Shown: positions 1 to 64,000 of the stretch, piece by piece
Layout: each line of letters opens with the position of its first letter
Position numbering within the stretch: position 1 is the first letter of the stretch
Assembly (NCBI RefSeq): GCF_963506605.1
Contig: NC_083288.1
Span: 45,818,001-45,882,000 of the forward strand
Direction: 5' to 3'
Length of the DNA stretch: 64,000 bases
Origin: Zootoca vivipara
Taxonomy: Eukaryota
Translations under genes and position numbers: made by a program
The notes under the pieces: model-generated
Database searches by the model: none
Seen by the model: only the letters and a program-made list of their open reading frames with translations
Told to the model about the DNA's origin: nothing

Positions 1-80
1 AGACACTGCCATGTATTGCTGTTGTTCGAGAGATGCACCCCCACACTGAGCAAATTCCTCTGAGAGGCAGTACAAAATCT
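1..80 (+). other. IGHV: 3' end of an IGHV segment (partial, window edge) with 23-RSS
   Basis: Frame 2 reads DTAMYCCCSRDAP (FR3 end). Heptamer CACACTG 42-48, 23-nt spacer, nonamer ACAAAATCT 72-80. Confidence 0.75.
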
Positions 81-975
81 ACCCTCCAGAAAATGAGGGA
101 TCAGCCATGCAAGGGTTTTTTGTCTAGCCCAAAACAGAGTCCTCTTTCAGCCTCTCCATTTTTAAAACGACTCCTGGAAGACACAATGCAACATTCCTAC
201 TGTTCTTTTGCTATTCTTTAGAATAAAGATTCTCCACATATATCACACGAAGCACCCACATGTTATCCCAAGTGGTAGAGCATCCTGTGGGGAGGGAAGT
301 GGATCTGGCTGATGGGCTGGACCTAGAAGCGACAAGGTCCTACAGGCCACATAGGGAAACACATTCCAGCCAGACAAAGACACTCAATGAAGATGTGAAG
401 CAAAGCCTGGGAGTGGCATGGCCCAGAGAGAGGGTGTGGTGTGGTGGCATTGGAAGAGTCCTGAGGGCCAGGCAACGAAGCTTAGTGTGCCAAGGTCCAA
501 ACCTCTCCACTGCTCCCCTTCTAACCAGTGCCAGGTGATAGGAGCAATAGACTAAAGTGGATTTAGTGTATACATTGAGAAAACCTCTTAATCAATAAAC
601 GGGAACTGGAACAAGGTCCTGTGCCTATTGACTTGCTGGTATGTCATCTTTCCAGGGGTCACGTGTAAAGATGCATCCCATAGCTTTTTCCTGTTTCTTC
701 CATTTCAGGCCTTGGACTGACCAGGTTAAATTTACCTGAAAACTATTCAGATTAGATATAGAGATAGATTCTTCCGTTGCAGACTTGTCATGCTTTTATT
801 TCAAGTAAAATTTAACCTAAACCTGATTTTAAATCATATACATGGAAATAATCATTACCGCCCAATGCCATCTCATGGAAACAGTAAGAGACGGCCAATC
901 ATCTCTCCTCAATCATGAAAGCTGGAGAGGCTTCTGATTGCCAAAGGGCTGTGTTGCTCTTTTATCCTGAGCTTT

Positions 976-1009
976 ATGTAAATGTGCACTAGCCCTTCCC
1001 TGCCTATAA
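976..1009 (+). promoter_or_regulatory. IGHV promoter: variant octamer and TATA
   Basis: ATGTAAAT 976-983 (one mismatch to ATGCAAAT) and TATAA 1005-1009, upstream of leader ATG 1093. Confidence 0.7.
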
Positions 1010-1092
1010 GAGATACAGGTATAGAGATTCACAACCCTGTTAGCCAGTGTCAAGTTTCTTCTTAATTTGCCTCAAAACATCAGTGGAGCGAA

Positions 1093-1671
1093 ATGCTTCT
1101 GTGGATTTGTTTTGGTTTGTTTTCAGCAGCCATCAGAGGTAATTATCCATTAGATGCAGTTAGTATGCAAAAAATCAGTATGTTCTAGGGGCTAATGCAG
1201 GGACAGGGAAACGGTGACCTTTCAGGTGTCATTAGTCTGCTGACACTCCCATAATTCTGGACCGCTGGCATTCCTGACTGGGGGTGATGGGACTCTAACA
1301 ACAACTAGAGGGCTACAGGTTCGCGTATTATTAATCTGAAGCAGAATTTATGGCATCTCTTTCCTTCTAGGTGTCCAATCAGAGATTCAACTGGAAGAAT
1401 CTGGAGGGGATGTAAAAAGGCCAGGAGAGTCTCTCCGCCTCACCTGCCGAACCTCTGGGTTCACCTTCAGCAGCTACCAAATGAGCTGGGTGCGACAGGC
1501 TCCTGGAAAGGGCTTGGAATGGGTTGCCTTTATTGATGTCACTACTATATACTATGCTGATTCAGTTAAGGGTCGATTTACTATCTCCAGGGACAATTCC
1601 ATCAGCACACTCTACTTGCAGATGAATGGTTTGAAGGTGGAAGATTCAGGCTTGTACTACTGTGCTAGAAA
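1093..1671 (+). CDS. IGHV: Immunoglobulin heavy-chain V gene, clan III-like, apparently functional (leader 1093-1138, V exon 1371-1671)
   Basis: Leader [20 protein letters not shown] intron, then [22 protein letters not shown]...[13 protein letters not shown]...RFTISRDN...YYCAR, open throughout. Confidence 0.95.
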
Positions 1672-1710
1672 CACAGTGACTGAAAAGCTATCAGTCAGTG
1701 GACAAAATCT
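1672..1710 (+). other. 23-bp-spacer recombination signal sequence
   Basis: CACAGTG 1672-1678, 23 nt, ACAAAATCT 1702-1710. Confidence 0.92.
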
Positions 1711-1845
1711 TCAGTCTTCTTGACTGCACTTTTTCTGTTCATGGCAAGGGGGAAGCAGACACACAGCAAACACAGGAGGCAAACCACAAAGAAATGTATA
1801 CAGCACAGATGCATGTAGCCCAGCAGAGTTCAGCAGCAAAACATA

Positions 1846-2124
1846 CATAGCCGCCAAGTTTCCCATTTTTCACGGGAAACCCCCGGATTTTAATCCGTTT
1901 CCCGCTGTTCTCCCGAATGGAAAGAAAATCCTGGAAATCCCCCAGATTTCCTACCTGCCAGAGGCTCCATTTCGGGTGCCACTCTGCCCATGTCTGGGCA
2001 CCGGAAATCGGGCAGAGCGGCACCGGAAGTCGCTTCTACGCATGTCCAGGCATGCGTAGAAGCGACTTCCGGTCCCGCGCCGCTGCTGATCCCGCATTTT
2101 TCAGCGGGAGACTTGGCAGCTATG
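1846..2124. mobile_element. Non-autonomous hAT-like MITE, copy 1
   Basis: TIRs CATAGC(C/T)GCCAAGT...ACTTGGCAGCTATG and 8-bp TSD AAAACATA. Same family at 27217 and 38478. Confidence 0.85.
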
Positions 2125-2649
2125 AAAACATATAATATTGTGGGATGTCATCACCATCTGATTTCTAAAAAGAGGGATGAGTTTGAACCTCAGATGTGGA
2201 AAACGTCCGCAGAATAATATTTTGAACTGTGGGATAGATGTCAGTGTGTTCCATGTTGTCCTCCATTTCCCATGAAGAGATTTTTGATGGATCAGGACAA
2301 GGTTCAAAGAAGTCCAGAATCCTTCTGCTCTCACAACAGTCAAAAGAAATGAGACAGTTTGTGATTTTGAAATTATTAGTTGGCACTGTGTATTCATAAG
2401 GTGATTCAGGTCAGTTTGTGACAGATGCCTCAGACTTTGACTTCAGGCTTTGCACTACTGATACCAATAAATTTAGAAAAACAAGTTGTTGTTTTTTAAA
2501 AAGTTGAATGTAAAGTAAAAAGTTTATACACTGTTTAATTGTAAATAAATCCTTCTGTTTTGTTTCTTTGCGTGTCCACTGCTCTGGGTTACTGGGGGAA
2601 TTGCATGCACATAAAGTTGATGGTTGGCTGCTAAAGGACCTTGTGTGGT

Positions 2650-2965
2650 CCTGCCATGGCCCTAGCCCCTCAAGCGGACTTCGGACGAGATCCAGGACCA
2701 CCAGATTCCTTTACCGGAATACCCTTATTCATGGAGGGGAAGGTGATGGCCGCACCTCCCCTCCCACACACTTCAATAAGCCAATGCCTAACTGCCTAAC
2801 CTTACAAAGTTGTGACGATTGCTTAAGGGGGTAGGCGAAAACCAAGTGGCCACAGCCAATCTGCCACAATGGGGGGGGGGAATCCTACCCAGCCCCTGTT
2901 CCAAAACAAAGCAAGGCCAAAGCAGCACCGCCTAAAACTAAGGAGGGAGGGAGGGTGTTTGGCAG
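2650..2965 (-). mobile_element. Diverged remnant of the 3' terminal region (spacer plus B-repeat start) of a Ngaro/DIRS-type element
   Basis: 2781-2843 CCAATGCCTAACTGCCTAACC...AAGTTGTGACGA...GGTAGGCGAAAACC closely matches the reverse complement of 15902-15961. Flanks also align patchily. Confidence 0.7.
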
Positions 2966-3150
2966 CGCAAGGAAGTCATGCATCTTTAATTGGTTTAAAT
3001 GCCTTTCAAAAAACATGTCACCTCACCTGCCGAAAGATCAAACAGAAAAAGGTCAAAACGTTAAAAGACTGCAGACATGATTTAAGAAGTTATCTTGTTA
3101 TACATCTTGAGCACCTAAAGTTATAACTCAGAGGAGATTCTTAAATGTGA

Positions 3151-3312
3151 AGGGCCATAGCTCAGTGATAGAGTACAACCCTTGTATTCAGGTGATGCCC
3201 AGTTCCAAGCTCAGCATCTCTCTGTAGGGCTGGAACTGCTGCTGACATTTACTGTATACAATACTCAGGTAGATGGACGAATGGTCTGGTTCATAATAAG
3301 GCGGATTCTTAT
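3151..3312 (+). mobile_element. Decayed tRNA-derived SINE
   Basis: GGGCCATAGCTCAGTG A-box head, degenerate B-box, and a body resembling squamate tRNA SINEs. Confidence 0.55.
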
Positions 3313-3343
3313 AAGGCTGAATGTGTCTGCCCTATGGAGAAAT

Positions 3344-3375
3344 ATGCAAATAGTGGTAGAAGACACTTCTATAAA
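3344..3375 (+). promoter_or_regulatory. IGHV promoter: canonical octamer and TATA
   Basis: ATGCAAAT 3344-3351 and TATAAA 3370-3375. Confidence 0.85.
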
Positions 3376-3485
3376 TCAGCCTTGTTCCAGTCAAACAACA
3401 TTAGGTGGATCAACCTTCACCTCCCCATTTCAGAAGAAAATATCAAGAAATCACTTTTAGAATATCTCCCAAACGCTTAAAAATA

Positions 3486-3988
3486 ATGACACTTTGGCTT
3501 CATTTGATGATTCTCATTACAACGTGGGAAGGTAGTTTCCTCCTTTTTAAATATGGGGAAAAATTATTTTCCTTGGCTGTAATTATAAACAATATCTTAC
3601 ATACTGATCTTTACTGTGAATGAAGTAATTTAATTTCTCTGATCATAACTGCTGCTGTTTTCATTTTTCACATTTCCCTTGCAGGTTTATATTCACAAAG
3701 TGTTGTTCTGACACAACTGGGTTCAGAACTGAAGAGACCCGGAGAGTCTGTCAGACTGAAATGCGCCACCAGTGGGTTTGTCCTGAATGACTTTTATATG
3801 GGATGGATAAGGCAGAAACCAGGGAAGGGACTGGAATGGCTGGTGAGTTACTGGAAATCTTCAGAAACCAATTACTATTTGCCTGCCATCCAAGGACGCT
3901 TCACGGCCTCCAAGGACAGCTCCAATTTTTATCTGCAAATGAACACTCTGACTCCTGAAGACACTGCTGTCTATTACTGTGCGAGAGA
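3486..3988 (+). CDS. IGHV: Immunoglobulin heavy-chain V gene, divergent family, apparently functional (leader 3486-3531, V exon 3685-3988)
   Basis: Leader [20 protein letters not shown] intron, then [21 protein letters not shown]...[13 protein letters not shown]...[10 protein letters not shown]. Confidence 0.93.
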
Positions 3989-4027
3989 CACAGTGAGAGA
4001 AAATGCATATGTGATCATTCAAAAACT
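3989..4027 (+). other. 23-RSS
   Basis: CACAGTG 3989-3995, 23 nt, TCAAAAACT 4019-4027. Confidence 0.9.
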
Positions 4028-4226
4028 CTTGTGGCGAAGCAACTCTAGAAGGCATTGTCTAGTGGGGGAGCACAAGAGGCACTGTCGTCAGAACTGAGGG
4101 GACTTTTTGTCTTTTCACCGAAAAATAACACGGAGATTCTTTTTCTCCCATCTCCCACATGGGATAACACAGGAAGCAGATGGCCTACAAATTTCACCAG
4201 AGCATGACATCATATGAATGAATAGA

Positions 4227-4300
4227 TTCTTCTTCTTCTTCTTCTTCTTCTTCTTCTTCTTCTTCTTCTTCTTCTTCTTCTTCTTCTTCTTCTTCTTCTT
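4227..4300. repeat. (CTT)n microsatellite
   Basis: Perfect trinucleotide run. Confidence 0.95.
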
Positions 4301-4477
4301 CGCACTGTCCTCTATCTGAAGATTAAAGAAAATTAAGGTGGTGGTGGTGGTTTAAAAAAAGAGGTTGTGCTGCTGGTTTTTAACACCCACAAAGCGCAGA
4401 GTATAACTCACAAAGCACATCTTTGTCAGTGGCAAAATATTACTACTGCATATATCAGGTTTACATAATATGTATCA

Positions 4478-5362
4478 TTAGAATCATAGAATCATAGAGT
4501 TGGAAGAGACCATGAGGGCCACCCAGTCCAACCCCCTGCCAAGCAGGAAACACCATCAAAGCATTCTTGACATATGCCTGTCAGGCCTCTGCTTAAAGAC
4601 CTCCAAAGAAGGAGATTCCACCACACTCCTTGGTAGCAAATTCCACTGCCGAACAGCTCTTACTGTCAGGAGGTTCTTCCTAATGTTTAGGTGGAATCTT
4701 CTTTCTTGTAGCTTGAATCCATTGCTCCGTGTCCTCTTCTCTGGAGCAGCAGAAAACAACCTTTCTCCCTCCTCTATATGACATTCTTTTATATATTTGA
4801 ACATGGCTATCATATCACCCCTTAACCTTCTCTTCTCCAGGCTAAACATACCCGGCTCCCTAAGCCGTTCCTCATAAGGCATCGTTTCCAGGCCTTTGAC
4901 CATTTTGGTTGCCCTCTTCTGGACATGTTCCAGCTTGTCAGTATCCTTCTTGAACTGTGGTGCCCAGAACTGGACACAGTACTCCAGGTGAGGTCTTACC
5001 AGAGCAGAATACAGTGGTACTATTACTTCCCTTGATCTAGATGCTATACTCCTATTGATGCAGCCCAGAATTGCATTGGCTTTTTTAGCTGCTGCATCGC
5101 ACTGTTGACTCATGTCAAGTTTGTGGTCTACCAAGACTCCTAGATCCTTTTCACATGTACTGCTCTCAAGCCAGGTGTCTCCCATCCTGTATTTGTGCCT
5201 TTCATTTTTTTTTTTGCCCAAGTGTAGTACTTTACATTTCTCCTTGTTAAAATTCATCTTGTTTGCTTTGGCCCAGTTGTCTAATCTGTTAAGGTCATTT
5301 TGAAGTGTGATCCTGTCCTCTGGGGTATTATCCACCCCTCCCAATTTGGTGTCATCTGCAAA
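4478..5362 (-). mobile_element. 5'-truncated CR1 LINE
   Basis: ORF 4556-5344 is the CR1 RT C-terminus (LQNDLNRL...[12 protein letters not shown]...[13 protein letters not shown]), with a (TGATTCTA)n 3' tail. Confidence 0.95.
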
Positions 5363-5960
5363 CTAAGCCTAGAAGATCACTGGAGCAACCTGGTCAAAGT
5401 CAAAGAAAGTATGAAGAGTGAATGGAGCTCCAAGGCAGAAGGTTACTCCAGAACCAAAACTAATCACCTAATGAGGGCAATGGACTTTTTGATTTTAAGT
5501 ACACATTACATAAGAACATTTCATCCTCACATATCCCCCATCCAACTTAGCCTATTATATTTCAGTGCTTTCACTATTCAACCAGATACATTTATTCAGC
5601 AGCAGCAGCAACAGAATCAGTAAACAAAGATTGTGCGTAAGTTCTTTCTCCTTCTTCTTCATTTGGGACCATGATATAAAAAGACTTCTGCATTGATTGA
5701 CTCTCTTCTGAAGCAAATGAGCCATAGTTGACCTAAAAGAAAATGATAATTTAGAAGAACATCTGCATAAGAAATTTGTAGGTACAATTTGAATTAGTAA
5801 AAAAACCCAAAAAACAAAAACCCACTGGCTGAATTTCTAGTTATGGAGAAATAATGAAATTTCCAAGTTATTTCTCTCACACACTAATATTTATCTTTTC
5901 CTTCTGAATCAAAGAATTACAAAAGAAACTTCCCCGCATTCCCCTATGCACTGATTCTAC

Positions 5961-6236
5961 CTGTGGGACCCTGTAGAGACTTCAGACATCTGCCATGTGG
6001 ATAGAAGTGTCAGTAAGACCCCCAAATCACAACCATGAGGTTTTTCTGAGTGTCACATTTGTAGTTGGGGACAAATCTTTGCCATTTGAAAAGAAGGTCC
6101 AAAGTGGTTTGATAGGTCATTCTCCCATCAGAATAGCTGTCATAGATGTGGAAACCAAGGGTGACATTGGGCAAGGTCTATGGATTGTCATTGATCTCTT
6201 TTATGGCAAACACCAAGGCCAGGATGTTCTGATAGA
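5961..6236 (-). pseudogene. Orphan V2R exon 2 relic
   Basis: Reverse strand reads [33 protein letters not shown]...NYKCD...YRVPQ followed by GT, with a stop and a frameshift. Confidence 0.85.
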
Positions 6237-6489
6237 AAGTGCAAAGGAGAAACCCAGAAAAGAGCAGGGGTGTCAAAGATACACTGCAGATCGCAACTAC
6301 CATTGCTCTCCTCTATCATACTGTAAATTATATTTTGACTGAATATGTTTTATGAACAGGGCATAACAGTCTGATGCATTAAAATATCTTCCCTATTGAC
6401 ACTTTAACTACAAAGTTCACAGTAAAGAATGTATTCCTGAACACTATCTACATAACAATATAACCCACATAAAGTACAGCTATCCATTA

Positions 6490-9400
6490 TTATTTCCTGC
6501 TAAGCTGCTCCCTGCAGTTCAGTTCAGGTTTCAAGAGGATGATGTAGCATTTAGGGAGGAAGATACAAGCCAGTACACCAGCACTGGAAGCCAAGATGGA
6601 GAAGACCTCCACAGCCACCATGTGTTTTCCTCTTGTGCTTAGATAGGTTGGAACAAAAGAGACCCACACACTGCAAAATGCCAACATGCTGAATGTTATA
6701 AATTTAGCTTCATTAAAACTGTCTGGTAACTTGCGAGCAAGGAACGCCTCAATGAAGCTGGCAATGGCCAAAAGACCTAAGTAGCCCAGGACACAGTAAA
6801 ACATTGCAACAAGCCCTTCATTACATTGCACTATAATTTCTTCAGTTACTGAATACATGTCTAAATGGGGGAATGGGGGAGAGGTTGATAACCACACAGC
6901 ACAAATGCCTACTGGAATAAGGGAGCATGAAAGGACAATGGAAAAAGCCAGTCTTCTCCCCAGCCATTTCTTCATTCCAGAGCCAGGCTTTGAGGCCATA
7001 AATGCCAGAGAAACAATGGTTGTTTTTGCCAGAACGCATGAAACAACCACTGAGAAGATAATGCCAAATGTTGGTTGTCGGAGAAGGCAGATCGTTTTCC
7101 CAGGTTGGCCAATGAATAACAAAGAAGAGAGGAAGCAGAGCAGGAGGGAGATGAGGAGAGTGTAGGTAAGTTCCCGGTTGTTGGCTTTGACTATGGGGGT
7201 GTCTCTGTGCTTAATAAAAGTTCCTAGAATCAAGGCCGTGATCAGAGAAAAAGAAATTGCAAGTGAGGCTAAAGTGATCCCTATTGGTTCTTCATATGAG
7301 AGAAAAGTTTTGACTTTGGGGATGCACCCATTTTTATTCTTGTTTGGATATTGATCTTCTGGGCATCTGAAGCAGTCATCCATATCTGAAAAATAGAACA
7401 AGGGGTGTTGGAGAGAGAGAGATCTAGCTTCAGTGTATATTCATTGAGGGCATCTAATTATGATGGCAAAATGACATGATATACCAGTCAGGTTTGAAAT
7501 CTTCCCTTCTGGGCATGGGGTGCAATCATAGCAGCAAAACTTTTCTCCTTCCTTTTTCTTCTTCTGATGACCAGGCTGGCAGTGATCATTACACATAGAA
7601 AGAGGAAGCACCTATCCATAGACATGAAAATGTTTATGTTGGGTGGCATTTGGGGGGGGGGGAGCTTGTCTAGCCCAGTAGCATGCCTGGTAGCTCATGA
7701 AGAAATAGTATTCCTTCATTATCAGCACCCTTGACCCACCCTTCAGCATATGTTCCCAGAGTAGGGTATATTCAGAAGTAATATAATAAGTTTAAACAAT
7801 ATACTAAATGCATTTCTCCCCATAAGAATTGAGATACTTGGCATGGCAACCTTTCATATAGTGTTGAAGTTTTAGGTGGCACTGACTGCTTTCCAGAACT
7901 TAATGATTCACCAGAAAACCATGTTAGGTAAAGGTAAAGGGCCCCCTGACCTTTAGGTCCAGTCGTGACCGACTCTGGGGTTGCGGCGCTCATCTCGCAT
8001 TATTGGCCGAGGGAGCTGGCATACAGCTTCCAGGTCATGTGGCCAGCATGACAAAGCCACTTCTGGCGAACTAGAGCAGCGCACAGAAACACTGTTTACC
8101 TTCCCGCCGGAGCAGTACCTATTTATCTACTTGCACTTTGACGTGCTTTCGAACTGCTAGGTTGGCAGCAGCTGGGACTGAGCAACGGGAGCTCACCCCG
8201 CCACAGGGATTCGAACCGCCGACCTTCTGATCAGCAAGCCCTAGGCTCTGTGGTTTAACCCACAGTGCCACCTGCGTTCCCCCCCCTTTCTTTTGGCATT
8301 GCAACCTTTCAAATAGTGTTGAAGTTTTAGGTGGCACTGACTGCTTTCCAGAACTTGATGATTCACCAGAAAACCATGTTAGGTGTTAATAATAATAATA
8401 ATAATAATAATAAAGCCACTTCCGTGCCTTTGCCGGAGGTGGAGTTGTGGGCAGCCCGACGAGCCCATTGCGTGGGGGCTGCAGTGTCAGCCCCTACGCA
8501 ATGGTAGTGCCCGCCTGCGTCATCCGCCCCCTTGTCCAATAGGGATGAGGGGGCGGGGCCGCAGCGTTTAAACCCCTTCGCGCGGCCGGGGCCCGTTCTC
8601 TTTCTCCTTGTTCGCCGGAGCGAACAGAAGCACTCGTCGCAGTCCTTGGTTTTTTTTTGCCTTTGCCTCGTGCCTTCGCTTAATTTAGGTCCCGTTCATT
8701 GTTTCCCCACCTCGTTCCTCTTTTCTCTTCCTTTCCAGGTCCTGCCTCGTGGGAGCGTCGGGGGCTTTCTCCGCTCGGCAGTTCTTCCTCGCTCATCAGC
8801 TGTTCCTGGCAGCTGCGTCTTTAGCGCCAGTCAGCTGTTTTTCGGATCTGAGGCTCCCGCAGCCTTTAGGAGCTCACAGCCGCGGCGGATCCTGGGCGCC
8901 AGCAACGGAGGAACGCTAGCCAGCCGTATCCGGGCCCAAGGCTCCCACAGCCTCCAGGAGCCTTTTAGCTGCTGAGGTTCCAGCTGCTCTGGGGGCAGAG
9001 TTAGAGGCGGCTGCCTCCTCTCCCCGCTTTTACACAGGGACCTTTGTGCCAGGGATCTCCTCGGTCTGGTGAGTTAGCCGCCTATAGCGGTAAGAATCCC
9101 CCCAGCGCTTCTCTGCCTCCCTCTCGTGAGCTAGCCACTTTAGCGGTGGAAATCCCCCCAGCGCCTGCCTTCCTCCCTCTCGTGCTAGCGCAAACAACCC
9201 CTGAGCCTTAGCCATCTGCCCCCGGTTCTCCGCCTGGGGTTCAGCTTATGTACTTTGCCCTACTGGTTGCTATCCTAGTTTCTTGTTGGTTTGTATGGTG
9301 GTGGCTTGGGAGCGCGTGTTGTGTTAACCCCCCTTTTTCAGTGCGATCTCTGTTTGTTTTGTTTACCCAGCGCCATTTTGGGGAGGGCAGTGCTTGTGGT

Positions 9401-12400
9401 TTTTGTTCAGTGTGGTCGGCACCATTTTGGGAAGGGCTGTGTTTGTGGCTTTGCATAGTATAGCCGGCGCCATTTTGGGAAGGGATTGCTTGCTGTTTTG
9501 TCCTGCCTGGCCAGCGCCATTTTGGGGAGGGCAGTGCTTGTGAGGGCAGCGCCATTTTGAGTGGCTAATTCTTCCACGTGGCGGGCGCCATCTTGTGTGC
9601 GGCTTTGTTTTGTCGGTACTAGCAGCTCACTGTTCCTCCCTTGTATTGGTTCTCATTGCGCCCTGGTTTTTTAACTTATGTTACCCTGTCTTATCCTGGT
9701 GTTTTGAATTAATTCGTTGCATTTATTTAATTCGTGATATTCCCCAAGTGCATTTATTAATTATTGGTAACTGGTTTCTTTTTGGGCAGTTGGTTTTAAT
9801 TGATTGGGCGGACTGTTTTTGGTAATTTTACCAGGCAATTAATTATATATAGAAAAATAAATAAATAAATAAATTGGTATTGGGCAAATAGTTATATCTG
9901 CCCCTAGCTGAAATTAATTTGGGGTTGATTATTATTGGTTGGCATTGTTTCCGCCTTCTGAAGTGTGGATAAATAGATCTATTATATAGGGAATTGATTG
10001 CAGTATATAGAAGTAGCTGAGTGTTTATTGTATATTTTATCAGGGTTGCATTTACTTAATTCGTGATATTCCCCAAGTGCATTTATTAATTATTTGGTAA
10101 ACTTGCTTCTTTGGGCAGCTGGTAATAATTGATTGGTTACAGGCGTATACATAGATAAATTTAGTTANNNNNNNNNNNNNNNNNNNNNNNNNNNNNNNNN
10201 NNNNNNNNNNNNNNNNNNNNNNNNNNNNNNNNNNNNNNNNNNNNNNNNNNNNNNNNNNNNNNNNNNNNNNNNNNNNNNNNNNNNNNNNNNNNNNNNNNNN
10301 NNNNNNNNNNNNNNNNNNNNNNNNNNNNNNNNNNNNNNNNNNNNNATACATATCGTAGTTATATAAGTGAGGGAGTTAATTCCATAGCATTTGTCAAAAG
10401 TCCTTGCGACCATGGCTTCCAAGGGCAAGCAGGGCCAGGCCAAAAACCTGGCAGCTAAGGTAAATCCTAAGGCTTTCGCCCAGGCGGTAAATGCATTGCA
10501 ATCCATTTGTGGCCAGCTGGGCCCTCTCTGCAGCACGCTGGTCCCACTGGCCGAAAGCCTACAGGATGACTCCCCACCCAATTCACAGGATTGTGTAGCA
10601 GATACCCAGCTTGATGACCTGGATGGGCCGTCCACCTCCGCTTCCTTTTTCTCTACCTCCACCTCTGGGGGGGTTAGCGACGGGGCTCAGGGACCGCGCA
10701 CCCGGTCGCAGAAAGCACGCTCCAATACTCCCGGCCAGCAATCAGTGGCTTCAGGGTCTCAGGTGCTCAGCTCCTGCAGCGGGGCAGCCCAGTCTGTTGC
10801 AGGTCAGATGGGGACTCAGCCCGCGGTGGCAGCGGCTCAGCAGGGGGCGCAGGCGCGCGATTCGACCACGGATGACGAGGCGGCGGGGCGCGCGGTGGGC
10901 GGAGTTGCGGAGTCGCGGGATGGAGAAGACCGTCGCCAGGGAGGAAAGGCGAAGAAGAAGTCGGAGAAACGTAAGAGGAGCAGAAGGGACGATTCGGACG
11001 ACGACACAGGTACGTCCTCGGATTCGGAATGCGACATCCCAATGGAGGATTATTGGGGTGTGGGGGAGGACCAGATGGGTTTCCCCCTTTGGGTGCATAA
11101 AAGGAGGGCCAGCTCCCATCGTAAGTCATTTAGGGGTACGCTGGAGTGGCGCGACGGTGCGTTAATTCCCGACGAAAAGTATGCCACAAATTCGGACACG
11201 GATATCCTTTTGGGTTCTCATCTGTCAGATAAAAAGAGGGAAAAAATTTTAAATGGTGACTATATTGATGTGTTCACCATTCTTCCCCTGACTCAGATGA
11301 TGGGAAAGGGGGAGAAGCGCCGGGATTACAGGGGTCGGCGATATAGGACACCTCGGGCCGACCGCACTTTTGAAAATTGGTTAGAGGGCATTCACATTTG
11401 GGCGGCCGTGATTTCTGCGGCATACCCAAAGCGAGCGGTGCACCTATTTGCTTACATGGCCGACGTCAGGTTGGCTCACAAGATGGCGGGGGAGACGGCA
11501 GCTTTGAACTACGACGAAGACTTCCGTAGGAATGCTTCAAAAAACCCAAAAACGCGTTGGGACCAACGGCACCAACACTACTGGAGTAACCATGTAGTGC
11601 CGTATGTTGAGAAAAAACAAACTGACCCCCCGAAAGCGGGCAGGTTTGAGCCTAAAAAAGACCCACGGCGTAGGGTCTGTTGGGAGTTCAATAAAGGTCT
11701 TTGCCAGAGGCCCAACTGCAAATACACTCACGAATGTGAGAAGTGCCTGGGTCAGCATCCGGGGGTATCTTGCTTCAAGGGAAAGCAGTCCTTTCGGGGG
11801 GCCAAGGGCAATTCTCACCAGGGCCCCAGATACCCCCCCGGTGCCTCCCACGGTGCAGCCTCAGGACAGAATAGATTCTAACTGTTCTCTAGCCATAGCC
11901 AACTCCCCTGTAAAATTGAACCCCTTAAAAAAGTTGCTAGCCCTATACCCTAATAGATCTGCTGCAGTGTACCTTGAAGAGGGTTTCTCTTCTGGTTTTC
12001 GCATCCCCGTTCAGACCCCACCTTCCACAACCGACCCACCAAATCAAAAGTCAGTTAGGGAGTGTCCTGACATAGCCGTTAAGAAAATAAATAAGGAACT
12101 ATCGGCGGGCCGGGTCGCGGGCCCATTTTTAACTCCACCTATAGCCAACCTTCACATTTCCCCGCTAGGCATAGTTCCTAAAAAGGCCCCAGGAGAGTTT
12201 AGGTTGATTCATAATCTTTCTCACCCTAGGGGTAGCTCAGTTAATGACGGTATCCCGCAAGAGCTTTGTACGGTAAAATACGCCTCCTTTGACCACGCGG
12301 TGAAGCTGGTTCGCCAGTTTGGCGAAGGGGCCATGATGGCGAAGTGCGATATCGAATCTGCCTTCCGCCTCCTTCCTGTACACCCCCACGACTACAAATG

Positions 12401-15400
12401 GTTGGGTTTTAGGTTCGAGGGCGCTTATTTCATTGACAAAGCTATGCCCATGGGATGTTCCGTTGCCTGTTCGGCCTTTGAAACATTTAGCACATTCCTG
12501 GACTGGGCCCTTCGTGCTAGGACTGGTCTGTCAGGTGTCACTCATTACCTGGACGACTTCCTTTTCGTGGGGGGAGCGCACAGTGCTGATTGCGCAGGCC
12601 TCATGGAGGCCTTCGCTTCTCTTACAAGCGAACTGGGGGTGCCGCTAGCAGCGGATAAAACTGAAGGACCTGTGTCTCGTTTAACGTATTTAGGTATTGA
12701 ATTGGATACGGTAGCCCAAACCTCGCGTTTACCGGCTGAAAAACTTGCAGCCCTTAAGGAGTTGATTAGCCAGCTTATTCCTCGCAAAAAAGTCACGTTG
12801 AGACAAATCCAATCGCTGCTGGGGCACCTTAATTTCGCTTGTAAAGTAATCTCGCCTGGTCGCCCCTTTTGCCGGAGGGTTGCCAGGCTCACCGTAGGTC
12901 TAACCCGACCGTTCCATAGGGCCCGTTTGCCGAAAGGGGTGAGAGCGGACCTGCGGAACTGGCTTACCTTTCTAGAACACTACAATGGCGTATCTTTATG
13001 GCAGGATAACATCACACTATATTCAGACTTTCAGATTCATTCCGATGCAGCGGGCGCATTGGGTTTCGGGGTATATTTCAGAGGGAGATGGTGTGCTGAA
13101 CCTTGGCCTCCTAGCTGGAAAAACACAGACATTACTCGGGATTTAACATTTCTAGAATTCTTTCCCATAGTGGTAGCAGTACATCTTTGGTCGGACGACT
13201 TCAGGAACCGGAGAGTCTGCTTCAACACGGACAATCAAGCAGTAGTCAGTGTGCTTACCAGGCAATCGTCGCGGTCGGAGAGGGTGTCTGCCCTCCTACG
13301 TCATTTTGTGCTGCACAGTCTCGAGTTAAATATGCACTTCTCAGCCAAATTCGTGCCGGGACAAAATAATAATATCGCAGATGCTTTGTCTCGTTTCCAG
13401 ATGGACCGCTTCCGCTCATTAGCACCGGATGCGCAGCAGTGTCCAGAGAGGTTCCCGGAACACCTATGGAACCTTGGAAACGGGAAATCCTAAAGGGAGT
13501 ATTTGCTTCCGTGGCCCCTGCCACCCTCAGCTCCTACAAACGAGCATGGGCAGACTTCCTTGCCTTCCAGCAGAAGGGCGCTGGTGTGCGCCTTGAGAGC
13601 CCACCTACCCCTGAGGAGGTTATGCAATACGTGGTATACCTCAGAGGGTTGGGCCGCGCCGCCAAGACTCTTGGCATCCACACTGCAGCTATCACCTTTT
13701 TCTCGAAATCTCTTTATCTCACCGACCCGTGCGATAATTTCCATTTGCGTAGAGCAATGGAAGGCTGGCGTAGGCTGCAGCCTCCCGTTCCCGATTCCAG
13801 GCGACCCATTACGTTCGAGATGCTTACCCAAATCCATAGGCAATTGAGAACCCTTTGTTGGTCCAAATTTGAAGCGCGGCTGTTTTCGGCAGCCTTTTCG
13901 ATAGCTTACTTTGGGGCCCTTAGGGTCGGGGAGGTGGTGTGTGAGGACCACCCTGATGGTGTTACCCGGGGTATATTATTACGGGATCTATCGCTGTCCG
14001 ATGCCCAGGCTATCGTGCACGTCCGCCATTCAAAAACGGACCAGAGGGGGAGAGGCGCTAGCATTCGCCTCCCGGCAACAGGCGCCGCAGGTCCTTGTCC
14101 AGTGAAGGACACTAGGCGGTATCTTTATCTCCGACCGCCGGGTCCTGGCCCGTTATTCATTCACCATGATGGTGCACGGCTCACTCGTCAACAATTTACC
14201 AGGGTACTTCGCAAAGCCATTGCATCTTGCGGGTACAACCCCACAGAATTTTCTGCCCATTCCTTTAGAATTGGCGCCGCCACTTCCGCTATGCACCTAG
14301 GTTTGTCATCAGAAAGGATCCAGGAGATGGGGAGATGGAAGTCGAATGCTTACAGAAGGTACATTCGCACGTAGGTAGACTCTGGTGGCGGTGCTGATCC
14401 GGCTTTTCATCTTTACTTTTCAGGTTACCATTTCATCCGGGTTTGGATAGCGGGGCACAGTATAGTGCACTGGGCCCTGAAAAGGGCAATCGAAGTTGGT
14501 CTGGGATGCGGGCTCGGCCTTCCGGAAAATGTGGAGGTTTCCTGGATATCCAGAAGGGGTATGCGGTGGAGCGAGTTGCTGCCGATCATCCAGGCCCGGG
14601 CTGCTTCACTTGGCCCCCCAGAAGTCCTGATTGTGCAACTCGGTGAAAACGACCTAGCTTACCGCAATGCGGTCGATTTGAGGAAACATATATTCAAAGA
14701 TTTCGACGTCATGAGGGAGAGTTTCCCGCGGATGACGTTATTGTGGTCCTCTTTGTTGGAAAGGCGCTGTTGGCGTGACGGCCGTTGCCCTAAAGCCTTG
14801 AACAATTCCAGGAGGCTTTTGAACTCAGTCGTGGCCCGCAGAGTGTTATCCTTGAATGGCCGGGTTATACAGCATCCCACCCTGAAACGAAGTGAAGCAG
14901 CCCTCTATCGCGAGGATGGCGTTCACCTTTCTCCGATCGGGAATGACGCCTGGCTACTGAACGTTATTGCTGCCATTCGAGATGTCCTGGACATATAGAT
15001 CTTAATTAGGCGAATAAGAGAGTAGGGTCACACCTCCCCGATAATATCTTAATTCATATCTTATAACAAATTAACCGAGGGCTAAGCTACTAATTAGGGT
15101 TACGCTAAAAATTAATATCTAGGTGCCTATAACATGTGAGCGGATTGGCGGCGAGCCTGGGGGGGCTCGAGTGGCGGTTAGGCGTTGGAAATTTGCATAA
15201 CAATAAGATGGAGGAGGGGCAGATTGCGTCATCACCTGCCCAAATTTGGAGAAGTAATTCCGTTAAAGGATTCCGGGGGCGAGGCTTGGTCCAGAGCCTG
15301 GAGTCGCCAGGGCCGTAAGGCACGCCCCGTACGGTGGCCACAGAAGGAGTTCCGGTTGATCGGCATCGCCGGGTTCCTTACTGGTGGTTAACTTCTCACG

Positions 15401-18120
15401 GACTCCAACACACGGGTTGGAGTCGGATTTAGTCTGATAGGTTCCAACGCCTAAGCCAATTCCGCTCAACATGCATATTTAATAAAGTTGTGGCCTGAAC
15501 CACCCAATTAACCTTTAAATTCTGTGTCACGTGTCATTATTACACTGATCGGAGGGCATTGCTACACAAAGCCACTTCCGTGCCTTTGCCGGAGGTGGAG
15601 TTGTGGGCAGCCCGACGAGCCCATTGCGTGGGGGCTGCAGTGTCAGCCCCTACGCAATGGTAGTGCCCGCCTGCGTCATCCGCCCCCTTGTCCAATAGGG
15701 ATGAGGGGGCGGGGCCGCAGCGTTTAAACCCCTTCGCGCGGCCGGGGCCCGTTCTCTTTCTCCTTGTTCGCCGGAGCGAACAGAAGCACCCGCCCACCCG
15801 CCCCTTAAAAAGAGAATAGGGGGCGCTGCTGCGGACCTGGTCGGTTGCCTGGTTAGTCAGTGGACCGGGTAGGACTTTTCCCATACTGGGCTAGCCATGA
15901 TGGGTTTTTCGCCTACCTCGTAGCATGTCGTCACAACTTAGGTTAGGCGGTTAGGCGTTGGAAATTTGCATAACAATAAGATGGAGGAGGGGCAGATTGC
16001 GTCATCACCTGCCCAAATTTGGAGAAGTAATTCCGTTAAAGGATTCCGGGGGCGAGGCTTGGTCCAGAGCCTGGAGTCGCCAGGGCCGTAAGGCACGCCC
16101 CGTACGGTGGCCACAGAAGGAGTTCCGGTTGATCGGCATCGCCGGGTTCCTTACTGGTGGTTAACTTCTCACGGACTCCAACACACGGGTTGGAGTCGGA
16201 TTTAGTCTGATAGGTTCCAACGCCTAAGCCAATTCCGCTCAACATGCATATTTAATAAAGTTGTGGCCTGAACCACCCAATTAACCTTTAAATTCTGTGT
16301 CACGTGTCATTATTACACTGATCGGAGGGCATTGCTACACAATAATAATAACAACAAACAACAACAATAATAATTTTACGATTTATAAAAAACACAATAA
16401 AACAGCTCATCCACATTTGCATTTCCTCCACTCTTTCAAGAAACGTCCTGTGCTTTAGGGCTCTGTCCCACAGTGCTCCCTCATGAAAACCAGCTCTTTA
16501 AAGCTGAATGGAAGCAAATGATTCAGCTTTGAAGAGTGGATTTTCACAGGGAAAGTTGTTGGGGGGGGCAGTTTGGACACAGAGCACTGAAGTGCAGACT
16601 TCTGCCTTGAAAGAGCGGGGCTAAGAACTGAATCCTGATGCATTAACATCCCAGTTGGTATAAAGAAGATCCCTCAAGAGAACAGGAGAATCCATACCTG
16701 ATTAAAATGACTGTGCCACACAATCATATGCTCATTAATGGTGAATTTGCTTTCTTCTAAATCATTGGGATCCACCTTTCCAACTCTCACTGTCTGGAAG
16801 GAGTTGTTGGGGAATAGGACCAGGTTCGTTATATCAAACCCACTTCTCATTTCCCTTTTATTATTAAAAGACACAGCTTCATTTGCTGAGTTGTTAAATG
16901 AAATGTCTCGGAGAAATTGGTGGAGCTAGTTGGGGGGAAAACAGAGCAAGTAACAGAAGGTGTAACATGGTTGTGGGAATTTTAGACTCAAATTCGTTTC
17001 AGGTTCTGCACCACCTGTTCATTAGCCAGCTGAGGGTACACTTTTTAAAATTAAACACAGAACCAAGAACCTGGTTTCTTAACTATCGTGATAGGACTGC
17101 CTTCCCAACCAGTTGCCTTCCCAACCAAATTCTCTAATTGGGAAAAGCATTGAGTCTCTTTCCCAAGGCAGTGGATTGAAGCAAAGGGAGATTTAGCACA
17201 CTTACCATTAGTTGTTTCTATTATATTTTGTATGTCATCTTCATATATACAAAGATTTATGTTTGAAATAAGATTCGCAAAGGCATCACGTATATTACAG
17301 TGAGAATAGGGTTCTGGATGAGATGGGATTTTGGTCCGATCTACAAGTCCTCTTATGTTCATATGTAGGCTCCACCTTTCTTTGATTTAGAACCCTGAAT
17401 GTGCAGGGGGAGCCTCAATGGAGAGGGAATTCCATGCATCAGAAGAATGCCCTTCAGTTCATGGTGGTGGGTTGTTAGGATAGGGACTATGTCTATCAGC
17501 TCCATCTGGTACGCAGGCTGAGTCCCTACCTGCCTGCAGACTGTCTCGCCAGAGTGGTGCATGCTCTAGTTATCTCCCGCTTGGACTATTGCAATGCTCT
17601 CTATGTGGGGCTACCTTTGAAGGTGACCCGGAAACTACAACTAATCCAGAATGCAGCAGCTAGACTGGTGACTGGGAGCGGCCGCCGAGACCACATAACT
17701 TTGGTCTTGAAAGACTTGCATTGGCTCCCAGTACGTTTCCGAGCACAGTTCAAAGTGTTGGTGCTGACCTTTAAAGCCATAAACAGCCTCAGTCCAGTAT
17801 ACCTGAAGGAGCGTCTCCACCCCCATTGTTCTGCCCGGACACTGAGGTCCAGTACCGAGGGCCTTCTGGCGGTTCCCTCGTTGCGAGAAGCCAAGTTTCA
17901 GGGAACCAGGCAGAGGGCCTTCTCAGTGGTGGTGCCCACCCTGTGGAATACCCTCCCATCAGATGTCAAAGAGAAAAACAGCTACCAGATTTTTACAAGG
18001 CATTTGAAGGCAGCCCTGTTTATGGAGGCTTTTAATGTTTAATAGATTATTTCATTTCATTTTTCTGTTGGAAGCCGCCCAGAGTGGCTGGGGACCCCAG
18101 CAGCCAGATGGTATAAATAA

Positions 18121-18157
<37 letters not shown>

Positions 18158-20740
18158 GGTTTCTGAAACATCCCCACCTTCCAGGAATGCCCAAATAAAA
18201 CTGTAATCTCACCATGTACTAATTAATCCATTGAAATAAACAGTTTAGTTATTGAGACATTACCTGCCAAGGCTGCATAGATTGATGTTTCATACTATTA
18301 CTTTCTTTGTGCTTGGGTCTAGATGTGAACATAGCATGCAGTGCATGAGCAAAAGCATAGACAGCATTGTAGATACTGTAGCTGTGGCCAGTCATGTCCA
18401 TCTCAAAAAGAGCTGTGGGAAGACTCTCCAGCCTCTCATCTCCTGTACAAGTTTCATCATCAATGATAGGCACCCCCAGATCTGGCAATAAACAGTCAAA
18501 GGCTTCCTGCCAGAAGTCTTTGAGGAAACCACTTCCTTGCGTCCTCTCAGGCTTTGCAGCCTGAATAAATTCTTTGAACACTAAAAGCTCTTTTGTGTGA
18601 ACAGAGAAAGAAATGGCACCTTGGAACAACTGGAGATCCCAACCCCTTTGAAGGCCAGTTAAAATGAAATCAATCTGGGTTGTCATAATCCACACTTTTC
18701 CAAATACTGTGCTGTTATAATTGACGGCATCTTGAAGAAATACAAAAGTTCTGAACGTTGCAATTGTCATTGATCCTCCATACATGATAAATGTACTGGG
18801 TTTTTTATTTGTTAATGGTAAATATACAGGTGAAGCTATGGCAAGTATGTCCAGAGGGTTATCCAGTTGGACTTGTTCTGGCATTCTTTTGGTGAACGCT
18901 GAACAAATTCCATTCTGGAAAAATAATGATTCTATAGTCTGCAAGAATTGTTCTCCACTGTTCCCATCCACAACAAAGAGCCCAATCCATGTCCACCTAA
19001 ACCTCTGAAGAAGCCGAATAATCCCCATATACTGATGGACTTCATTTGGAGCCATGTGGTAAAAGTAAGAGAGCTGTGTGCCCATCTTTGGGGGAAAGGA
19101 GCCATATGTGAGCTGAAAGGAAAATGCATAGATATATCATAAAGAAAACTGAAGACTAGTCTTGTGTAAATGCATTTTTATGACAGAGAGAGCTAGAGAG
19201 ATTTGGTTAGTGCTGAGGAGGGTACAATGTGGATTTCATGGGATATAAGTTCAAGAATGCTTCAGGGGAATTCTTTCACATTTGAGGAATATGGTGCAAT
19301 TCCCAGTTTTATTTTTCTGAAGGTTGCTTCCCTCCTTCCATCCGGACCAAATATTTTATTAGATAGTAATGAGATGTGTGGAATATGGATTTCCCCAGAT
19401 TCCCCCCCCCACACACACAAAGAAACCCACCTGAGGAATCTTGTAGAGACCAATGATGTCTGCCATACAGTGGGAGGTGCGAGAGCCAAGTCCTCCTGTG
19501 ATAGCTATGAGTTTTTTCTGGCTGTCACATTTGTAGTTAGGGACAAATCTATCTGACTTGAAGAGAAGGTCCAGAGTGGTTCGGTAGGTCATCCTTGCAT
19601 CACAGTAGCTGTCATAAATGTGGAACCCAAGCGTAACATTGGGCAAGATCTTGGGATTCTCATTGATCTCCTTCACAGCAAATGCCAAAGCAAGCAGGTG
19701 CTGATAGAACTTTGTCACCACACTGCCAATATAATTGATTTGTTATATCTGGAACATGTTATCAGAAAGCCTGGCAAGACTTTAGTCAATATGAGATCAT
19801 GGCCCAGTGACAGGAGTGGCGTTATTACTCTGATAAAGCTTGAGAATATGGCCCTCCCTCAAATAATTAGTGTAGTACAAAGTAAAATAAAAATAAATCA
19901 CCTGGTCAAAAAGGTCAAAAAGAGTCTGCACTTCAGTGCTGTCTTGGCTTACTTTTATTTTTATTTACATTCAAGTTTTGCTATCAGTATTTTGCTTCTT
20001 AGGAAACCAGTTTGCCTTCTGTCCTTCAGATTTTGAAGCTTCTCAGAGCAGCCTTTTAAGGTTGGGCTCATAGATATTTTTTGAAAGATTATTGTTTTTG
20101 TATGCTTCAATTTCCTTTTTGTTTTCATTTTGGCTTGTTTATCCCCTTGCTCAGACTTTACTAATTCAATTTCAACCATTTTCCATCTATTTTTACCTGT
20201 CTAAACTTTCCCATCTGAACAATTCAGGATCCTGGATTCAACCCACTCAACCTTCCAACTGAATCCATAGAAGAAAATCATTTGCATCCCTGTTTGGATT
20301 GCTGATTGGTTTCCCCATTGTACTGAAAATGGAGAACCTCGGGAAATGTGAAAATTTCATTAAATAAAAAAAACCCCACAGAGAACCAAATCTCACTCCC
20401 AACCCACTTCTTGCTTTCCACTCTAAACTTGGTAAAATGCATTAAGCTCAGAAAATACACGTGTGGAAAGCAATACTTACTGTGGCACATCAAAAAGTGT
20501 CAGAGAAGGATGTTTCAAGAAGTCAACTTCATGGTCAACATAATATGTATGAGAAGTCATCCCACCAATGATGAGGCCCCCTGGTTGGTACCACTCATGT
20601 GGAACAGGGAGCGGGTCATTTTGGGGGCACTTTACAGCATTCACTTCGCACACCATAAGAAGCAACAGAATGAGCCATACTATTACACACAGCATTCTGA
20701 AAGCAAAGTATCCCTCTACATGCAGACATTCTTGTCCCAT
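6490..20740 (-). CDS. Vmn2r: Vomeronasal type-2 receptor gene A1 (~883 aa). Exons 20740-20481, 19722-19431, 19112-18264, 16925-16698, 7611-7485, 7385-6490
   Basis: Six GT-AG exons with compatible phases and an open frame. VFT domain (LPNVTLG), Cys-rich exon (CCYDC), class C GPCR 7TM ([24 protein letters not shown]). Confidence 0.92.
7926..8283 (-). mobile_element. Sauria SINE (lacertid type)
   Basis: tRNA-like head with A/B boxes (GGTGGCACTGTGG...GGTTCGAATCC) and (ACCTTT)n tail. Flanked by a 92-bp direct repeat. Confidence 0.92.
8412..8633 (+). repeat. Terminal repeat A1 (222 bp), containing CCAAT, GC box and TATA-like TTTAAA
   Basis: Appears identical to 15568-15789. Confidence 0.95.
10168..10345. 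other. Assembly gap
   Basis: Run of N. Confidence 1.
10412..11881 (+). CDS. gag: Ngaro ORF1, Gag-like
   Basis: Strong Kozak GCGACCATGG and C-terminal Cys/His finger [27 protein letters not shown]. Confidence 0.85.
   Translation: MASKGKQGQAKNLAAKVNPKAFAQAVNALQSICGQLGPLCSTLVPLAESLQDDSPPNSQDCVADTQLDDLDGPSTSASFFSTSTSGGVSDGAQGPRTRSQKARSNTPGQQSVASGSQVLSSCSGAAQSVAGQMGTQPAVAAAQQGAQARDSTTDDEAAGRAVGGVAESRDGEDRRQGGKAKKKSEKRKRSRRDDSDDDTGTSSDSECDIPMEDYWGVGEDQMGFPLWVHKRRASSHRKSFRGTLEWRDGALIPDEKYATNSDTDILLGSHLSDKKREKILNGDYIDVFTILPLTQMMGKGEKRRDYRGRRYRTPRADRTFENWLEGIHIWAAVISAAYPKRAVHLFAYMADVRLAHKMAGETAALNYDEDFRRNASKNPKTRWDQRHQHYWSNHVVPYVEKKQTDPPKAGRFEPKKDPRRRVCWEFNKGLCQRPNCKYTHECEKCLGQHPGVSCFKGKQSFRGAKGNSHQGPRYPPGASHGAASGQNRF
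11604..13493 (+). CDS. Ngaro ORF2, reverse transcriptase-RNase H
   Basis: RT motifs [38 protein letters not shown]. RNase H motifs [19 protein letters not shown]. Confidence 0.95.
   Translation: MLRKNKLTPRKRAGLSLKKTHGVGSVGSSIKVFARGPTANTLTNVRSAWVSIRGYLASRESSPFGGPRAILTRAPDTPPVPPTVQPQDRIDSNCSLAIANSPVKLNPLKKLLALYPNRSAAVYLEEGFSSGFRIPVQTPPSTTDPPNQKSVRECPDIAVKKINKELSAGRVAGPFLTPPIANLHISPLGIVPKKAPGEFRLIHNLSHPRGSSVNDGIPQELCTVKYASFDHAVKLVRQFGEGAMMAKCDIESAFRLLPVHPHDYKWLGFRFEGAYFIDKAMPMGCSVACSAFETFSTFLDWALRARTGLSGVTHYLDDFLFVGGAHSADCAGLMEAFASLTSELGVPLAADKTEGPVSRLTYLGIELDTVAQTSRLPAEKLAALKELISQLIPRKKVTLRQIQSLLGHLNFACKVISPGRPFCRRVARLTVGLTRPFHRARLPKGVRADLRNWLTFLEHYNGVSLWQDNITLYSDFQIHSDAAGALGFGVYFRGRWCAEPWPPSWKNTDITRDLTFLEFFPIVVAVHLWSDDFRNRRVCFNTDNQAVVSVLTRQSSRSERVSALLRHFVLHSLELNMHFSAKFVPGQNNNIADALSRFQMDRFRSLAPDAQQCPERFPEHLWNLGNGKS
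13466..14374 (+). CDS. Ngaro ORF3, tyrosine recombinase
   Basis: ALRVGE (R), HSKTD (K), HSFRIG (HxxR), GRWKS...YRRY (W, Y). Confidence 0.95.
   Translation: MEPWKREILKGVFASVAPATLSSYKRAWADFLAFQQKGAGVRLESPPTPEEVMQYVVYLRGLGRAAKTLGIHTAAITFFSKSLYLTDPCDNFHLRRAMEGWRRLQPPVPDSRRPITFEMLTQIHRQLRTLCWSKFEARLFSAAFSIAYFGALRVGEVVCEDHPDGVTRGILLRDLSLSDAQAIVHVRHSKTDQRGRGASIRLPATGAAGPCPVKDTRRYLYLRPPGPGPLFIHHDGARLTRQQFTRVLRKAIASCGYNPTEFSAHSFRIGAATSAMHLGLSSERIQEMGRWKSNAYRRYIRT
14424..14998 (+). CDS. Ngaro ORF4, SGNH/GDSL hydrolase (esterase) with no own ATG before the catalytic Ser
   Basis: Block I VWIAGHS (14441-14461), block II RRGMRW, block III QLGENDL, block V EDGVHL. Confidence 0.88.
15173..16340 (+). repeat. 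3' repeat array B1 (395 bp), A2 (222 bp), unique spacer (156 bp), B2 (395 bp)
   Basis: B1 and B2 appear identical and each contains AATAAA. Confidence 0.95.
17500..18157 (+). mobile_element. L2-type LINE 3' fragment
   Basis: [16 protein letters not shown]...[11 protein letters not shown]...LHWLPV, with an (ATT)n tail. Confidence 0.9.
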
Positions 20741-20919
20741 AACTAGCCACTGGCTAGCATAAATCGATATGATTTGATGGTTTCATCCCAATGCAGAAAT
20801 CTGCGAGAAAATCATTAGCCTTACATTTAGCACTGTCTGGAATGGGCAGCTATTTAATTCCAAACATGTGTCAAAGTTGCCTCTTGCACGTAAACCCATC
20901 TCCCCTAGGCCCAGTGGTT

Positions 20920-21085
20920 TATTTATAATAACTTTCACATGTGTTTTCTCCTGCCTTCTGGAAAACCTCCAGAACTTCAGCAAGGTAAACAAATTATAGT
21001 ATTTGGATAATTGCAGGGGGAGATAATTACGTCTTCACGGTTTAGATTCTGAGTGACACTTTTGCTAGGAAACATGTTGATTTCC
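20920..21085 (-). promoter_or_regulatory. Conserved V2R upstream block, candidate promoter
   Basis: Homologous non-coding block upstream of all four full V2R genes (also ~32075-32230, ~45820-45993, ~55278-55455). Confidence 0.6.
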
Positions 21086-21442
21086 AACAGAAGCCTTCTC
21101 CTCTCCCTAAAGGGGTGAGAAATTGAAACTTTTTCGCAGACTTCTGTGGTAAGCAAACTCCAGGGTGGCCATTTTGGCCGAACCACATTGCCCTGCCCTA
21201 CACCTAGAGATGTATGAATGTCTCTCAATCTGTTCCAACATTCATACAATCTATTCCAACATTCACACACCCTTTTTTTTGGGGGGGGGGGTACTTACTG
21301 TTCCACTGTGATTGGTGTATTTGTATTTCAAACAATTCTCCCTTTTTGTCTTATACTGATGAGTGTTAAATGTATCACACAATAGACATACATAGCTCAT
21401 CTATCAACATCTGCCTCATTTACAAATCAATAATATCCCCTG

Positions 21443-21804
21443 TAAAGGTAAAGGGGCCCCTGACCATCAGGTCCAATCGTGTCTGACTCTGGGGTTGTGA
21501 CGCTCATCTCGCTATATAGGCCGAGGGAGCCGGTGTTTGTCCGCAGACAGCTTCCGGGTCATATGGCCAGCATGACAAAGCTGCTTCTGGTGAACCAGAG
21601 CAGCGCACGGAAACGCTGTTTACCTTCCCGCCGGAGCGGTCCCTATTTATCTACTTGCACTTTGATGTGCTTTCGAACTGCTAGGTGGGCAGGAGCTGGG
21701 ACCGAGCAACGGGAGCTCACCCCGTTGCAGGGATTCGAACCACCGACCTTCTGATCATCAAGCCCTAGACTCTGTAGTTTAACCCACAGCGCTACCTGGG
21801 TCCC
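21443..21804 (-). mobile_element. Sauria SINE
   Basis: Same family as 7926-8283, with an imperfect TSD of about 14 bp (TAAT..CCCCTGTA). Confidence 0.92.
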
Positions 21805-22070
21805 TAATCCCCCCTGTATTTTCTTTTTTAAAAAATGAGAGAGAGAAAGAGAGACTTCTAAAGGGGGAAAGCCCTGCTACTCTTTTGCAGGAAAAGCAAC
21901 AAAGTATCTTGTGGCATTTTAAATACAAAGTTAATGAAGTGGCTAATAGCCCATGGCAAAGGCATCCATGAGTACAAACATAACCATATTTGATCTGAAG
22001 TAAATCTCATGAATTAATTGAAGTTTATTGCGGCCTATCTCACAATGATGTTTTCTCATTTCACTATAAT

Positions 22071-22072
<2 letters not shown>

Positions 22073-22127
<55 letters not shown>
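22073..22127. repeat. (AG)n microsatellite
   Basis: Perfect dinucleotide run. Confidence 0.95.
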
Positions 22128-22130
<3 letters not shown>

Positions 22131-23290
22131 ATTTCTCTCACTCAGGCATCAAGGGAGGAGAATTTAGCTAAAAAATGAAATTGGAGGAGAGGGAGGAAAG
22201 GAAATTTAAAATTAAATTCTACTTTATGAACAAAGATTTGGGAGAATGGAAGGGTAGTCAGAAACTGTCAGATTGCTATCCCCATATCCACAAATATTTT
22301 TTTAAAAATGTCCCCAGGTGAAATGAACAAAAATGAGAGATATTTTTCCCTTTTGTTAACAAAAATAGTAGGCCTATAACAAATAGCATTCTAGAATCTA
22401 AAAAAGCAAATAAGCACCTGTTGGGACAGTGAAAAATATATATTGGTGAATATTCATATAATTGCAAAGCAATTTACCTCTCTCTTTCTTTTTATACAAA
22501 TGCATAAAATCTTGGAGATGCTGCTTTACTACATTTTTTTTTATCATCACTCATGCTTAACTGGGGATAATGGGAGCTGGAGTCCAAAAACATCTGGCAG
22601 ACTACAGGTTCATCACTATTGACCAGCACCATTGTTAAGATATTGTAGAATAGGTTCTCATAAAATCATTACAAAGGCAGTACTGCCCATTACATTATGC
22701 AGTCACACTTTAGAAGTCTGTGCTAATATTCAGTCACCACCTATACCCCAACATTTCTCATCCAGTGTGTTCAGACCTAGAATTACTGCTCACCCATTAA
22801 AGCGGTGGGTGGGGTTTGCGACCTGGCGTGGGCTTCCCTAGCCTAGATGACACCCCCTTTTTGCTTGCTGGCCATCACTCCGCCCCCTCCTCAGCTAGCC
22901 AATAGGCTGCTGGCTGGGGGGGGGGGCGGAGCAAAGGCCAGGTAGGAAAGGCTCCAGCTGACCACCCCATGTTGTTATTCAAAATATACACTTTGTTTTA
23001 TGACTGTTTTGCTTCCATATTTTTCTTTCTGTCTCATTTTAAATTATATCCATTGGATGTAGAACTTCATGATAGGAATAAAATAAAAAAATAGGTTTTC
23101 TGGGGATCATCATGTGTCGTTGACCTTTTCTGGGGCGATCGACTGCTCAACCCCCCCACCCCACCCCACCCCTGCCATCTCTCAATCATCACGCCAATCA
23201 GGCAAAAGGGAAGAGGCAGAAGTGGAGGCTCCTGAGTGGCACTGGGTGGGTTCCAGAAGCTCCAGTCCCAGTGTGGATACCGAATGTCGC

Positions 23291-23798
23291 TGTCGCGGTC
23301 ACACTGAACTGCACATCACCCCCAGACGTTTGACGGTCTATTGGTGATGTGCCAACGACAAACAAATACTCTCAATCACTCACACACCTCAGACCAGGAT
23401 ATAGTAAAATAAAACAAGAAGGTTTATTGAATGTTCTTATGCGTATTGGTTACTGTACAAAGCTTAAACGGTTTCAAAATCACAGATGGTTCCTATACCG
23501 GCCTAATACCTCTAAATATAACTAATAATAATTATCACTAAACTCATAACACTGTATCCTGTCTATCTCACTATTTAACAGCCACCACAATAATAACCAG
23601 CTCTTATCTTCACACCAGCTCCTCTCATCTAACTCACTCTCCTCACATCTAACTCTCTCTCAACTCTCCTCATCTAACTCTCCTGCCTGCCTGCATTCTT
23701 CCTATATACACCCTGCTTCTGGCTGGAGAGCTCCCATTGGTCGTTTCCTTCCCTGGCAACTTAACCCCTTCTAGGCCCTCTAGAGGTGAAACGCCACA
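23291..23798 (-). mobile_element. Solo LTR
   Basis: TG...CA ends, 5-bp TSD GTCGC, reverse-strand AATAAA and TATA. Related to 32987-33490. Confidence 0.75.
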
Positions 23799-24663
23799 GT
23801 CGCTGCCACCGGTGACTTCCTTAGCAGCCACTCCCAACCCAAGCAAGGAAAGATGCACAGGGGCCGAATGTGACACAGGTAGCACACAGGCCTCACACAC
23901 AGTCAACTCTGGCCAAGGTAACTGCTTCTGACTCTGGGGCACAGTTAAAAAAATACCCCCCCCAAAAAAAACTCAGACATTTCCTATAACTATAAAATGC
24001 AAAAATTCCAATGGATGGAGATTTAGGCCCTCCAAACGAGGACTTATCAGAGATTTCCTGGACGTATGGCAACCCTAACATATTTTGAACTGGCAATAAA
24101 TAACATACCATTATCTAGAAAGAAAAAAACAACAACATGCCTATTGGAACAGTGACAATTATATATTAATAAATATTTATATAATGTTTATTTTTCTATC
24201 CCTCGTGCTTGACTGGGTATAATGGGAGCTGGAGTCGAAAAACATCTAGAATTCAACAAATTCATCACCACTGACCAACAGCATTGTTAAGATATTACAG
24301 AGTAGCCTCCAGTAAAACCATTACTGGGCAGTCTGTTAAATTAAGCAGTCACAATTTGGAAGCCTATCCTAATATTCAGTCACCCCCCAAATGTTTGAAT
24401 CTACTGTTTGTAGTCTTGCTCACTGGAGTGACAAGGATTAAATCCACACCATTGGGGGGGGGAGGGGTGATGACCTTTCAGTTATGTAGTGGCAGAAATC
24501 TTCCCATTTTCATGCTAAGCATATTCAGATCTTCAACATTTTGTTCTTTAGAATCTAACTTTTCCTTTTCCTTTTGGTTTTGCTTTTTTTCTCTTTCTGT
24601 CTCATTTTGAATCATAGCCATTGGATGTGTAACAGTATGATAAAAAGGGGGGGATAAGTTTCC

Positions 24664-27600
24664 TCAATGCTTCCTCCTTATCAGTTGCTCCCTGCTATTC
24701 AGCTCAGGCCTCAGCACAAGGAAGTAGCATTTAGGGCAAAAGATACAACCCAGTAACCCAGCAGTGGAGGCCAAGATGGAGAAGATCTCCACAGCCACCA
24801 GGCTTTTCCCTCCTGTGCTCAGGTAAGTTGGAATAAAGGACAACCAAACACTGCAAAAGGCCAACATGCTGAAAGTGATGAATTTTGCTTCATTAAAACT
24901 ATCAGGCAACTTGCGAGCAAGGAATGCCACCATGAAGCTGGTGATGGCCAGAAGACCCATGTAGCCCAAGACACAGTAGAACATGACGACTGACCCTTCA
25001 TTACATTGCAGAATGATTTCTTCCTTTGCTGAGTACATGTCAAAATCAGGAAATGGAGGAGAGGTTGCCATCCATGCAGTACAAAAACATATTTGAACAA
25101 GCGAACAGCAAATTACAATTGAATAGGACACTTTCCTCCCCATCCATTTCTTTATTCTGGATCCTGGTTTTGTAGCCATGAATGCTAGGGAAACTATGGT
25201 GGTCTTTGCCAACACACAAGAAACAGCCACTGAGAAGACAATGCCGAAAGTTGGTTGTCGGAGAATGCAGGTCAATTTCCCAGGTTGGCCAAGGAATAAC
25301 AAAGAAGATAGGAAACAGAACAGGAGGGAGACGAGGAGAGTATATGAAAGGTCCCGGTTGTTGGCTTTCACCATTGGCGTATCTTTCTGCTTAATAAATA
25401 TTCCTAACACGAGAGCTGTGATCAGAGAAAAGGAAACCACAGCTGAGACTAAAGTGATTCCTAAAGGTTCATCGTATGACAGAAAGGTTATAACTTTGGG
25501 GGTGCAATCATTTTTATTCTTGCTTGGATACTGAGCTCCTGGGCATTTGAAACAGTCATCTACATCTGAAAAATAGGAAAAGGTTCCATTTCAGTGTCAA
25601 TTTATTAGACACAAGACAGTAAATTAGCCCTTATGCTGCTAGAATTTAATCATCTACCAGTCTGGTTAGAAATCTTCCCTTCTGGGCACAGAACACAATC
25701 ATAGCAGCAAGATTTCTCCCCTTCCTTCCTTTTTTCCCGATTACCAGGCTGGCAGTGTTCATTACACAAAGAAAGGGGAAGCACCTATCCATATAAAGGA
25801 AAAAGAAGATTAGTGTGGGGATAATTTTAGTTTATTTTCTTCCTTTGCTTTTTGTTTTCAATTCTCCTGTGCACTGATTAGTAACTCTGCAGTTAAGTAT
25901 TAGAAAATAGTTGAAACAGCTAATTGCATATGAAAAATGAGTCAATCTCCAATTGCTGATGTAGCCTAATGCCTTAGACTATAACCACAAACCATTTTAT
26001 CCTTTGAACTGCCCTGTCACTTGCAGGTATAAGGCAGCATATTAATTCAATTAGCAGCAGCAGCAGCAACAACAACAGATACTACCAAATTAGTGCTTGC
26101 AAGTCACCTGAACTGAAATTGAATAAAGTGGACTAATTTATCTTCAGTTACAGGTAGGTAGCCGTGTTGGTCTGATGTAGTCAAAACAAAATAAAAATAA
26201 AATTCCTTCCAGTAGCACCTTAGGAACCAACTAAGTTTGTCACTGGTATGAGCTTTCGTGAATGCACATTTCTTCAGATACCATCTTTGACAGCTATGAA
26301 AGAAAACTTCCGTCTCCCTGAAGCAGAATCTAGTTTCAGAAGATAAAATGCTTTATATCTTCTCATAGGATGGGAAAGCAACAAATGTCTACAGTATCTG
26401 AATTAGATAAATTTTGAGACATGCGAGCCACATTCCTGTAAATGAAGATATTCCAGATTTCACCCCCCCAAAATGGCTACAATGTTTTCAGTGTAAGGAG
26501 CACTTAATTTTTTGAGATTTGTTTACAAGGCATGCTTTCAGAATAAATGAAATTTACAACCCATTCAGTATGTCTTGAACACATGCTATTTGCCACATTT
26601 TAGATATTTAACTGTGAGGTTTTTATGCAAATTCAGGTGGTAAGGATTAAAAGGGGTCTGTTTTAAAATTTTCTGAGAAGCTGTGGAGTAGTGATGCTTG
26701 TCGACTTGGGTAGCTTTAGGAGCGGATTACAAAAAAATCTTGGTGGAAAGAATTATCAGTCGTTACTAGCCACAATGGGTATCTTCCAATTCAACTGTCA
26801 GAATAAATATGTATCAAAATATCAATTGCTGGAAACCACAACTGGGTAGAGTGTTGTTGTGCACAATTCCTGCTTGTTTTCCTCCAACAGCGGTATGTTT
26901 GGCCCTAGTGAGAACATCTAATTAAATTAGATGAGCCTTCCAACTGATGTGATGCAGTAGGGTCTTCTTATATTCTCCTGGGTATTAAATATGTGATGAT
27001 GAAAAATACAGTTCGAAGATGTTCTTCTGCTCAATGTTGATGTGAAAATCACAGAAAGGTGCTGCTGGAGGGATGTGTAAGAGGTAGAGGGAATTATGCT
27101 TCTAACATTGTCCTGAAAAGCACCGCCTCATTTATACCCTATGCCATTATCACCAAAAGATTCCACGAACCTTACAAGCAGCAGACTATAGATGATCTGA
27201 GAGGTGGAGTTAACATCATAGCTGCCAAGTATCCCGTTTTCACCGGGAAAACCCCTTTTTTCCTACCGTTTCCCGGCGGTCTCCCGTTTAGGTTTTTATC
27301 CCGATATTCTCCCTTAAATCTGCTTCTGCCGGCGGCCATTTTTCTGGTGCCGCTTTGCCCTTCTATGGGCACCAGAAAATGGCGCCGGTCGCTTCTACGC
27401 GTGTCCAGAAACGCAACTTCCGGTGGCGCTTTGCCCTTCTATGGGCACCAGAAAATGGCGGCGGCGGTGCCGGAAGTCGCTTTTACGCATTTCCGGTCAT
27501 GCATAGAAGCGACTTCCGGCACTGGCGCTGCCATTTTCTGGTGCCCATAGAAGGGCAAAGCGCCACCCGAAGTTGCGTCTACGCAACTTCCGGTGTCGTG

Positions 27601-30600
27601 GGCTGCCGATCCCGGAATTTTCTGTCCAGGACTTGGCAGGTATGGTCAACATACTGATGCAGAAACAGTGTCCTGAAGTAGCTAAGAGCTGTAAGGTGCA
27701 CAGGTCATGAAATATTTACAGAAAATCCAGCATACTTTCCAAAATAAGAATGACAATATATGTATTATCCTGTTTTTGAAAATCAAAGTTATCACTCAGT
27801 TCATTCTGAAGCTTGGTGACCCATTGCAAACTCAGGTTATGGAGAATAGAGAAGTCCTTACTGTTGGGATTTATGCTGCTCTGGGGTCACCCGAAGGCCC
27901 CCTCAGTCCCACTGACCTTTCCGAGCATCCTTCCAGTAAGCACAACTCTGAAATGGCACATCCCTTCATTCCAGTGGGCCCTTCAGTGACATAAACCAGT
28001 TTGATTTATGCACCCTAATCTTCTGGCATTACACAGCAAGAGCAATGAACCATCCGTAGATCTAAACGATGTATTTATTTACACTATTTACACACAGAGA
28101 ATCATGACGCTCTCTCTCATGCAGCTCCGAGAGAGAACAAGCAAGCAAAAGTGAAAGGACCTTGAAAAATACATACAGATGGGATTGTATCCGGTTCCCA
28201 CGCTTCTTCTCAGACAGGCATGTAAATTACACCATTCACAAAAAGCAGCCTTGGAGGAGTGATTTGCTAACGTTTACATCATTGTTAATAACAAAGGGTT
28301 CACTGAGGAAACTACAGCATCCATACCTCATTAAAACATCTTGGCCACACAATTATATCATCACTGATCATGAATACTTTTCCATCACGGGGCTTGGTAT
28401 CAACCCTTCCAACTTTCACTCTCTGGAATGACTTGTTTGGGAATGTAATCATGTTGGTTATGTCAAAGCCACGACCCATTTCCCATTTATCATCAAAGGC
28501 CATAGTTTCTCCAACTGAGTTGTTGAATGAAATGCCTTGAAGAAACAGGTGGAGCTGATTGAAAAAAGGAAAATAAAAATCACAACTGGATAACCACAAG
28601 CTAAAAAAAACTGCTCCACACATACACCCCAAAATGCTGTAGAAATTTCTAAAATTAGTTATACAGTGGTACTTTCGTTGATGAATGGCTTGGCTCCAGA
28701 ACTAATCGGCTTCCGAATGCCACAAACCTGGAAGTAACGTTTTTTTGAAGACAAACGTCCAACATGGCTTTCACTTGTCTGCAGGAATCTCCTGCACCCT
28801 ATCGAAATCTGTGCCTTGGTTTTCAAATATTTCGGGAGTCAAATGGACTACCGGAACAGATTGAGAACCAAGGTACCACTGTACAAGGTGGAGGAAGCTG
28901 GATGTAGGCCCAAATTATGTTAATTAATCTGTTCATTGTATTAAGAAGGTTTTGGTGTGGAGAAAAGTAAACCTACTGCCCACCCAAATATTATCTGTTA
29001 TTCAAGGAGGAGAAAGTTGGAGGTAGCCACACCTTGCATGTTCAATTTGAAGAAATAAGCTTTTGTTGTGGAACCATTACCTGCCAAGCTTGCAGTGGCT
29101 GATGTTTAACATTGTAACCAACCACTGTTGATCTGTGCTTGGCTCTAGATGTGTACATGGCATGCAAAGCATGAGCAATAACGTATACAGCATTGTAGAT
29201 GCTGTAGCTGTGGCCATGCATGTGCATTTCAAAAAGTCCAGCAGGGAGACTTTCCAGCCTCTCCTCTCCAGTACAGGTGTCATCATCCATTGCAGGCATC
29301 CCTGGATCTGGAAACAAACAGTCAAAGGCTTGCTCCCAGAAATCTTTCACAAAACCATCTCCTTGAGTCCTCTTTGGCTTTATGTTCTGAAGAAATCCCC
29401 TGAACCCTGGTACCTCTTTTGTGTGAATTGCGAAGGAAATGGCACCCTGGAACATCTGGAAATCCCATCCTCTTGAAACTCCAGATAATACAAATTCTAT
29501 CTGGGTTGTCATAATCCACACCTTTCCAGATAATATGCTTTCCTTATTTCCAGAATCTTGTGAACCTATAAAAGTTCTCAGCCATAGAACTGTTTCAGGA
29601 TCTCCATATACAATATTTGCATTGGCTTTATAATCTGCAAAAGATACGCTAATTAAATTTTCCTCATAAAAGTGATTTATGAATTCCTCCATACGAGCTA
29701 CTTGTGGGATTCTTCTTGTGAAGGCTGAACAGATTCCATGCCTGGAAAACAATGACTCCAGTATTCTTAGGAAATGCTCTCCACTGTTATCATCCATAAC
29801 AAAGAGCCCCACCCATGTCCACCTAAAATGCTGAAGTAACCAGATAATGCCCTTATATTGAAGGCTTTCATTTGGAACCATGCGGAAAAAAGGGGGGACT
29901 TCCATACTTTGGATCTCATCTGGGGCAAATGAACCATATGTAAGCTGTAAGAAAATGAACATATACAATCAAGATGAGTTATAAATATCCCTATCCTATC
30001 CTATCCCTAGTCCCAGTAAAGGAAGAATGGATACAAAAAACTTATGGAATATGCAGAAATAGCGAAACTTACTGGAAGAATAAGAAATCAAGATAACAAA
30101 CTCTTTATTAAATAATGGTTTATTGAATATTTACAGATAAATCGTAAACAGATAAAAACATTCGCATGATTATGGTATTAACCTGCAAATTTATAAGAAT
30201 ATATATAACAGTAGACAATTAAATGAGTAAATTAAATGAATTTGGATATGCAGAAGATATGAAAGGAAGCCCAGAAAGAGGGGGAAGGAAGTCAAATTTT
30301 GAAACGTTAAAATGTATTGTGAAATTAATGAAATGTGTGAACTATAAATAAAAAAACCAAAGAAAGAAACCCCCACACCCCATATTACCTGTGGGATCTT
30401 GTAGAGATCCGTGATGTCCCTCATATGAAATGAGGTGTCAGAGCCAAGTCCTCCAATAATTGCTAGGAGGTTTTTGTGTGACCCACATTCATAGTTGGGA
30501 AGAAAACTCTCTGATTTAAAGATAAGATCCAGTGTGGTGCGATAGGTCATCCTTGCATCATGATAGCTGTCGGAGATGTGGAAACCAAGTGTGACATTAG

Positions 30601-31850
30601 GTAGTAATTTGGGATTCTTGTTGATGTCATTTATGGCAAACACCAGAGCCAGGATGTGTGAGTAGAACTTGGTCACCACACTGCCAAGAGAGATGAGTTC
30701 ATTAATTTAAATGATGAGTCTATAATAAACAAATTCATGATGCTATAATACTAGATATTCCTTATTACCATGTGTAACTGAATTGGAATATTGGACTATA
30801 TTTTATATTTGTGATTCCCTCTCCTCAATGCCACACCATCCTCTTCAGAAGAAAAGTTTATTGTGCAAAATGACATAGAGTGGAAAAGTCAGTATTCTGA
30901 TGCTATGTGTGTAATATTGTATTGGTTGTCACATGTAGTACCAGATTTTTGGGATTTCCCCCCCTATTTGTTTCCAATATCTCAGAGTTAATAAATCCTT
31001 TTCAACTAAATAATGCTTCTAATATATGTTGCACCAGAACATATTTGCCATATGTCATTTTTAGGGCCTTGACACGTTTTGTGATCTCTCTTTTTCTCTG
31101 CCCATTCCACTAGGTATACCCACAACAGTCACTTTCTCTTTATTTTTTAATGAACATATATGGTCACTTAAGCAAACTTGATTCAAGACATTATAAGAAC
31201 ATTCATTTGGTACCAAGAAGGCAGAGAGAAGTATAAATAACCCCACCCAAGAGATAAACAAATGTGTCAAAGGAGTCAGAGGGAAAAGGCAAATACTCTG
31301 ATGTATCTAAAATTCTATTTCCATAATATATTTTTCCATGTCTGTCCATCTTTTTTGTGCAAGTTTTCACATTTAGATTTCTTATACACTTTTTGAAAAC
31401 TAGTATAGCTAACAGCAGCTCTTTCCCTAGCATTTTCAATGTTCCCCCTATTCCTGCACAAAGTTTTAAGGCATCTAGAGGCGTACAAAATTAGAAGATT
31501 AAATGCAACAATCAAAGTTGTTCCCCATTCCTGGTATTAACTTTTAACAACTAAAATGCAATGCATTCAGGAGGTGCAAATGGGGATTCTTACTGTGGAA
31601 CATCAAATATTGTCTGGGATGGATGTTCCTTGAAAGAGACTTCATTGAAAAAATAAGAGACCTGAGAAACAATCCCACCAATGAGGAGTCCACCTGCCTG
31701 GTAGAAATCATGTGGAACAGGCAGGGGTTCATCTCTGAGACATCTCATAATATCTACTTGGCAGACAATGGGAGGAAGAAGAAGTAGCAGCATTGTTATT
31801 CTCAACATGTTGGCAGCAAAAATTCTTTGTAAATGCACATTCTCTTGCAT
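24664..31850 (-). CDS. Vmn2r: V2R gene B1 (~889 aa). Exons 31850-31594, 30680-30389, 29944-29081, 28554-28327, 25784-25658, 25565-24664
   Basis: Six GT-AG exons of paralog-typical sizes (292, 228, 127 bp), open frame, 7TM motifs. Confidence 0.92.
26148..26282 (-). mobile_element. Penelope-like terminal-repeat fragment carrying a minimal hammerhead ribozyme core (26245-26282)
   Basis: Reverse strand: GGTAT-CTGAAGA-AATGTGCATTCAC-GAAA-GCTC-ATACC. Confidence 0.7.
27217..27644. mobile_element. hAT-like MITE, copy 2
   Basis: TIR CATAGCTGCCAAGT and TSD GTTAACAT/GTCAACAT. Confidence 0.85.
28664..28881. mobile_element. Tc1/mariner (Tigger-like) MITE
   Basis: TA-CAGTGGTAC...GTACCACTG-TA. Confidence 0.75.
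30010..30365 (+). mobile_element. L1-like LINE 3' end
   Basis: [23 protein letters not shown] resembles the ORF2 end at 47298-47672. Ends in AATAAA and an A-rich tail. Confidence 0.6.
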
Positions 31851-32563
31851 CCATCTCCCTGTTTCAGTCAGTTAGATTGAATGATCCCTGACTCTGCCAA
31901 ATTAGCCCCAGAATTTTCATTAAGAGTGTTACAAATAACTTCAATACTATCTGATATCACCAACTTTCCAGTTTCAATGTGGCTTATAAAAAAGAAAAGG
32001 GAGAGAGTGTAAAGAAATGGCCATGTTTACCTCATGTACTTAATCCCAGTTGGCCATGCTAGAGGGATTTTTGTATAATCACTTTCAGGCCTGTGTAGTG
32101 ACTGTTTTCTTCTGCCTTCTTGGGAGCTTCAGACAGGTGAACACATAGTGTTTTGCTTAATTGTAGGGAGAGATAACTACTATTTCAGAGTGCACATCCT
32201 GAATGGCACTTTTGGCATGAAACATGATGGCTCATTTTTCCACAGCTGACCAAAAATATTCTCTACTTCCTAAAGAAATGTGACATTGGACTTCAGTTGC
32301 AAAAGGAGCCTGGGAATGTTGGCTGCCACTGTGACCACTGAGAGCTATCCTATAACTGTTTCTTACAGTAATGACAAGCACCATTAAAAAGGAAATGAAA
32401 CCAGGATTAGGTATTGCAATTGCATTGCTCCCACGAATGGCTGGGAGGCATGTAGCATGATGATTTCCTTAAAAAACCCCTCAACAACTTGATTTTCTAA
32501 AAACTGAATGACAAAATCCCTGGCTACACCAATGTATAGGACCCAAACCAATTGCTTCAATAT

Positions 32564-32775
32564 ACAGTGGTACCTCTACTTACGAATTTAATGCGTTCCG
32601 AACGCACATTCGTAAGTCGAAAAAAATTGTAAGTCGAATCCCATAGGAATGCATTGGGGAAAAAATTCGTAAGTAGAAGCAACCCTATCTAAAAATTCAT
32701 AAGTAGAAAAAAATCCTATCTAAACTGCATCCAAGATGGCGGACGGAGCTCCATTCGTAAGTAGAGTTATTTGTA

Positions 32776-32777
<2 letters not shown>
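32564..32777. mobile_element. Partial Tigger-like MITE
   Basis: TA-CAGTGGTACCTCTACTTACG left end with internal TTCGTAAGT repeats. Right end is replaced by (AG)n. Confidence 0.6.
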
Positions 32778-32833
<56 letters not shown>

Positions 32834-32986
32834 CTGACTAAACATCAGGAAGAATCTCCTGACAGTTCAGCCTTTGGAAGGTGGTTGACTCTCCTTCATT
32901 GCAGGTTTTTAAGCAGAGGTTTATGGACATCTGGCATAGATGTTTTAGCCAGTTTTCCTGCATAGCAAAGTGTTGGACTACATGAC

Positions 32987-33490
32987 TTTGGCGGTTGCCT
33001 CCACCGGTACAGGACCCCCAGACGTTTCACGGTCCATTGATTCCTGTACAAACCACTTTATTATACCGCGGCCACCAACCAGTAATAAGTCTGGTAACTA
33101 TCCACTACGTCAGACAAGGATGATGTTTGAACAAAAGAGGTTTATTTAGAAATGGTACATAAGCGTATGGTTTCAATAGTTAAGTTCCTGAATTCTTATA
33201 TAACCGTTCCTATTACCTCTAACCTTTAATAACTAAACTGTCAAACACTCTATCCTTTCTGATTACCTACCACCTAATGCCTCACCCTCAGTCTCTATGC
33301 CACACCTCATCCACCTCCCACACAACTCCCTCATCTCTCTCAACAACCCACGCAACTCCCCCAACTCAACTCCCTTCTACCTCCCAGGGGTGGGTTTATA
33401 TAGTCCTCCTAACCCCACCCCCTAGGGTTATAACTGTCATTACCTGTTAACCCCTTCTATACCAGGCCTGACTTTAGGGTGATCGTCACA
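32987..33490 (-). mobile_element. Solo LTR nested in a CR1-tail-like repeat
   Basis: 5-bp TSD ATGAC and ...TCACA end. Shares CCCCAGACGTTT.ACGGTC.ATTG and TTAACCCCTTCTA with 23291-23798. Confidence 0.7.
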
Positions 33491-34440
33491 ATGACCCTTG
33501 GGGTCCTTTCCAACTCTTACAATGCTGTGATATTATGATAAGCAGTGTAACCTGAGTCATTGGCTTAGCTCTAGCCCCAATGATAATGAACAGTGTTTTG
33601 GACACCATAGCACCAGATCTCCCTGAGTGAATTGAGTTTATAAATCAATAGTTCACTTGCACTATATATGTCACAGTTTTATTTAATGTTTTCTTTTCCA
33701 TCCCCCCTTACCTGAGGCCTGAGGAATTCTATAAAGCCCCAGTTCCAAAAGCATTAGAAGCTCAGCAAAGTCAACGTTGCTCAATATTAGTTAATACTGA
33801 ACATGGAAATACCAGGGATTGAACCCTGTATCTCATCTATTAAAAATAGGGCTGTCTGTCAAAATGCCCAGGAAAACCCAGATGAATGGCGTGCGCGGGG
33901 GGGTGGTGACTGTATTTTCACTTTGGGGAATATGGAAACCCTACTTTAAAAGATGTGTTCTTCCTTTGAACTTTTCACCAGTCACAGGCTGGCATACTTC
34001 AGATAGATGAACAATCTATGCTCCATATGGCAAAAGTGGTCTTCTGTGTGGATCTCCAAACATAGACTTTCATTGAACTCCCATTGGTTGTGAGAGCTGC
34101 TGTAAAAATAACTGTATGCACCCGTACCGTAGAAGCAACAGCAGTCTCAGAAGAACGTTTTTACTTTCTGCAGTTTCCAGTAACTAGCATTTAGATTGCT
34201 GCTACCGGTGGAAATAATGCCTTCAATGGTGGTGGTAGAACATCACCATCAGGGCTGATATCGACTGATAGATATCCTTCATCAAATTCACTACTTCTAG
34301 TAGGAGTGAAATCCATAGTTTAACTATGTATTGTGTAAAGGAGTACTTTCTTCTGTGTCTCCTAAACTTTTCAATAATCGCTCTCACTTGATACTCCCAA
34401 CTTCTATTGTTATGAAACAGGGGGAAAAACTTTTATCTAT

Positions 34441-34575
34441 NNNNNNNNNNNNNNNNNNNNNNNNNNNNNNNNNNNNNNNNNNNNNNNNNNNNNNNNNNNN
34501 NNNNNNNNNNNNNNNNNNNNNNNNNNNNNNNNNNNNNNNNNNNNNNNNNNNNNNNNNNNNNNNNNNNNNNNNNNN
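34441..34575. other. Assembly gap
   Basis: Run of N. Confidence 1.
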
Positions 34576-34620
34576 NTCCTGGTACTTGCCTTTTTTAAAC
34601 TAGAAAGACCCTCCTAAATT

Positions 34621-34900
34621 GTTCTGACTCAAGTGGATTCAGAATTGAAAAAAAACCTGAATAATCTGTTCAATGGCAGTGTTCTATGAGGGGATTTCTT
34701 GTGGTTGACTACAGGATGAGTTTGATAAGGCAGAAATCAGGGAAAGGACTGCAGCAGCTGCTGTGGTACTGGAAATCTTAAGAAAGCTATGTCCTTGCCA
34801 TCCAAGGAAGCTTACAGCTTAAAGTCTCCAAGGCAACTCCAATTTTTGTCTGCAACTAACTCCCAAGGACACTGCTATGTAATACTGTGACGGGACACAG
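34621..34900 (+). pseudogene. IGHV: Decayed IGHV pseudogene, paralog of the V at 3685-3988
   Basis: VLTQVDSELKK, IRQKSGKGL, YWKS*, LAIQG, KDTAM*YC, then CACAG. The 3' flank matches 4030-4100. Confidence 0.85.
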
Positions 34901-35817
34901 CTGTCATTCCAAAACCCTTGTGATAAAGCAACTCTGGAAGGAATTGTCTGGGAGGAGAGACAGTGTTGTCAGAACTGATGGGGAACCTCTTGTCTGTTCA
35001 TCCAGTGGGAATGCAGAGATTCTTGTTCTTCCATCATAGGAAGAAAATGGTGTATGAACTTCATCAGGGCATAACATCCTGCTAATGAAAACCACCTTCC
35101 TCCAACCCAAGATAAAATAAAACTTATTTGAAGAAAGAAGTTGCAGCACTGGTTTCTAACATCCACAAAGAGCAGTCTTAGATCACAACTTTATATTTAA
35201 TGATAGTTGGCAGTGGCAAAATATTAAAATATTGCAGAAGTCTACCACACCTATAAGCCTAAGGGGTCCATGGAAAAAGTAATCAGGAAGATGTTAGTCA
35301 ATTTAACCTCCCCCGTATCTGAAGTGCATTAGAAGGGAATCAAGGTCCACACAGATTGTTCTATATCCTAATAAAATTGATTCTGAATCTCAGATTCTTC
35401 TAGGGGGTTGTCCATATTATTCTTTGTGAATGCAGCAACAAAGGGCAACACCTTTTTTAGTGGGGATAGTGGGGAATATTCTGGCTCTTAACTGGAATTT
35501 AGCAATGCGGCATTGGACTAAGTAGAGTTGCTAACTGATGCATAAGAATATAAACAAACATGAAATAAAAAGATAGGGAAGGTAGGTTGTCGGTTGGTGT
35601 ATCATCTATTCTGTTTCATATGTCTGTTTTTTGTAAAGCATAGGTGGCTAACCTTTGACTCACCAGATACTAAATAACAATAGATTTGTAGAGTTGGAAG
35701 GTATCATGAGGATCATCTGGTCAAACCCCCTTTTGGACTGCACCTCTTATTACCATCCTGGTTAGGGCTGATGCAAGTAGGAGTCGAGATCATATCATGC
35801 CTCCTTATTTTATGTAA

Positions 35818-36297
35818 TCCTATATAATAAAGTGCAAGTGTCTCTGCGTCCAGATTCCCTGTGTCCGCGCTACTGCGCATGTGCCCCACGGACACAGGGA
35901 TTGGATGCAGAGACTGCACGCACACACACGTGCACTCTCCCCACCTCCCCACCTACCGTTTCCCTGCAGCCGCCAACCGCTGCTCCCAGCTGGACTGAGC
36001 ATTGGTGGCGGGGGGGGGGGGGGAGAGTGCGCGTGTGCGTCCAGCAAGGACAGGTCCCGGGGTTCGGAGAAGCGCTGCGCAAGTGCTTCTCCAAACCCCG
36101 GGATGTCTCCTTCCTATCGGTGGCTGGGGGAGAGGAAGGAAGGGAGGAGGAGAAAGAGCTGCTTTCTCTTCCTTCGTTCCTGTCCCCCTGCCACCGACAA
36201 CAAGGACAGGTCCCGGGTTTCGGAGAAGCGCTACGCAAGCGCTTCTCCGAACCCCAGGATGTTCTAGCGCCCATTCACTCAACGGGCTGAATTACAT
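35818..36297 (+). mobile_element. Possible non-autonomous Helitron-like element
   Basis: 5' TCCTATATAATAAA start, GC-rich internal duplication, subterminal hairpin GCCC...GGGC. The terminal CTAG is not intact. Confidence 0.5.
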
Positions 36298-37195
36298 GGA
36301 TAGGCACTTCCTCTTTTGCATGATTATGTTCACTTTTTAAAAAGGTGATTTCACTTAGATTCTGAGCATTTTAACAGTTAATTTGTGCATTTGTGCTAGA
36401 CTATTTTAATAGACATTTTATATTTTATGTAAACTGAGAAGATTATATGGATGATTGAGCAGTATGTAAATCTGAAAAAAATAATTAGACAAAGTCATAT
36501 TGAAGACCACAGGTTTGTCACCCCTGATACAGAGAAGAGTGACAAGGAGACAAATGGAAAACCACAATTTCCTCTCCTGCATATAAAAAATGTGAAATGG
36601 ATTGGTTCCACCTCTAATGCTATCAACATCTCATACTCCATGCAAGTTTCTTATTAGCAGCTCAGTCTCTGTCTATGAATGTAACAGAATGACATTGTAG
36701 AATTATGAAGTGGCAGAAAGGATGCAAACACTTCATGATGTGGGGGATACCAATTTTGACTGCCTACTATTAAAAAACCACTTCACAATTATACAACATC
36801 TAGGAGAAAAGTATTGTATCATCAATTTGCCTGTCATGAAGAGCATCAGAAGGTATGATGAAGGCAAAGAAGCTTTAGAAATCTATCATCTATCTATCTA
36901 TGATCATCTATCATCCACAGAAGTGTTACTAGATCATCAATAATGATCATCAATAATGATCTAGTAAGCCATATGCTCCTAAAGCCTACTATATGTCCAA
37001 CCCACCTAATATTTTGATTCAAATCATAAAGATTATTTAATTCTTTCTTCTTATTAGTTGTTCCCTACTGTTCAGTTCAGGCTTCATCACAACTTTCAGT
37101 GAATATCTATCAGTAATGTTCTAGTAAGCCGTATGCTCCTCAAGCCTATGTGCAACCCACCTAATAATATGATAGATACAAAACATATAGGTATT

Positions 37196-49893: not shown

Positions 49894-52800
49894 TTAACAT
49901 TTTCTCCTAATTAGTTTCTCCCTGCTATTCAGTTCTGGTCGCAACACAATGATGTAGCATTTCGGGCAAAAAATACAACCCAGTAACCCAGCAGTGGAGG
50001 CCAAGATGGAGAAGATCTCCACTGCCACCATGCCTTTCCCTCTTGTGCTCAAGTAAGTCGGAATAAAGGACAACCAAACACTGCAAAAGGCCAGCATGCT
50101 GAAAGTGATGAATTTTGCTTCATTAAAACTGTCAGGTAGCTTGCGGGCAAGGAATGCCACCATGAAGCTGGTGATGGCCAGAAGACCCATGTAGCCTAAG
50201 ACACAGTAGAACATGACGACTGACCCTTCATTACACTGTACAATGATTTCTTCATTCACTGAATGCATGTCTAAATCAGGGAATGGAGGATAGCTTGCCA
50301 GCCACACAGTACAAATGGCTATCTGAACAAGCGAACAACAAATTACAATTGAATAGGACACTTTCCTCCCCACCCATTTCTTCATTCTTGATCCTGGCTT
50401 TGTAGCCATGAATGCTAGAGAAACTATGGTGGTTTTGGCCAGCACGCAAGAAACAGCCACTGAGAAGATGATGCCAAAAGCTGCTTGTTGAAGGAGGCAG
50501 ATCACTTTCCCAGGATGGCCAAGGAATAACAAAGAAGAGAGAAAACAGAGCAGGAGGGAGATGAGGAGAGTGTAGGAGAGGTCTCTGTTGTTGGCTTTGA
50601 CTATTGCGGTATCTCTGTGCTTAATAAACATTCCTAGCACCAAGGCTGTGGTCAGTGAAAAAGAAACTGCAGCTGAGGCCAAAGTGACCCCTAGAGGTTC
50701 TGCATATGATAAAAAGGTTATAACTTTAGGGATGCAACCATTTCTATTTTTGTTTGCATACTGGTCTTCTGGGCATTTGAAACAGTCATCCATATCTGGA
50801 AAATAGAAAAAGATGTAAATTCAGTGTTAATTAATGTGACACAGGGGGAAACAATCAAACAAAAGCAAAACCCTCCGTGATGGGGAAATTACATCACGCA
50901 CCAATCTGGTTTGATATCTTTCCATCTAAGCATGGGACACAATCATAGCAACAAAACTTTTCCCCTTCCTTCTTTTTCTTCTGATGACCAGGAAGACATT
51001 GTTCATTACACACCGAAAGAGGAAGCACCTATCCATAAACGGGGAAAATTAGTACGAGCACAGTTTTGGTTAAATTTAACTGACTTTGCTTGCTTAAGAG
51101 CTATATAAACTATTTAAATAAATAATATTCAAAACAAGTTATTCTTTAATTGCTGATATAGCCTAATATCAAAAGGTAAGTTTGTGTGCTTGCAGAATAC
51201 ATGATTGGATCTGAAACCTTCTTGGACAATTATAACAGTGGACGTGTTCATCTCAAACTGATAGGGATGAAATTTCCTCCCCCCTGTGTCTTAAAGCAGA
51301 ATATAGCTTCTCCACATTGTATTTCATAGGAAATCACCAAATGTCTATAATAAGTGCTTTTTTTCTTTAAAAAAATGTTTAGGGGTACTCTCATTTTACA
51401 ACTCATTTTGAAATACTGCCCCTCAAAGAGGCCCAACTTAGATTCACAAAATGATTAGGGGTGTGCATACAACTGTGTCCCCCAAGAAAAAAAGCACTGA
51501 CTATAATAACTGAATTAGATAAAATCTCCTATGTTGTGCTTAAAGGGTGTTGGTTGTAAGATATTCCAAAAATGGAGGCGAGAGTAAGTAAATCAGAATT
51601 AATGAAATAAAGTTTGAAGCTTTCATTCTGTCCAGCATTCATGTCAAAATCTGAGAAAGTGGGTATTCCTGGAAGTATATATCTGAGGCACAAGGAATTC
51701 AGCAATTCTGTGAACCACTATGATTAGCAGACTCTTTGCAATCAGTGTGGCAGAGTTAACCGATTCCTTCATTAAAATGTACATGAAGAAGCAAAGTGAT
51801 GTAAACCTCAGAGTTAATAAACAATGCCTAGAACATTTGACACAGTTTTCAATTTAAGAATAAACAGAATCCATGCCTCATTAAAATGACTAGGCCATTC
51901 AATTCTATACTCATCGACAGTGAATCGTTTTCCTTCATGGGCACTGGGATCAATCCTCCCAACTTTCACTTTCTGGAATGAGTTATTTGGCAAGATGACC
52001 AGATTCATGATGTCGAATCCACCTCTCATTTCCCGTTTTTCGTTAAAGGACACAGTTTCTCCAGCTGAGTTGTTAAATGAAATGCCTCGAAGAAACGAAT
52101 GGAGCTAATTGAAAAAGATAGGGAGTGGGGATTCACGGATAACAACACTTTGCAAATCACAAGCTTCAGTTATAGAAAGAAATAGGAACCCAATATTTGC
52201 CTTAATGACTTAAGGAGTGTAGCTTCACATTACACTACACTGTATATTAAAATAATTTCTGGTAAGACATTACCTGCCAAGGCTTTAGGTCCTGAAGTTC
52301 AATATTGTTACCAACCAACATTGTCCTATGCTTGGATGTAGATGAGTACATGGCATGCAAAGCATGAGCCAAAGCATAGACAGCAATATAAATGCTGTAG
52401 CTGTGGCCACTCATGTGCATTTCAAAAAGTCCAGCAGGGAGACTTTCCAGCCTCTCCTCTCCAGTACAGGTGTCATCATCCATTAGAGGCACCCCTGCTT
52501 GATCTGGCAAGAAACAGTCAAAGGCTTGCTCCCAGAAATCTTTTAGAAACCCATCTCCTTGAGTCCAATTTGGCTTAATGATTTGAAGAAATTCTCTGAA
52601 ACCTGGTACCTCTTTTGTGTGAATTGTGAAGGAAATGGCACCCTGGAACATCTGAAAACCCCATCCTCTTGCAGCACCCGTTAAGATAAAATCCATCTGC
52701 ATTGTCATGATCCACACCTTTCCAAATGATGGGTTTTCCTTATTTCCTGAATCTTGTGAACATATAAATGTTGTCAGCCACAAAATTGTTAAAGATTCTC

Positions 52801-55114
52801 CATATGTGATAATTGTACCAGCTTTACATTTTTGGAGGGATAAATCAATTGGACTTGCATCATTAAAATTATTGATGTATTCCTCCATACGAGCATCTTG
52901 TGGGATTCTTCTTATGAAGGCTGAACAGATTCCATGCCTGGAAAACATTGGCTCCAATATTTTTAGAAACTGTTCTCCACTGTTATCATCTACCACAAAG
53001 AGCCCAACCCAGGTCCATCTAAAATGCTGAAGTAACCATATAATCCCCATATACTGAAGGTGTTCATTTGGAACCATGCGATAAAATGGAGGAGCACCCA
53101 TTGTTTGCATCTCATCTGGTGCAAATGAGCCATATATCAGCTGTAAGAAAATATGAGGAGACCACAGAGATTCATTAATACCCATCTATTTATTCCAGAT
53201 GTCTATGGCTGGGAGTGGATTTTTACAACAAACATTTTTGAAGTATTTCTAAATCTATTTTGAATCATAGGGATATTATTATGTTCCCAAGTTTTTACTA
53301 CTTGTCATCAGTATTACTTCCTTCTTTGGAACTTCACAGCTAATCTATTAAACATTAAAAGCCTTCAGATGTAATAATAATAATAATTACCTGTGGAATT
53401 TTGTAGAGGCCAATGATGTCCATCATAAGGAAAGAGGTGTCAGAGTCAAGTCCTCCAATAATGGCAAGAAGGGTTGTCTGTTTGCCACATTTGTAGTTGG
53501 GGAGAAATATATGTGACTTTGAAATCAGGTCCAGTGTTGTCCGATAGGTCATCCTTGCACTGTCATAACTGTCAGAGATGTGAAAACCGAGGGTGACATT
53601 GGGCAGGATATTGGCATTCTTGTTGATCTCGTTTACAGCAAATGCCAAAGCCAGGCTGTGCTGGTAGAACTTGGTTATGACACTGCCAAGAGAGTTTATT
53701 TTAATATTTCAGAAAATATGTCCATAACACAAAAATTCATTTTGCAATACAGTACCCTGTATATTGTCTCCCTGCTTATTTAACTTATATGCAGAATTCA
53801 TCATGTGAAAGGCTGGACTAGATGAATCCCAAACCAGAATTAAGATTGCCGGAAGAAATATCAACATCCTCAGATATGCTGATGACACAACCTTGATGGC
53901 AGAAAGTGAGGAGGAATTAAAGAACCTTTTAATGAGGGTGAAAGAGGAGAGCGCAAAATATGGTCTGAAGCTCAACATCAAAAAAACCAAGATCATGGCC
54001 ACTGGTCCCATCACCTCCTGACAAATAGAAGGGGAAGAAATGGAGGCAGTGAGAGATTTTACTTTCTTGGGCTCCATGATCACTGCAGATGGGGACAGCA
54101 GTCACGAAATTAAAAGATGCCTGCTTCTTGGGAGAAAAGCAATGACAAACCTAGACAGCATCTTAAAAAGCAGAGACATAACCTTGCCGACAAACATCCG
54201 TATACTTAAAGCTATGGTTTTCCCAGTAGTGATGTATGGAAGTGAGAGCTGGACCATAAAGAAGGTTGATCACCGAAGAATTGATGCTTTTGAATTATGG
54301 TGCTGGAGGAGACTATTGAGAGTCCCATGGACTGCAAGAAGATCAAGTCTATCCATTCTGAAGGAAATCAGCCCTGAGTGCCTACTGGGAGGACAGATCG
54401 TGAAGCTGAGGCTCCAATACTTTGGCCACCTCATGAGAAGAGAAGACTCCCTGGAAAAGACCCTGATGTTGGGAAAGATGGAGGGCACAAGGAGAAGGGG
54501 ATGACAGAGGACGAGGTGGTTGGACAGTGTTCTGAAAAAGACTATAGTTTCCATTAGCTGACCACTATCCCATCCCATGTGACATTAGTCAGTGCTTTTA
54601 TATCTTACCTTTTTGAGAGATTTTTTGTGGTCATTGTGTGAGTGCACACAAAAGGTTGTGCTGGATTTTATATGTACATTTCCCGTGTCTATTTTTAAGC
54701 TTTGCAGTATTCAAGATCAAACCTTCTCCTTATTATTTTCAATGCTCCTTACCTGTCCTTCCTGGTGGCTTTCCTGTACCAACACCCTGCTTTCTCAAAC
54801 AAAAAGGCTTTCACTTTTGGAAGGAGAATATCCACATATACTATTGTTAATTATAAGGTATACAGCTTAGAAAAAGCAGGTGGATTGAGGGATCCTTACT
54901 GTGGAAAGTCAATCTGGTTCTGAGAAGGGTGTTCCTCAAAAGTAACCGGGTTGACTATATAAGAGATCTGAGAAGCAATTCCACCAATGTGGAGGCAACC
55001 TAGCTGGTACCATTCATGTGGAACAGAGAGGGGATCACCTGTGTGACATTTCATAGTTTCTTCTTGCGACACAACAGGAAACAGCAGGAGCATCAACCCT
55101 GCTATTTCTAACAT
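49894..55114 (-). CDS. Vmn2r: V2R gene B2 (~876 aa). Exons 55114-54900, 53682-53391, 53140-52274, 52104-51877, 51028-50902, 50795-49894. Exon 4 donor is GC
   Basis: Open frame over six exons with 7TM motifs. Intron 4 starts GCATGG. Confidence 0.85.
51352..51499. mobile_element. Short hAT-like MITE, shared with the duplicate at 58530-58678
   Basis: (C)AGTGCTTTTTT...AAAAAAGCACTG with an imperfect 8-bp TSD (x)CTATAAT. Confidence 0.65.
53757..54533 (+). mobile_element. RTE-BovB internal fragment in V2R intron 1
   Basis: Highly similar to the element at 48544-49537. Has an in-frame stop and lacks the 3' tail. Confidence 0.92.
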
Positions 55115-57066
55115 GTTGGCAGAAAAGAGTTTCTGACTCTATAAATTCCCTAATTTGTAACTTGCATCCTATGTGAGACTGCCAATCCTAGAAGTCCAAG
55201 ATTCACAAAGGAGAAAATGTCATAGATGGACCTGCCTGACTCTTGCGTTTAATTATAGCCTAATGCCACCAGGGTTGATTTATAAATACTTTCAGGCTCC
55301 CTTACTGACTGTTTTCTCCTGCCTTCTAGAAAGCTTCAGAAGCTTCAGAATGATGAGTAAATTATAGTTATTTGGATAATTGCAGAGGGAAATCATTGCC
55401 TCTTTAAAGCTTTAATACTGAGTGACACTTTGGGTAGGGAAAAAGTTGGTTGATCTTTATGGAACAGTCCACAAGTTTTCTCTATTCCCAAGAGCAGGTG
55501 CATTAATAATTTGGCCCTCAGCTGTAGGACAAGAACTTGAATCAATTCCTGCCTGCAAGATCAAAGATTCAATAACATGTAAATGTCCACAAATATCCCG
55601 TCTGTGCCATGAAGCCATGAGAAAGTAATGTTGTTTCCTGATCTCTCTGAAAAACAAATTAATTCCGGAGAGTGACACTCTCTGGTAAAGCCAGTAACTT
55701 GACTGAATAAACCAAGCAATGGTAGTCCTGGAATGAAGGTGGCTGTGTCTTAGAATTAGAGTTTCATCTTTCCCACCTGCCAATCACTTGCCATCAGGTG
55801 ATTTTGCTACCATGTCTTACTAACAATCCATAGGGGTGAAGGAATAGGGCTTTGGAAAGGCCAATGATTGGCTGTTAGATGGTGTCTGCCATCCCTACTT
55901 TCTTTGCTTGTGTGAGTAAGGACTACAGATTAACACAGACCGTGAGTGGGTTATATACACTTTGGATAGTACTGACAATTATTGCTTTGCTTTCCACTCT
56001 AATAGCTAGTTGGTGCAATAAGAATATAAAGATCATGTCCATATCAAATGATCAATCAACAGACAGATTGACAGAAAGATATTTATTGTGTTAATGGAAA
56101 GCACCATTAAGAAGAAAAGAAGTCAATAATAGCCATTGCCATGGCTCAATATCTATATGCCCCTTCCCCATAAACTCTGAAATCCCCCACTTCAATTCTC
56201 ATAAATGGGATGAGGACACTGTCAATCACAACAGCAGAAAGCTTGGAATTAAGAAGAGGGAGGTAGTGCTTTATTTAATCTTCAATAGTGTTTAGGAGTT
56301 CTGTGTGCTGTGCAGTGCTTTTTTCTCTGGGGGTACCCAAGGGTACTCAGTACCAGCTCTTCTTTCCCCCCCAAATGTTAAAAGTGTGGCATTTACTGTA
56401 ATAACATCATAGAGATTACTGGCCACTTTTTCTCCTTAAAAACAAAAACACTGGTATTGTCGAACTACTTGTACAGAATAGTTATACACTTATCCAGTTC
56501 AGCACTCAGCATATAACAAGAGTATAATTACCCATTCAAATGATGTGATCATATCATATTTAAGTTCAAAGGGATCAGAGAGAGAGAGAGAGAGAAGAGG
56601 TTAAGTGAATGGAGGGTGAAAAGGAGGTCCAATGCACCTTCAACTACTATTGAATCTCTCCGCAAAACAGAGTGTCTTTTTTGAGATCACACTAACATTC
56701 TGGAAGAGTTCAGCTGAAGCTTTGTCCGCTGATCAGTTGGCTAAGCTCTAGTCCCCATCATAACTGATTGACTTTTGGCCACTGTGGCCCATTCTCGAAT
56801 ATTTTCCATTTTAGTGGAACTGATGCACATGGCAATGATCACCATAACTCTGTCCAAACTACTCCTTATTAAAAATGATCCTTGAATAAGATAGATGGGG
56901 CGGGGCATTTCGTGATATGTACTTTTGCAAAATCTGAGCATCAACAGAAACATTGCAAAGAGACATCAATATAAGTGGAAGCGAATATCTACCAATATTC
57001 TGACATGCTCCTAAACCTCTTTTCCAAAATGTATAACTGTATGATAGAATGAAAATATAAGATCCC

Positions 57067-59544
57067 TTAATACTTTCTCCTTATTAGTTTCTCCCTGCTA
57101 TTCAGTTCTGGTCGCAACACAATGATGTAACATTTTGGGCAAAAGATACAACCCAGTAACCCAGCAGTGGAGGCCAAGATGGAGAAGATCTCCACAGCCA
57201 CCATGCCTTTCCCTCTTGTGCTCAGGTAAGTCGGAATAAAGGACAACCAAACACTGCAAAAGGCCAACATGCTGAAAGTGATGAATGTTGCTTCATTAAA
57301 ACTGTCAGGTAACTTGCGGGCAAGGAATGCCACAATGAAGCTGGTTATGGCAAGAAGACCAATATAGCCCAAGACGCAGTAGAACATGACGACTGACCCT
57401 TCATTACACTGTACAATGATTTCTTCATTCACTGAATGCATGTCTAAATCAGGGAATGGAGGATAGCTTGCCAGCCACACAGTACAAATAGCTATCTGAA
57501 CAAGCGAACAACAAATTACAATTGAATAGGACACTTTCCTCCCCACCCATTTCTTCATTCTTGATCCTGGCTTTGTAGCCATGAATGCTAGAGAAACTAT
57601 GGTGGTTTTGGCCAGCACGCAAGAAACAGCCACTGAGAAGATGATGCCAAAAGCTGCTTGTTGGAGGAGGCAGATCACTTTCCCAGGATGGCCAAGGAAT
57701 AACAAAGAAGAGAGAAAACAGAGCAGGAGGGAGACGAGGAGAGTGTAGGAGAGGTCCCTGTTGTTGGCTTTGACTATTGGGGTATCTCTGTGCTTAATAA
57801 ACATTCCTAGCACCAGGGCTGTGGTCAGTGAAAAAGAAACTGCAGCTGAGGCCAAAGTGACCCCTAGAGGTTCTTCATATGATAAAAAGGTCATAATTTT
57901 GGGGATGCAACCATTTTTATTTTTGTTTGCATACTGGTCTTCTGGGCATTTGAAACAGTCATCCATATCTGAAAATTAGAATAAGGTGTAAATTCAATGT
58001 CAATTAGTGTGACACAGCAAAAAACAACAACCAATAAACTAAACTAAACTAAACTATGTGATTGGAAAAATATCACGCACCAATCTGGTTTGATATCTTC
58101 CCATCTAAGCATGGGACACAATCATAGCAACAAAACTTTTCCCCTTCCTTCATTTTCTTCTGATGACCAGGAAGACATTGTTCATTACACACCGAAAGAA
58201 GAAGCACCTAGCCATAAAACAAGGGGGGGGAAATTAATGTGAATATACTTTTGGTTAATTTTAATTCATCTTATTTACTTAAGCGGTATATAACTGTTGA
58301 AATAAATAAATAAGGAATATTCAAATCAAGTTATTCTTCAGTTGCTGATATAGTCTAATATCAAAAGTTACAATAGGTAAGTTAATGTCTTTGCAGAATA
58401 AATGAATTGATTTGAAACCTTGTCACAATCGTAGACTGCTAGGGATGAAATTTGCTTCCCCTTGTGTCTTAAAGCAGAATATAGCTTCTCCACATTATAT
58501 TTCATAGGAAATCATCAAATGTCTATAATCAGTGCTTTTTTTCCCTTAAAAAAATGTTTAGGGGTACTCTCATTTTCCAACTCATATTGAAATACTGCCC
58601 CTTCATGAGGACAAACCTAGATTCACAAAATGTTTAGGGGTGTGCATACCCCTGTGTCCCCTAAGAAAAAAAGCACTGGCTAGAATATCTGAATTAGATA
58701 AAATCTCCTTTGTTGTGCTTAAAGGGTGTTGGTTGTAAGATATTCCAAAAATGGAGGCAGGAGTAAGTAAATCAGAATGAATGAAATAAACTCAATGTCA
58801 AACTCTCAGAAAGTGGGTATTGCTGGAGGGATATGTCAGAGGCACAATGAATTCAGCTACCAGCAGTTTCCTAGAAATCACCACCTTATTTATCTCCAGC
58901 ACTGATGATTGTAAAAACTTCTGTGAACCACTGCTAGCAGCAGACTCTTTGAAATCAGAGTTGCAGACTTATCCTATTACTTCAGGAACATATAAATGAA
59001 GAATCAATGTGTTGGAAACCTCAGAGTTAATAAACAATGCATAGAAAATTTGACAAAGTTTTCAATTTAAGATTAAACAGAATCCATGCCTCACAAAAAC
59101 CTTTAGGCCACACAATTCTATCTTCATCGACGGTGAATTGTTTTCCTTCATGGTCACTGGGATCAACCCTCCCAACTTTCACTTTCTGGAATGAGTTATT
59201 TGGCAAGATGACCAGATTCATGATGTCGAATCCACTTCTCATTTCCCGTTTATCATTAAAGGACACAGTTTCTCCAGCTGAGTTGTTAAAAGAAATGCCT
59301 CGAAGAAACGAATGGAGCTAATTGAAAAAGATGGGGGCGGGATTCATGAATAACAACACTGCAAATCACACACTTTAGATATAGAAAGAAATATGAACCC
59401 AATATTTGCCTTAATGACTTAAGGAGTGTAGCTTCACATTACACTACACTGTATATTAAAATACTTTCTGATAAGACATTACCTGCCAAGGCTTTAGGTT
59501 CTCAAGTTCAATATTGCCACCAACCAACATTGGTCTGTGCTTGG
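57067..59544 (-). pseudogene. Vmn2r: 5'-truncated V2R (B3), recent duplicate of B2. Exon 6 57968-57067, exon 5 58207-58081, exon 4 59317-59090, exon 3 stub 59544-59483
   Basis: TM exon is nearly identical to B2. Exon 3 breaks off at an L2 fragment and no matching exons 1-2 are in the window. Confidence 0.85.
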
Positions 59545-59561
59545 GATCACATTCAGCTATA

Positions 59562-60178
59562 TCAGCTGCACTGGCTCCTGGTGGAATACAGGATCAGGTT
59601 TAAGGTGCTGGTATTAAAGCCCTATACAGCCTAGGACCCTCGTACCTATGGGGATGCCTCTCCTGGTATGCCCCACGGAGGACCTTATGGTTTGAAAATA
59701 ACAACATCCTAAATATTCCGGGCCCCAGAGAGATCAGACTGGCCTCGATCAGAGCCAGGGCCTTTTCGGCCACGACCCCGGCCTGGTGGAACGCTCTCTC
59801 ACAAGAGACTATGGCCCTGCGGGCTTTGACATCTTTACGCAGGGCCTGCTAGATGGAGCTTTTCCTCCAGGCCTTTGGGCAGGGTGAAGTCTGACTCATT
59901 TTCTCCTTGTATAAGAACAAGCACAAAGGGAGTTCCCAGCCCGCTAACAGGTGCTTATAATATCAGTGGAAACCGCCTTCAATTTTAACCTGAATATTGC
60001 CACTTGTCCAGTTTTAATTTTGATTTGTTTGAGTTAATTGTGGGATGTATCTTAATTTATTGATCACTTGTTTTTATGCATTGTCTTACTTGTATGATGT
60101 TGGCCACTCTGAGCCTGGTTTTGGCTGGAAAGGGTCAGATAAAAATAAATGATGATGATGATGATGATGATGATGATG
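59562..60178 (+). mobile_element. L2-type LINE 3' fragment
   Basis: QLHWLLVEYRIRFKVLV..., RARAFS, with a (GAT)n tail. Confidence 0.8.
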
Positions 60179-60464
60179 TATTCTGTTTCCTCTTTCCCAT
60201 TGTTTTGTGCCATATTCAAACTATTATTGCAGAGAATATAAAGGACTTGAGTAGGCAAAAAATCACCCCCACAATCATTTCTGATTCTATTCTGCAGAGG
60301 GCTTGTTCTGAAACGAGATGAGCGCCACACCCCATAGTTGCCTTTGACTGGACTGAACTATCCAGGGGTCCTTTAGCTTACTTTGCCTAGAGCAAAAAGT
60401 TGAATAAATGTCAATGTTTATTAAAAATCTAGGAAAAAAGTAAAATAATATTCAAAACATTTAT

Positions 60465-63400
60465 TCTTTGAAAGGAATGGTTGGGGAAGGTGACCAGGTT
60501 CATGGTGTCAAATCCACCACTCATTTCGAGGAAAAAAAAGGTTTCTAAAATGGCGGCGCGTGGAGACGCAGCGGCTGGTTGCTCCCTAACTCAGAATTTG
60601 GCTTTCTTGTCCTGCCAAAATAGACTTGTTTATAGTCGACAGGATATGTTATCTATTTGGCTACGGAGCGAGCACTGCATAAATTGTGAGTGTCTCCGCG
60701 TCTGCAAGGAAGATTTTTTGACTTCAAAGAACCGGGGAGGAAAGAGGCACAGGAGAGACCGTAAACAAAAGAGAGGTTGCAGGGGAGGAAGGTGACTAAA
60801 GCAATTAAGGCTGAAGACACAGCACTATAACTTACCACTTCCCAGCATTTTCTATGCGAATGTGAGATCCTTGGTGAACAAGCTGGAGGAGTGGAAGCTG
60901 TGGGTGGCAACTGAGAGAACTGTGAGTGAATGCTGTCTTCTGCTGATTACAGAAACTTGGCTGACACCACTTATACCTGACTCAGCCATAGAACTAGCAG
61001 GCTATACAGTGTTCCGTCATGATAGAACAGAGGACTCTGGTAAAAGAAGGGGGGAGGTTTGTGTGCATATGTAAACAACTGCTGGTGCACAAACCACACC
61101 GTGATAGCTAGTCATTGTTCCCCAACTGTGGAATTTATGACGCTTAAATGCAGACCTATTTACATCCCCCGAGAATTTACAGTAGTACTGATAACTATAG
61201 TATATATTGCACCTGATGCGAACATCAATGAGGCATTGGGTCTCCTGCACGATGCTGTTAATAGACAACAATGCAAGTATCCTGAGGCTGCATCTATTGT
61301 ATGCGGGGATTTCAACCAAGCAGATTTGAAAGTGGTCCTACCTAAATTTTATCAACATATAAAGTGTGCAACCAGGGGCGAAAGGACTCTGGACAGACTG
61401 TACACAAATGTCAAGCAAGCCTATAAAGCTGAACCGCTGGCACACCTAGGTCAATCTGATCACGTGTCCCTGCTCCTGACTCCTGTATACATTCCACTGA
61501 GGAAACGGATTCCAACAACAAAGAGGAGTATTACAATATGGCCGGCTGAAGCATCTCAACAGCTACAGGACTGTTTTAATGACACAGACTGGGCGGTGTT
61601 CAACCAACAGGACATAGAGACTTTTACTGAGGAAGTGCTGGATTACATCAGGTTCTGCACTGACAATGTAACACAGAGGCGCCGGATAAAGATCTATCCA
61701 AATAGGAAGCCCTGGATGACAAGGGAGGTACAGGGGCTGCTAAAGGCAAGAAATACTGCTTTTAGAAGTGGAAACAGGATGCTGTACAGCTCAGCCAGAG
61801 CAGATTTAAAGAGAGGTATCCGGGTGGCCAAAGAGGTGTACAGACAGCGGCTGGGGGATCACCTTCAGAGTAATAACACCAGGCAGGTGTGGCAAGGTGT
61901 ACAGGAACTGACGGGGCAAAAATCCAAAGATTCCTTGGTGGACGAGGGAGGGGCATCCCTCGCAGAGGAGTTGAATGTCTTTTTTGCCCACTTTGAAGCA
62001 ACATCTGCAGCAACACCTGCGGAGGCTAGGCCACCATCACCACCGTCACCATCATCGGGGCAAAGGAATGTGGTATTCGAAGTGGAGGAAGGAGAAATGA
62101 GGAAGGTGCTGAAGGGAATCAACTCAAGGAAGGCTACAGGGCCAGGTGGAGTAGCTGGAAGAGTCTTAAGAGACTGCGCAGACCAACTAGCAGGAGTCTT
62201 CGCTGGGATCTTAAATCGATCCCTAGCCCAGGCTACTGTCCCATCTTGCCTGAAGTCCTCTATTATTGTTCCAGTACCAAAAAAATCCAATCCGGAGAAT
62301 CCGAATGACTTTCGTCCAGTAGCACTTACACCCATAATTATGAAGTGCTTTGAAAAGCTGGTACGAAATTATGTCATTGCCTGCCTACCAGAGGGATTGG
62401 ACACATTCCAATTTGCCTACAAAACGAAAAGATCAACAGAGGATGCCGTGGAAATTGCCCTCCAAGCTGTTCTTGCACATTTGGAGCAGCGGGGGAGCTA
62501 CGCCAGACTGCTTTTTGTAGATTTCAGCTCGGCATTCAATACCATTCTACCGCGATGTTTGATAACTAAATTGGGAAATCTGGGGCTCCCGCTATCACTC
62601 TGTGGGTGGATACTGGACTTTCTCTCAGATCGCTCCCAGAGGGTCCGGTTGGGCCCTTATATGTCTAACATGCTTAGGACTAACACAGGAACACCACAAG
62701 GATGCGTGCTTAGTCCGCTCCTTTATACTCTTTATACGTATGATTGTGTCGCTGCCCACCCTAGAAACAGGGTTGTCAAATTTGCAGATGACACAACCGT
62801 GATCGGGCTCATCTCTGATAAGGAGGGTGAAACTGAGTATAGAGATGAGGTGGAGCGGCTGACAGAGTGGTGCAGAGTCAACAACTTGCTCATAAATACA
62901 AAGAAAACTAAGGAGCTTGTGGTGGACTTTAGGAGACAGAAGAACGAGGTCCAGCCACTTTTGATTGACGGAATTTGTGTGGAGAGGGTAACAACGTTTA
63001 GATTTCTAGGCATTGAGTTACAGGAGGATCTGTCCTGGAGTGTTAATACGAGGGGGCTTGTGAAGAAGGCGCAGCAGAGACTGTATTTTTTGAGAATTTT
63101 AAGGAAAAACCATCTTCCACAAAAGCTGCTGCTTGCCTTCTATCACTGTGCCATACAGAGCGTGCTCACGTACGGTTTATGTGTGTAGTACGGAAGCTGT
63201 ACTTCCCAGGACAAAGCAGGGCTGTGTAGAATTATTAAAACAGCAGAGAGCATTATTGGCTGCTCACTCACCACCTTAGAACAACTTTACACCACCAGGT
63301 GCCATAGAAAAGCACTAGATATATCAAGAGATCCAACGCACCCTGGTCACCATTTCTTTCAGCTCCTGCCATCGGGACGGAGATATAGAACAATGCAGGC

Positions 63401-63985
63401 AAGAACAAGCCGTCTCAGGAACAGTTTCTTCTCTAGAGCAATTTTGGCCTTAAATGGAAAGCCTGGACTTTGAAGTCATCTTATTTTACTTGTTATTTTG
63501 TATTATATTTACTGTTTTTAATTAGGTTTTTGTAATTTTGGATTATGCGGAATGCTTTATCTGAGTGGATGTAGCAACCGAGTAATTTCGTTGTTCCCGC
63601 AAGGGGACAATGACAATAAAGATATCTTATCTTATCTGAATTGACCATTAAAGGACAGAGTTTCTGCAGCTGATTCGGTAAAGGAGAAGCCTTGAAGAAA
63701 CTGGGGGAGCTATTTCCAAAATAAAAGGAAAGAAATCAATACAGAATATCTGAATGCTGAAGATTTCAGAATATGAAACAAAATATAGAACAAAATATAG
63801 AACATAGAATATAGAACAAAAAGTAAAGTATTTTCACCCTGTAGCAATCTGGGTGATTGGAATAAGCAAAGTTTGTTAAGAAGAAATTTCATGCCAAGGC
63901 TGCAGAGATCGAAATTTGATATTCCTACCAACAATATTTGATCTGCCTTTCTTTTCAGAAAAGTCAATAGCATGCAAAGCAACTT
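60465..63985 (-). pseudogene. V2R relic: exon 4 split by the Rex1 insertion (63709-63641 and 60527-60465), plus exon 3 end (~63985-63891)
   Basis: LPQFLQGFSFTESAAETLSFNG | EMSGGFDTMNLVTFPNHSF, and ALHA...SLQPWH with a mutated donor. Confidence 0.8.
60528..63637 (+). mobile_element. Near full-length Rex1/Babar-clade LINE (EN+RT) with few disabling lesions
   Basis: LPSIFYANVRSL, TETWL, GDFNQA, SDH (APE endonuclease). GTPQGCVLSP, KFADDT, KKAQQRLYFLR (RT). GACAATAAA followed by a (TATCT)n tail. Frameshifts near 60790 and 61055, stop at 63186. Confidence 0.9.
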
Positions 63986-64000
63986 GTCATCTAGTCCTAC

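Follow-up and report, generated by a model that had tools for sequence, protein, structure and literature searches.

The SGNH esterase frame of an intact Ngaro retrotransposon copy in Zootoca vivipara is very probably expressed by splicing from a donor within gag (exon end 11009) to an acceptor ending at 14423. The donor is also likely to serve an acceptor at 13400, ahead of the tyrosine recombinase (YR), and the scheme as a whole, with one gag donor, two acceptors and a +1 frameshift, is probably correct. Unspliced RNA would then give Gag and, through +1 ribosomal frameshifting at TCC_TTT_CGG, Gag-Pol. Joining of 11009 to 14423 would give a Gag-N/esterase of 390 aa, and joining to 13400 a Gag-N/recombinase of 523 aa. 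All four proteins would have the same first 199 amino acids, made up of a short helix, a disordered linker and a basic patch, and this shared N-terminus might bring the enzymes to the RNA particle of the element or to the nucleus. Direct evidence covers the splice sites with their phases and conservation, the joined frames, which are open, RefSeq models that match them, purifying selection, and an SGNH fold model; whether and how strongly each junction is used in reality, the frameshifting, and any role of the shared N-terminus are inferences.

The features of the element, which lies in a stretch of 64,000 nucleotides (the window), are collected in Table 1. Its assignment to Ngaro is based on repeats, ORF order and domain content. 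The split direct repeats are arranged as A1...B1 A2 B2, gag, RT/RNase H and YR follow in that order on the same strand, and the hydrolase ORF is placed after YR. A Pfam scan of the four ORFs returned RVT_1 and Phage_integrase above cut-off, an RNase H-like match below it, and no methyltransferase family. When looked at for a target-site duplication, the insertion point was found to be within an AAT microsatellite. All DNA comparisons were made within this one genome, and the families compared share descent.

Table 1. Positions of repeats, reading frames and predicted expression signals in the window.
Feature	Position	Strand	Remarks
Repeat A1, left end	8412..8636	+	225 nt, 99.6% identity to A2; sits in AAT microsatellite
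gag ORF	10412..11881	+	489 aa; C-terminal CCCH-type Zn finger, below Pfam cut-off
Predicted N-terminal helix	10466..10561	+	aa 19-50 of Gag-N; single-sequence model, pLDDT 60-69
Lys/Arg cluster	10946..10987	+	aa 179-192, directly before donor
Predicted phase-1 splice donor CAG/GTACGT	11007..11015	+	Exon end 11009; border of variable Gag-N and conserved Gag core
pol frame (RT, RNase H)	11598..13493	+	+1 relative to gag; without conserved ATG
TCC_TTT_CGG, predicted +1 frameshift site, gag into pol	11789..11797	+	Gag-Pol 1026 aa
Predicted second acceptor	13377..13400	+	Inside RNase H codons ADALSRFQ; phase 1 for YR frame
Tyrosine recombinase exon	13401..14374	+	Predicted Gag-N/YR fusion 523 aa
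CTGAT (branch-point-like), pyrimidine tract and AG of esterase acceptor	14394..14423	+	
SGNH esterase exon	14424..14998	+	Predicted Gag-N/esterase 390 aa; Ser 14459, Gly 14558, Asn 14648, Asp 14915, His 14924
Repeat B1	15173..15569	+	AATAAA at 15481
Repeat A2	15568..15792	+	
Repeat B2, right end	15946..16342	+	

The esterase exon and the gag donor

An earlier note on this DNA had described the esterase frame as start-less, and indeed its first Met (14561) lies downstream of the catalytic Ser. The gag sequence from the ATG at 10412 to the last exon base at 11009 comprises 598 nt, that is 199 codons and one nucleotide, which places the donor in phase 1. The join proposed in the note likewise stands, as it gives an open Gag-N/esterase frame of 390 aa that runs to the stop at 14998. 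The esterase acceptor ends in TTTTCATCTTTACTTTTCAG and has 15 pyrimidines in 17 positions; in a control on 12 element bodies, 194 of 1869 YAG sites (10%) reached at least 12/17 without a nearer AG. Among the 72 elements in which the GHS motif was located, with esterase identities down to 41%, the acceptor YAG is invariably found 20 or 17 nt ahead of a conserved Trp, and a phase-1 donor is always required (72/72). A branch-point pattern is present in 71 of these elements, although this pattern is loose, lacks a control and carries little weight.

By a donor weight matrix, the gag donor ranks first among the 66 GT sites of the window's gag. GT is kept at the homologous Gly in 45 of 47 intact gags, and the donor codon is GGT in all 11 family representatives having the site; the corresponding control found an invariant codon in 0/26 four-fold columns of the gag core and 0/145 of pol. 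The phases of donor and acceptor are conserved across many sister families of the same genome, a check that the note had called for. The homologous donor is missing in one family (L109, L110), which has a phase-1 CAG/GTATGT about 50 codons upstream of the homologous position.

The esterase has a dN/dS of 0.12-0.20 in five within-family pairs, and being under purifying selection it must be translated somehow. The catalytic Ser, Gly and Asp are invariant in 16/16 sequences, Asn and His in 15/16. The structure model (pLDDT 92.7) gave TM scores of 0.7-0.78 to GDSL/SGNH esterases in Foldseek; going by this model, the window's hydrolase is a five-stranded α/β SGNH fold. The best PDB sequence match of the esterase profile is 4c1b (ZfL2-1 ORF1p), with an E-value of 2e-4.

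The YR stop of the window copy (14372-14374) shares its frame with the esterase, a point missing from the note, and read-through to a YR-esterase fusion therefore needed testing as a rival. The stop is in frame in 23 of the 52 elements having an intact YR and out of frame in the other 29. The YR-esterase spacer ranges from 25 to 71 nt, and frame-breaking indels occur even between close copies, with the acceptor retained. Read-through was rejected since the frame is not conserved, and it is considered extremely unlikely.

RefSeq models, which are predictions, include P0002, P0011 and P0013 from three sister families; these equal the predicted esterase joins at 397/397, 429/429 and 461/461 residues. 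Their donors are weak, with ranks 4-11. Gag-N/esterase models make up 12 of the 15 proteins of one RefSeq match set. Of 14 further esterase models, seven are joined from YR-internal sites and four are read in from the intron. Models that splice such sites or host exons (P0014) to the esterase exon would suit real acceptors used with another donor (leader, host exon or YR-internal), and contig depth climbing toward the 3' end in RNA runs X3 and X4 would suit this as well as an internal promoter with a non-AUG start. Taken together these readings are very unlikely: a conserved leader intron, with leader donor or pre-gag acceptor, was not found among 19 elements, no phase-1 donor with a 7/9 match to the consensus occurs in the window downstream of 11735, and the invariant GGT donor codon would be left without explanation.

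The recombinase exon and Gag-Pol

The single Gag-esterase splice of the earlier note is supported but incomplete, since the donor at 11009 also fits the YR acceptor. This acceptor ends in GTCTCGTTTCCAG, and its AG is kept in 64 of 65 elements. The YR frame is closed 6-10 codons upstream of it and open downstream in 13/13 representatives (chance 0.14-0.41 each). The site overlaps conserved RNase H codons; CAG is also kept at one of eight other invariant Gln columns. In a RefSeq search run after the YR splice had been predicted, two of three matches were Gag-N/YR models. Both P0030 and P0032 have Gag-N joined at the YR acceptor site, and when P0030 is mapped its GT-AG intron falls on the sites homologous to the gag donor and the YR acceptor. 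A third phase-1 acceptor, at the pol start (11892), is good in the window and was rejected, as it is not conserved in other families.

The nominal YR start codon is ATG in 43, TTG in 12, GTG in 7 and another codon in 3 of the 65 elements. The frequent ATG, together with RNase H codons that by themselves constrain the acceptor-like sequence, could mean that splicing serves the esterase only and that YR is made from its own ATG (13467) or by a frameshift out of pol. This is unlikely, as the codon varies between ATG, TTG, GTG and CTG where pol has a wobble position, the 22 preceding codons are open in 13/13 families, the codons inspected contain no common slippery heptamer, and P0030 and P0032 use the YR acceptor.

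As judged from the sequence, there is a good chance that Gag-Pol is made via the predicted +1 frameshift at TCC_TTT_CGG. YCC followed by TTT_CG (YCC_TTT_CGN) is found in 46 of 47 gags, in frame and with a long +1 ORF after it. UCC_UUU_CGN is a +1 frameshift signal in influenza PA-X and vertebrate ASXL1, where the CGG variant has about half the efficiency (PMC5644247). The lizard motif has the same zero-frame sequence and a long +1 ORF, but it would yield the Gag-Pol of a retrotransposon, and CCC replaces UCC in many families.

RNA evidence and genomic copies

The junction reads that the note had asked for were not seen: neither an 11009-to-14424 nor an 11009-to-13401 joint is listed in eight RNA runs. 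About 6% of each of the raw runs X11-X13 was covered, with 464, 97 and 83 matching reads; the cover is about 1x or less across donor, acceptor and esterase, too thin for the junction to be tested there. Unspliced contigs dominate two other runs. Runs X3 and X4 contain deep contigs of a diverged copy, unspliced through both the donor and the esterase acceptor, and X1 has an unspliced contig spanning 10881-15265. In X2 one contig stops exactly at 11009, and the next begins 30 nt earlier at lower depth, a pattern typical of an assembly graph that branches at the donor. As the branch is at 11009 and not at 11011, the alternate path does not start with G; this path, absent from the contigs shown, is compatible with the YR exon or some unknown exon and not with that of the esterase. 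The leader (9117-10311) is almost devoid of contigs in X2-X5.

Pattern searches for spliced genomic copies gave 0 matches for the esterase exon of the window's family (25 for the unspliced control), for the YR exon and for the P0013 family, and whole-protein genome searches with P0002, P0013 and P0030 gave split matches only. These results, like the absence of listed junctions, would be expected if the splice-like sites were unused and had arisen by chance or as by-products of protein conservation. There is next to no chance of this, given that the esterase acceptor lies outside coding sequence and is nonetheless retained by all 72 elements, that synonymous sites elsewhere are saturated, and that the esterase is under purifying selection.

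Relation to known systems

Xenopus DIRS-53_XT and DIRS-54_XT are hydrolase-bearing Ngaro elements with four overlapping ORFs, in which the function of the hydrolase is unproven (PMC9210276). They share with the lizard element the A1...B1 A2 B2 repeats and the order gag, RT/RH, YR and an SGNH ORF after YR; what the lizard element gains is a predicted expression route for all three downstream ORFs. Neither 'splic' nor 'intron' occurs in the available text of PMC9210276. The papers searched contain neither the present expression scheme nor any treatment of how stacked, overlapping DIRS-order ORFs are translated; Goodwin and Poulter (2004) and Repbase entries may already mention splicing.

Bdelloid Vesta elements carry a GDSL-esterase as ORF3, and spliced ORF3/env messages are known from LTR retrotransposons and retroviruses (PMC5408684). 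Their 3' gene is served by a subgenomic spliced RNA, as would be that of the lizard element, and Vesta also has an esterase in the ORF3 position. The lizard donor differs in lying about 200 codons into gag, which would make its product a large fusion, and in that it would also serve the integrating enzyme. The analogy to env drawn in the earlier note holds for the mRNA route, with conserved in-phase GT-AG sites that skip pol, but not for the product, which is modelled as a soluble SGNH fold and not an envelope glycoprotein. The Gag-esterase may, as the note suggested, join particles or be directed to membranes. Related cases among retroviruses are the avian splice donors a few codons into gag and the SD' RNA of MLV.

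On balance we favour a wider reading, in which hydrolase-bearing Ngaro elements have a full programme resembling that of complex retroviruses on one RNA: Gag by default, Gag-Pol by frameshifting, and the two Gag-N fusions, with recombinase or esterase, by joining one donor to alternative 3' splice sites. The common N-terminus would be an address tag, and the level of the integrating enzyme would depend on which acceptor is chosen; other YR retrotransposons may share the programme, and the strength of the esterase acceptor would explain why host genes have repeatedly captured this enzyme. If true, the scheme accounts for four genes read from one RNA in a little-studied element class, and it specifies the junctions exactly, along with a frameshift site and the expected proteins (390, 523 and 1026 aa), all open to direct test. 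It would also imply that the recombinase and esterase ORFs as drawn for such elements have an incorrect N-terminus, and that a group of lizard RefSeq genes labelled 'uncharacterized' consists of splice products of transposons.

ZfL2-1 ORF1p consists of a coiled coil, an Arg-rich motif and an SGNH esterase, and both dimer formation and lipid binding have been shown for it (PMC3905857). Helix, linker, basic patch and esterase would follow one another in much the same way in the predicted spliced product; ZfL2-1 ORF1p is, however, encoded by one ORF of a non-LTR element, without splicing, and the dimer and lipid-binding data belong to ZfL2-1. The Lys/Arg cluster before the lizard donor is possibly an NLS or an RNA-binding patch. 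The single-sequence Gag model is poor (mean pLDDT 38.9), and a complex prediction for self-binding of the Gag-N helix gave 0.02. A loose counterpart of this helix is found in 14 gags.

A probable gag-esterase splice and its conservation

The splice sites that would join the esterase frame to the first 199 aa of Gag (Gag-N) are a genuine feature of this Ngaro element and its relatives. The element carries four frames (gag, RT/RNase H, tyrosine recombinase (YR) and esterase) and is inserted in an AAT microsatellite. An AA core is common to both element ends and the B1/A2 junction, as expected for insertion by a recombinase. The earlier note had proposed that a gag donor and an acceptor ahead of the esterase, which has no ATG of its own, are joined in phase 1 to give a 390-aa protein. 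Donor, acceptor, phase, open join and absent start are all borne out in the window, and the reading is supported and can be extended beyond what was first claimed.

Features in the window and at one host locus
Feature	Position	Details
Ngaro element, whole	8412-16342	split direct repeats A1 ... B1 A2 B2
AAT microsatellite	8380-8412 and 16342-16360	insertion site
Leader repeats	9082-9542, 9716-10136	short tandem families
Gag donor	11009 (exon end)	CAG/GTACGT
YR acceptor	13400	TTTCCAG/ATG, next base A, phase 1 for the YR frame; 523-aa join
Esterase acceptor	14423 (end)	
Sense RNA on the B repeat	15145-15540	
Receptor exons (examples)	6493-7440, 24667-25590, 37199-38122	minus strand
ZNF638-like gene with Ngaro esterase exon	G000:C9:2516000-2546100	loci L099, L111-L113

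Conservation of both sites across families, which the earlier note had left as a check, was found in 45 of 47 intact gags and 72 of 72 elements. The sample was 80 long loci picked across the match lists of homology searches, plus the window; nine loci (L069, L080-L086, L107) were dropped as their GHS block was not located by motif search, leaving 71 and the window. In all 72 the acceptor is a YAG with a pyrimidine tract, 20 or 17 nt upstream of a conserved Trp, and in every case it requires a phase-1 donor. In the 45 gags the GT falls in the homologous Gly codon, where the variable N-terminus gives way to the conserved core. The sister elements L109 and L110 lack this donor and have a phase-1 CAG/GTATGT about 50 codons upstream, from which the joins are likewise open. 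The donor codon is GGT in 11/11 family representatives having the site (offset by two alignment columns in L104). GGT makes up 143/502 of the Gly codons of the gags. Invariant four-fold columns holding one codon number 0/26 in the gag core and 0/145 in pol; the families are of common descent, so that the counts are not independent draws, and the control columns have the same descent.

Read-through of the YR stop is excluded as a general route to the esterase, since the two frames are in phase in only 23/52 elements. The spacer between them varies from 25 to 71 nt.

The esterase gives dN/dS of 0.12-0.20 in five within-family pairs and is therefore selected as a protein; the lowest pairwise identity among the elements compared is 41%. 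Lipase_GDSL_2 is matched at E up to 0.1 by 13 of 16 aligned members, the window's own copy giving no match at this threshold. The top PDB sequence match is 4c1b, the ZfL2-1 esterase, and the structure model (pLDDT 92.7) resembles GDSL/SGNH folds. Judged by sequence and model, the frame encodes an SGNH enzyme.

Twelve of 15 longer homologues are lacertid RefSeq models where a Gag-N ends past a basic and Ser/Asp run and is followed by esterase. Three RefSeq models map to fetched elements and are identical to the predicted joins; their introns are about 3.4 kb and the donors weak. Some Gag-N/esterase models have isoform numbers, and models of this kind are as a rule based on RNA reads. However, 14 further esterase models include seven joined from YR-internal sites and four that run in from the intron, so little can be concluded from annotation by itself. 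A similar basic patch stands ahead of the esterase in two gecko models, and in the Podarcis models P0008 and P0023 a basic plus Ser block is tandemly repeated there.

RNA evidence and a probable second acceptor

The raw RNA runs X11-X13 barely cover the splice sites. Among the matches listed from the contig runs X1-X5, whose RNA status is guessed, there is no gag-to-esterase joint, and unspliced contigs span the donor and the esterase acceptor in X1, X3 and X4. Contigs drop rare forms, so this result bounds the spliced share only loosely and is no proof of absence. In X2 a contig (depth 21.4) ends at the donor and the next (depth 13.1) starts at 10980; as the graph words have 31 letters, we take this 30-nt overlap to mark a branching of the graph at the donor. 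A splice into the esterase exon would place the branch at 11011, since GT opens both paths. The alternative path must thus begin with another base; it is absent among the matches listed.

This branch pointed to a candidate acceptor in front of the YR. Its AG is kept in 64/65 elements (those with an RNase H motif found), although it is embedded in conserved RNase H codons. The Gag-N/YR join is open through the YR end in 40/44. The YR frame is closed 6-10 codons upstream of the acceptor in 65/65, and open past it in 13/13 representatives, while after synonymous shuffling of pol it stays open in 14-41% of cases. Just 43/65 have ATG at the apparent YR start. A homology search run after the prediction gave three matches, two of them Gag-N/YR models (P0030 and P0032); P0030, the one mapped, lies on the sister element L115, where the homologous sites read GT-AG.

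The deepest X3/X4 contigs represent a copy with about 9% divergence, from which 32 nt of YR (14049-14080) are missing, and their depth climbs from about 13750. The B repeat gives abundant sense RNA, many reads coming in from the A2-spacer side; our reading is short transcripts running from A to B that arise at element ends or in solo units.

Expression of pol and a possible scheme

An acceptor candidate for pol at 11892 was rejected, as it is not conserved. Close to the gag end, 46/47 gags have in-frame TCC or CCC, TTT, CGN (the exception reads FHG), after which pol is in the +1 frame; in the background, TTT makes up 102/180 Phe and CGN 314/560 Arg codons. The same motif is described for +1 frameshifting in PA-X and ASXL1 (PMC5644247, in excerpt). 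We infer that pol is probably reached by a +1 frameshift from gag.

Unspliced RNA would then be both genome and message for Gag and Gag-Pol, and two spliced RNAs would yield Gag-N/YR and Gag-N/esterase, all products having in common a predicted helix, a low-complexity linker and a basic patch. The layout of Gag-N/esterase would be like that of ZfL2-1 ORF1p, whose esterase binds phospholipids (PMC3905857, in excerpt), and purely by analogy a membrane role may be envisaged. As neither fusion includes the conserved Gag core or the Zn finger, putative co-assembly would need the helix or RNA binding. For LTR elements, splicing is typical of ORF3s (PMC5408684, in excerpt). Spliced or frameshifted Ngaro expression was not found in the literature searched, Repbase and supplements lying outside its scope; the available parts of PMC9210276, PMC7192593, PMC6681497, PMC3783388, PMC3266345, PMC8547959, PMC5633606, PMC4495291, PMC9341512 and PMC12477816 likewise describe none.

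Host genes and surroundings

In the RefSeq models P0014/P0039 of a ZNF638-like host gene (LOC118079504), a splice leads into a Ngaro esterase exon. For the second esterase exon at this locus, matching contigs in X3, X4 and X5 start 28-29 nt ahead of the acceptor, which agrees in length with a junction contig expected from the host donor. The esterase is also found at or near the C-terminus of long fish proteins and of a six-copy gecko protein (P0130, P0140, P0049 and similar matches), which suggests repeated host capture.

The 2-kb leader of the window element has tandem repeat families with spacings of about 48, 56 and 329 nt. Clustered around the element are receptor exons, on the minus strand throughout, which from the look of their sequence we take to resemble vomeronasal type-2 receptors.
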